A stretch of 64,000 nt of DNA from Podarcis liolepis (Eukaryota). Below, one piece after another: positions 1-64,000 of the stretch. The stretch lies in assembly GCA_965112155.1 (NCBI GenBank), contig OZ218105.1. One strand, written 5' to 3'. The notes beneath the pieces were generated by a model that was not told the DNA's origin, did not search any database, and was given only the letters and a program-made list of their open reading frames with translations. The translations under genes were made by a program, and so were the position numbers. How positions within the stretch are numbered: position 1 is the stretch's first letter; each line of letters begins with the position of its first letter.

Positions 1-298
1 AGACGTCTCAGGAAAAAAGTCACCTTTTCATGCCACTACAAAATGTACAAGTTCCCACAAATGGGACATGGAGCAGAAGCCCCTCCCCCCCAACAGATTT
101 CATGATCAAAAGTTGTGATTAGAGAGACACAAATGTTGACCAGTCTGAGAAAAATGCAAAGAATATAAGGTATGGAAAAGTCCCAATATATGGGACATAT
201 CTCAAGAATTACCCTATTGTGCTTTAGGCATGCTTACATTCTTTAGACTGTCCCTTCCTTTTTCAGTTCACTAGAATGTCATATATCACTATTCCAGG

Positions 299-709
299 TA
301 AGGATGGCGGGGGACTTAGATTAAATTCACACTTGGTGAATTTGCACTTTCTGGGACAACTCATGAACCAAAACACAGCCATCCTTTGAAATCGTCACTT
401 CTCTGAATTCTGCAGTACTGTTCTCCTTTCAAGTAATGTGTATCAAAAAACTCATGCGCTAGGGCAAAGTGTGCATAAAAAAGGCCTTTCATAGTAAAAA
501 TAGCATACAAAATGCATTACTTTGGGAAACATTGATCTGCAGAAATGTATGTATTAAGAAAAATGTGCAGTAAAATACTGCTGAATTTTCATAAGGACTT
601 CTTTCAATTAAATTTGCAAGTTGATGGGATAATGTGGAGAACCAATTTAAAGACTGGGGAAAGGGGTAACTGAGAGAGACTGAAACTGACAAATTGACAC
701 CCATCCCTA
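299..709. mobile_element. Non-autonomous hAT-type DNA transposon (old)
   Basis: Ends TAAGGATGG...CCATCCCTA; 8-bp TSD attccagg/attccaag. A related degraded copy lies in the opposite orientation at ~16002-16346. Confidence 0.7.
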
Positions 710-1414
710 ATTCCAAGTGTGTATTGGAAAGGATCAGCAGTCCCCCAGTCTACCATGCTTTCTAAAGCCAGGGACACCTGCCGCTTCCCACCCACAATTC
801 CACCTGTGCAGTCCACATCTGAGCAATCCCACAGGCAGGGTGCAGTGCAGCACAGAAAGGTTTGTGCAAAGAAGAGAAGACATTGGAGAATAGCTGCTTA
901 AATTGGAAACAAAAATGTAGAATTGGGTGTCTGGAACAACCAGGGCTGTAAACAACATTTTGCTTTGCATTGTGGTTTTTTGGGGACAGCAGCGTCCTCT
1001 TCTGCATAGCAGTGGGCAAGACTTCTCATTGTTCTTCGTCCTGGACACCAAAATATCATTTGGGCAGCAGTGGCCTTTCCTCGCTTTCTCAACAAATTTT
1101 ATCTAGTGACACAGAATAGCCTGTTGATCAAATATAGCTGCTGCTAAGCAGTTCTTGCTTGTGAAGTAGGACAGGCATGCTTTTGTGTGAGAGTCAATTA
1201 CTGAATTCTCTGCTCATGAAAGGGGGGCGGGAGAGATAAGTTCATTTTTGTCCTAATGTTAACTGCTGAACTTTAGTTGGAATCGAAACTAAGAAGCCAG
1301 TCTTCAAAAGTGCTCTGCTAACGCAAGCTGCAGTGAAGTGGCTTTAATCAGTGGGCGATCAGAGCTTTGAAGTTGCTTCTTCAGAGGCAGAGATGCTGTA
1401 GCAGAAGTTGATAA

Positions 1415-2080
1415 TCTTCTTTTTCTTGGCAATCACTTGTAGCCGAATAAGATTGTCTTCCGTAAACAGGGTTTGAACAGTGAGAGAAGGTCACTCACTG
1501 CATCATCACCTTGTTGTGGTGAATAGGCTCGCACGTTCCTATGACCCTATGAGCGAAGCCGTTGGGAGTCTCATACTCCCAGCAGGGTCACCCAAGGCAG
1601 TAAGGTCAAAGGGGAGGAGCTAGACAAAGAATGATCCAAGAAGTCCTCAATGGCAGAACAGGCGGATGATAACAAGCAGTATGTTACAACAGCTGTGAAG
1701 GCTGCAGCAGATAAGAATCTACCGGTCGTCGTGATACTCATGCCATCAGAATACAGTGGTACCTCGGGTTAAGTACTTAATTCGTTTTGGAGGTCTGTTC
1801 TTAACCTGAAACTGTTCTTAACCTGAAGCACCACTTTAGCTAATGGGGCCTCGCGCTGCCGCTGCACGATTTCTGTTCTCATCCTGAAGCAAAGTTCTTA
1901 ACCCAAGGTACTATTTCTGGGTTAGCGGAGTCTGTAACCTGAAGCGTCTGTAACCTGAAGCGTGTGTATCCCGAGGTACCACTGTAGGGCCTTACTGTGA
2001 AGACTGTGCATTGATCAGCGTGCACTGATCTACACACATAAAACAAATTTATGCGCAGGCGTCTTCCAAAAAAAGAAGTC
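1415..2080. mobile_element. RTE-clade-derived fragments (3' end on -, 5'UTR-like segment on +), interrupted by a MITE
   Basis: CACCTTGTTGTGGTGAATAGGCT...AGGGTCACCCAAGGC...AGACAAAG resembles recalled RTE/Expander/Bov-B 5' ends. Boundaries are approximate. Confidence 0.45.
1754..1984. mobile_element. Tc1/mariner (pogo/Tigger-like) MITE
   Basis: TIR CAGTGGTACCTCGG / CCGAGGTACCACTG, flanked by TA on both sides. Confidence 0.9.
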
Positions 2081-2329
2081 TGTAATATTGGGTTCATGAC
2101 TGTAGTGCCAAATTCATGGAGGGTAAGGCTGTCGATGGCTACTAGTTATAATGGCTCTGCAATTGCCTCCACAGTTGAAGAAGTAGTGCTTCTGAAGACC
2201 AGCTGCTGGAAACCACAGAGGGGTATGGGGAACAGGTCCTGCTTGCAGTTTTCCCACAGGCATCTGGTTGGCCAATATGCAGACAGGACGCTGCACAAGA
2301 TTGGCCATTGTCCTGATCCAGGAGGCTCA

Positions 2330-2565
2330 CCAGTGTGGTGTAGTGGTTAAGAGCGGTAGTCTCGTAATCTGGGGAACCGGGTTCGCGTCTCCGCTCCTCC
2401 ACATGCAGCTGCTGGGTGACCTTGGGCCAGTCACACTTCTTTGAAGTCTCTCAGCCCCACTCACCTCACAGAGTGTTTGTTGTGGGGGAGGAAGGGAAAG
2501 GAGAATGTTAGCCGCTTTGAGACTCCTTAGGGCAGTAATAAAGTGGGATATCAAATCCAAACTCC

Positions 2566-2599
<34 letters not shown>
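2330..2599 (+). mobile_element. Squam3-type tRNA-derived SINE
   Basis: A box TGGTGTAGTGG, B box GGTTCGCGTCT, (CTT)n tail. Near-identical to the copies at 28477 and 51997. Inserted in an older CR1-like 3' end. Confidence 0.85.
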
Positions 2600-2704
2600 G
2601 CATTACTTTCTTAATTTCTAAATAAAGTGGGGCGAGTTTCTAAATAAAATGTCACTGGTCCAGATTAAGTGACTTGAACTTTTGTTTGCAATCAAAGCCA
2701 CACA

Positions 2705-3489
2705 AAACAAACAAGATGAATTTTAACAGGGAGAAATGTAAAGTATTGCACTTGGGCAAAAAAAATGAGAGGCACAAATACAAGATGGGTGACACCTGGC
2801 TTGAGAGCAGTACATGTGAAAAGGATCTAGGAGTCTTGGTTGAACACAAACTTGACATGAGCCAACAGTGTGACGCGGCAGCTAAAAAAGCCAATGCAAT
2901 TCTGGGCTGCATCAATAGGAGTATAGCATCTAGATCAAGGGAAGTAATAGTGCCACTGTATTCTGCTCTGGTCAGACCTCACCTGGAGTACTGTGTCCAG
3001 TTCTGGGCACCACAGTTCAAGAAGGACACTGACAAACTGGAACGTGTCCAGAGGAGGGCAATCAAAAAGGTCAAAGGCCTGGAAACGATGCCTTATGAGG
3101 AACAGCTAAGGGAGCTGGGCATGTTTAGCCTGGAGAAGAGGAGGTTAAGGGGTGATATGATAGCCATGTTCAAATATATAAAAGGATGTCATATAGAGGA
3201 GGGAGAAAGGTTGTTTTCTGCTGCTCCAGAGAAGCGGACACGGAGCAATGGATCCAAACTACAAGAAAGAAGATTCCACCTAAACATTAGGAAGAACTTC
3301 CTGACAGTAAGAGCTGTTCGACAGTGGAATTTGCTGCCAAGGAGTGTGGTGGAGTCTCCTTTTTTGGAGGTCTTTAAGCAGAGGCTTGACAACCATATGT
3401 CAGGAGTGCTCTGATGGTGTTTCCTGCTTGGCAGGGGGTTGGACTCGATGGCCCTTGTGGTCTCTTCCAACTCTATGATTCTATGATTC
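2705..3489 (+). mobile_element. CR1 LINE, 5'-truncated and young
   Basis: Uninterrupted ORF2 C-terminus ([13 protein letters not shown]...KRRLRGDMI) ending at 3414, followed by the CR1 3'UTR and (ATTCTATG)n tail. Confidence 0.95.
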
Positions 3490-3670
3490 CACTCAACTTC
3501 ATAATTGTTAACTTTTCGCATTGATTTTAGTGGGACCCAAGTTCCAACTTATTTATTCTGGATTCAACTCATTATGATGTTCTTACACAGGTAGTCATTT
3601 TGTTAACTGACATTTTATGCATTACTCTTATGAAATTGTGGCTTCTGCTCCAGTGAACACTGTTTCTGCT

Positions 3671-3809
3671 CTCAGTTGGTAGAGCATGAGACTCTTCATC
3701 TCAGGTCCATGGGCTCAAGCCCCACACTGAGCAAAATATTCATGCCCTGCAGGGGGTTGGACTAGATGGCCCTCATGGTCCTTTCCGACTCTACAGTTTT
3801 GTGGTTCTG
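3671..3809 (+). mobile_element. SINE with tRNA-Lys-like head and CR1-derived tail (degraded)
   Basis: CTCAGTTGGTAGAGCATGAGACTCTT...CTCAGG head followed by a GCAGGGGGTTGGACTAGATG CR1-type tail. Confidence 0.7.
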
Positions 3810-3969
3810 CGACTAGTTCCAAATACCCAAAGGGGCTTTGAAGCTCCTGTTGTTTTTAAAAATAAATCTTAGTGTGTGGCATGGAGAGCTCAAGCAGCAG
3901 CTCTCCATGCCACAAAGGAAGGCTCTTTTAAACCAGGAGAAATTTCATATGGCATTGTAGTCTCTTTGT

Positions 3970-4012
<43 letters not shown>

Positions 4013-4110
4013 TGGAATTAAAGGTCCCACTGGGCACGCCAAAGTCCTTGGGCATGCATAAAGCAGGTCTTTGGATTTCAGCCTAAGACTCTTGTATTTT
4101 GCAATTATAG

Positions 4111-4214
4111 CAGATGCAGTCAACAATGCAGCTGGCTATGGGTTCAGTGGTGTTGACAAGACAGGCAATTTCCACTGGGACCTTCTGTCTAATTTGAATA
4201 TCAGGAACATTGAG
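4111..4214 (+). CDS. MBOAT1: MBOAT1 (lysophospholipid acyltransferase 1) internal coding exon
   Basis: Acceptor ttatag| and donor GAG|gtaagt. Encodes (A)DAVNNAAGYGFSGVDKTGNFHWDLLSNLNIRNIE, matching recalled vertebrate MBOAT1 better than MBOAT2. No upstream exon was recognised in 1-4110. Confidence 0.95.
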
Positions 4215-4962
4215 GTAAGTTTAAAAGAAAACATCATGGAAAAGGAATAGCATGAGCCTGATAAGATCATTACACCCAGTGAAAAATTCTTATTGCTACA
4301 CAGATATGCGTGCAAACAAAAGTTATTTTGTATTTTAGATTATCAGAAACATTATTTTGGTGTGTGTATTAAATTTTAAAAATGTAAAACCACAAAAAGC
4401 GGCGGCTGCTGCTGCTTTTAAATAGAACCTCATGACCATGTCTCACCCTTGGCTTGTTAACTTGAAGAATTTGAACTCAAATATCTGACATTTTCAGCAA
4501 TGGCCTTATGTTATGCACAGTTCTGTTGTAAAAAGCAGTAATCTTACCCTTCACATAAAAAATTCTCTACAAGGGATTATTATATTAAATGAAATATGGA
4601 TTGTGAGAATCCAAACAATTTAAGGATGGATTTTGATCCCAACTTAGTAGTAAAGCCCACTGAATTTAATTTGGCTTATATGTGAATAGGCATGGTTAGA
4701 ATTGTGCTGTAAAACAAACATTAGCCTCTGGATTTACCATTTAGGGTTTTGCTGGTGTAAAATGGTTATGCTTCTTATCTTTTAAAATAAATTGCAAACC
4801 TCATCTCTGTGTACTACTTAAGATAAATTACAGACTTCAAAGTTCTAGGGTAGTGAAAGAAGCACAGGCAAAGCATTTGAATACAATAGGTGAGGATGAG
4901 TTGGACTGACATTTTTAACGTGAACGCAGACCAGTAATGTGCGGGGCTTTCCTCTCTCCTAG

Positions 4963-5027
4963 ATGGCAACGAGTTTTAAAATGTATGTAGACAACTGGAA
5001 TATCCAAACCACTGCCTGGCTCAAACG
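4963..5027 (+). CDS. MBOAT1: MBOAT1 coding exon
   Basis: ctctctcctag|ATG...AAACG|gtaaga. Encodes MATSFKMYVDNWNIQTTAWLK(R), which includes the conserved MBOAT WN motif. Phase 0 in, phase 2 out. Confidence 0.95.
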
Positions 5028-6976
5028 GTAAGAGCAATGTACTCGAGGTGCTTTTACACTGCTTTGATAATCCTCCTCATCTGCCCATACATTTAACAGG
5101 GCTTTTAACATTTGTCACTGAAGCCTATTTCTACACTAAGGGCTCGTCCCTCTAGCATAGGGCCGAGCAGTTCCCCCCTTACCCCATTCCTTTCCTAGGG
5201 AAAAATTCACTCTTTAGCTCTAAATCGGTGCAAATGTCGATCTGGGAGAAGCCTGAATTGCTGTTTACTCCAATTAAGCATTAAAGAAAGAGCAGTTTCC
5301 CCTGGGGAAAAGCAGCGGGACAAGAGCAACTGTAAATAAGCCCTAAACCTTACAGTCAGCTGTGGGAGACATCCAGTGATCTTCATCTACACGTGCAATG
5401 GACTTTCAGCTTCTCTTTCTCCCTGCAGTACACCCTCATAATCGGCTCCAGGGGGTCCCCCAAGCTTCAGAGCTGATTGGGGAAGGGCTACAGGGGGAAG
5501 AAAAAGAGACAATGCTGTTCCACTAGGTGGACCTTTCCTTGTATGTTTGTCTAGGACTCCAATAATGTTAGGTAAGACGTGTGTTCTTCACTGGGTATTC
5601 CTAGGTCGGGTAGGAAGCTATGACCATCAGGTCTTTCCTGCTAGTGCCACCCTGCATGTGAAATGGCTTCTTCAAGGAGTCCTAGCAGGCCTGCTCACTT
5701 GCCATTATTGGAAACTGGAATATTGTTATACTATTGGAATACTTCCTTGTCTGGTCAGGCATTTGATTTTGCTGCTATCTCAACTGGTTGCTGATGTGGT
5801 GGCTTAAGATTTTAATTTTCATGTTGTGATTTTATATTTAAGATACCCCGGGGTGCATTTTTAGATCTGGTAGGCAAGATATAAAATTAAAATTAATGCT
5901 TTGTTTATATCAGCTTGGGCTGCTGTCACCACTGCTTTCTGTGTGCCTGAGTTAAATAGGTTGAATTTTTACATCAATTCCTCCCCCACAACAAAGCCTT
6001 TATTTTTCCCCTCTCTCATTGCGCAAGAGAGTGTCAGAGTGATTTTGTTAATTTGGAAAGTGATTAATTCTGATTCCACATGCCTACAGACGCACAGCAA
6101 AATTCCTTCCCATGGAAAATAGTTCTGTTCAGTAATGTATATACAGTATTGGTTTGCCATGTATAAAACCTGTTTGGATTTCTACAAGTCACACTCATGA
6201 CTTACATTTAAAAACATAATCAGAAAGAGAGAGAGAGAGTGTGTGTGTTTCTGCTACAAAAAATTAAAAATCTATACATGCCAAAAATCTAGAAACTTGT
6301 CATAAATACTTATTTTGAATTTCTTTTTTTTCAAAACACTCCATTGAGTTAAAGGAAGGAAAATGGGCCAAACTATAAGGAATTCAAATAGGAGTTTTGT
6401 GTCTGGAAAGTATATGTTCTGGGTGCCTATGGACTAACACTTTAAAAATGTAAGATGCCCTTTAAGGTGTCTCTAGGTATGAAAATCTGGGGTAGAGAAA
6501 AGACAGCATTATAAAATCTGAAGATTTACTGCCATGAAAGCAGGTTACGCTAGTTGAAGCTTGTCTTGTCCTTATTCAGAAGCAACTTGCCCATTGGGGT
6601 GGGGCTGCAGCAAGATGCTTCCCAGCAGTGGGGCTCCTGCTGCTAGTTACTAGGAGGGGCAAGGTGGCAGGGAGGTCTGCCTGGCACAGTGCCAGGCAGA
6701 AGTGTTGCATTGTCCCTGCCAGCGCCCCCACACCAAGCTGACCTCCCTGCCGCCTCACCTCTGGCCGCCTCCCAATAAGCAGCAGCGACCCCTCTGCCAG
6801 GAAACCAAGGTTGCTGCTTCGCCATTCTGGGGAAACCAATTTTGTCCTCTCGTATAAGTATGCTTTTGAAACGCCTGCCTTCTGGCGTAGTTACGAAGTC
6901 AGCTTCGAAAGCGTTTGAGATGCAATCCATGTATTGTCTGCACATGGTATTATTTTGGTTTTGCTTTTCTTCCCAG

Positions 6977-7109
6977 CATCTGCTATGATAGAGCTCCTCA
7001 GTACCCTACAGCTTTAACGTTTCTTCTGTCAGCTGTTTGGCATGGCGTCTACCCTGGATATTATTTTACATTTGTCACTGGGATCTTTATGACACTAGCA
7101 GCCAGAGCA
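6977..7109 (+). CDS. MBOAT1: MBOAT1 coding exon containing the catalytic His (WHG)
   Basis: ttcccag|C...GCA|gtatgt. Encodes ICYDRAPQYPTALTFLLSAVWHGVYPGYYFTFVTGIFMTLAARA. Confidence 0.96.
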
Positions 7110-7521
7110 GTATGTATCTCCTTTCCATTTTATTTTTTTAAAATGGGTGCAATCTGAAATGTAACTATTCACACTCAGTTCTCTTCAGGTCATTGGAACA
7201 TGGTTGTGGGCATGAGTCCTATTGGTTTTCAGAGTGCTTTCTTGAATATACCAACCTGCCTCTGTCTGAAACCCCACGTTTTCTGAGCTATCTCACGCTG
7301 ACCTATTTAGGGGCCATGCTTGCTATCCCTGCCCCCATTGTCAACCTCCCACCACTCTCCGTGTGTTGGGTGGGGTGGAGATCTCAAGCAGGGAGCCCGC
7401 TGCATTCATGTAGGCTTATTGTGCCTGGTTATAAATATGTGTACAGAGACTCCCTGCTTCAGACCCCATGCCTACACATAGTACATGGCAGGACCAGTCA
7501 GGGTGCAAAGGCATGATTGTA

Positions 7522-7770
7522 CAGTCATACCTCGGGATGAATACGCTTCAGGTTAAGCGTTTCCGGGTTGCGCTCTGCGGCAACCTGGAAGTAACAGAAC
7601 GCGTTACCTCCAGGTTTCGCCACTTGCGCATGCGCAGATGGTCTCTCGTATGCACGGAAGCGCCGAAACGTGACCCGCACATGCGCAGATGTGCAGTCGC
7701 GTGTTATGTTCGCTTCAGGATCCGAACGGGGCTCCGGAACGGATCCCGTTCGCATCCAGAGGTACCACTG
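7522..7770. mobile_element. pogo/Tigger-like MITE with a CpG-rich internal variant
   Basis: CAGTCATACCTCGG...GAGGTACCACTG with TA TSD; lies in an MBOAT1 intron. Confidence 0.85.
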
Positions 7771-8366
7771 TAATTGCTTGATGGGAAGATGTCCAAAAGG
7801 AAAAGGAAATTCACTTATTGGAAATCATATATCATCAACATGTTCCTACCAAAAAAAACCTGACAACAGTGTTTGCTAAAGAATCAGAAACTAGAGAAGG
7901 ATTTGACTGCAGTTCCTGGTAGTTGTGGTAGCTTAGATGGTTCCCCTCTCTTTGTCATCTCTCCTGTGACTGCTCCCAGACATTTATGTAAGCTTGGTAT
8001 TCTTCTTTGACTGTACAATTTGGGGTGGTGGGTGTGCATTCGTTTGTATGCTAATTATTGCATTGGCTTTGGCCTTTTGAGATATCTTTTACTGAATCTT
8101 TGTACTTTACAATGCAATCCTATGCATGCCTGCTAGGAAATATGTGTGTATAGGACTGCAGCCCAAGCCACTTCTTCCAGGTCTGTTCAGCTGCTGTTCC
8201 CCTCAGTTTCTTGCTGAGACACTTCTTTCTTATTTAGTAAGAGGAAAGAAGAAACCAAATATTCCTTATTGGTATACCAGACCACATCATGATTAAGTGG
8301 ATAGGACAGCAGCCATTATGTGAAGATTGCCTTAAACTTTTTTTTTTTTTTTTTGCCTTTTTAAAG

Positions 8367-8518
8367 GTCAGGAACAATTTCCGGCATTTCTTCGTCTCCC
8401 CAAAGCCTCTCAAAACGGGCTATGACATTGTGACCTGGTTGGTAACTCAGCTCTCTGTCTGCTATACCGTTGCACCATTTGTTCTGCTAGCTGTTGAGCC
8501 TACAATTAAATTATACAA
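8367..8518 (+). CDS. MBOAT1: MBOAT1 penultimate coding exon
   Basis: Long T tract then aaag|GTC...TACAA|gtaagc. Encodes VRNNFRHFFVSPKPLKTGYDIVTWLVTQLSVCYTVAPFVLLAVEPTIKLY(K). Confidence 0.95.
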
Positions 8519-9296
8519 GTAAGCCGCCACCTATTATTATAGCTGTTTTTTAAAAAAATCTTGGGGTTGCATCAGGCCATAACTTTTTCAGATTTGCCAG
8601 CCTGTGGTCCATGTTGGGTGATGTTTCACCATGGTTTGAAGGAAAGCTAAGCTGGATATATTTGCTAGCTGTGTCACCTTTGGAAGCTCAGTTAATATTT
8701 GAAATGTATACTTGGGCCTTTGATGCGGAACTTTGCAAGGAATAAGAAGGGGCAATGCATCTGTTTCATTCCAAGTTGGAAAGTGCACTCAGCAATTTTA
8801 TTTTTATATCTGTTGCTTCCCTTAAAATTCGTAGTGTATGGCGATGGCAGGTTGTTGTGTAGATGGAAGAAGGGTGCAGAACAACACTGAGGGAAGTTCC
8901 ATGGGAATGTTTGTTAGTAGGATGTGGTGAAAATTTAAAACTGAACTCCTGAGCCACCCTGAGCCCGGCTTCGGCTGGGGAGGGCGGGATATAAATAAAA
9001 TTTATTATTATTATTATTATTGATGGAGTGTAAATCTCCAACTCAGGGCCCAAACATACAAGGTTAGGTTTGGCAGATAGACCAGGGCACTTTCTAGAAA
9101 TCCTGAGTTGTTGCTTTGAGAGGCATAATGGTCTGTTCCCCTTTTCAAAATACTTTGCTTTAGTAGACCAGGAAGAGCTACAACCCAGTATGTTGCATCT
9201 CAGTGAAAAACAATCACTACTCATCATTATAGGTTGTTTTAACCTGACTTCCACTTGCTTCATATTCCTTGCTACTTCTTTCTTTGTCCCCTACAG

Positions 9297-9435
9297 GTCA
9301 CTGTACTTTCATATGCACATTTTATGTGTAGTTGTGTTGCTGGTCCTTCCAATCAGATCTCAGAAACACATGAAAAGGCAGCAGCTTCCCCTTCAAGGCA
9401 CGCACAACTCTGACATAAACGAGAAAGCAAAATGA
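9297..9435 (+). CDS. MBOAT1: MBOAT1 terminal coding exon
   Basis: ccctacag|G TCA CTG TAC... encodes SLYFHMHILCVVVLLVLPIRSQKHMKRQQLPLQGTHNSDINEKAK, then TGA at 9433-9435. Phase matches the previous exon. Confidence 0.93.
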
Positions 9436-9756
9436 TACCTCAAAAGGGAATTGTCGCTCCTCTTCTGTGAGACGCTGGAAAAATGGGTACGAGCAATACA
9501 CCATTGCAGTGGCTTAATTGAAGAAACTTTTTAAATGGACAGAAAGGATATGGACTGATTACCAGTTAAGACTTGTTACTGGGTAATGTTTACATCCTTG
9601 ATGGGCGAAGATAATATATTTTTTTGTAAACTAAAGAGAATAATGGAGTGTTTTTAATGCATTTAAATTCTTGCACACGTCTATCATCTCTTAAAGTTAA
9701 TCTTAATTATCCAGTGCTTTTGAGATGTAGGGGAAAGATAAACATTGGGGGTTGGC

Positions 9757-10352
9757 TGTCATGGACTGGCTAGATGCAGAGGAGTGGGGGGCACTAGCTG
9801 GGGAACCCCCAAGGGAACCCCCAGGGGAAGAAGGCTCAGAGTGAGGGGACTGGTGGTGGGATGACAGTGAGTGGTCAGAGGGAGAAGAGGGAGCAGACTG
9901 CGGGGAGGAGGTGTCGGGAGCTGAAGAGGCAACAGGGTTTAGTGAGCAGGGAGAGGCCGTGGCAGAGACAAGTCCTGAGTCAGAGGCAGGAAAGGAGGCT
10001 CAAGAGGAGGGGGGGGGGCAAGAGGCAGTGATCAGGCAGGCTGCTGAAGAAGCCAGGGAGTCTCACCCCCCCCCCAGTCTCCCAGAACACAAAGAGGAAT
10101 GAAGAGGCCAGAGCAAAGAGAGACAAGATGAAGGAGTCTCAGGTTGCTTGGGAAGGTCCCAGGGGAGGAGGATACATAGGCAAATGTGGGATGACCTTCA
10201 CTCCCCACAACTGCCTCATTCAGGCAGGATCTACTGGGAAGAGTTGCCGTGCTGACTCAGCCTGAGCTGTTTTTTATTTCTTTGTATAAAGCGTTAACTT
10301 CACTGACATCTTGTGAGTTCTGGCTGACCTGACCCGGACGCCCACCTTGACA
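9757..10352. mobile_element. Solo LTR (Gypsy-like) in the probable MBOAT1 3'UTR
   Basis: TGTCA...TGACA termini; 5-bp TSD ttggc/ttagc with one mismatch; purine-rich interior. Confidence 0.75.
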
Positions 10353-11043
10353 TTAGCAGATGGGTGCCCTAAGCATCAAAATGTATTTCTTCCCCCACCC
10401 CCACATAAAACGATTAAAGGTGAAAAATAACTTGTAGTGTGTACCTGTAATTCCCAAATGGTGGGTTGCAAGGAATTTCATGGGCGGGTTTCCTGGATGC
10501 AACAAAAGCTGCAAAGAATTTGTGATTCATGGTCAACAGGTGTGGGGACCATTGGGCCCACATAGACAGTACCTCCCTGCAAAAAGGAAACTTACATGGG
10601 TGGGTCCTCTTTGGTAAAATTACCATAAGAACCATTAACCTAGAACAAACAAAGTGCATGCTGAGTGACTGGCAATAGACATTAGGAAAGGGAAAACCAT
10701 GGAGCAGGCTGGCTGTGGTTGCCCATACAGATATAAAATCAGGTATAGACCGAGGTGAGAAATGTGGGCTAGACAGGGTTTGAAAGAGAATTACAGGCTT
10801 TTCCAGAACACTTCCTGTTTGACCTGTTTTCTATGCTGAGCTTGGGTGATTTCTCTCCCCCCCCCACTGCCACTGTACTCCATAATCTTTTCCTGATACT
10901 ACAAACCTTTCAAATGTTGCCTGCATTCATTATTTCATGATAGCCGAACAAAGATAAATTACTTTGGCACTTGGAAAATAACTCAGGGAACTTGGTGTGA
11001 AGCACTTGACTAAACCGTTTCAGAATATGCTTCCTAATATTCA

Positions 11044-12512
11044 GAACACTGATGTCCTAGATCTGGAAGGGTTCGACAATGCTTTTGGGTGGCATGCATA
11101 TTTGTGGTACGACAAGGTAAAAATTCATAAAATGTTCAAAAACCATATTGTCAGAAGAGCAATATTTATGGTCTGGATAAAATACAAAGACTTATTAGAG
11201 GGTAAGACCCCGAGGTGGCTATCACCAGTGGAGGCCAAGGCTCGAAAAAGACCCAATATGGAGGCCAACTGGCCGAAATATTGGGAAATAATAGAAAAAA
11301 TTGGAGACAATTGGAGGCTGCAGAGCTTGGAGAAACTAAAGAATAAGGTGCGAGATTGGTTACATTACGCTCAAATTCAAGAGGTTTTCAAAATAGACAA
11401 AAAAGTTGGGTCCCAGGTGGATAAATCGAAATTAGAGACGGAATTGTTAGAACCAAAAACTAAGATACTTTCGAGAATGTATAACTTGCTGCTTAAATGG
11501 AACACACAAGATGAGACAGTTAAATCAGCCATGATAAAATGGGCACAGGATGTTGGGCCTAACATTATGTTTGAAGACTGGGAAAGGTTATGGACCACCG
11601 GAATGAAATTCACGGCATGTAATGCCTTGAAGGAAAACATTATGAAAATGATATATAGGTGGTACATGACCCCAGTCAAGCTTGCTAAGATATATCATCT
11701 GTCTGACAATAAATGTTGGAAATGCAAGGAGGCTGAAGGGACATTCTTTCACCTCTGGTGGACCTGCCCAAAAGTGAAGGCCTTCTGGGAAATGATCTAT
11801 AATGAGTTAAAAAAGGTGTTTAAGTACACCTTCCCCAAGAAACCAGAGGCCTTCCTCCTGGGCATTGTCGGCCAGAAGGTGTCAAAGAAGGATAGAACTT
11901 TTTTTATGTATGCAACTACAGCAGCAAGAATTCTCATCGCAAAGTACTGGAAGATACAAGATCTACCCACACTGGAAGAGTGGCAGACACAATTGATGGA
12001 CTATATGGAATTGGCTGAAATGACTGGCAGAATCCGAGATCTGGGAGAAGAAACAATGGAAGAGGACTGGAAAAAATTTAAGGACTATTTGCAAAAACAC
12101 TATAAGCTGTACGAATGTTAAGAATGTGCATGATTTGGAAACTTTAGCTTCAGCAACTAGATCTGATGAACTGGAAATTAAGTTATAAGAAAGACAAGGT
12201 GGAAAATTGAAGTAATTGTATTATGTTTATTTTAAGGCATAAGTGATTGAGAAACAGTATTTTGAATCTAGAAACATAATACTTGAAAGATACAGTAAGG
12301 TATGAAACATGGTAACAATTTGCTGATGTTTTTATTGCAAGGAACGCAGGGTTTGGAAGATGTGGGGAAGTCCAGTTGGATTGGTAAAAATGGTTTGGAA
12401 GGTTGGTTTTCTTTATATACCTCTTTTTCTATTTTCGTTTCTTTTCTTCTTTTCTGTACTACACTTCTGACTATGTATAAGAAAATTTAATAAAAATATT
12501 TATAAAAAAAAA
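11044..12512 (+). mobile_element. L1 LINE, 5'-truncated and young
   Basis: Open ORF2 C-terminus to 12121 with CCHC knuckle CWKC-x8-H-x4-C. AATAAA at 12489, A tail, and perfect 22-bp TSD agaatatgcttcctaatattca (11022-11043 and 12513-12534). Confidence 0.95.
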
Positions 12513-13271
12513 AGAATATGCTTCCTAATATTCAAAACAATGCTTGTAGGTTTTTAAAATGTAAATGGTTAATCCCTGTTCTTTCCATTTTTAAATAATA
12601 TGTTTTCTTTATGAAGGGAACGGGATAAATTTAAAATTAATGGAACTGATGCAAACCTCTGGTCCTGGAAATTTGCATCCTTGTCCCCTGTCTACTCTTA
12701 GCTCATAAGTGCTTCCCTCTGTCTGCCCGCCTTGTCACCTATAACCTATCCGAATTCAGAAAGCCTACTGAGCCTCAAGGATGGAGTGCCCTGGTAGGGA
12801 AAGACATGGGTGTTGCACCTGTCTACTACTTAGGCGCAATGATAATCTTTTTGCCCAAATGGGTTCCACATTCCATCCACACTTCTGTTCTTTTAAAGTC
12901 CTGTTTGGCTACATGCTTCAGAGCTGAATTTGCTTTGATAGTTTTTTTGTTTTGTTTTACAGTGGGAAAGGTATTAAAATTCTGTATAAAGTTGAGGGAT
13001 GAAAAAACGTTTTCCAGTTTCTGGTTGGAAAGGCGAGGGGAAGCTCTGATTTTAATGAGCTGGACTTTTCCAAATCAAATGATCAATGTGAGAGTAGCAT
13101 TAAATCATCTTTTAAAAGGTGGAAGTGAAGCAGAATGCCTTGGGAACCAATGTTGCTGCTGTCTGTTATCACTTAATTGCTGTGTGGTCATATTATGTAT
13201 TTCTTTGGGACATTTTCACCCTCTTCTTCAATCTAGGGATTCTAAGCGCAAATCTTTGTAAAGCTTTTTAA

Positions 13272-13277
13272 AATAAA
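13272..13277 (+). terminator. Candidate host polyadenylation signal of MBOAT1
   Basis: AATAAA preceded by TGTA (13257-13260), at the end of a unique AT-rich UTR-like tract. It is the first non-repeat AATAAA I see after the stop codon. Confidence 0.5.
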
Positions 13278-13864
13278 TATTTTTTTAAAAAAAATCCAAA
13301 GAGCATTTTTTAAATTATTATTTATTTGAGTATTTATACCCCATCCTTCCATTATAAGAACACTCAAGGTGGATCACAATGTATGAAAAATAATCGAAAA
13401 GGATTGTTTGGGTCAAGCTTTTATTTTTATGTATGATTCCTATGTATAATTTATGTTCATGTGTTTTTGTCTGGCTACAACCTCTTATTTGGCTGTCTTA
13501 TCAATAAATTTTATTTACTCAGCTAAATTTTGCTCAAGAGTACACTCACTGAAATCAGTGGACCAAACTTAGCCATGCTCATTAATTTCAGTGAGTCTAC
13601 TCTCAGCAATACTTAGTTGACTTCCCCACCGTGGCCTGGTCTATGCTTCCTTTCTGCTGCAGCTGCAGTCTGCCTTTGAACTCGCCAGTTCCATTTAGGT
13701 CTCCTGGCTATTTGCTGTTGATAGACAGCGAATTTATTTGATTTGTCAGATCCTTTTAAAAAGGGATCTATCTAAATGCCACAAGTTTAAAAAGCTTCCC
13801 TTTCAAAAATGTGACTTCTCACATATTGGGAAGAAGAGCAGGCTTAAAAATCGCATATAGTACT

Positions 13865-13882
13865 GGTGACATCTAGTGGCCA
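13865..13882 (-). promoter_or_regulatory. Candidate CTCF binding site
   Basis: Minus strand TGGCCACTAGATGTCACC closely fits the CTCF core consensus. Confidence 0.55.
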
Positions 13883-14662
13883 CTGCTATACACTTGTCCA
13901 ATCTATGTTTAGTTTTTGAGCTGATTTTAATTGTGTGAGAGGGCAGGGAACTGGCAGCCTTCCAGATGTTCAATGCAGGAACCTTTCATCAAACGCAGGG
14001 CTTGAACTCATGACCCAAGATTAAGAGTCTCATGCTCTGCTAACTGAGCTTCTATTGGGCCTGGTCTCCCATCATCCTTGGCCCACAGATTTCCCTGCCA
14101 TGGATAAAGGAAATGCTTCTGTTTTTGTGTGGTTGGGAAGCAACAGCAGCGACTCTGAGAAGGGTGTGGAAAAGCAGTAAAGGAACACAACTTTCTGCTT
14201 GTCAGCCATCAAATCCTATTGTCAAGAGTTTCTGCTCTTTTTTCCCCTTTGGATCGACAAATCTCAGGGGGAAAGACTGGATTTATCCCCAGGAGTTGCC
14301 AGTTGCTGACCCCTAAAACGAAATTGAAGGACTCAAAATCATTCTTGGCAAGGGGTAGTTTCAGGCTTCACCCTTTTACCCTGTTTGGATTTGAGCACCT
14401 TTCCAACACAGAAAGGTGAAAGCGTTTGGGGATTTTTAAGTTTGGAGAAAAAGGTAACTGAAGGCTGGGATGTGATATGATCTAGCTGAGATTCCTGCAT
14501 TTGGACTAGATGACTCTCAGGGTCCCTTCCAGCTCTAAAATTCTATGATTCTATGCTAGAAGTTCATAACATTATTAGCAGAGTCGGAAAAGAAGGGACG
14601 GAGAGAAACTTGTCTAGCTTTTGCTCTTGCTCTCACTTTGTGATACTGGCAGCACAATGCCA

Positions 14663-14825
14663 GAGGAACCTAGGAAATTGCCATTTACTGAGACAGCTGG
14701 TCTGTCTAGCCTAGTCTTGTCAACACTGGCAGCAGCTCTTCAAGTTTCCAGGCAGAGGTCAGCCCTACCTGGAAATGCCAGGGATTGAACCTCAGACCTT
14801 CTGCTTGCAAAGCCATATACTCTCT
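14663..14825 (-). mobile_element. Old tRNA-derived SINE with CR1-type tail
   Basis: Minus strand shows GCAGAAGGTCTGAGGTTCAATCCCTGGC (B box) and a degenerate TTCCTAGGTTCCT tail. Confidence 0.55.
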
Positions 14826-15142
14826 CTTATGGGTTGCATCCCTTTGCCTGGTTACCTTATGATGCATGAATGTGAAGATGTCTGAGTCTGTGTTACCTGC
14901 ATGAATTGAGAATGACCACCCAAAACATCAGAAAAGAGATTGCCCTGCTTATGAAGAAAGAGTTGACTTCTGCTGGGTAAACCTTTGCTATGTGCAAGGC
15001 AGAGTGTGTCCAATGCAGACCTTCACGTGAATGTTATCATCAAGCAATCTCATTCCAAAGTCTGGTCAAGGGAGAGGAGCATCTTCAGGTTCTGAGGTGG
15101 TGTGTAAAGGTAGGTTCCCTGTGCAGCTATCCATCTAGCAGT

Positions 15143-15289
15143 GGACAGCTTAGTTGGTTAGAGCATAATGCTGATAACACCAAGGACGCAGGTGTGGTCC
15201 CTGTATGGGACAGCTGTGTGTTCCTGCATTGCAGGGGGGGGGGGTTAGACTAGGGTCCCTTCCAACTTTACAATTCTATGATTCTATGA
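15143..15289 (+). mobile_element. SINE with tRNA-Ile-like head and CR1 tail
   Basis: AGCTTAGTTGGTTAGAGCATAATGCTGATAACACCAAGG head, then a CR1 3' end with ATTCTATGATTCTATG. Confidence 0.7.
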
Positions 15290-17168
15290 CCAGTCTTGGC
15301 TGTAGGAGATGAATTGGAGAAGAAAGGAAAGAATCCTAGGAGCTCTTCCAAGAGCTGGGACAGCAAGGAGAGAACTTGACACTTATCTGCCTTTCAGACC
15401 CTTCCATTGACAGGATGGTAAACAATGCTGAGTTTATGGGTGGAAACTCATCTCTGGAATGCTGTTTTGTTTTGTGCCCAAGGCTTGGTATATATAAAAC
15501 TGCAATGCAGTGTGTCCGTTCAGCAGGAGCCTGGGTGGGTGCCTGGAGGGGAGTGGCTCTCATACCATTTTTTGTTTTATTTGCAGTATTTATATAACAC
15601 AGTTCTCTGGGTGGCTTTCAAAGAAAATGGTGGCATGCAATTAAAAATACAATACCAGAAAATAACAATTTGCTGCATAATTGGGGTTTTTCCCCCAACC
15701 AAAGCAGAAAGGGAGACAACTGAAAATGTAAAGTGCACTATCATCAAAAGCAACATTGAAAGGTGAGCAAGACTTGTGGCAGGCACTCTGCAGCAGGGGT
15801 GCCACCATCAAAAGGGCCCTTTCCCTGGTCATCCTTTCCCTTATTTCACTTGGCAGAGGCACCCATTTGGTGGATTGGGGCCTGCTGAAGAAGACCTCCG
15901 GATACAGACGGGTACATGTAAGGTAAAGTGATCTTTTCAGTCTCCTTGTCATAATCTTGCTGACTGCAGCACAACTTTCTACAAGGTAGCCAGCTTTGAG
16001 TTAGGAATGGACGAATCTGTCAGTTCTCATTTGTCTCTGTTCCTCATTTTTCCTGTTTCATTTTCTCTGTATTTTTGCATGCGTTTGCAATTTTTTTAAA
16101 AGAAAAAAAATCCTCATGAAGGTGACTAATAAGTATAATAAGTGGTAGTGATGATTTGTAAAGACACTTTCCCCAACATAACTTTTTTTTGTACAGGTTT
16201 TTTGGTGGAGAATTGTACCACAATATTCAGAGAAGTGTGAATTTCATAAATAGCTACATTTTGGTTTGTGTATTGTTTTGGGAAGTGTGACTTAATGGAG
16301 GATCACACTGAAATATAAACCAAACTAAGTTTCTCTCCCATCCTTGGCTACAATTCCTGGAGTTTTCAAGGACCTCTTGTGATAACGGCAACTCCCAAAC
16401 TCTCTGAAGTTTACTTACCCCCCTCCCAACTCTGCATTAATTTATTGGGGCCAACTATGTGCATCCCTCCTCCTTCTTTAAAAAAAAAAAAGATTCCACC
16501 ATGTTTTGTTTTATCTCGGATCAGTCATGGTGAAGTAGAAATATTTGCTAGAATATTTTAAGATGTGAAACCACTGCTATGGTTTCAAGGAACTTTATAA
16601 TACACTCTGGGACATCTTCCAAAAATCCTTGTGTGTGGATAGAGATTTATTTTATGGGAAGTGATTATGATGTTGCTATGAGATTAAAACGGTGTCTCAG
16701 CAGCTACTTCAGATAAATGCTTGCTTCATCCTTGCTAAAACATTGCAGAAGAATGAATAGTAGCTGTTTTCCTAAAGAATAAAGCATATGGCTGAAAGCA
16801 ACTTGACATATTCTCCCCAAAGAGCATGGAGTGCAAAGAGCACAGCTGCCTGGAGGGTGGAATTGCTTTTGTTTCTCCCGTTGAGCTTTTTGTTGGAGAA
16901 CTTGGAACCATAATTGTTTGCTTATAATCAGCCTAATGGCTTGGATCATAAAATAGGTTAATGTGAGGAAGTTAACTGGAAGGAAAGTTTCCCAGCCTCT
17001 CAGTCAAATTTTGGGCGATTAACCTCTCCTATAGAAGCCCCCTTGTACCCCATCCCCCCTTGTTCAGGAGACCCTCCCAGATCTTCTAGATAAGTTTTTT
17101 TAAGGGGAGTGTGTGGGGTGAGGGGAGGAGATGGGAAGCTTTTCCTTCTGTGAACTTCCATCAGTTAG

Positions 17169-17380
17169 AATAAAAAAATTCCTTCCAATAGCACCTTAAA
17201 GACCAACTAAGTTAGTTCTTGGTATGAGCTTTCGTGTGCATGCACACTTCTTCAGATACACAGTGCATGCACACGAAAGCTCATACCAAGAACTAACTTA
17301 GTTGGTCTTTAAGGTGCTATTGGAAGGAATTTTTTTATTTTGACTATGGCAGACCAACACGGCTACCTATCTACTACTGG
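17169..17380. mobile_element. Penelope-like element remnant (inverted terminal-repeat structure)
   Basis: Perfect 77-bp inverted repeat (17169-17245 / 17263-17339) and 13-bp TSD ttccatcagttag (17156-17168, 17381-17393). The sequence resembles recalled squamate Penelope terminal repeats. Confidence 0.8.
17222..17259 (-). ncRNA. Minimal type I hammerhead ribozyme motif
   Basis: Minus strand GUAU-CUGAAGA-A-GUGUGCAUGCACAC-GAAA-GC-UC^AUAC: both catalytic core boxes, palindromic helix II and a 4-bp helix I. Confidence 0.75.
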
Positions 17381-20066
17381 TTCCATCAGTTAGGTTATTG
17401 TAGGAATTTACCGTGGTGCTAAGGAGGTTCTGCCAGCACATCCTGCCCTCTCTTCCCCCTGTGTGCTGTTCTATGGTTTCTCCAACCTACCCTGAGCCAA
17501 CAGGACCAGTGGCCAGAGATGATGGGAATTGTAGTCCTAAAACATCTGGAGGGCCGAGTTTGCCTATGCCTCCTGAGTGGGAGGGCAGCAGGCAACCCCT
17601 TTGTGCTAGTGTGCTTTGTGCTTGCTTCTGCTGGCAGGACTCATTAGCTGAACCCAGCCCAAAATGTGGCAACAGAGGTGGTTTTAGGGCAGCGCAACCA
17701 GTTCCCCCCTACGGGGCACCGAGCAGAGAGGGTAAGCACCTGCCCAGCTATGGGAAAGAGGCAAGAGGGCTCTGACAGGGTCCTAGAGTCCTCCCTCCTC
17801 CTTCCCAAAACCTAGTTAGCACTTGCCCAGCTTTGGGAAGGAGGTGGAGGTGCTCTGAGACCCTGCTAGAGCACTCACACCTTCTTCCCAAAGTGCAGCA
17901 CAGTACAAAGGATAGTGGGCAAATTTTGGCCTCGCTCAAGGCGCCATAGTAACAAGTTTGCCCCTGGCAGCAACCTACCTTTTTGTTGCATCATGGTATT
18001 TGTGAGGTGGGCTCAGAGATGCTGATTGCTGGTCTCTGTGGCATTGCTCTGTCGACCCAGCTGGATGTAAATATGGGCAGGCCCAAAGAAGAGTGCCATG
18101 GCGGCGATGGGCAGAGGACACACACAGACTCTGATGTTGCATTAAAGGCGGTCTGTGGGAGAGGAGAGCAAATCGACCCTAAGCATTACAGAGAAGGGCT
18201 TGTCTTGGAGAAAAGCAATGAGTTCCATTGCACAGTGTAAGACCTGCTGCATTGTCTTGTTGACATGCCCTTAGAAAGCATCAACTCCATTTAAACTCGA
18301 GCACCTTATTTCATATGTGAACGATCACCATAACGCTGAAATGTTGGAAGCAGGAAGGGAGAAATATATGGCCTACCAGTTCTTGTTGAACTTCAGGTTC
18401 TGTCAGCCACAGGCAGCATAGCCCGTGGCCAGGGCTGATGGGAGTTGTAGTCCAAAATATTTCTGTTGTCCAAAAACATTAGCCACCCCAAGGATTCTTA
18501 GGTTTATGTGACCTATTTATTGAGGGTTGTTCAACATCGCAACCGCGTCTATAAATCTGCTTTGCATCAGGCAGGACTCCTATGATCTTATACATGCATC
18601 CATTTCATACAGCCACGGCTCAATTAATGAACAGTCATCTTTTCAATCTCTGTAGAAATCCAGAAGCAGTTGACACTTGGGCTTCTGTCCTAGGTAGGCA
18701 CTGTGGTTATCTGCCAGGGGTGGGGTGGGGTTGAGGTAGCAGAACATTTCTGCTGCAATGATCAAATTTTCCTACTTTGTTTGAGATTTTATTTCCCAGT
18801 GGATTAACGTTTCAGGGCAGCATCGCAGGCGGAGGGCAAAATTCAATTAATTGAATATGAAATATTTATAACCCTGCTCTATATGTCTATCAGAGAAAGG
18901 TCCTTAATAAATCTTCTCATTAGAATGGACTAGTGACTCATGCCTCTCTGCTTCTGTAGTCGTTCAGAATTTAAATTCAATTAATCTGCTGTCCTCGTGA
19001 ATATGATTTAATTATTCGGAGGGGGGAAACCACTGCATTCGCAAGATAATGACACATAAGGAGAGGACAAAAACGGAATAGCCTCTTTTCCTTTTAACAA
19101 TGGTGGCTAATGCCCACCAGAACTGGTGGGGTTGTTAGGAGTCAGTGGGGATGCGGCCAATGAGCAGGTACGGCCTTGTTATTCTTGTTGTGTCTCCACT
19201 CTCCTCCCTTGAGAAGTTACTATGGAAACTTAAGGATTGGCCTCTAGGCCCAAGGTGCCCCAAACTGGCTTTAGATATAGTTTGCTTGCAATTCTCATCA
19301 ACACCAGTCAGCACGGCCATTGATCAGGAATTATAGGAGTTGTTGTACAACAACTGGAGGGCCCAACATTGGAGAAGGCTGCTCTACAGTAAAGATTCCA
19401 GCATGTGCCATGGGGGGGGGATATACTGTGCATTTGTATTACTGTTCAAGGGTGTGCAAAGACATTCGGAAATAAGGAACAGAGCCTGCAAACTCTGTTC
19501 CTTCTAAACCTTGTATGTGACACAGCTGCCCTGTTGTCGCTGGGTTGGCAACTTTTCTGTAGCTGTGTTTTTAACTGTAGCTTAGTGTGCAGGCACCAGC
19601 AGGTTATCAGGGCGGCCCACATTTTTCTAGCCAGTTGGCAACCCTGTTTATTGCCAGGTTGCTTCCCAGACTTTCTGTTTACTTCTATCCAGTGGCTTTT
19701 CTTGAGTTCAGCTGCCTTTTCCCATTCCTAGTATACCAGCCAGCTTATCCATTCAGTTTTGTTTTCATTACGCTGATGTCCTATGGTGTTTCAAATTGAG
19801 TGTAATGTTCCCTCCCCTCAGTTTTAGGCCCCTTTAAGGCACTTTTGCTCTGCCAACTCTGGTAAACTGGCGTGTGCTGTGAATCCAGAGAACAGTTTTA
19901 GCGAATGTGTAATGGCATGCAGTTAACTGCTTTTTAGGCCACATTCATACCATTCATGTAAAGCACTATGATACCACTTTAAACATCACCGGTTCCCCCA
20001 AAGAATTATGGGAGCTGTAGCATGGTTAGAAGTCCCCTGTTCTCCACCCAGAACTACCGTTTATAG

Positions 20067-20270
20067 CAGAGTTTTCCAAACCGTGTGTCGCGACACGTTA
20101 GTGTGTCGGCTGCAATGTGTAGGTGTGTCACGCAAACGCTCCCCATGCTCCTCACGGGACTGGAAAGGGGTTAGTTTAAACTGGTTTGCTAGTAAAACTG
20201 AATTACTGTGTTGCGAAATGATGCATGTCTAAAAAGTGTGCTGCCAACATGAGAAGTTTGGAAAGCTCTG
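20067..20270. mobile_element. hAT (Charlie-like) MITE nested in an older palindromic element
   Basis: 15-bp TIR cagagttttccaaac / gtttggaaagctctg; 8-bp TSD gtttatag/gtttacag. Confidence 0.85.
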
Positions 20271-22174
20271 GTTTACAGAGTGGTTTAACGATGGGTCCCC
20301 CTTTACGGAGAACTCCGAAAACTGTTAAGGGGAATAGTGGCTTCCTTACGACTCTCAACATCCTTAAACTACCGCTCCCAGAATTCTTTGGGAGAAGCCA
20401 TGATTGTTTAAAGTAGTACCATAGTGCTCTAATGTGGTCTTAGTCTGCTGTCGGTTTTAGCGTTCTCATCCATCACCTGCTTGGTTTCTGTGAATGTGTT
20501 AAAAAAAGCAACAACCAGCAAACTTTTTAGTTGACCCTGCTATCCTATGGCCCTGCCTGGGGTGGTATCCCAGGGGCCATAGGATGCTTCTGAACACTGT
20601 CTCTGAGGTGCTTTGACCTCTGAGAGGATCCAGTGTTATATTCTCCCACCCCAGTGCTGTGACACCTTCTGCAACCTGGACCCTCGCAATGCCAAGAGGT
20701 AGGGAGTGGACCAGGGAAGAAATGGAGCGTAAGGATCTATAACCTTCCCAATTCCCTGTCACACACCCAAACCACAAAATAAATCACACCAACTCTAAAG
20801 CTGGTTTTGTTTCAGCTGTCCCTACCCCTATCCGATAAGAGGTAAACAGTTTTAAAACCACTGGAAAAAGGACAGGAGAGCAAAACTGTTCCTCTGTCCC
20901 AATTTCTACCCTGTCTGCAAGATCCCAGAAGAATGTTGGAGGAGGATAAGGTGAATTAGCCATATTCAGTTCCCCTCCACTGCCCAATACTTGTAGCCTA
21001 AAATATTTTTTAATTATTTTGTGATGCTTAGCTGAGTTATAACAATATGGCTTTAACTGCTGTACATTTGTTGACTTTTAGATAGTTGTTTTGATTTTAT
21101 CTTATCTGTTTTTATGTTTCTTCTTCATTTCATGCATTTTATGCTTCTTCTTCATTTCATGCTTTTTATGCTATCTTGTGAGTGAGGATACGTATCCTGA
21201 AAGGTGGCCTATGAACACTTTAATAAACTGCTTAACATTTCTGGACCACCGATTTCTAAAATGAGGGCTAGAAGCTCTCATAACGACAAGTATGCTCATA
21301 ATCTGAGATGGCAAACTCTTCCGGATACATGAAATAAAGTGGTATTTTATGAAAAGCTATGGGTTTTGGCTGGAGAGTTGGGGAATTATCACAAATGGTT
21401 TCTGACGTTCAGAAGCCGTTAGAGATTATTATGGGCAATAGCATTTACAACATCCCCTCAGTCACGAATTCACTAGATACTATTTGGCAAGCTACTACCT
21501 CAGGCTTGCTCCTTTAGAGATTTGCCTTTATCAGACCACTGTAAAGATCAGTGAGAAAATGGCTTTCTTCAGATGACCTTCTAAACCATGGCTTTTCCTA
21601 TCATAATAAGAATGAGCCCTGTGTGAATCTTGGGCTTTCATGCTCCCCACCCCCGGCACTTTTGCTTCTGTTTTTTGATCAACTGCAGTTTAGAGTTACA
21701 GTACAGTCAAACCTTAAAGTGTGGTTTTAATCCTAAACAAGCCATCTTTATACTTTGTTGGTTTGAAGTTGGCTTGGTTTAAACAAATTATAGTTAAGAT
21801 TAGCCACAGTTTGCCAGATTTCAACAACACTGGCAGTTGGTATGCACAGATTACCAATACAGTATACTATTGAGCCCAATACAATGTGTATTAACTTATA
21901 ATGCCCTAAACAGCTTAGAAGCCAAAAACTGGAATACTTCCTATATCAGCCTGCTTATGTATGGAGATCTGTCTGCAGAGGAGGCCCTTCTTGTTGCCCT
22001 GTGGAACATCCCATCAGATGTCAAGGAATAAAACAACCATTTGACTTTTAGAAGGCAGCCCTGTTTAGGGAAGTTTTGAATATTTTATGTTTTATCATGT
22101 TTTTAATATTCTGTTGGGAGCTGCCTAAAGTGGCTGGGGAAACCCAGCCAGATGGGTGGGGTATAAATAATAAA

Positions 22175-22225
<51 letters not shown>

Positions 22226-22320
22226 GTGAAGGCTCTTGTACAGTGAAACACAATGGGGCCTCTTCTGAGTTGGTGCCCCATCTATGGAACTTCCTTTCCT
22301 TGGAAGTACAACTGGCACCT

Positions 22321-22774
22321 TAGAATCATAGAATAGAATCATAGAATCATAGAGTTGGAAGAGACCACAAGGGCCATCGAGTCCAACCCCCTGCCAAGCA
22401 GGAAACACCATCAGAGCACTCCTGACATATGGTTGTCAAGCCTCTGCTTAAAGACCTCCAAAGTAGGAGACTCCACCACACTCCTTGGCAGCAAATTCCA
22501 CTGTCGAACAGCTCTTACTGTCAGGAAGTTCTTCCTAATGTTTAGGTGGAATCTTCTTTCTTGTAGTTTGGATCCATTGCTCCGTGTCCGCTTCTCTGGA
22601 GCAGCAGAAAACAACCTTTCTCCCTCCTCTATGTGACATCCTTTTATATATTTGAACATGGCTATCATATCACCCCTTAACCTCCTCTTCTCCAGGCTAA
22701 ACATGCCCAGCTCCCTTAGCCGTTCCTCATAAAGCATCGTTTCCAGGCCTTTGACCATTTTGGTTGCCCTCCTC
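22321..22774 (-). mobile_element. CR1 LINE 3' fragment, same subfamily as 2705-3489
   Basis: Near-identical ORF2 C-terminal peptide and a (CATAGAAT)n tail on the + strand. Confidence 0.95.
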
Positions 22775-23178
22775 CTCCTTCAATACTTGGTTTCTGGCAC
22801 CAGTTCCCAATTTATCTCTTCAGCTGGACTTTCAGAAAATATTATTCTGACTGAGATCAGCTGCATTTTAAAAATTATGGTTGCATTTTAATATTGGTTT
22901 AATATTATTTCTTGCTTTGCTGTACTGATGTCTAGATGGTAAAGGGCCCAGTAATCATAACTGATGAAGGGCAGTTTGGACAACAAATGAATAAACTGTG
23001 AATAACTCAAATGCAGCAAAGAGGAGTAAGACCTTGTAAGTTGCCCCAAGATCATTAGAGGAAACATGGGACATAAATGTAATACAAAACAAATGCCCCA
23101 GGGTTAATCCCTGGCATTGAAAACAGGTGAGCCCTGGTGACCTCTGCTAAAAATTAAGCTCTGCAGACTCTTCACTTA

Positions 23179-23283
23179 CCATATTTACTTGAATGTAATG
23201 TGCCATTGAATCTGATGCACACCCTTATTTTCGTGATGTAATTTAGCAGAAAAAAGGTGCACATTACATTCTAGTAAATACGG
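23179..23283. mobile_element. Small Tc2/pogo-like MITE
   Basis: 25-bp TIR ccatatttacttgaatgtaatgtgc / gcacattacattctagtaaatacgg (2 mismatches); TA on the left. Confidence 0.75.
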
Positions 23284-24467
23284 CATTTATCCTTTGGTGG
23301 AGCTGTGGAAATAATTTATTCACTCTGACTACAGTGTTACCTGGTCTGCACTCTGCCAAGGTATTTTACAGGATGACATTTCTTTGGTATGAATCCTGAT
23401 GTTGCCTTCTCCTTTGGATGCTAAAAGGGAATCACCTCTAAACCATTTAGTGCTTTGATTTTCACATGCTGGCCTAATACTCATTACCTGCGAATTCTTT
23501 GAAACCAGAATGTTTCTAAGCAGCAGCTGAACCATCAGGGATGGTTGTGAATTGCCTTCTTTTATTTTACATTATTCTCTCTCTCTCCTTCCTAACATTA
23601 GGCTGAAAATGAAAATACCTCTTCAACCCTAGTATTATTACCCCTATAGATGGCACCTTTAATGTGTACTATTCATTGTCATAATAGCTGCACCTGTGTG
23701 GAGCAAGCATACTGGAACTGCAGCAGCTGTGGACTGTAATTGCAAAGCATTATTTTCTGTTTCTCTCTGAATGTGTGTGCATGTGTGTGTGTGTGTGCAC
23801 ACGCACACACACACACACATGGTTGCACTGCTGTGAAGATCCATTTATAATTATTCCTTCCGTAGGGCTCCCCATAACTATGATTACATGGTATGTAGGG
23901 CCAATGAAAAGGCGTGGAATTAGGGTTGCCAACTGACCAGGACAAGATCACAGACTGCATGCTAAAGATGCAGATAAAAAGCTGGCCACTCTGTAAAGAA
24001 TGATTTGCTCTGCTGATCAGTTACTTTTAAGCAGGTCAGCAAGCGGTATCAGAAATGTTTAATTTGTTAGTTTGTTTCCTGTAATTTGTTTCTTCTCCTT
24101 CATCATTGCACACAGCCCAGTTCCTCCAGGCTCTGCTTCCTCTTCCTTTTCTGTGACTTACTTCCAAGAAAGGCCCTGATTAAAAAAAAAAAAAAAACTG
24201 CATTGCCCCACCTCCTCTCTTCTGCCAGGTCCTTAGACTCATGCCACTCCACAGCTCTTCAGTTACTTGGCTCACCATCCCAACAAAATGGCCCCCTTCT
24301 CTAATCCCCAGCCCTGGCTCTCCCTCCAGGCTCAGATGAAGTTAACACCTCTGGTGAACAAAAGAGGGTAGGCAATTTTGCTCACATATAAAGTCATCCT
24401 TACGTCCTCCTTCTCTGCAGGCTATGGAGCTAAACTTCTACTTCTTCTACACCTTCTGCATTTTTAA

Positions 24468-24515
<48 letters not shown>

Positions 24516-25630
24516 GCATTAAACATTAAAAACATCCCTATACAGGGCTGCCTTCAGATGCCTTCTAAAGGTTATATAGTTACTTATTTCCTTGGCTCAG
24601 GGGTTGTGTAACTTCATACGCTCCCAAATTTCTTTGATGAATACAGGGACATCCTAAGGACAAGTGGGACGTTCTGGTGTAGCAAAATTAACGTTTGAGG
24701 CTGATGTAAATCTCCCCATGGCGGAGAAAAATAATGGCTCAGTGGGATCACTCTCCAAAAGCTGACCCAAGCCCAAAAGGGTTGGGCCTGCTTTATATAC
24801 ATAGCTGTTATCTGTTAAAGCAATATGCATAAACTTCCTCCAATCTACAGTTACAACACAATACTAATTATACCATGTATGGTCTTTCCTTCATTATCTA
24901 TTCATTAGGCAAGGAAATAAAGGACTCTCTTGTCAAATGTAGACACTTAGGAATGTTGTTTACAACATTGGGACTAAAGCTGCTCCTAGCACAAGATAAG
25001 GCACAAGGCCTCTAGCTTGGCTAGTTAGCTGTGCTTATAGGTCTTTATGGGCATCACTGGGATCAAATCAGAAACTGAGATGGCTTCAGTAAATCCAGGA
25101 CTTTCCCTGGAAAATAGGGACACTTGCATAATCTGCCCAACAGTTTCTGTCTTTAGTTGCTTTTCTTCCACCATTCAGTGTATCCAGAGGCAGCCATCTT
25201 AGAGGCCACATCATTCTAGGACATTCATTCAGCTCTTTTCTTACATGAACACACTCAGAAATATTCATGCAGGTTGGCAGATTGGTATAATTCAGAGAGG
25301 GAAGGAGGCAGGCAGGTGAAAATGACACTAGGGCCTACTTCCGCTAACTGCCCTGTGAGGAAAATTTTCAAGAGAGCAAGAGATAGGCAGGCAAAATTCT
25401 CCTCAGAGCATGCTGCAGGTGATCCGTTGCCTCCCCTCATAGGGTCATTGATCATTGTCCTATGGGGACGAGTCCAGGAGAGACAGGAAACTATAATCTC
25501 AGGGTCTCCTCCTGCTAGACTCTCTCCTCTGCCCCCTACCCTGTGGGAAGGTGTGGGCCAGAGGCAGTTAAAATGGCTGCTGTCTCGTCAGCAGCCCAAC
25601 AAGCAATCAGTCAGAACAGGTTGTTGCTGA

Positions 25631-26238
25631 AGATACCTTCTACCACATGTGGTGGACTTGTAAAGAGGTAAAGGCTTTCTGGGAAATGGTATATAATAAG
25701 CAAAAGAAAATGTTTAAAAATACTTTTGTTAAAAAACCAGAAGCCTTTTTACTGGGTATAGTGGGTGAAGGGAAGATAAAAGACTGTTTATGTATGCAAC
25801 AACTGCGGCAAGAATTCTTTTAGCCCCCAAATGGAAACAACAAGCAGATGAAGATGATGGACTTTGCAGAACTGGCAAAGCTGACAGGAGAAACCCGAAA
25901 CCCGCATGATCAAGTATTCCAAAAGGACTGGAGTAAATTTATACAATATCTGAAAGATTATTGTAAGCAGTTAACATTACTAGCAGGGTTGTCTGAAGAC
26001 TTGTAATGAGAAATTTTCTATCTTCCTATTTTTATTTAAATTTTGAGCTATTTTGTAATGAGTGCAATTAGAATTGGAAAACGTACAAAATGCAATGATA
26101 CAAAGGTTAATTTTGAAAGCCATGAGGCAGGAGGGAAGGAAGTCGATAGGCTCTAAAGAGGCAAAGCCGTAAAGTGGATAATGATGTGAATTGTATAATA
26201 TTAAATGGAAAATAAATAAAAATTGTGTGCGTGTGTGT
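25631..26238 (+). mobile_element. Degraded L1 3' fragment related to the 11044 copy
   Basis: DTFYHMWWTCKEVKAFWEMVYN...KKPEAFLLGIVG with deletions; 15-bp TSD acaggttg(t/c)tgctga (25616-25630, 26239-26253). Confidence 0.85.
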
Positions 26239-26702
26239 ACAGGTTGCTGCTGAGTAAGGGCAGGGTTAAGAAGCAGAAACCCTCCAGTGTGAGACTTTAT
26301 TTATAAGTCCAAGGGAAAGGCATGAAAGAGCTTTTTCTTAAAAGAATTGATGCAGGGAGCAGCAAGTAATATGTGAGGTGGTTGTGGGGTGTGAAACTAA
26401 GGAAATCTGCTATAATCCTTAAACCATGATGTGCCAAACGCATGCCACATGGCTTAGTGGAATATAATTGTTTTAGAAAACCCCTTTACACTACTAGTGA
26501 TTAGGGAAAAGTGGGTTTTAAGCTCTAAGTAAACTGAGATGTCGCCTGGACAGTGAAAATGCCATGTGGTTCATACCGGTGAAATGCTGGAATGGCTAGC
26601 GTACAAGACAAACTTTGACACGGTGTGGATAAGCCCTGACTCCAGAAGGTGGAGATTGTTATGAGTGTGAGGTGTTTGCTGTCCCCTCAGGATGAGCTAG
26701 TT

Positions 26703-27066
26703 GGGACGCAGGTGGCGCTGTGGGTAAAACCTCAGCGCCTAGGGCTTGCCGATCGCATGGTCGGCGGTTCAAATCCCCGCGGCGGGGTGAGCTCCCATCT
26801 TTCGGTCCCAGCTCCTGCCCACATAGCAGTTCGAAAGCACCTCAAAGTGCAAGTAGATAAATAGGGACCGCTTTCTAGCGGGAAGGTAAACGGCGTTTCC
26901 GTGTGCTGCACTGGTGCTGGCTCGCCAGAGCAGCTTCGTCACGCTGGCCACGTGACCCGGAAGTGTCTCTGGACAGCGCTGGCCCCCGGCCTCTTAAGTG
27001 AGATAGGCGCACAACCCTAGAGTCGGACACGACTGGCCCGTACGGGCAGGGGTACCTTTACCTTTA
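26703..27066 (+). mobile_element. Sauria SINE (Squam1), full length
   Basis: GGGACGCAGGTGGCGCTGTGG head, B box GGTTCAAATCC and (ACCTTT)n tail; flanking caggatga duplication. Confidence 0.9.
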
Positions 27067-27501
27067 CAGGATGACTTCTCTGGACTGACAAAGAAACACA
27101 GTCAGCTGCTGCAAGAAGCAAGGACAGCTGTATGAACTCTGAGGGAATGGAGACCCTGTTCCTGTGACAGAAGAGTCCAAATGAACCGTTATAATTTGAA
27201 ACTGTTAATGATTTTATTAATGCCTCTTCACATTACTTTCAAACTGTCTTTGAAGCATCTGTATCCTGACAAGCAGGATATAAATAACTGTAAATGAATA
27301 AATAGTCACTATAATAGTCCAGACACATTAAGAAAGAAGAAAAATCAGACCATTTGATCTTATCCAATCAGTCCCTGTCATATTGTGCCTTTACTTTACA
27401 GATTGGAAATTGAAGTTAATAAAAATATTGTTGCAGAAAAGCAAGGGTTTTTTTTAGTAAAGGTATATTAAAGCACCCATTCACCATCCCTTTTACAGAT
27501 G

Positions 27502-27505
<4 letters not shown>

Positions 27506-27552
<47 letters not shown>
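27506..27552. repeat. (TG)n microsatellite
   Basis: Pure dinucleotide run. Others occur near 3972, 43552, 44444 and 52681. Confidence 0.95.
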
Positions 27553-27555
<3 letters not shown>

Positions 27556-28280
27556 GAGACATTTTTGTGTGTGGACTTTTTCCAACACTTCCTCTTTAGC
27601 CAAGCAGGTCAAGTGGACAATGGATATAAGAATTGCTACTAACCAAAAACATACCTGTAATGGTTCTAGGAGTTGCTCGTGCGTAAATTGGCACTACCAC
27701 TGGCTGGGTTACTTGGGTGAACTCTCACTGTCCGGACAGCCATTCACCCGTGGCTGTCTCAATCGCTGGCAGAATCCGTCAGTGGGCGTTTCTTGAACTT
27801 CTTCCAGCATAAAAGTTCTTTGATGCCTAGTCACCGCCTACTTTCCCTGCACGGAAGGGAGGGTGTGGGCAGCGGAGGGCCAGTGCTCTCCCAGCTGGTC
27901 TCCGGCGAAGAGTCATGGAGCCACCTCGCCGATTCCCCCATCTGCCCCCCTTCTCCACTTGTGCTACGCTGATTTCCTTCCCCATAAGGTGGGCTGCTTC
28001 TCTCCCTCCCGGGACGCTCTCCGGAATCCCTCTGGACTCCTCCCTCTCCCTCTGGCTCCGATGGCAGTTCCCTGACAATACCAAAATATTGAAGTAAAAC
28101 CTGTGGTGGTTCTGCCATTTTGCCATAGTGCACTCTTGCTGTTCATAATATGGCCTTGCAAGCTTTGGCTTGTGCCAGCTTTAGGACAGTGACTGAGAGA
28201 TGGGGGTTTCAAGCAATGTTGTTCTCTGTGGATAGGGCAACAAGTGATGTGAGTTTTCGATCAGCTGTGATAAATCACAA

Positions 28281-28770
28281 GAGAGCCAGTATGGCGTAGT
28301 GGTTGCTGCGTCAGACCGGGACCTGAGAGGCTACGATTCAAATTCCCACTTAGCCATGAACCTCACTAGGTGACCTTGGGCCTGCTGGGATCTCTCAGCC
28401 TAACCTACATCACAGGGTCGCTATGAGGATAAAATGGAGAGAGGGGAAAACCACATATGCCACTGTGGTGTAGCGTAGAGCCAGTGTGGTGTAGTGGTTA
28501 AGAGCAGTAGGTTCGTAATCTGGTGAACCGGGTTCGTGTCTCCGCTCCTCCACATGCAGCTGCTGGGTGACCTTGGGCTAGTCACATTTCTTTGAAGTCT
28601 CTCAGCCCCACTCACCTCACAGAGTGTTTGTTGTGGGGGAGGAAGGGAAAGGAGATGGTTAGCCGCTTTGAGACTCCTTAGGGTAGTGATAAAGCGGGAT
28701 ATCAAATCCAAACTCCTCTTCTTCTTCGAGCTCCTTGGAGGAAAGGCAGGATATGAATGTATTAAATATA
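28281..28770 (+). mobile_element. Old Squam3-like SINE interrupted by a young Squam3 (28477-28727)
   Basis: Old head GAGAGCCAGTATGGCGTAGTGG; its 3' part (gagctccttggaggaaaggcaggatat) resumes after the (CTT)n tail of the young copy. Confidence 0.8.
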
Positions 28771-29444
28771 TTTTCGGGAGCTTCAGCTTTGAGACGTTTT
28801 GTGCACCACTGGCAACTGTGTCTGGAAGTGTCAGGAGAATTCATTTTGCTACCCAGACGTTTGAGAAGACATTGCTCATTTGAGTGTCATGGCATCCATC
28901 TGTGTCGGAAGACAATGGTGGAGTCTGCCTTTGGAGTGAGGTCAAGGGCGTATTATGGGACCCGTTGGGCCTGTTATATTGCTAGGTTTTGCAAACAAGC
29001 CACAAAACCTGGCAGCTCTGCAAAACTGACCACCATTTTTTTTTGGGGGGGGCGACCAAATGTGCTCCTTGGCCGGGGCATTATTTATTTTAAGGCCAAC
29101 CCTTTCAGAAGTTCTCAGATGCACCTGCAGACTCTCATCTGAGATCCGCTCCACAGATTTAAAGCACAGTCAGCACACATTTAAAGCAGATGACTTTCCC
29201 CCAGATATCCTGGGAATTGTCGCTCTGTGAAGGTAAAACTGCATTTCCCTGGATTCTTTGGGGAAGTCATGTCCTCTAAATAAATGTTGTGGATCTGCTC
29301 CAATGCAGAAATCTACTGTTATGTTGTGGCTCCGACACAGGATGGCAGTCTCTCCACAAACTTTGCATGACTGGTACAGAAAGCAGAATTTCTCTGTGGG
29401 TGTAGTTTTAAAATAAATAGATACAAATTAATAAGTGCATAAAA

Positions 29445-29591
29445 TAGGGTTGCCAGGATACCCCAAAATGCAAAAAAATCTCAGTTTTTTAATTGACTTG
29501 CCTAAGATCCAGGACAAAGCGCTGCCTTTTGGAAATTCCACATTTGAAATCCCGGTGATGTCTGGGAAAATCCGGACGTATGGCAGCCCTA
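29445..29591. mobile_element. hAT (Blackjack-like) MITE
   Basis: TAGGGTTGCCA...TGGCAGCCCTA; 8-bp TSD gcataaaa/gcataaca. Confidence 0.85.
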
Positions 29592-32414
29592 GCATAACAC
29601 AATATCTTGCTCTTGTTCTTTGGTTTGGAGCAAGAAAAAGTTGGAACATTTTTTTTAATGAAAATATCTCAGAGCTGCATATGAACAGTATTGTAGTCCT
29701 TTGTGAGTCTTACCATACTTCACTTCCCACGGAGGGGTGTGTGTGTGTTTATTCTCTCAGAGGGGCCCATAGTACTGTATGGCAGGGTAGAAATCATTAA
29801 ATAGATACAAATAAAGCAAAGATGTGTTACACTGTTCTTTTTCTAATATACTTGCTTTTTGAAGCAGCCTGCAAACACTTTTCAGATCTTTTCAAATCAC
29901 TGAGTTTTGTGCACTTGCTTTTGGTTTACAAGAAAGTCCCCCCAAAAACCAACCATCCTAATACTGGGTGGTATTCGCTTCATTGTTTATTTAAATAATA
30001 TATAAGCCATCCATCTTTCAAAAAATGATAGTGGCGGTATTTAAAAACAAAAACTACAAATAAAAACAAAGCAGATAGTTAAAACAGTAGAAGGACATTA
30101 CACCTGTCTGTAAAAACCACAAGTAGTCAGTCTGCCTACCAAAATTTGGGTATTTTGTTTGCATGATGTAGGCATATCAGTCAGGATGCTGAAATAGACT
30201 AAAGCACTTTTATATTGCGCAGAAAAGAGACAGGAAGCATTATGAACCCTGTAGTGCAGACAGGGGCTGCATCTGAGACACTTGTCTAAGGTCACCTAGT
30301 GAGGTAGCACTTGAAGGATTTTTTCCACAGGTATTACTTATTCAGGGATAGTCATGTAAATAAGCGCTGAGTAGCATGAGCCAATTTCTGGTTCTTGCTC
30401 AACGTCCTTCCAAGAAAATCCATGTGGATTTTAAAACTTTGACAAAGATTTACAACTTCTGCATATTATATATTTCTTCATAGGAATCATTAAAAAATGT
30501 TCCAGTGGAGGAAATCTTCCCACCTTTATTATAAACAGTGAGTAACACACATGCGTAATACAATCATTCATTGCGCATAATAAATATTGGACAACAAATT
30601 TGTAGAATAATTTCATCTGTGAACTCAGCTGGTGAATTTACAAGTTCAAGAAGAGCTTCGGAGCTGATCTTTCCTTTGCATGTTCATCCACACATATTAG
30701 TCTACCACACATATTAGTCACAAAAACAGCAGAGCAGGATTTCGAGAGCTACTTTGTGCCTGCTGACAAATATGATTCTAATCCTGCTCCTCAAAGACTA
30801 CATATAGTAGGAAAACAATAGCATAGCCTTCCTTCCTATCCTTTCCTTGCTCTGATTTTTGCAATAAGAAAGGTAATTGTGCTAGTGGATACAATTTTGT
30901 ACTTGGAGCAAGGAGATTTGAGCTTATATTTCTGCTCTGCCATGAAGTTCTTAGGGTCGTTTTGAGGTGAAAATCAGATAACAGTTATGTGCCAAATCTC
31001 TTTGGAGGAAGCTCAGAATACAAATATAATAACTATATAAACAGTCACTTACTTGCACACTAATAATTAGTGAAAGTTGAAGCCATCAACTTTCCTTAAT
31101 GGTCAGGAAAGCATTAAAATGACAAAGTGTGAGAAAAGTATTATTTACCATTCACTCATTAGTTATTACCACTGTCTGCAATTCACCGTTTTTCCAAATG
31201 TTTTGCCAGATATATTTTGTAAACCATCAAAAATTACAGGGTCCTCTACCCCTTCTTTCCCCCATACTGGAAATATAACATGAGATCATATTGGTATCAC
31301 ATTGTTTGGGTTCTGGTGGTTGCAGTATTCTGTGGGGCAAAGTCCTTAGAGTGAACATGGTTCACTTTTTATGCGCAGTGCAAAAGTCAAGATTTAATTG
31401 ACGAATTGACAGGATTTATATACCACTCAATTGACAAAAACCTCAGCTAAGTGGCTTACATAAAACCATAGAAAATGTTCATTAAAAAATATAGATACAC
31501 TCAAATTTTAAAAACAAGTAGATGTAAAATTTATAAAGCTAGCAGTTTTAAAATGAATATCTCACTCTATCAAAAGAGTTTATGAAACATTTCCTGGCTG
31601 AAGTTATCAGCCAGTTATAAGCTTCTCTGGCTTTTATTTTGCTCAGCAGTCCTCAGTTTCATCCGCAAAGCCCTGGTGGATTACAGAAGCAGAGAAGGGT
31701 GAACAATTGGTTGAATGACACTTAAATGATTGTTAAATGAAGCAGATTTTTCTAGCTGATAACATTTATTTCTCATTAGTATCTCCCACATTGATGTTGT
31801 CCTACAAGGTAGAGGTTGGTGCATGAACTGCACATATGCATAGGGTGGAATCCAGTGTTATGTGACCAGGCAACCAACTCTGTTTTCCTCTATTTCTCCC
31901 CGCTGCCCCCCGCAGCCCACCTCACATCAAATGAGATTTTGAGGGTTCCCAGAGGTCTGCAGCCGGGAGCTGGAGTCCCTTTGTGTGTGTGGAAATCCTT
32001 TCCACTTGCTCTTGAACAACTTTGGATACAATCCAATGTTCTTTTTTAAATGCTCTTGTGACCACAGAATATTATAAAAGCATTTCAAAATAACACTTTG
32101 GTTTTCATTCAACATTGTCCATGAATGGAATGGAGTCTTGCATACCTCAAATACTATATCCTGAAGGCCTTTCAAATCAGGATGGGGTGGGTTGGGGTTG
32201 TGTGTGTGTGTGCATTAAGAGCACATGGATTTTGATACAGCCTGCACATCTTTCCTCGTGGTATGCTGGTGAATATTGCATCAGTGCTCTAAGTATTGTG
32301 CCAGGTTTGCTATGCTTTGGCCTTGGGCAAATGCAATACTACTCCCAGATGATGTAGTCACTGCCAAGGTTAGTACAGTGAAGAAATAGGGACAAGGGGA
32401 AATAGAGAGCAGGA

Positions 32415-33270
32415 TCAGAATCAGAATAATATTTATTTACACCAGGCACTAGCCATAGCAATAAAATAAAATACAATGTACTGAAGCTAGAGCTAAAAAC
32501 TTAACTATACAAAATACATTCTGGAGGTTTACATCAAGAATCAAATAATAGATCTTATTCTAATTGCCCCTGCTAAAAGGTTTGCAGTTTTTGCTGTCAC
32601 CTGATTACAGTATCTTGATCTGCTAGAAGAAAGGACACAGTAGCAATGGTTGAGCAACCTAGTATTAATAGTAGTAGAGGGGTGATAACCTCACTCCTCA
32701 AATCTTTAAAACAGTACAAACTAGAAGCACACTGCCAGTACTGCCATCTCCACATGGACATAAGCGTTTTTTTCTAGCGGAATTTTTTGAAATCGACCCT
32801 CAAGTGTAGCTTAAGGCAGTATATTTAATCTTGCGAAAGTGAAACCACGTCTGTATTTTGGAATTGTTAAATTTTGCAAATAGGGTGCCAACGTATCAAA
32901 ATGGCTAGAGGGAAAATAATCATACTATGGGCAAAATTTTCTTATTGTTGCCAAATTATTCTGTCGCTTCATATCATATAGGCGCTGTGTAATTAAATTA
33001 TTTGCTTTACTGAAGCCTAGTGTTAATAATGGTTGTGGTGATAAACCAGTGGTGATAAAATTTTGGTTGACAATTTTAGTCCAAGCGCTCTCATGACAGT
33101 CTTGCAATACTAAGGGTAGTAGACCGGTGGGGTTTGAATTTAGCCAAAGCCAATAATGAAATGTCCTACACCAAATCTGTAATTCAACAGAGGGGAGATT
33201 AGCCTCCAAGCGCAATGAAGCATTGGGAACACAGGATGGAACAGACAAAAAAATTGCCTTAGGAACTTAG
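32415..33270 (-). mobile_element. Degraded non-LTR retrotransposon 3' end (RTE-X/L2-like)
   Basis: Minus-strand peptides VPNASLRLE, YRRGFTFARLNILP*ATLEGRFQKIP and LCPCGDG; (ATTCTG)n-type tail. Confidence 0.7.
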
Positions 33271-33493
33271 ACTGAACAGCTTCTGTAGATCCAAGGTGAG
33301 CACCAGTCCAAATCTGAAGCCCGTATAATAACTGTGCTAGGAGTTTTGAATGGAAAAAGCTTGTTAGGGGGAGAAAAGGGACAATCCAGGATCAAATCAG
33401 AAGCCAGGATGGCTTTTGTAATTCCGGTTCTGTCCCTGGAAAATCGGGACTCTTGGAGGGTATGTAAATCTTGCATAGGGAAGTTGTATCTCC

Positions 33494-33640
33494 CAGTGCT
33501 GTTTTTGTTTTGTTTTTAGAAAAAGAGGTGTCGGAACTCACCATGAACACTTCCATTGTTGTCTTATAATGGCAATGGCACCCACCTGAGAGGTGCCTGA
33601 AGTGAGTTCTGGCGGGTTCCGGCTGGGGAAAAAACCTCTA
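33494..33640. mobile_element. Degraded hAT-like MITE
   Basis: cagtgctgttttt...aaaaaacctcta termini with a repeated gaggtg(t/c)c motif. Confidence 0.5.
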
Positions 33641-36600
33641 CACTGGTAAAATCAACTATCTTTGCAGTATTTCGGCTCAAATCCATGCACATTTTGCAGA
33701 GTAGGGCAGAAGCCTAGTTGCTTGTTTTCTGACAAGCTCCACACACATTTTGCATTGCAACACAACAGTTTTTGCACATAATTGTCTTTGATGACAAATG
33801 CAACAGCAGAATCAGCCCCGTCTGCATTTCTCATTTTTGTTGCTGCCTGAAGATTGGCCAGACCCCGTTCACTTTTCACTCTGTTGCCTCTTAAGAAATC
33901 TGTGAGAAGCAACAACAGTCTCATTAGAGATGCCCATATTTGGAGTAGGCAGAACTGTGGCTCCCATTTCCTTTATGTTTTCACAGTTGTCGAAAGCATC
34001 TAAAAGAGAAAATTTTAAAATAAGGAGCTCAGAGATCCCCAAAGGCAATGATAAGTCATTTTGGGGAGACAATAATCCTAGCCTAAAAAGCTGAGAACTG
34101 TTAGCTGTTGGGGTTTGTCCAAGCATTTAAGGCTGTAATATAATGAATGCCATGGGGTCTGCTTCCAAGTAGGCATGTATAGAATTGCACTGTTGTTTGG
34201 TGCAATGCGAGTACCTTCTAGCAATGGGCAGATCCATCTATTTCCATCACTTGTCAGTATTGCATGTGCTAAATCACATACATGCTCCAGTCTGTTGTTG
34301 GGTGTGTGTGTTTTTGCTGTGCAAAAATAGGGGGAAATGCATTTAAATTGTATGTATTTTGTACACACTCTTTCCTTAAAATATTCCTTCCTGTATGCAT
34401 TTAGCCATGAAAGAAAACACATCATTCCTGCATTGCTGTGCACTGTTCTGCACAGCTGATTTGTTATTCTGGTTCTGGTTATTTTGTGGGTTGTTTTTAA
34501 TTTTTTATGATTTTAATTGTGCATTGTGCTTAATTGAACTCTTCTATTTTTGTAGCCCACCCTGGTACCATTTGGTGAAGGGTGGCCTGTATTATAATAA
34601 AATAATAAAGAAAAGACACATCATTGTATGCATTTTAAAACAAATGCTGCATTGCAAAAACAAAAAACCACATACGCACCCAGAGATAGTAGCATTCTAA
34701 TCCACACACATATATGTTGAGGACCAGCTAATAAGATTGCATTTGGAGCAAATTTCTCCTCTACCTCGTGTCTTCCTCCTTATAACTTGTGCTTTATGGT
34801 AGCTCCTAGCCAGGAATCAGGAAGAACAATAATACAAATTGTCTGCTGCTCTGTGGAACCCTTCCTCCTCACTTGGCACAAGAAGGGGTTGGATTGCAGA
34901 CTGAAGCACTAGTCTGGTCACAGGTCATACATAACATTGTGGGGCTGGTGCAGCCTTCTTACAGCAGAATTGCTTTTCTGCAGGGGAATGCCTGTTTGCC
35001 ACTTACAAAAAGAACGGGAAGTTCTTTATTGGGTGAGACTTGGCTGGGATGGATAGGGAGTTATCCTTACACTTATTCACCTGTTTATTTGGATTTTTAC
35101 ATTTATTTATTTGCCTTTTTAAAAGGCTATCACAGACGAATGCCTTCTGTAACTCTTGTCATACTGGTTTAGGGTAAAGGGTATTGGAGTTTAACATCAT
35201 CTGAAGGGCACAATGTTTACTTCCCCGCCATATGGGAATCCGGACATATGTGGTCATTCTTAAAAGACTCTTCAACGCATTGGAATTCTTCTTCCTCTGT
35301 AAGTGGTTATATACGCAATTAGCCATTAAATAAAGGAATATACTCCCCAACCCCAACATTTGGTCTCTGTTTTCATACTTTGTGAGTATTTGATTTAATG
35401 AATTTCTGTATTTTGGGGGGGGGTGTTTGAAGAGATGTGGATATATGCTTTAGGTATGTTTTTATTATAGAGGAGACACACCTCTGTGAAATATTTTTTG
35501 TTTGTGTGTGTAAACTAATTATTCAGAAATATTACAAACTGAATCTTTAAATAGAGTTTTAAACACAATTACAGCTACCCCCCCCAACCCTTTACAGCCA
35601 CTACCAAGGTTGCGCAGCCATAGTGGAAGAGAAGAAGCCTCTCTTGCTGTTAATAGTGTCTAAGTAGAACCAGTAGGTGCCTATGACGGCCGTACAACAA
35701 CAACAACACACAGCAGCAGACTCAATAACAGTGGCTGGGAGAACTGCCTTTGAAAAGTGCCACCACCATGCAGTTTGACAGCTGGGTTCTCAGAGATATA
35801 AGCACAACGTGGAGGGGAGATATCAATTTACCTGGCAGGAAAAAAACAAAACACGTTTAAAGTGTGTGGCCACCTTCCCCCACAAAACACTCAAGCTTTT
35901 GTGTTGTGTTATCTTTATATCTTACTAGCAGCCTCAGGCATGTTATGAAACACACACAAAAATAGCATAGTTTTGGAATCAGTGAATAAAATAAGTGTTG
36001 TTCAGCCCACCATCTTGATTCAAAATTATATCCAGATATAGACGAAAAACTTGTTCCTTGATCTCAGGAACCATCATGCCAAATTGGGTTACGGTTTATT
36101 AAGAGGTGTCCAAATACATAGCCAACAGGCTAACGGCTTTCCAAACTAATGATGCTGAAGTATTGATCACAGAGGTCTAGTTCTTAAAGAGAAGAGAGGA
36201 TCATAGCACACATTTTCTTTTTGTTGCTGTTGCATGTGACTATTTCTCTAAATTCTTAGTTTTTATCTGGGTACATACAGTGTGCAATCCCTTCTTTATT
36301 ACTGTGCCTGGACCAGAAGGAAAGAGAAGAAGAAACCACAATCTAAGCCACATGTGTATTCCAATGCTAGCATCAGAGCCTTACGGCGCAGGTACGAGTG
36401 AGTTGCAGCAGCAGAAAGGTATCTCTCCTACCTCCGTGTGACATGGTAACAATATCTTCAGGCACCGTATTTAATAAACAGATAACAAAGTGTCTGTCAA
36501 CCTCCTCAGCATTTTAGAGGTTGCTTCTATAGAGAGGTTTATAGACTTATTTCCCATCAACCAGCAGCCCTGACGGCATTAATTCCTCCCATTGAAACAA

Positions 36601-38163
36601 ATGAGTCTGGATGGATCTGACTGCATGGCTTTCAAGGGAATTCATTCTGTATCTTTCATGTTTGCGATATCTGTGAGAAACAGGAAACTGTTTTCCTATC
36701 TCATTCACATAATAGATAAGATGAGAAATTAGCTGCTGGATGAGCATCCTGGGGGCTGTTCGTTTTGTCACAATAAATAAGGTTTGGCTGATGCTGAAGC
36801 TGTGTGTGCGTGTGTGTGTACACAGCCTGCTACACACCCACCCACCCACCCACCCACAGACACAGAGAGAGTTTTGCCACAAATATAGCTCAGCTTTCTC
36901 ATTGCCAAGTTTTGTTTCTAGGTTTTGCATGTCTTATATGAAAGGGGTGTTTTTGCTACACAGAATGATCTGTTTCCATCACAATTATTCCAGGATAGTG
37001 AAGCCAATGTCATAGTCTGAGCTGGAGACTGCGGCAAAGTTCTGCTTCTCCATCTTCAGAGGAGGTCTCATCAGGTCTCGGGTCTCCAGTGTGGACACAG
37101 GTAGGTCCTGGAATATGGCAATCAGAATGCACTGCTGGTGGCAGTGCCAGGTTGGAACCCCATGGGAACAGTCTACTGGTGCAATTATGGGCACGAGTGT
37201 GTGCTAAGGAGAGAAAGGGAGGGTGAGATTAGGAATTGACATAGCTAAGAGCCAACCTGTACTCTGGAGAGGTCTATGATAGCTATGCTGTGCCTCCACT
37301 GTCAGAAGCCACATGCCTCCAAATACTAGTCACTAGGAGTCACATGTGAAAAGAGTGCCTCTGCATTCAAGCCCTCACAGGTTTCCCAAAAGTATCTGGT
37401 TGGACAATGTGAGATGAAAATGTTAGACTGGTTCGGATGGACTCATCCTAAGTTCTTATGAGGGATGGGACTCTGAATAAACTTTTACCAAGTCATGGGC
37501 CAGTTTTACTGGATGATGCCAGGGAGACGTAGGGTGGTAGCTGATTGAACATTACCAAGTTGGGCCCATTCATTAGGTCTACTCTGATTAAAATGCGAGT
37601 TGAATTTCACCCACATGTCATAGATGCAGGTCGGCGTTATCATTGAGGCCTTGTAACTTCTAGTTATTGGTTACTTCCACAGCACTCAGCATCTTCTCTG
37701 TAGTTGTGTTGTGAAACGCCTTTCACTTCCCCCTTCATTTTGTCACCTTGCAATAGTCTTCTCCCCAAATCTGTGAAAATGAACATGGAGAAAACAAGCA
37801 AGGAGATGCATTGTTCTTTCCTTGAAGCTGCAGTTCAATGTCTCTGGCTGTTTGTGTGGTGTGACTGGGGTGCCAGTTCTATGGAAGATACCTTCTCTCA
37901 CCTTCAGCAGGGTCTTTGGAAGATGAGAGCGAGAAAACCTGTCCATGGGTGTGCAGCTGGGAAGCCAACGGATGAAGGGATAGTCAAAGCAGGTTGAGGA
38001 TGGGGGGTTTTTTTGTTTAATGTTTAGAAAACTAAAGAAAAGGAAATCAATTATGAGTCTTACCTGAATTTTATTTCCTCACCCAAAACCAAATTACTCA
38101 GCAAACTTATCGCTTGCTATTGCAGGCCTTGGTATTAAAGAAAACAATCAGGCCAGCAGGATT

Positions 38164-38351
38164 NNNNNNNNNNNNNNNNNNNNNNNNNNNNNNNNNNNNN
38201 NNNNNNNNNNNNNNNNNNNNNNNNNNNNNNNNNNNNNNNNNNNNNNNNNNNNNNNNNNNNNNNNNNNNNNNNNNNNNNNNNNNNNNNNNNNNNNNNNNNN
38301 NNNNNNNNNNNNNNNNNNNNNNNNNNNNNNNNNNNNNNNNNNNNNNNNNNN
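38164..38351. other. Assembly gap (188 N)
   Basis: Run of N. Confidence 1.
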
Positions 38352-39054
38352 CAAACAATGAGGTCAGACAATCTCCTTCCTACCAGAAGTCACTCACCTG
38401 TTATTTAGAGCGTTATCAGGTGCTTTTTTTTTTTTGCTTTTTTGTATGTGTGTCTGTGTGGGGAGAGACTTGCATCATTGAAAAATGGGGCTCTGACAGG
38501 CTACTCTGTTAAAACGAATACAGACACACACCAAACAAAACCTGCAGAGCTCTGACGGACAAAGATCATCCTCGAGACAATAACCTCGTCAGTTGTCAAA
38601 GAAGCTATATTTTCACTTGCTTCATGGGGGATTTGTTTTACGGACTTTCCTTTAAGGTAGTAAGCAGCCACGACACAAACATAAAAGCCTTGACAGGTCC
38701 AGCAGCAAAAGTATATAAAACCACATGCATGAGATCTGCCATTAAGGAAGGTTTCCATTGTGAGTTATGTTGACTTTCTTGTTTCTGTTGCTGCTTTCAT
38801 TGATGTATACAGTGAATGCCATGTGATTTTACGCAGCCTGGTTGTATGCATGCTTACTCAGACACAAGGCTAGTTCAGATCAGTGGGGCTTGCTTTCAGG
38901 TAACAGTGCACAGGGTTGCAGCCCAAATTGCCAAACTAGGCAAGCATTTGCATTTCACCTGGTTTTATTTATTCGTCACATTTGTCTCCCGGTCTTCTTC
39001 CAAAGGTGCATGTGGAGCTTTCCAGTTTCTGTTCACAACAACTCTGGGAGGAGC

Positions 39055-39102
39055 TGAATTGAAAGCAGGGATTTGAATTGAAAGCAGGGATTTGAATTGA
39101 AA
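39055..39102. repeat. 19-bp tandem duplication (x2.5)
   Basis: Unit tgaattgaaagcagggatt. Confidence 0.9.
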
Positions 39103-40484
39103 ACTTCAAAGACAAATACAAAACTCTGTACTACGTGTGCATTCGTAAATGCTATCCCATGCTACTGTAAAGTGAAGAAAGAATATGGAAGACGATGCCT
39201 TTATTACCCTAGCCAACAATTTATGTCCCCTTCAAATCTGAAGAAAATTGGGGGGGACCAACATATATATATATATATAATATGAGTGGGAAATACTTCC
39301 ACTTAACCCCAGTAATGGAATTGACCTATGTGTCAACATAGTCAAACTGGTTTTTAAGTGTGCATGAGAATGCAAAAGCACAAATGGATAATGCCCCCCT
39401 TTTTTTGCCTAAATGCAAGGCTAATGTATACAGAACTGTGGCATGTACTTGGAGACCGAAGGGAGCACTATGCAAGCAGATCTTCCAGGCAAGCAGATGT
39501 GGCAAGGGAAGATATGTGGCTAGGAGTGGGAATGTGCTGCTCTGCTTTGCAGGAGCAGACAAGGGAATGATGTTCAGGGGAGCTGCTCTCCCTGTCTGAG
39601 GCCACAGATCAAAATGAGCCAAAGCTTCTTCCAGCCATAAAATGTAAGTGGTCTTAAGTCTGACATCTTGGACACTTCCAGGTCTAGACATGAGTGGCGA
39701 GTCCCATTAGCAAAGTGGTCTTCTCTGCGTCCCAGTGATATAACACTCCTATTCATAGCTCCGCCAAATGTGATATAGAGGACTTTAAAGTTTGACATTT
39801 TTATTCAAGGAAAGCTATTACTGACCTAGGACTGCTTCTTGCCTGGAGAGCAATTCCACGTCTTTGGAGCAGACATTTCCTTGACAGGTAGGTTTTAATG
39901 GTGGCTATCAGAAGATACATGGGAGGATTCTGTGAGACGTGTGTGTACTCTACGGGCAGGGAGGGAGATGATGTGGTCCTGCAAGTCTTACGAGGTAAGC
40001 TGTCCACACCTGCCCCTGCCACTAAAAACAAAACCTCTGTTACTTTCCGTATTGCCATGCTTTTTGAAGCTGTAACAGAGGGATTGGAGGGGGGACAAAC
40101 AAAGGCATAGTGGTGCAAAATAAAGGCAATGCCTCGTTTCTTGTCTGCTTTCTCGATTTGGAAAGGCAAGAGGCAGTGGTGTGAGAGAGATGTGAGAAGG
40201 AAGGAATCATCTTCCATTTTATTCCCTCCAGATACCCATTCCTGCCTCACCACGCTGGGAGCGGCTGCTGCAGCTCTGACATGGCCAGGGTGGGGGCTGG
40301 GTTCCCCCTCTTTCCTTGGAGGTGCCTGTGTGGCCCTTTAGCCAATCATGAGTGTGTGAGGTGGTGGGGCTTGGGAGCAGACCTAAGAGAGAACTGTTTC
40401 CTTCTGATCTCACTGGTGTTCTTCAAGCAGAGGCTCGATTGCATTTCTTGAGGGATGCTCTTGATTTCCTGCATTGAGCAGGGA

Positions 40485-41002
40485 CATAGCTGTAAACCGT
40501 CCCTTATTTGGCGGGAAAGTCCCTTATCCCAGTGCTGTGTCCCACTGCTGTCCCTTATTGATGATGTCCCTTAAATTTCCCGGGTTTCAAAGTAAGCAGC
40601 TCCTCTCCCTCCCTCCCTGTTGGCCAGGGAGGAGAGAGGCTCCAACTGTGTTGCTTGGCTGTGTTGCTCACCCAGTAAGGAGTCTAAGAACGACTGGGGG
40701 GTGGAGCTTGCATGGCTTGTGCCGATCAAATCGGCCGCATTGCCTGGGGACTCGCCTTTGCTCAGTGCTTCCCAGCGGAGAGATGACGGTGGTTTTCCTT
40801 GCTGCATCCCCTTTGCCGGGTTGCTGCGCTGTGGGAACCACCGCTTGAGGCTTTGTTTTGCTGCTGGCTGAGTTTTCTGCCTTTGGCTTGGAGGGGCTCA
40901 GAAGTTGAACATGTTCTTGGAAAATCCCTTATTTTGGCTGCTGATCCCATATTTTCGAGGCTGCTGGTCCCTTATTTTCAAATCTGTAAGTTGACAGCTA
41001 TG
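40485..41002. mobile_element. hAT non-autonomous element
   Basis: TIR catagctgtaaac / gttgacagctatg; 8-bp TSD agcaggga/agcagggg. Confidence 0.85.
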
Positions 41003-41016
41003 AGCAGGGGCTAGAC

Positions 41017-41139
41017 TAAGGTTACCAGATTTTTTCCAATGAATTCAGCGACACTTTTCAACTTCAATGCATTTTGTATGGAGACCGGTTTGTAAATCTG
41101 GGGACTGTCCCCGGGAAACAGGGACATCTGGTAACCTTA
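41017..41139. mobile_element. hAT (Blackjack-like) MITE
   Basis: Perfect 14-bp TIR taaggttaccagat; TSD ggctagac/ggccagac. Confidence 0.88.
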
Positions 41140-42696
41140 GGCCAGACTAGATTGTTTCCAAAGCCCCTCTCCAATTCTAAGATTATACAAATACCCAGAA
41201 TTTCCAGTGGGTCACATGGTGATATGCTTGGTCCTTTTCACTCTAAGGAGCCCATAAATGAAGCTGGTTGCTGACCCCTGGCATCGATGCACTTTGATAG
41301 CTGCTGTTTCAGGTTGTGGCACACAAGATCTCAGTTCACCTGAGCAGATTTTACATGTTGAAAGCCAGTAATTTAATTTTTTCCTCCAATGAATTACATA
41401 TTTGAATTTGTCTTGTGCATTACAGCACGTCCTGCTGGTACCTAGTTTTTTGCAAGTATTTCAATACATGCTGTGTTGTGCAATGAGTATGCAATGAACT
41501 CTTGTGTTGACTTCAGAATGTTTTGGAAAACAGTAATTTGAATGAGGTTTTTTTGAATGATATGGACCAATGCTATATTTTTTGGAAAGCTGGATGTGAA
41601 GACCCATGCTTCAGTGCCACAGATTGTATATAATGGTTTCCAGGCCACCATTTTAATATTCTTTTCAATACAGAAGATCAGTGGCGCACAGGGGGAAAGT
41701 AGAGAAGGACTGATAGCCTCATGTGTGTTTGGAATGTGCAAAGACATTATCTGAAAGAAAATGCAGCATTGCAAGGAAGATAAAATGAAGCCATTGTTTG
41801 CAGTAGGGATCACTCCTTAGTAGGCTAGGAAATTGTACCCAAACCATACTATCTACAGAAAGCAGGCCTGACCCATTTGAGCTACTGAGATGATGAAACC
41901 TCAGTCTATGTTAGTAGCAGATCCACCTCAATTAAACTAGGATAAAGATGGAAGAAACAGCAATACTGCAGAAACACTGAATTCCTCGTAGTTTCCTCCA
42001 TTACAAAATAGGTTTAATAATTCTTTCTGTGTGAAACCCTGATAGAAATAGCTGAAGGAATGCGCTTAATTAGAGCACTAATGGCTCACTCCTATGCAAA
42101 ATTACTTGGAAATAAGTCCCACTAGGCTTAATGGGACATATTTCTATGTAAACATGCATAAGAGAGGAGTGCATTGTTACTAATTCAGATGGTTTTCTGG
42201 ACATCATTATTTTTGCTGCCTGGTGGAATTTCTCAGGCAACACTCTTGCTTTCTAAATAAAATAAAGCAAAAGCATTCCAATTTGCATAACTAGTAGGCA
42301 CCTTTACAATACCTGCAGCTTGGGCTAAGAGTGCTACAGTGATCTGATATATGATCCTCCCTCCCTCCCTCCCTCCCTCCCTCCCTTCTTCCCTTCCTTC
42401 ATAATTTTCTAGGTCTTGTGTTGTCTGACTTGTGCAATGTTCATTTTGTCTTATGACTGCAGTGCAGACAATTGTGGTTTAGTACTACTGCACGGGACTC
42501 TTCGGTGTGTGGTCTTCTCAAACCAAACACCTACAGCAAGTATGAATGAGCAGAAAATGAGAAAAGTGGAAATTTTGTGGAACTGAAATGTACAATGTGC
42601 CTGAGCAGAATGAAGGATCCATGCACAAGTGTGTACTGTTAATTCAGGCCACCTGCCTATCAAAATTGACCCAACCTAGAATTTCAGTCGTGGTTT

Positions 42697-43230
42697 TGTT
42701 GTGCGCCACCCCAATCACCAAGCAGTGTGAGATTCCAGGGGTTCCAAGCATTTACCCAGGCTTCATGTTTCCTGGGAATGAGGGGCAGTGGAGACTGTGG
42801 TGTCTTTATGATATATGGTTTATTTACACATATATACAACCTGAGCTTACAATGGAGAAGTTCACAGCACCCAATAAGGTCTTCCTCCCCCATAACCACA
42901 ACCTTGGGTTGAAACAGAAATCAGACATTGCTCTGACTCTCTCTGGCTTCCCTGTTGGCAGCTTTTTTCCAGCTTCTAGTTCACATCACTCAACTCTCCT
43001 TTCTGGCCTTCCCCCGCCATAATAATAATAATAATAATAATAACTATTATTTATACCCAGCCACTCTGGGCAGCTTCCAACTACCAGCTAGTTGAGGGAG
43101 GGGGTCCACCCATTTTCCGTCTGGCACAGATCCACTTCCTTTCTTCCCTTAATGGCCCATTGCCTAGGCTATCACCTCACCAGGAAGCTAGACTGGCTTA
43201 TATTTTAACACTTGCTGGATCCAGGAGTCA
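42697..43230 (-). mobile_element. LTR-like repeat, copy 1
   Basis: Aligns with 58099-58609 (gagactgtg.tgtctttatga.atatggtttatttacaca ... aacacttgctggatcca). AATAAA is on the minus strand. Ends are approximate. Confidence 0.6.
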
Positions 43231-43549
43231 GAAGACCCATTGAATCAATGGAGATGAGACCATCCTGTGCTTAACTTTGCCACTGGAAGTAATGGAGCCG
43301 CAGTATCTTTTAAACTGGCTGTGCTGTACTCTTACTAAGCAGCAAATGTGCCAAGATAGCAGCAGTTGGGTGGTCCAAATTTTGTAGAGAGCTGTCCAAA
43401 GCTGCCAATCAGCTGAGCAACATATTGACACATTGGCCCGATGTCATTGGTGTGGCACTATCACAAAGCTTTCGTCTGGAATTGCATTTATTTGTGTCTA
43501 AGATCCATAGGCTGAAACAAATGTTTCAGGAGCAAGTGCATTTGTTTAT

Positions 43550-43594
<45 letters not shown>

Positions 43595-43964
43595 AGGCAT
43601 GCCTTTAAAGAGGGAACTCATTTTGTATGATTAGAGAGTCTGCATTCACCCCCCCCCCACTAATCTGTTTGCCTTCTTTCTAGGTGATTTCATTTCTTCT
43701 CCTCCTCAAGCATTATTCAGCCTGACGGCTGCCTTTAAATCCACACTATAGTAACCTAGCTGAAAAGAACCTGGAAAAATAAGCTAAGACAGCCAGACAA
43801 AGGGAGGTGTAGGGGAGCAGGGAGAAACCAAGATGAGAAGAAAAAGAAAGGTAAGATAATTTGGTGGGTAATTTTATCCTTTGGATCTAGCAGGGTTGTA
43901 GTTTGCATTGTTTGCCATTATATTTTTACTCTCTAGACAACTTGAGCCCAGTATTTAGTTTCGT

Positions 43965-44024
43965 TTCCTTCCTTCCTTCCTTCCTTCCTTCCTTCCTTCC
44001 TTCCTTCCTTCCTTCCTTCCTTCC
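43965..44024. repeat. (TTCC)n microsatellite
   Basis: Tetranucleotide run; a (GGAA)n run also lies at ~48490-48540. Confidence 0.95.
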
Positions 44025-44441
44025 TAGACTACTAGTTGCCACACGCTGCAGTGAGCTGTCAGTATAAACCTGAAAGACATGTCAAGGCTCATGGATTCCC
44101 TTGTGAAAGCAAACGGATGATCTCTGCATCATTTATCAAGTGCTGCAGGTTGGTCCAGGTAGGGCAAAGCCACATGGGGGTGGGGCGGGTTCCATGAATT
44201 CAGAAGGTATTAGGTTTCCCATTCCTAACTCTCTCTGAAATGTGGCTGTTCTTTTTCTTTGGGGTGGAGTGGAAGAGCAGTGCCCCCTCCCCCAGCTAAA
44301 GTCATTTCTCAAAGCTGTAGATTTTAGGTGAGTGGACAGTTACCTTCTGCACTGGTACCCCTCAGACCTGCTCAGAACTACTGCAAGCAACCTTTCATTC
44401 TATCCCTGGACCTTCGTGTGTCTCTGCTTCCAAGTCCAATC

Positions 44442-44489
<48 letters not shown>

Positions 44490-45087
44490 CCTTTAAAGTA
44501 CATTTGACACACATTCTTTCCCCTGAAGAATTCTAGGCACTGTAGTTTACACTCACAAAGTTCCTAGCAACCCTTAACAAACTACAGCGCCCAGAATTCT
44601 TTGTGTGGAAAAATGTGCTTTGAATGTGCTTTAAAGGGATAGTATACACAGCTGAAGACATTTTGCTGCCTAAGGCAGAAGAGCAAAGGACGTTCTCTGC
44701 CCACCCTGGGCAAGTCACAATGCATAGTAACTAACCCTTAGAAAATTCCGCAAGGACCTCTTTTCCTCACTGGCAATAATGGTGGACTCCAACTCCCATC
44801 ATCCCCAACCGACAAGGCCAATAGTCAGAGATGATATAGTCCAACCACATCTGGAGGGCCACAGATTCCCCATCCCTGGCCCAAGGCTTTGGAGAGCCAT
44901 TGCAAATCAGTGTAAACTGGAGTCACCAAATGTGCTGCTGGAGTCCAACTCCCATCAGCCCCTGCCAGCGTAGCCAAAGGTCAGGGATAATGGGAAATGC
45001 ACTCCCATGGCTACCACTCTTGTAGGCAGTGCTAGGCTACAGGGACCAAGGATCTGACTCAGTAAATGGCAAGTTCATAAACATCTA

Positions 45088-45329
45088 CAGTGGTACCTCG
45101 GGTTAAGTAGTTAATTCATTCCGGAGGTCCGTTCTTAACCTGAAACTGTTCTTAACCTGAAGCACCACTTTAGCTAATGGGGCCTCCTGCTGCCGCTGCA
45201 CCACTGGAGCACGATTTCTGTTCTCATCCTGAAGCAAAGTTCTTAACCCAAGGTACTATTTCTGGGTTAGCGGAGTCTGTAACTTGAAGCATATGTAACC
45301 TGAAGTGTATGTAACCCGAGGTACCACTG
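45088..45329. mobile_element. pogo/Tigger-like MITE, same subfamily as 1754
   Basis: Same TIR and TA TSD; near-identical interior. Confidence 0.9.
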
Positions 45330-46230
45330 TATTGGTCAAGCACACAGTACAGCTCTGGAAAGGTTATATAAGCATCTAGTTACACTCACCCAAAATCGTC
45401 CTTACTTTTCTGCTTCCTTTCCCCAAATTGTCTCTTTTATTTGGAAGTTGTTTCTCAAAGAGATTATAACAGATTAGGAGTCATAATATAATATAATATT
45501 AATAATCTAAAATCTAAATACATGTCTTAAACCCTTCACTGAAGGTGCTGGGCTTCTGAGTGCTTGTCTAACATTAGAACCATTTCTGGTAATAAGGAAA
45601 GGATATTGATATAGTTTGGGGTTCAGTCTTTTTGACATTAAAAACCACAAAACCCCAGAGTTGAGTCATATCTAAAGAGGCATGAATTTGTATACATCAT
45701 TAATGGTTCAAGGAGTTGTTCGTGCGACACTGAAAGTAGACATTTCTCCACATCCTGATATTTGGATAAGCGAGTTACTCGTTTTAGCTATATGAGGATG
45801 ATGATTATTAAAGCTATTCTATAGAAATATTCAAGCTAATTGGCAAGTTTCTTGAAATGTCTTGCACTTAGGGGTATAAAGAAATGAATGGGATTCTGAT
45901 GCTTGGACAGATAATAATTTCTCTTTCCTTCCCCTCTCTCTCTCCCTCTCACCGCTGAGTTGTTGAGCCTCAACACTCAATGTTTGGTGGGTGGGATGGA
46001 GGACATTTTTTATTTACATTTCCTACAATGAAACTAACATTCCTTAATCTTATTTCCTGTAATGAGGCCATTAAGGTTTTTCCCTGAGGTACTTTTATCT
46101 CAGCATTATCTCAACACTGATCTACAGGGGCAGACTTGGATAATATGGGGCCCTGATCTGGGGCAGAATTTGGTGCCCTCCCCCCAATATTTCTTATTTG
46201 CACAATAATTCATTCTGGTACAGTTGCTTT

Positions 46231-46231
<1 letters not shown>

Positions 46232-46280
<49 letters not shown>

Positions 46281-46299
46281 TATTATTATTATTATTATT
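46232..46299. repeat. (AAT)n/(ATT)n inverted microsatellite
   Basis: An AAT run abuts a TTA run. Confidence 0.95.
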
Positions 46300-49018
46300 T
46301 ATACCCCACCCTTCCTGGCCAAGACCAGGCTCAGGGCGGCTAACACCGAATATACATACAGTAAAAACATTTAAAAACAAACAAACAAAAAAAAACCCAG
46401 TTGATTAAAATATAAATATAAAATAATTTTAAATTGATTTTATCAGTAGTATAAATACAGCATAGGGATGATGATGATGATGATGTGCCCCCTCAGCTCG
46501 GCACCCTGTGCGGGGGAACTGCCCACACAGTTGTCATTTGGCATTGCTGATCAATATTGTTAAACAGACTGACAGTGTCTTTCAAGACTTTCACGTAGGG
46601 TCCACTTCCAGCCCAACTGGAAAATGCTGGACATTGAACCTGAGACTTTTACTCAGCAGATGCTCTACTATTCAGCTACAGTGGAGCGGGAGAGAAGGAT
46701 ATGTCAGTGTTCTGGTAAGGGAAGGTGCTGATATGTCAAAGCCCCTTTGTTTCCTCAACATGCTCACAGAAATGATACATAATTTGGGAAATGGGGGGAG
46801 CTGTCCTCTGCACCTCCTACCATGCCCACAGCAAAATGGCAGGGCAGTGTGTATGGGGGAAGCTCTGCCAGCAGAGTTTTCCCGTTTCCACCATAAATAT
46901 GCAGTCAGATTGCTCAGTAGGCTTGCGACGCCATGCACATTTACCTGGAAGCAAGTACCTGGAAGCAAGTGGGTCTTGGTTCTGGGTAGACCTGTTCACA
47001 TCAACTGAAAGGCAGGTAGCCCTAGAAAATTCAGGATTAGTTTGCACTATGAGGGGGAGAACATCCCACCATCAAAAGGCACCTTCTAACAACCCCCGAC
47101 TGATCTGTCTTCCCTATGTTTGTATTTTTAGAGTTGCATCTATTTATTTTGCTGACTAAAAATAATGGCCTCTCCTACTTTTCTAAGCGTTGCAAAGCCA
47201 ATAAAGTCCTTGGAGACTCAGCTAGATTGTGTTCCGGTTTTGTTTGCCCTCTACGGGATTATTAATTAGCAGGGAATCAAAGAGCCGTGATTGCTGAAGA
47301 CGAACGGGCCAGAAAGAACTCAGTGTCTCTTTTGGATCTCATGCTTCAACTAGCAAGCTGGGACTTGTGGAATTGATGTTCTTACCAAAGGATAGAGCAC
47401 GTTCAATCTGGAGACACTGAGAGATAACAGCACAGTATCTCAGAACACCTTTTTTTAACAACCGCATTCTGGAACAGCACATCCATGTTGTGTGTTCAAA
47501 ATGTAGAGTCTATGGCTATGTAACCTTCAGCTCTGATAGTGTAACACTATGCTTTTTTAAAAAATAATTTCTTTTAGTGGTGGTTGCCCATAGATAAAGC
47601 TGTGTACAGGAGCTCAGTGTTCCTGAGAAATTTCAAGGAGGTCCTTGAGATACAATTTTAGAACCCACTCTAGAAAGTAGCAAAGTCAGTCGTGAAAATT
47701 TCCATGGACAAACTGGAGTGGTAGTAAAATATTGATAGCATATTTTAAATTATACCTAAATATAAATTTCAGTTTGCTCAGTTCTGAATCTGCTGCCTGG
47801 TTTCCAACTTGCAGAATTCCTAAATTGGTTGTTGGTTAAATCAGGGTTTTGTTATTTCTTGATGGAATACATGGTTTAATTGATTTTTTAACACGTACAT
47901 TTGAGATGAAGGTGCCTTCCTATTTCCTAAGAACAGAGATTTGAACATATTTCTCCAGGAGGCTCCTTTGGGGAGATATTGGTGTCTTCCACTGTCTTGC
48001 CCACAGATGAAAACTCCTTGGCTCCTCGTGCTGCGCTATGGTCTCCAGCCTCTGCTGGCAGCTTGGCAAGCCACTGTGATGGATTTATCTGATAACTGGA
48101 AGTTGTCAAGTCAAACAAAGCATATTCAAAGGCAGAAATTCACTATGTACACACCGCAAGTGCTGGGACATTCTTTGGGGGGAGCGCAGGCTATGCGACC
48201 TTCTCCTAGTGCCATGCACTCTTTCTTCCCTTGTTCCAGCCACTGTCATATTCAGGTATGCAATGGCTTGTGATACCCATGCTAAGTTCTGATTTGGCAA
48301 TTTTGCGGAGCCAAGACAAAGGCTTATGTAGTAGTTGCTAGGCAACAGGAAGGGACCTTCAGGAGCTGATTGGTTGGTTCCCTCTTCTGGAGGACAAATG
48401 CCCCATTTGCTTTCTAAGTGAGTTGGCCTTGGGCTGACGCATAGTGATATGAGATATGAGCTAAGTATTCAGCAGCTTGGGGGAGAAAGAAGGAAGGAAG
48501 GAAGGAAGGAAGGAAGGAAGGAAGGAAGGAAGGAAGGAAGGGGACCATTAGCTAGGTGTTCTTTCAAAATGCCATCACATTTCTTCTGGTCTCAGCAAAG
48601 TATGGAAATTCTATAAAAGTAGTTTAACGATAAGTGCTTGCTAAGTGGCTTCCAAACTAATCATATATCTCCTCGAGATTTTTTTCTTTTTATTATTTCT
48701 CTGCAGTTCATTCCATTAGTAGATTACATGTTTGCTTATTCTGGGCTAGGAAATTTGATCTTTGCAAGAAAAATCAATGAGTGGCTTTTCTGTTATTTAG
48801 CATAACGTCAATAAAAGGTGTACAATAGCATAAGGATTACAGAAAGTCTTTCTGCACTCACTGACTCAGAAGACTAATCAATAGTTCCAAAAAAAGGCAG
48901 CAGGGTGTCGGGTTGGCTGCCTATTGGTGTCAGATTCAAACTCGCTATTAGCTTGAAATATCTCCCTCTTTACAATATTGTTGCTCCTATGTGGGGGCAT
49001 AGCAAGAGCATTCCTATA

Positions 49019-49259
49019 CAGTGGTACCTTGGTTTAAGAACAGTCCAGTTTAAGAACGATTCGGTCTACAAACTCCGCAAAACCGGAAATAGTGTCTTGG
49101 TTTGAGAACTTTACCTTGGTCTAAGAACGGAATCCGAACGGTGGAAGGGCATTGGCGGCGGGAGGCCTCATTAGAGAAAACGCGCCTCGGTTTAAGAACA
49201 GTTTCGGTTTAAGAATGGACTTCAGGAACGGGATAAGTTTGTAAACCAAGGTACCACTG
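49019..49259. mobile_element. pogo/Tigger-like MITE, different interior
   Basis: CAGTGGTACCTTGGTTTA / TAAACCAAGGTACCACTG with TA TSD. Confidence 0.9.
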
Positions 49260-51985
49260 TATTAAAGTGTTCCAGTTCTAAGTCTGACTTAGCCTAATGT
49301 ATCCCCATCCACAAGCCACATGCTGTTGATTCCAATGGCCTCCTCTGAGTGCAGGCACTTTGAGCAGAAAGAGCAACCTCAAAGTGATGCAAGGACAGGA
49401 CTCAGTCACTGAGTCCTGTCGCCAAGGCAGGCTCTGACGCGGCATTTCCTATCCCCCTTCCTTCTTCCTATCAAACGAGCCATCTACAGTGACAAGTGTT
49501 CTCACTGAGCCTTTCCTTCTTCTCTTTCAGGGAAGCGTTATGGGGGCTAAAGACTTAATCTCACTGCTGATCCTACATTTCTGTATCCATCACTCTTCCC
49601 TGCCCCCTCTGGCTGCTTCGGCAGCTGCCCTGCCAACACCGCTGCAACTATTCTCTTAACAGATTATTTTATCAGGGACAAAAATATGATTAAAAAAAGG
49701 CAGCCAGGCAGCCTCTCTGTTCACACCAGTGCCGGTGGACATGTGATTGTGCTATATGGCACAAAAGAGAGAGGAAGCTGAGTACGTTCTGGCTCTGTTT
49801 TTCTTTAATTTGCTTCCACCACATGATAATGGTGGCTGAGGAGGTGCAGCTGCAAACCTCATGCAGTTGTGTCAGGCCATATCTAGGTTTCAGAGTGTGT
49901 GGGCAGGTCTTGGCAAGTGCTCTCCTATAGACCTCTGTCCTTTGTTGGTGGGCCCACCTGGCAGCAGCAAACCAGCACCACCATTTTATGGCAATGCCCT
50001 GGAGTGATCTTGCATTGGGGGGCATTGTTGGCTGAGACTCAGCTGCCAAGTGCAGGGGTATTTGAGCTGGTGTCAGTGCCAACAAGCCCTGCCAGGATGT
50101 TGTGACTTGAAGATGCCTAGGTGCCAACACTGGGCCCTGCCACAGGGTATTGGTGAAAGGAAAAGGAAAGACTTTGGGGGTAAATAAACAAACGTTTCAA
50201 TGCTGTGATGTAGACAAAGTTGCATCTTGTGCCCATGGAAATCTTGGAGACTGTTGCTTAAAGCGCTATCCAGTTTCCCAGGCACAATATATGTGGAGGA
50301 ATATATTGCACCAAAAATGCAAATGTACAAAATCGTCAAATGCAAAAATAAATAAATCCCTATTTATGTGGTTACTGCTTTTTCAAGGAACACTTGAGGG
50401 GTGTGGGGAGGGGAACGCTTCACAATAAACTGATTAAAAACACAGCAATTGTTTTAAAACAAGAGATGAACAAGGCAAACAGAAGAGGGTATAATTCATC
50501 TGCTGTAGAAAGGAATCCAATCTGCAGTATAATGTCACACTATAAGTACCCAGAAACTTGACTTTGGCTCACATGGACTTAATGGGGAAGATCAATGAAC
50601 ATTAAGGATGCTTGACTTAGTTCTTTGCAAATTCCAGTTAAGAGCTGGCTATGAGCAGCAGCAGATGGACTAATGTGTGCAGATTGCAACACATCTATCC
50701 TTCAGATTTTGTACTTCTCTGAACTTTGCAATGCAGTTCTTGGCTTTAACAAAGATGTACTGTACTAAAATGTATATAAAATACATTTACATATACATTT
50801 TTATACTGCTTGATTGTAGGGGGGGGGAAACCCCTCAAAGTCGTTTGAAATAGTTACTTTGAAAGAAAATGCATACTTTCATAAATGTATTTTCCAAGAC
50901 AAAACGTTTACATAGTACTTACTTAATTGGTAGTAGCCCACCTTTCTCACCTTAACAATATGGCCAGGATCTGTTTCTGATGTCCAAATTAGCTTTCCCA
51001 AATAACTGCTTTCCCAAATTACTGTTCATGTCAGTAGTCTAATTGCATTAGGAGCGGGAAATAGGAGCAGCAACCCCTTGTGCAAGATTGTATGTTCCCT
51101 TCCGTTAGCTAGAAAAATCGCAGCAGGAATAGAAAGTTGCTTCACGTTACACAGCTCAGATGAATAGACTGCTCATGCAAGCAGAGATTTGTGGCAGCAA
51201 AGGCTGATCTGATCATTGGAAGTGACTCAGACTTCGGTTCAAGGAGCCAAATCTTTTATGGAATATAAAGTTCAGAACACTACTGAAGAGTATTAATTTT
51301 GCAATTTGCAACAAGAGGAGCTGAAAATGAAATGCACACGCGCGTCTACAGGCAAGGGAAAACAAAGCGAGACTTCCCATGCTACTTCCATCAGGTCACT
51401 TGAGTGCTGATATACAAGGGGCATTTTAGAATAAAGACATTTCTCTGACAGCACATACAAATGAAACAAAAATTGGCCTGAGGCTGGGATGCCAGAATCT
51501 AAACAGAGAACAAGGACTTGGCAAAGATGCTAGCTTAATACACCAGAGAAATAGAGCTAGGATAATTTGCAGTGTGGGTGCTGAAAAGATGAAAGGGGGA
51601 AGGTATAACAAACCCTAGGAACTAAAATAGGCTTTATAGGCTGCAAAACGTGCCCCATAAACATGCCTCATAGCAAGTGAACTAAAGGATGACAACTAAC
51701 TGTAGCATTGTAAAGGGTTTTATAAGATACTTTCCCAGCCAACATTCTCCTGAAACAAAAAGGTATGAACTTTTTCAGCAGGCAGGTGAGCAAAATCCTG
51801 CAAAACCCAAAGAGTAAGACTTGGTCCGTTCGCATTTCAAACCTGATAGCCCAGAGAGAAATATATCAGTGTGGGAGGCTTGCTTGGAAAGGGCAAGGAA
51901 GTTGCAAAAAAGGAATTCAGTGAGCGAATGGCAGGGTGCAGCATATTCCAAAAGGTTTGATACCTGCTTTTGGGTATGTTGTAAG

Positions 51986-52595
51986 CAGGGGCAAAGGAAG
52001 AAGAAGAAGAAGAGTTTGGATTTGATATCCCGCCTTTCACTCCCTTTAAGGAGTCTCAAAGTGGCTAAGATTCTCCTTTCCCTTCCTCCCCCACAACAAA
52101 CACTCTGTGAGGTGAGTGGGGCTGAGAGACTTCAAAGAAGTGTGACTGGCCCAAGGTCACCCAGCAGCTGCATGTGGAGGAGCGGAGACGCGAACCCGGT
52201 TCCCCAGATTACGAGACTACCGCTCTTAACCACTACACCACACTGGCTCTCCGGCACCTGGTGTGGGGTGTTGAGGGGTGGGGCGAACCACCCACAGGGG
52301 CGCTGCTATGTATGGCAGACACGCATGCCCCATACGTAGCGGCACCGTACATGTGCCGTACAGATGGCGGCGGGATCCATTGCTCACAGCTGCAGTGGTG
52401 GCAGCGCAGTCCTCTGCTCACAGCGATGGCAAGATCCCCTGCTTGAGGCTGCAGTGGTGGCAGCACAGTCCTCCGCTCGTGGCAGTGGCTGGATCCTCCG
52501 TACATGGCTGTGGGGCGAGCCCCCCGCGGAGTGCCTTCTTGTCACCCCCCTCAGAGATGGCACCCGGGGTGGACCACCCCCTCCTTCCGCCACTG
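51986..52595. mobile_element. hAT (Tip100-like) element with a Squam3 SINE (51997-52251, -) inserted at its left end
   Basis: Perfect 8-bp TSD gttgtaag; right TIR cttccgccactg; internal ~58-bp tandem units at ~52374-52495. Confidence 0.8.
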
Positions 52596-52678
52596 GTTGT
52601 AAGAGGCATGGAATATCTCTACATTTGCTGGTGCTAAAAGCAGCATACAGGTTTTGGGTGTGTGGGGGGAGGAGACAG

Positions 52679-52714
<36 letters not shown>

Positions 52715-52841
52715 ACAGGGCCATTAAATATATACATGTGTGGTTCCATGGCAAACTATGCATTTAACATGGAATATACAGTTCTAGAGCTCAGGACTCA
52801 TCTTTCTCCAGAGCAGCAGGTATCAGTCCCCCACCCTGAAC

Positions 52842-52931
52842 CATAGCTGTAAACGTTTCCCTTTTTTAAAGGGAAATTCCCTTATTCCGAATAGGATTCC
52901 TCGCAAGAAAAGGGAAAAGTTGACAGCTATG
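52842..52931. mobile_element. 90-bp hAT MITE with the same TIR as 40485
   Basis: catagctgtaaac / gttgacagctatg; perfect TSD ccctgaac. Confidence 0.9.
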
Positions 52932-53283
52932 CCCTGAACACTTCAATTCCAAACCATATATCATATTTCAGTATCCTTTTCTAGTGTGAAGGAAGTGCTT
53001 GTGGTTTTGAGAAGCGCCCCTTTAACTCATAAATGAATAGGGGGAAATTAGGTTGGGGAACACCGTGTTATGAAAATCCTGAATCCTAGGCTAGGGCCTT
53101 GTTTGGCTGCTCAGTGGTTCTGGCAGGTAAAAAAATGGCATCAGCGTATCAGGAAAAAATCAGTCAAGTAAAGGGCCACATACAGACCGTTTTTGAAATC
53201 CTTTCATGGACTACTTGAATGGCTCTCCTTGGCTACCAGTAGCATGTGGAGCACAGTTTGAGAACCTCTGAAGTACAGTACAT

Positions 53284-53286
<3 letters not shown>

Positions 53287-53336
<50 letters not shown>
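53287..53336. repeat. (CAT)n microsatellite
   Basis: Trinucleotide run. Confidence 0.95.
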
Positions 53337-56300
53337 TATTTCTCAGAATCCCCCAGGAAGATGAGTTTATTGTTAAGCAAGTCTGGGAATTGTAGTTCTG
53401 TGAGGGGAATAGTGGTCTTCTAACAGCAACTCCCATAATTCGTTTTGGGAATCTATGGCTGTTCAAAGTGGTATATTCCTGTTTTAAAAGTATAATGCGG
53501 ATGGTTCACGTGTGGAAGCTTGGGCAGCAGAATTTCTGTTCCTTTCCATCTCTGAAAGGCTGGAGACAGCACCTGTGCTACCCTGGTGCGTTTTTTTGTT
53601 TTGTTCTACTTTTTCCATAGCACGCCCCTTTTCTGCCAAGCAGCTCAAGGCAGTGCACATGGTTCTTTCCCTGCCTTTTTATTCTCACAACAACCCTGTG
53701 ACGCAGGTTAGGCTGAGAAGGAATATCAGGCCCAAGGCCACATAGTGAGCTGAATGGGGATTTGAACCTGTGTTTCCCAGGCCCTGTTCCAACACTTACA
53801 CAACATTGAAATGGACCTGTGACCTAACTAACTGCATGGAGAAAGGAATTGCTTTCATGGTGTAAACATATATTTCGTCCTATTGTTACTTCTGGTCAAA
53901 TATGATTTGCAGGGTCCCCTCCCAAAAAAACAACACCTTGCAAACCTTGTGTACTAGAAGGAAAAGTGGGATGATCTACCAGGAACAGCTTTCGGAGAGC
54001 GAATTATCTGTTTCCAGTCCTACTCTAACAATCACCCACTGCTTTCTTTCATATTCTAGGTGCTGCTTTGTTTTTAAAAATCTTACACTACATCCTTCCT
54101 GCTCACAATGTGCCTTTTGCTACCACCTTTTATTTCTAAATTCACAACATCTAAGCAGACTTATCCATCCCTTTGAAAAGGCAACAGGGGACTTTATACA
54201 GCTCCCCTGTAATAAGCTCTGCAGTTTCAAAATTATTACACATTTTGAAACGAGTTCTCTTCTTTGTCTTTTAAAAAGAAAATAAAAACTGTGTATTATT
54301 TCCCCCAGTTTCATATTTAGAAAAGAATGAAAGCCACAGTTCTGAATTATCTATAACTTGATTTTCTTTATTAATAATAAAAATTGGTAACAGCTTATCA
54401 GATACTTGCATAGACATGCATAATATATGTGGTGAAGCATGCATTCTCTGCCTGCACACGCGTCTTGATAATGCACTGTTTGAAACAAAAGGAATAGTAA
54501 AGGCTATTGTGGTGGAGAAATGCTACTACGGAGAGCTGCAGTTAACATGATTTTACTAGGGTTTCCAAACCCTTGAAATAATAATAATCATAATAATGTC
54601 ATCAGGGTCTGCGGACACATATTATTTCCACCATAATAAGAGTTTGTTTTCAGCACTCTGGAAATCATCGTTCCTGTCGAACAGCAGTGAAAGCTTCCTG
54701 GGCAAGACTTCGGAAATGGTTATATAACCCCAGCAAACCATTCAAGCTAAGGTCTTGCTGCGACCCTGGCAAGCTTTGAAGCACTGCTCTCTCACTCAAC
54801 GTGAAAAACAAGCAGCCACACAGCTTAAAGGGATCCTTGAGATGGGCTGCCCTCCTCCTCTTGACAACCCCCCTCCACACAACATGAATGTAACAACTGT
54901 AGTTTGTCATTTTGCCCTTCCTTTTCTGAGGGAAAAAATGCTAGTGATTTCTTTTGACTTAAACTGGGCATTCAGAAAGCTGTTTTTTATTAATGAACCA
55001 TATTAAGCCACCAGTGAAAAGCTCCCTGACTCTGTTTAAATAACAGGCTATGATTCCTCCCACCCCCTCCCTTTGGCTCCACAGCTATTAATTGAGGAGC
55101 TTCTTTGTTTTTTTCCTAATGAAGCTAACAGAACACATCTGTCAGGTGCTCGTATTCTTCACCCGTCTATAGTATGTAATAGCCCAGCTGGAGGCTATAA
55201 TGCTGCACAATACCCCTGGCCGTTACAGCAACTATTTATTCCTGGGCTTTTCCTCAGATAGGGATTTGGTAAAAAAAAGAGAGAGAGAAAAGTCTGAAAT
55301 TTGGGCCTAATTGCTGTTTACACAGCGATAGACACCTGTTCTAGCTAAGACCCTGGCTCGTGAATCCCACACCTCAGACCTTGGGGAAAGCGGAGGGGGA
55401 AATTTCAATCGGCTGCCAGTTTAGACACTGAGAAGTTTTCCGAGTGCTTTGTATGCTAAAATGTACAAATGTGACTTGATCTATGTCCAATATTTGACAT
55501 AACACCACATTGGTGTTGGGGATGTGTTTGTTCGAAGGCTAAAAGGGACATAGTGGGAACTAAATATTGTCACACACACACAATTGTGGTTTTTTATTTT
55601 TTTATTTTTTTAAAAAACCAGTCACAGTTTCCTGTTTCTGCTGCTGTGAAGCATCGCTGTTAGTAGCTAAGAGCCAGATTGTATGTAGTGCTAGGGCTGC
55701 TTTAATAAGATGTATGAATTATGCTCTCAAACAGGGATTTTTGTTTGTGGGATAAAGCTCATAGACATGTGGATGATGCCCTGTGAATTAACCAAAATTG
55801 GATAAATAAAGGGAGCATAAGAAAAGGCTTGCTGGAACAGACCAAAGGCCCATTGGCAGGGGGTGCCTTGGTTTTGGATGAATCCCTAATCTCAAAGCAA
55901 AGCAGGGTGCCTTAAGAGGGATTTGGGGCATCTCAGAGGTGAGAGGGATCTTTAAGAGGTGGCATATACCAAAGTGGAATTGCTTTTTAAGTAAAAAATG
56001 CTGCAAACAAGCATCTGCTGAAAGCAAAAGGCATGTTATCATAATGCCAGGGTGAGGTGATAGGGAAGGGGAGAGCAAACATCAGAGTGGGGAGAGAGGG
56101 CTCGGAAGAAGAGCTCCGTTGTGGCTGTTGGGTCAAACTTGTAAGAAAAGGTGCAATTATTTCCGCCAGAAAGGAACCACCCCAAAACGGCTCCTAACAC
56201 AACTCCCCGAGACCTATTTGTCTGCCATTTGGCAGGTTTCTTGTCTGACCTAAGTAACTCATGTATTGATTATTACTTTTCATGGTCCAGTGATGAGCAC

Positions 56301-56511
56301 CAGTAGTTAAAGGGTTCCCTAGTAAGCCTGGGCTTAAGCTATACCCTGTTTGTTATCTTCCCAAGAAGGAAAAACAACAATATTTGCAGCATACCCTCCA
56401 ACATTTCTCAGACAAAAATAGGGACGTCCCATTCCATAATGATAATTTTACTATCCATACCCCACACATCTTACTGGGTTGCCCCAGCCACTCTGGGAAA
56501 CTTCCAACATA

Positions 56512-56752
56512 CTGTATTTTTCGCTCTATAAGACCCACCCGACCATAAGACGCACCTAGTTTTTAGAGGAAGAAAACAAGAAACAAAATATTTAGAATCA
56601 AATGTTGTTGAAGAGGCTTTGCGCAGCAATCCCTCTTGCTGTTCTGGCTTCAGCGATAGCTGCGCAGCCTGCATTAGCTCCATAAGATGCACACACATTT
56701 ACCCTTACTTTTTAGGAGGGAAAAAGTGTGTCTTATAGAGCGAAAAATACGG
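56512..56752. mobile_element. Tc2/pogo-like MITE nested in an older repeat
   Basis: 23-bp TIR ctgtatttttcgctctataagac / gtcttatagagcgaaaaatacgg with TA TSD. Confidence 0.88.
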
Positions 56753-56799
56753 TATATAAAAACATAATAAAACATTAAACATTTTAAAAAAACCTCCTA

Positions 56800-57180
56800 T
56801 GTTTAGGGAGATTTGATCTCTCTCAGCATCAGTGTCCCTGTAGAATTTTTGGAAGTGTGTCTCCCAGGTCATTGGCAAGATGTGACAATCTGCCATTGGC
56901 GGCCTACTAGTATGGAGGAGTGTTATGATCTTCCAGAAAAGGGCAGGATTGTTGGATATGGCTACATGAATAACCCGTGTCCAGTTCTTTGTTGTTGCTT
57001 CCTTTTTCTTCCAGGTCAGCAGTTTTTTGTATGGCCTTTTGTGATACAGGAGATCCATTGTGGACGCTGGGGTTGTATTGGACGTGAAGGCTTGGTGTTC
57101 AGGGCTTTTGGAGCATTGATATGGTCCTTGTCAAACCATGGCTTGGAGTGGTGTTTTTGGCATCTCCTGTCAGTTCCATG
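56800..57180 (-). mobile_element. Internal LINE ORF2 fragment
   Basis: Minus-strand peptide WTRVIHVAISNNPALFWKII...WETHFQKFY resembles the endonuclease-RT linker of non-LTR elements. Confidence 0.55.
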
Positions 57181-58098
57181 ACTATTGCTGAGAGGCTGAT
57201 GTTATTCTCAGGTTAGGTCCTTGTAAGCCATCAGGAGGCTTACCTGATTAGTGTATATTTCCAGTATCGTCTAGGTTTGGCAAACTCCTCTAGAGTGAAA
57301 GGCCACACTCATGGTAGCCCCATGTGGCTTAGTTATAGTCAACCTATTAATGGAAGGAACTTGGTGTAATAAAACCATACATGATTCTAATATAAGTTAG
57401 CAGCCTCTCCAATGCAGTTCAGAGCTCAAATTGATTAAAATGCAATTAGGCCATAAAGCTCGCTGTTTATTACCTCAGCTGTTTGTCAAAGGCATAGAGC
57501 GAAAGGAAGGGTTTGTTTCCCCATCTCTCCTTTTTTCCTCTTCTTTTTCCTTGCGAGTTTATTTCTGATCAGTGCCAAGCACACTCATTAGCCGGGTACA
57601 GGGCAGAAATAAAATGTTATTGCCGTGCCACTTAATCCGTAGTCCAATCAGAGGGCAGTATTCTCTACAGCTGTCAAGGGAGGATTACAGGCAGTTTTTC
57701 GAAACTTTTATTTTCCATTCACTAGTGCCTGAGAGCTACTGGACAGATACATTCCTGAAGCTGAAATGGCCGATGTTCCGACTGATTGTTGTCTTGTGAT
57801 CGCTGGTTATTCAGAAACTGAAAATAAGATAAAGGTAGTTAAAGGAAGAGGATGGGAAAACGAGAGCAAAAGTTCTAACAATTAACTGGAAGGTGAGCTG
57901 GCATACAAACGAAGAAATATTTTATTTACACATGTGTACACCACCCAATAACCTAACATTATCTGGGCAGAGAGCAAATAAATTTACAAGCCATAGTTGA
58001 AAACAACAACAGGCAAGCAAATCATCACAATGGTACATGGAATAGCTAAAGGGAATTTTTCACATATGAAGCATAAATTGGCTCTAATGGCTGCAACA

Positions 58099-58609
58099 TA
58101 CCATGCATGCCACCTCAGTCTCCAAGCAGTGCCAGATTCCAGAGATTCCAGCCCATACCAAGTGATCAACTTTCCTTTTGGAAATGAGGCACCGCAGAGA
58201 CTGTGTTGTCTTTATGACATATGGTTTATTTACACACGGATATAACCTGAGCCTATGATGGAGGGGTTCACAGCATAAACACCCCCAAAGTGTCTTGTTT
58301 CTCCCATAGCTGCAGGCTTGGATTCAAGCAGAAATCAAACATTGCTTTGGATCTCTCTCCAGCTTTGCTGCCTTCCATCTAGGTCACATCACTGCTCCCC
58401 AAACTCCCTACTCTAAACTCTGTTGAGGGAGGAGTCGCCACCAATTTGCCATCTCACACGGAGCACCTTAATTCCACTTAATGGCTTATCACATGGCTAG
58501 GAGGCTAGCTTAACTATTCCAAGTATTAGAACTGATTAAATTCTAACACTTGCTGGATCCAAGGATTAGAGGGGTATGGCACCCAGCTCAGCACCCTAAA
58601 CTGATAACA
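58099..58609 (-). mobile_element. LTR-like repeat, copy 2
   Basis: Homologous to 42697-43230; ends ...gataaca. Confidence 0.6.
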
Positions 58610-59952
58610 ATATATTTGATTTATCGTTTGAATTCTCACCCACATTTACAGTGTTCATAGCTGACCTGAAAAAGCAAGGGAGGCTCAAATGCTTTATAGA
58701 CAGTTGTAGATAGATAAACAGCTATATAAAATGCAACTATTTGTGTGATTCTCTGAGAGTAAGCCTGGCTGAACTCAGAAGAACTTGCTTCTAAATAAGC
58801 ATGCATAAGATGTCACTTGTGGAATCATCCAACCTTGGACTCTTTAATAGTGCCCTTAAATGCCAAGCTTTTAAATGTGTTTCATTGGGATTTTGCAGTT
58901 TGAATCCCCTGCTCTCCTTGCTTTGAACCCTTTTAAATTTTCTTAAATGTTATACACAATGTTTTATATTCTTTCCCCATGACTGTCCTGTTTTGTGCAG
59001 GCTAGTTGCACTTGCTAGGGTGGAATATTCCCAAACAAGTCTTATAATTAATGATGAAGGAAAAGAAACAGCAAGGGCTGATATGGACATTTGTTATAGA
59101 AGCAGGTCACATTTTAAGAGCTAAAACTATGAACTTTTTTTGAAACAAAGAGATGTGTAAAGAACTCGGTTCAGTTGCTGGAGTGTGCTGGGATGCTGAG
59201 GTTAGTGATGGGGAAAGGGAACAATTCTTACTCCATCTCTCTGCCTTGGGGCTCACAAAGATGGATGGGTTACAGCCAGAGACAGAAATTAATTTCCTAT
59301 GGGAATAAACAGAAATACAGAGGGAAGTTGGGGTCATTTGAGGACAGGTAATAATGAAATTAGAGTTAATGAAGATTAGAGGACACCGGACCCAGCTGGG
59401 CTCCCCCTAGGGTTCTAAGGGGGCTTCTCACTGGAAAAATGTATTGGAAAGAAAATATGGGAAGCATGTTACAACTGCAGCCTGATCCATTGGGTAGGAA
59501 AACCCCCAACAACCTTGGGCTGTTCAAACCTAACTTTTCAGCATTTTACAAGAAATACAGCTCCCCCCTTTTTTTTGCCCCTTAAGCCCCATGTAATAAA
59601 CAGGCTGCTTCTGGCCAGAGATCCGTATAGACCAATATTGTATAGAATAATGTATTCTAAGCATGCCCCCTTGACTACTAGTATCTTATAAGGCACTAGA
59701 AATTTTCTCTCCTCTAAAAAGCAAACATCTGCTTAACATAATTTAGAATGCAGTAGAGTAAAAATCTTATCTTCTTGCATTTCAGTGGGAAAATCTCAGT
59801 GACTTTGATGAGGTCATATTTTTTATTCTTTTTCTTTTCTTTTTAGAAACTAAAATCATCAGGTAGGAAAATATTTCACGATTTCTGAAATAAACTATAT
59901 AATGGCCTGGTGTATACAACCGTAAGCTAAACCAGGGCTTACTGAGACTGTA

Positions 59953-60200
59953 CAGTGGTACCTCAGGTTAAGAACTTACCGGTAATTCGTTCCGGATGTC
60001 CGTTCTTAACCTGAAACTGTTCTTAACCTGAAGCACCACTTTAGCTAATGGGGCCTCCTGCTGCTGCCGCGCTGCCACTGCACTATTTCTGTTCTCATCC
60101 TGAAACAAAGTCCTTAACCCGAGGTAATATTTCTGGGTTAGTGGAGTCTGTAACCTCAAGCGTATGTAACCTGAAGCGTATGTAACCCAAGGTACCACTG
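59953..60200. mobile_element. pogo/Tigger-like MITE, same subfamily as 1754
   Basis: Same TIR and TA TSD. Confidence 0.9.
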
Positions 60201-62423
60201 TACAAAAGTGCAGGGAGCTTGGAGCTACATTGATCTCTCCTGGTCCCATTTAATGGCACTCCATAGCGAGCTGAGCTGATGTTTGACATAGTTTGTCATT
60301 CGAACTATGACTCGTGGTTAAACTCTAACCCCAAGCTGTAGTCCAGGACAAACCTAGTTAGTGAGGAAGCAACATGCTAAGCTAAACCTTGTCTTAGCTT
60401 GGCATAGCAGAGCATAAGAGGATGGGAATAACAGAGCGGCTGTGAGCTCATCTCTAGAAATTGCACTTTTCTGTGATCTCAGTAAGCTATGGTTTGTCTT
60501 ACTGTGCCATACAAACCAACTCAATGTATGTACTTAGGCCAATGTAAAATTCTTCTGTGAAATGTTGCTACTCATCCTGAGCTGCCTCTTGCTTTTTCCA
60601 AGCTCCTTGAAAGTTTTTCTTCCTTCCTCTTTGCAGGAATCTTCAAATTTGCCTCAAAAATTCATGTTGCAGGAAAGCCTTGCCTCAGCCACTATTCACA
60701 CCAACCATAGGCTTTCAGCAGAACATCCAGTGCCAGTACTGCAAAGACTGGTAAGTGGCCATTAATGTTTTCTGAAGATGCCAGGTAGGTATGAGCGGAA
60801 CGTGGCCAAAACATTTATTAGTCTTATTAAATTATTTTTGCTTAGCTAAAAAGGAACCCTCAAAACTGACTTTGTGTTTTGGCTATGACAACATTTGTAA
60901 TATGTATTGTATCGTGAGAAGCATATTGTACAGTGTGAAGGTGGCGCAAAGGATTGCACAGCTCCATAGCTGTAGTAGTACCCACCATAGCGGAGAAAGG
61001 AGTAGCTTCAGCAACTCATTTTAGGCCATTTTCTCCCCACACTTTTCAGAACCCAGGTGACTTTGCTATCTTTGGTTTCATTAGCCTTGAGAGAACAAGA
61101 TTAAGACACAAAAATGATTGATGGAGTTAAAGTCCTTCTGATACATTATTTCCACTCCATTTGAAATCTGATGCTCTCATAATGGTTGGCCATTTGTGAC
61201 ATTGGTTCCACATTAATGCTCCACAGAGAAGGTGAGAGTAACCTAAGGGTCTTTTTATCATGAAGATATTGAGAAAGATTCTTCCATGTCTCAGTACAAG
61301 TACGGTGACTATTCCTAGACTATTGCCATCCATATAAGAGTTGGTTTTTCACAAACTTCAGAGAGTTGGCATCTTCTTCAATGCCACATGATGTGGGATT
61401 GATTCCTTTCTCATGCTTTTGTTACACCCTTTTGTGAGATCTCTACTTTTTATGGAACACCCTAATAAAACGTTAATGACAAAATACTTCTGTTACCCCT
61501 GTCATCAGATGTTCTAGGTTGTTCAACATTTTGAGTTTATAGAAAGTACACACACACACACTTTACAAATGCATGTGTTTGTCAGAATTCAATGCAGAGA
61601 GTCTGCCTGCCTGCTCTGCAAAAGTTAACAAGCAGCAAGAGAAAGCATAGCTATTGTACTTCCTGGTCTACCAGATCTTTTCCAGCTGCAGCAATCAAGA
61701 GTGAGTTTTGCCCTATAGTAGGCTGGGGTGGGCATGGTGGTCAGTGGTAAAACAGGGCAGGCAGTGCATTAGCTGCAACCTTTCCCATGTGTAGCTTTTC
61801 ACTTGGGTTAACACATGCCACTCATGTTTACTCTGGTCTGGAGTATAGAGAATGCAGGTAAACTGGTGAGTAGTGATATTACTGCCTTATAACTGCAAGT
61901 GGTCTTGAGGCTCTTTTGGAATCTTCCAGCTCTGTGATTCTGTAGTTTTAAAGCCATTCTGTCCCGCCCCCGAAACAACCATTTGTCTGGTGAGTGGGGG
62001 TTTCAAAGAGCAGCCTGAAAGGGCATTCCTTGAGCACCCTTGATTGTGAAAGATGTTATACGCTGGCAGTGTCCCTTGGGCATGGTCAATACAGGGCTGA
62101 AAAGATCTCCTCAGCTTGCAGCCAGGCAACTCAAAGACACTCAGGTGCCTTCTCAAAAGGCTTGTATTGTTATATGGTTGCACATGTAAAAGAGCATACC
62201 AGATTGTTAATCTACAGGGAATGTATGTGTGCATGAATGTGTGTGTGTTGGAGTAGGAGCATTTATTCCTGCAAGTATCCATTTGCATTCTAAAGTAGTA
62301 CGCTCCAGACATAGGCTTACTACTCTTGATGGATAATGGAGCTGACCTGCCACAGGTGTTTTCAGTGTAGTAGCATACTCTCCAACATTTCTACAATGAA
62401 AATAGGGACGTCCTATTCCATTA

Positions 62424-62658
62424 CAGTGGTACCTTGGTTTATGAACTTAATCCGTTCCAGAAGTCCGTTCTTAAACCAAAGTGTTCTTTCCCATAGCAGC
62501 AGGGGACCAGTTTACAAATGGAACACACTCAACTGGATGCGGAACATGTTCTGCTTCCAAGGCAAAGTTCACAAACCAAAACACCCACTTCCAGGTTTGC
62601 AGTACTCTTAATCCAAGTTGTTCATAAACTAAGCTGTTCTTAAACCAAGGTATCACTG
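62424..62658. mobile_element. pogo/Tigger-like MITE nested in an older repeat
   Basis: CAGTGGTACCTTGGTTTA / TAAACCAAGGTATCACTG, followed by (TTG)n. Confidence 0.85.
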
Positions 62659-62700
<42 letters not shown>

Positions 62701-64000
62701 ACCTCACCAATCTGACTGTGTTACCCCAGCCACTCTGGGCAGCTTCCCACATATAAAAACATAACAAAACATTAAACCTGTCTTCTAAAGGTTGTATAGT
62801 TACTTATCAGCTTGACTGGGGGATAACTCCATACTCTCCAACACCTCTCTGATGAAAATAGGGATGTCCTGAGGAAAAACAGGACATTCTGGGGTCAAGT
62901 CAGAAACCGGGATGGCTTCTGTAAATACGGGACTGTCCCTGGAAAATAGGGACAGCTGGAGGGTCTGTAGTAGGCCCTAAGCAGTGGTACACTTGGGTAA
63001 TTTAGACTCTGGTTGTACAGGTTCCCCTTTGGACAAAATTGTAATGTGTATTACCTCACTTATACCAATGTTCTTACTTCGCCTTTTCCTCATTCTGTTG
63101 AATGGGACCCTAGACTCCCCATCCCCCAAGTCCTGTCAAGTTCTCCACTGACCCTAAGGTTAAATATATCAAGCGATTTGATCTTAAATACCTACCATAA
63201 GTATGCTTGCATGCCCCGACAATGAGTATAATACATGGAAGAAGGTTTGCCTGCAATCAATAACATGTATATTATTTTTTTGCCAAAAATCTATATAACT
63301 TGTTTTCCACGTAATGTATTTACTAGGCCCAATTGGTGGTAGCTGTTAGCATTTGATTGATATTTTGTTAAATATGCACACCCAAATTTTACCTCCTCTT
63401 TTCTTCTTCTTCTTCTTCCTCCTCTCATAGTAAATTTAAGCACTATAACACAAACTCCTTTGGCAATTTATGGCACTGGCAAGAAATGAACTGAGTTCAG
63501 AGATAAACATTTATTTCATCTCTCCTTGCGTGTGGGAACATAAAGCCATTTTATTTCTGAGTATTCAGTAGGATTTTACCCTGAGGCATGTCCGTGTCAA
63601 GGAATATAGGGCAATTTTTACTATGGTAACCTGTTCTGAAAACACAGCCTTCCGTTTTGTGAAAATTTCAATTAGCAGCAAAATCACTTTGAAAATAGTA
63701 GAACCATTCAAAGTATGCTGCAGTTACTAGGCTGCCATTCAAGCAAGAGATGTAAATATAAAACAAAGCGGTAAAGGCTGGCGAAACATCTGGTAATATA
63801 ATTTTGCAGACATTGTTTCTGCTTCTTTGTTTAGCTTTCATTGATTTGTTTCTCCCTTTTATAATAAAACGAATTCCTCCCAAACAAAGGCTTATATCTG
63901 TTCTCATTTTAGGTAGACTTGGATTTGCAGGCTTGTGATGGGACAAGGCAATTGTAGCCTTTAATCAGACTACAGAAAATAGAGTTCACACTAGAGATTT

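Follow-up and report, generated by a model that had tools for sequence, protein, structure and literature searches.

A 212-bp insert in the window (the whole 64-kb stretch of DNA analysed here) consists largely of two head-to-head copies of the same sequence, and its minus strand reads as a hammerhead ribozyme. The locus raises the question of how such a hairpin arose, whether it moves as a unit in its own right, and whether the ribozyme can operate where it lies. A first-pass annotation had described it as a very recent insertion of a tiny non-autonomous Penelope-like unit.

Architecture of the insert

The insert spans 17169–17380 and is flanked by an exact 13-bp direct repeat, the target site duplication (TSD) TTCCATCAGTTAG, which cannot be extended on either side (Table 1). 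The inverted arms (17169–17245 and 17263–17339) comprise 77 nt each with 0 mismatches and enclose a 17-nt spacer; the geometry originally reported for the insert, TSD, arms and spacer is thus exact. What had been missed is a 41-nt tail, which belongs to the right arm only and is placed between that arm and the right TSD. The insert contains no open reading frame, and no second copy of its sequence was found in the 64-kb window. Its minus strand folds at −149 kcal/mol (z-score −23.7; none of 200 shuffles was as stable), and the corresponding DNA hairpin, at −92 kcal/mol, is likewise stable in silico.

The region 16800–17800 was compared with 4 of 24 runs, namely three DNA contig sets, from organisms denoted A (X1), B (X3) and F (X10), and one raw RNA run, also from organism F (X23). 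Family depth exceeded 5 × 10^5 over 17344–17377 in all three DNA runs and collapsed after ~17380. Past 17261 the family reads run on with different letters (281 reads, agreement 0.92), and the inverted piece is consequently cut at 17261. The junction base that follows, 17262, is A, and the next letter in the family RNA reads of organism F is T; the A may have been added, may have arisen by later change or may mark a subfamily. The plus-strand arm lacks the 5′ strand of helix I, CUGAAGA, the bulge and 2 nt of helix II, which bears out the earlier statement that it holds only the 3′ half of the ribozyme.

Table 1. Coordinates of the features of the insert and its flanks.
Feature	Position	Strand	Remarks
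Left TSD, 13 bp	17156..17168	+	Exact copy of 17381–17393; occurs once in the contigs with the empty site (organisms B and F)
Inverted, 5′-truncated piece of the putative terminal repeat, without tail, with complete minimal hammerhead	17169..17261	-	
Minimal type I hammerhead motif	17222..17259	-	Agrees with the published consensus for minimal hammerheads and with the turtle example
17-nt spacer (hairpin loop)	17246..17262	.	Stretch by which the inverted piece extends further 5′, and junction base 17262
Direct, 5′-truncated piece, arm part	17263..17339	+	First letter is base 3 of the helix II palindrome
41-nt one-sided tail of the direct piece	17340..17380	+	Family-derived by depth
Right TSD, 13 bp	17381..17393	+	Matches 17156–17168

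Empty sites and age of the insertion

In organism B (X3, record 16) the segment 16800–17155 joins directly to 17381–17543, and in organism F (X10, record 9) the same segment joins directly to 17381–17500. Both are empty sites with one TSD copy. Conversely, organism A (X1, record 1) displayed a filled left junction on a contig that reaches 10 nt into the insert and differs at 1 of 379 positions; the right junction was not among the pieces listed for this organism. The flanks differ from the window at 10 of 519 positions in organism B and at 8 of 476 in organism F. Since two related organisms carry the empty site, the insertion is young, and it is probably younger than a split of ~2%, or polymorphic. 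The proposal of a recent insertion is hence supported by two of the three DNA runs, whereas the mismatch-free arms, taken alone as proof of a very recent event, are a weak clock: even an insert as old as the species split would have a chance of ~0.2 of showing zero mismatches in 90 nt.

A minimal type I hammerhead motif

On the minus strand, helix I pairs 17259–17256 with 17225–17222 (GUAU/AUAC), and the core is made up of CUGAAGA (17255–17249), a bulged A (17248) and GAAA (17233–17230). Helix II is a perfect 14-nt palindrome (17247–17234), and the position of helix III is taken by a palindromic AGCU. With C17 at 17226, cleavage is predicted between 17226 and 17225; both the parse of 17259–17222 and this site agree with those given in the first-pass annotation. 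The features of the minimal type I form are all present, i.e. CUGANGA, the bulge, a helix II opened by G-C, GAAA, the palindromic 15.2/16.2 positions, NUH and helix I. Position 17 is C at this locus and U in 19–31% of the family depth. The motif measures 38 nt, of which 24 fall within the arm and 14 within the spacer.

A descriptor of the minimal hammerhead, composed after the motif had been seen, gave 1 match in the window and none in 60 Markov-simulated windows. The Rfam covariance models, named at the outset as a check on the motif, returned no hammerhead family among 28 matches at E ≤ 10, and 0 matches for 17205–17262 alone, likely because helix III is missing. Rfam gave only matches to miRNA hairpins, below the gathering score and generic to any long hairpin, and these were rejected.

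Relationship to Penelope-like elements

The insert is very probably a truncated product of a Penelope-like element (PLE). In the available text of 10.1101/2021.04.23.441226 and PMC3846280, a PLE insertion unit comprises an inverted 5′-truncated copy, a one-sided tail of 30–40 bp and a variable TSD. The insert has the corresponding head-to-head inversion, one-sided tail and TSD, the last seen at the empty site, and a hammerhead in a putative terminal repeat (pLTR); the Penelope-like origin suggested earlier is supported by this combination of a minimal hammerhead, an inverted 5′-truncated piece, a one-sided tail and a variable TSD. The inversion, the side of the tail, the palindrome at the junction and the strong 5′ truncation are the same as in the units described in the available parts of those two sources. 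However, the TSD measures 13 bp here as compared to 8–10 bp there, and the truncation of both pieces falls within the hammerhead or beside it, leaving an ORF-less unit of 212 bp with a 17-nt loop. At 41 nt, the tail exceeds by 1 nt the published 30–40 bp range (PMC11167929; 10.1101/2021.04.23.441226, as available). Membership of the PLE class is likely on the non-coding features; four scans of viral contigs and metagenome contigs for relatives with an RT/GIY-YIG ORF gave 0 matches.

The closest example listed is the minimal hammerhead of the turtle Chrysemys picta bellii (Fig. S3 of PMC4209133), which that figure presents without ORF linkage. The two motifs have in common CUGAAGA, the bulged A, GAAA-GC-U, a 4-bp helix I and the absence of a true helix III, as well as a helix II that opens with G-U-G and closes with C-A-C. 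In helix I, GUAU/AUAC at this locus stands against GCAU/AUGC in the turtle figure, a two-sided change; loop II also differs, and position 17 is U in the turtle and C at this locus.

A second point of comparison is PAc, a Poseidon-clade PLE of Anolis carolinensis. According to the available sections of PMC11167929, two RT start sites bracket its tail, its protein, a predicted dimer, cuts both strands of the target and extends them, and its hammerhead is inactive without protein, with no reads ending at the cleavage site. The insert resembles this description in a tail that two RT start sites would define, in the both-strand nicking and priming proposed below, in a hammerhead predicted to be inactive, and in the absence of a listed pile-up of read ends at the cleavage site. 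However, the ORF of PAc begins at stem II, whereas here all three frames stop within ~60 nt of helix II, and the insert thus probably belongs to another family or clade. Animal non-LTR retrozymes, as characterized in the available part of 10.64898/2026.07.22.740005, are likewise PLE-related, non-coding and equipped with a type I hammerhead. Assignment of the insert to this group was rejected, as a retrozyme in that account requires a head-to-tail tandem with at least two complete hammerheads, whereas the arrangement here is head-to-head with one complete motif.

Family size and fold-back junctions

In each of the three DNA runs, the contig depth summed over the tail was 4–6 × 10^4 times that of the flanks; division by 31 for contig overlap leaves ~1,400–1,800 times. 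Although this quantity is no true copy number, we take the family to number at least about a thousand copies.

Among the junction rows listed (27 of 299, divided over two tables as 15 of 176 and 12 of 123), 24 are arm-to-arm joins, i.e. they connect either the left arm or the spacer with either the right arm or the tail. Of the other three, one is located in a neighbouring repeat and two are backward jumps within the left arm. The 24 joins represent 23 distinct junctions, one being common to both tables, and all 23 differ, in a listing that is blind to copies identical to this locus. Their offsets are negative in 7 cases, zero in 1 and positive in 15, the positive values being partly set by the limit of the reference. 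Head-to-head inversion is thus a habit of the family, with a new junction each time.

One letter common to both arms (17188/17320) is missing from 94–99% of the family depth. This arm variant is far commoner in organism A than in F, and the tail end (17373–17380) is far commoner in organisms A and B than in F; the enrichment suggests a young subfamily.

Formation of the insert

We regard the insert as a dead-on-arrival product of an endonuclease-positive PLE, formed by double (twin) priming, with a probability of roughly 0.75. The element protein would nick both target strands 13 bp apart, and each freed 3′ end would prime reverse transcription on RNA from one source element. Priming of the bottom strand at the distal start site would yield the tail and the direct piece, while priming of the top strand 41 nt upstream would yield the tail-less inverted piece. 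Both copies would halt early, in or just past the hammerhead, and be joined head to head, probably via ~2 nt of microhomology; as the two pieces overlap by 77 nt, the outcome would be a perfect hairpin. The hammerhead would in this process be a passenger from the terminal repeat of the parent. Both nicks implied by the TSD (17148–17168 and 17381–17401), one per strand, sit just 5′ of GTT.

Twin-priming inversions are familiar from LINE-1, where an inverted 5′ piece stands beside a direct 3′ piece between TSDs and the RNA segments that the two represent are for the most part adjacent. The insert, by comparison, has no poly(A), and its two pieces, with their 77-nt overlap, make up a perfect hairpin. 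For the anole PLE enzyme, a preference for ATT is given in the available text of PMC11167929. As a separate observation, the TSD resembles the cDNA of the tail start at 9 of 13 positions with one gap, a post hoc score equalled by 1.9% of 3,000 random 13-mers.

It is unlikely, but worth weighing, that a PLE copy was instead inverted by self-priming at the helix II palindrome, perhaps with an antisense strand as template, one arm being copied from the other. Such self-priming from palindromes at inverted junctions has been proposed (PMC3846280, available part), and the direct piece does start within the perfect 14-nt palindrome. The rare family variant common to both arms would follow directly, but it also fits arm-to-arm conversion or a shared source element. 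The position of the loop argues against this route. The spacer extends the tail-less piece, so a simple fold-back of a tail-primed copy, which would place the loop on the tail-bearing piece, cannot yield it; nor can fold-back of a top-primed copy give the 41-nt tail. Moreover, most listed junctions of other copies fall outside the palindrome, with offsets of both signs.

A mobilised hairpin, copied in trans by the Penelope protein as a non-autonomous mini-element, is considerably less probable. The unit is young and retains both element ends, two X1 contigs span 17262 with similar geometry, and some listed junction contigs reach 8–16 times the single-copy depth, albeit in one organism only. 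However, contig depth is here a whole-contig mean that is inflated by repeat ends, and the two contigs spanning 17262 have 4–8 other letters and 2–3 gaps. A 77-bp stem would also likely mask the template sites. The 23 junctions among the 27 listed rows differ without exception, which fits independent, truncated integrations of a parent element and makes the inversion likely a by-product of PLE integration; the notion of a tiny unit moving as such is accordingly unsupported. Under twin priming, the 212-bp stub is expected debris of PLE integration, real and unusually neat, and its shape is usual for the class.

The single locus matters little, as one among thousands of stubs. It is nevertheless a clean, lineage-restricted case with a known empty site, in which both nick sites and both RT start sites can be read, and the insert is usable as a presence/absence marker. 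Genome-wide counts of such stubs could discriminate twin priming from self-priming, an open point in PLE integration.

Predicted ribozyme activity and the neighbouring gene

In a model limited to secondary structure, imposing helices I and II while the core is left open carries a penalty of 38.9 kcal/mol for the full insert, and the penalty is still 4.2 kcal/mol once the upstream arm is removed. The idea that the long hairpin competes with the ribozyme fold is thus supported by a predicted ~39 kcal/mol in favour of the hairpin. When two isolated motifs were cofolded, an extended helix II duplex (−30.6 kcal/mol) was preferred over the double hammerhead (−11.1 kcal/mol); this model omits tertiary contacts, Mg2+ and protein, and no evidence on activity is drawn from it. 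Minimal hammerheads are described as inactive as monomers and weak as dimers in the available text of PMC4209133 and PMC6765202. At this locus the motif is predicted to be inactive because a partner for the dimeric fold is lacking and the stem sequesters 24 of its 38 nt. The ribozyme is probably not functional here, and RNA from the locus, if transcribed, is predicted to be a double-stranded substrate for ADAR rather than a self-cleaving RNA.

The RNA run X23, from organism F, gave no listed pile-up of read ends at the cleavage site. In the same run 14 of 52 molecules start at 17268, the centre of the helix II palindrome, possibly as a library artefact of the hairpin.

An MBOAT-family gene (Pfam PF03062, E 3e-8) is located upstream on the plus strand. 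Its apparent stop codon (9433–9435) lies 7.7 kb from the insert, and the ~4 kb first quoted as the distance from the gene holds only if polyadenylation is signalled by the AATAAA at 13272 or 13503. Since the gene reads the plus strand, which has no CUGAAGA, its read-through would carry no ribozyme. About 12% of X23 was read, and no reads were found on the unique flanks 16800–17139 and 17412–17479; as organism F is without the insert, this result speaks only to transcription of the neighbourhood, at the orthologous empty site. The link to MBOAT1 made in the first-pass annotation is therefore unsupported. A scan for bacterial promoters and terminators returned nothing and is uninformative for an animal.

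A regulatory ribozyme switch or cruciform acting in MBOAT1 termination or expression is accordingly very improbable: the insert does lie downstream of an MBOAT-family gene, and its DNA hairpin is stable in silico, but two related organisms do without the insert, the strand of the gene is without the catalytic core, the stop codon is distant and the one library, from an organism without the insert, had no reads on the unique flanks. Equally remote is a MITE or DNA-transposon-type palindrome with a chance hammerhead-like word, which the short length, long inverted repeats, TSD and lack of an Rfam hammerhead match might recall, as the right arm is followed by the tail and thus not terminal, arm length and junction vary across copies, and the motif matches a published reptile hammerhead with a two-sided change in helix I and had no counterpart in the simulated windows.

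Apparent editing of family RNA

A>G and T>C together account for 66 of 122 changed places in the X23 RNA as compared to 17 of 48 in DNA of the same organism label, in counts that cover the whole stretch, neighbouring repeat included, and that set DNA and RNA from different samples against each other. Among the RNA-only rows listed, five A>G changes are nearly confined to one mate direction and one T>C to the other, at 17–36% of reads versus 0–0.3% in DNA. Two of these rows are adenosines of the GAAA core, A14 and A15.1 (17277 and 17278), which read as G in 19 of 112 and 26 of 113 reads, respectively, of one direction, and in none of the DNA. These strand-concordant changes fit A-to-I editing of family RNA from other loci, and the editing check put forward with the initial annotation thus finds family RNA that looks edited, in reads that derive from elsewhere than this site. 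Still, a C>T change at 17563, in 168 of 492 reads on one direction and at 0.8% in DNA, shows how such a pattern can also arise from a variant copy that is well expressed.

Penelope has been described as a massively hyper-edited LINE in lizard (PMC5625713, available part). It is conceivable, though we hold it doubtful, that fold-back integration makes the reptile Penelope family self-silencing, each twin-primed stub being a ready-made hairpin and ADAR editing disabling the core. If so, the fold-back stubs would explain the massive hyper-editing of Penelope in lizard, and editing of A14 and A15.1 (17% and 23% of the reads of one strand) would disable hammerheads of the family. A literature search whose coverage left out most subscription papers found no link of Penelope editing to fold-back insertions or to the hammerhead core. 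Genome-wide stub counts could also test fold-back stubs as the driver of the heavy A-to-I editing of lizard Penelope RNA.

Other repeats in the window

Downstream of the MBOAT stop codon, an open frame of 379 aa (10982–12515) ends in AATAAA and an A-run. It had no significant Pfam match, and we presume that it resembles the 3′ end of a LINE ORF2. An imperfect repeat pair with 83-nt spacing at 17732–17893, which also contains a 62-nt inverted repeat of 74% identity, occurs in multiple copies in each of the three DNA runs. A short repeat of very high copy number, presumably Sauria SINE, is represented by three fragments, at 17480–17581, 18411–18457 and 19306–19363. To judge by the neighbouring repeats, the host may be a reptile of lizard type. 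Dispersed repeats in opposite orientation, 94–99% identical, pair 3051–3494 with 22331–22774, and 2330–2529 and 28474–28680 with 52047–52253. These copies are other young retroelement insertions, and the first pair looks, in our assumption, CR1-like.
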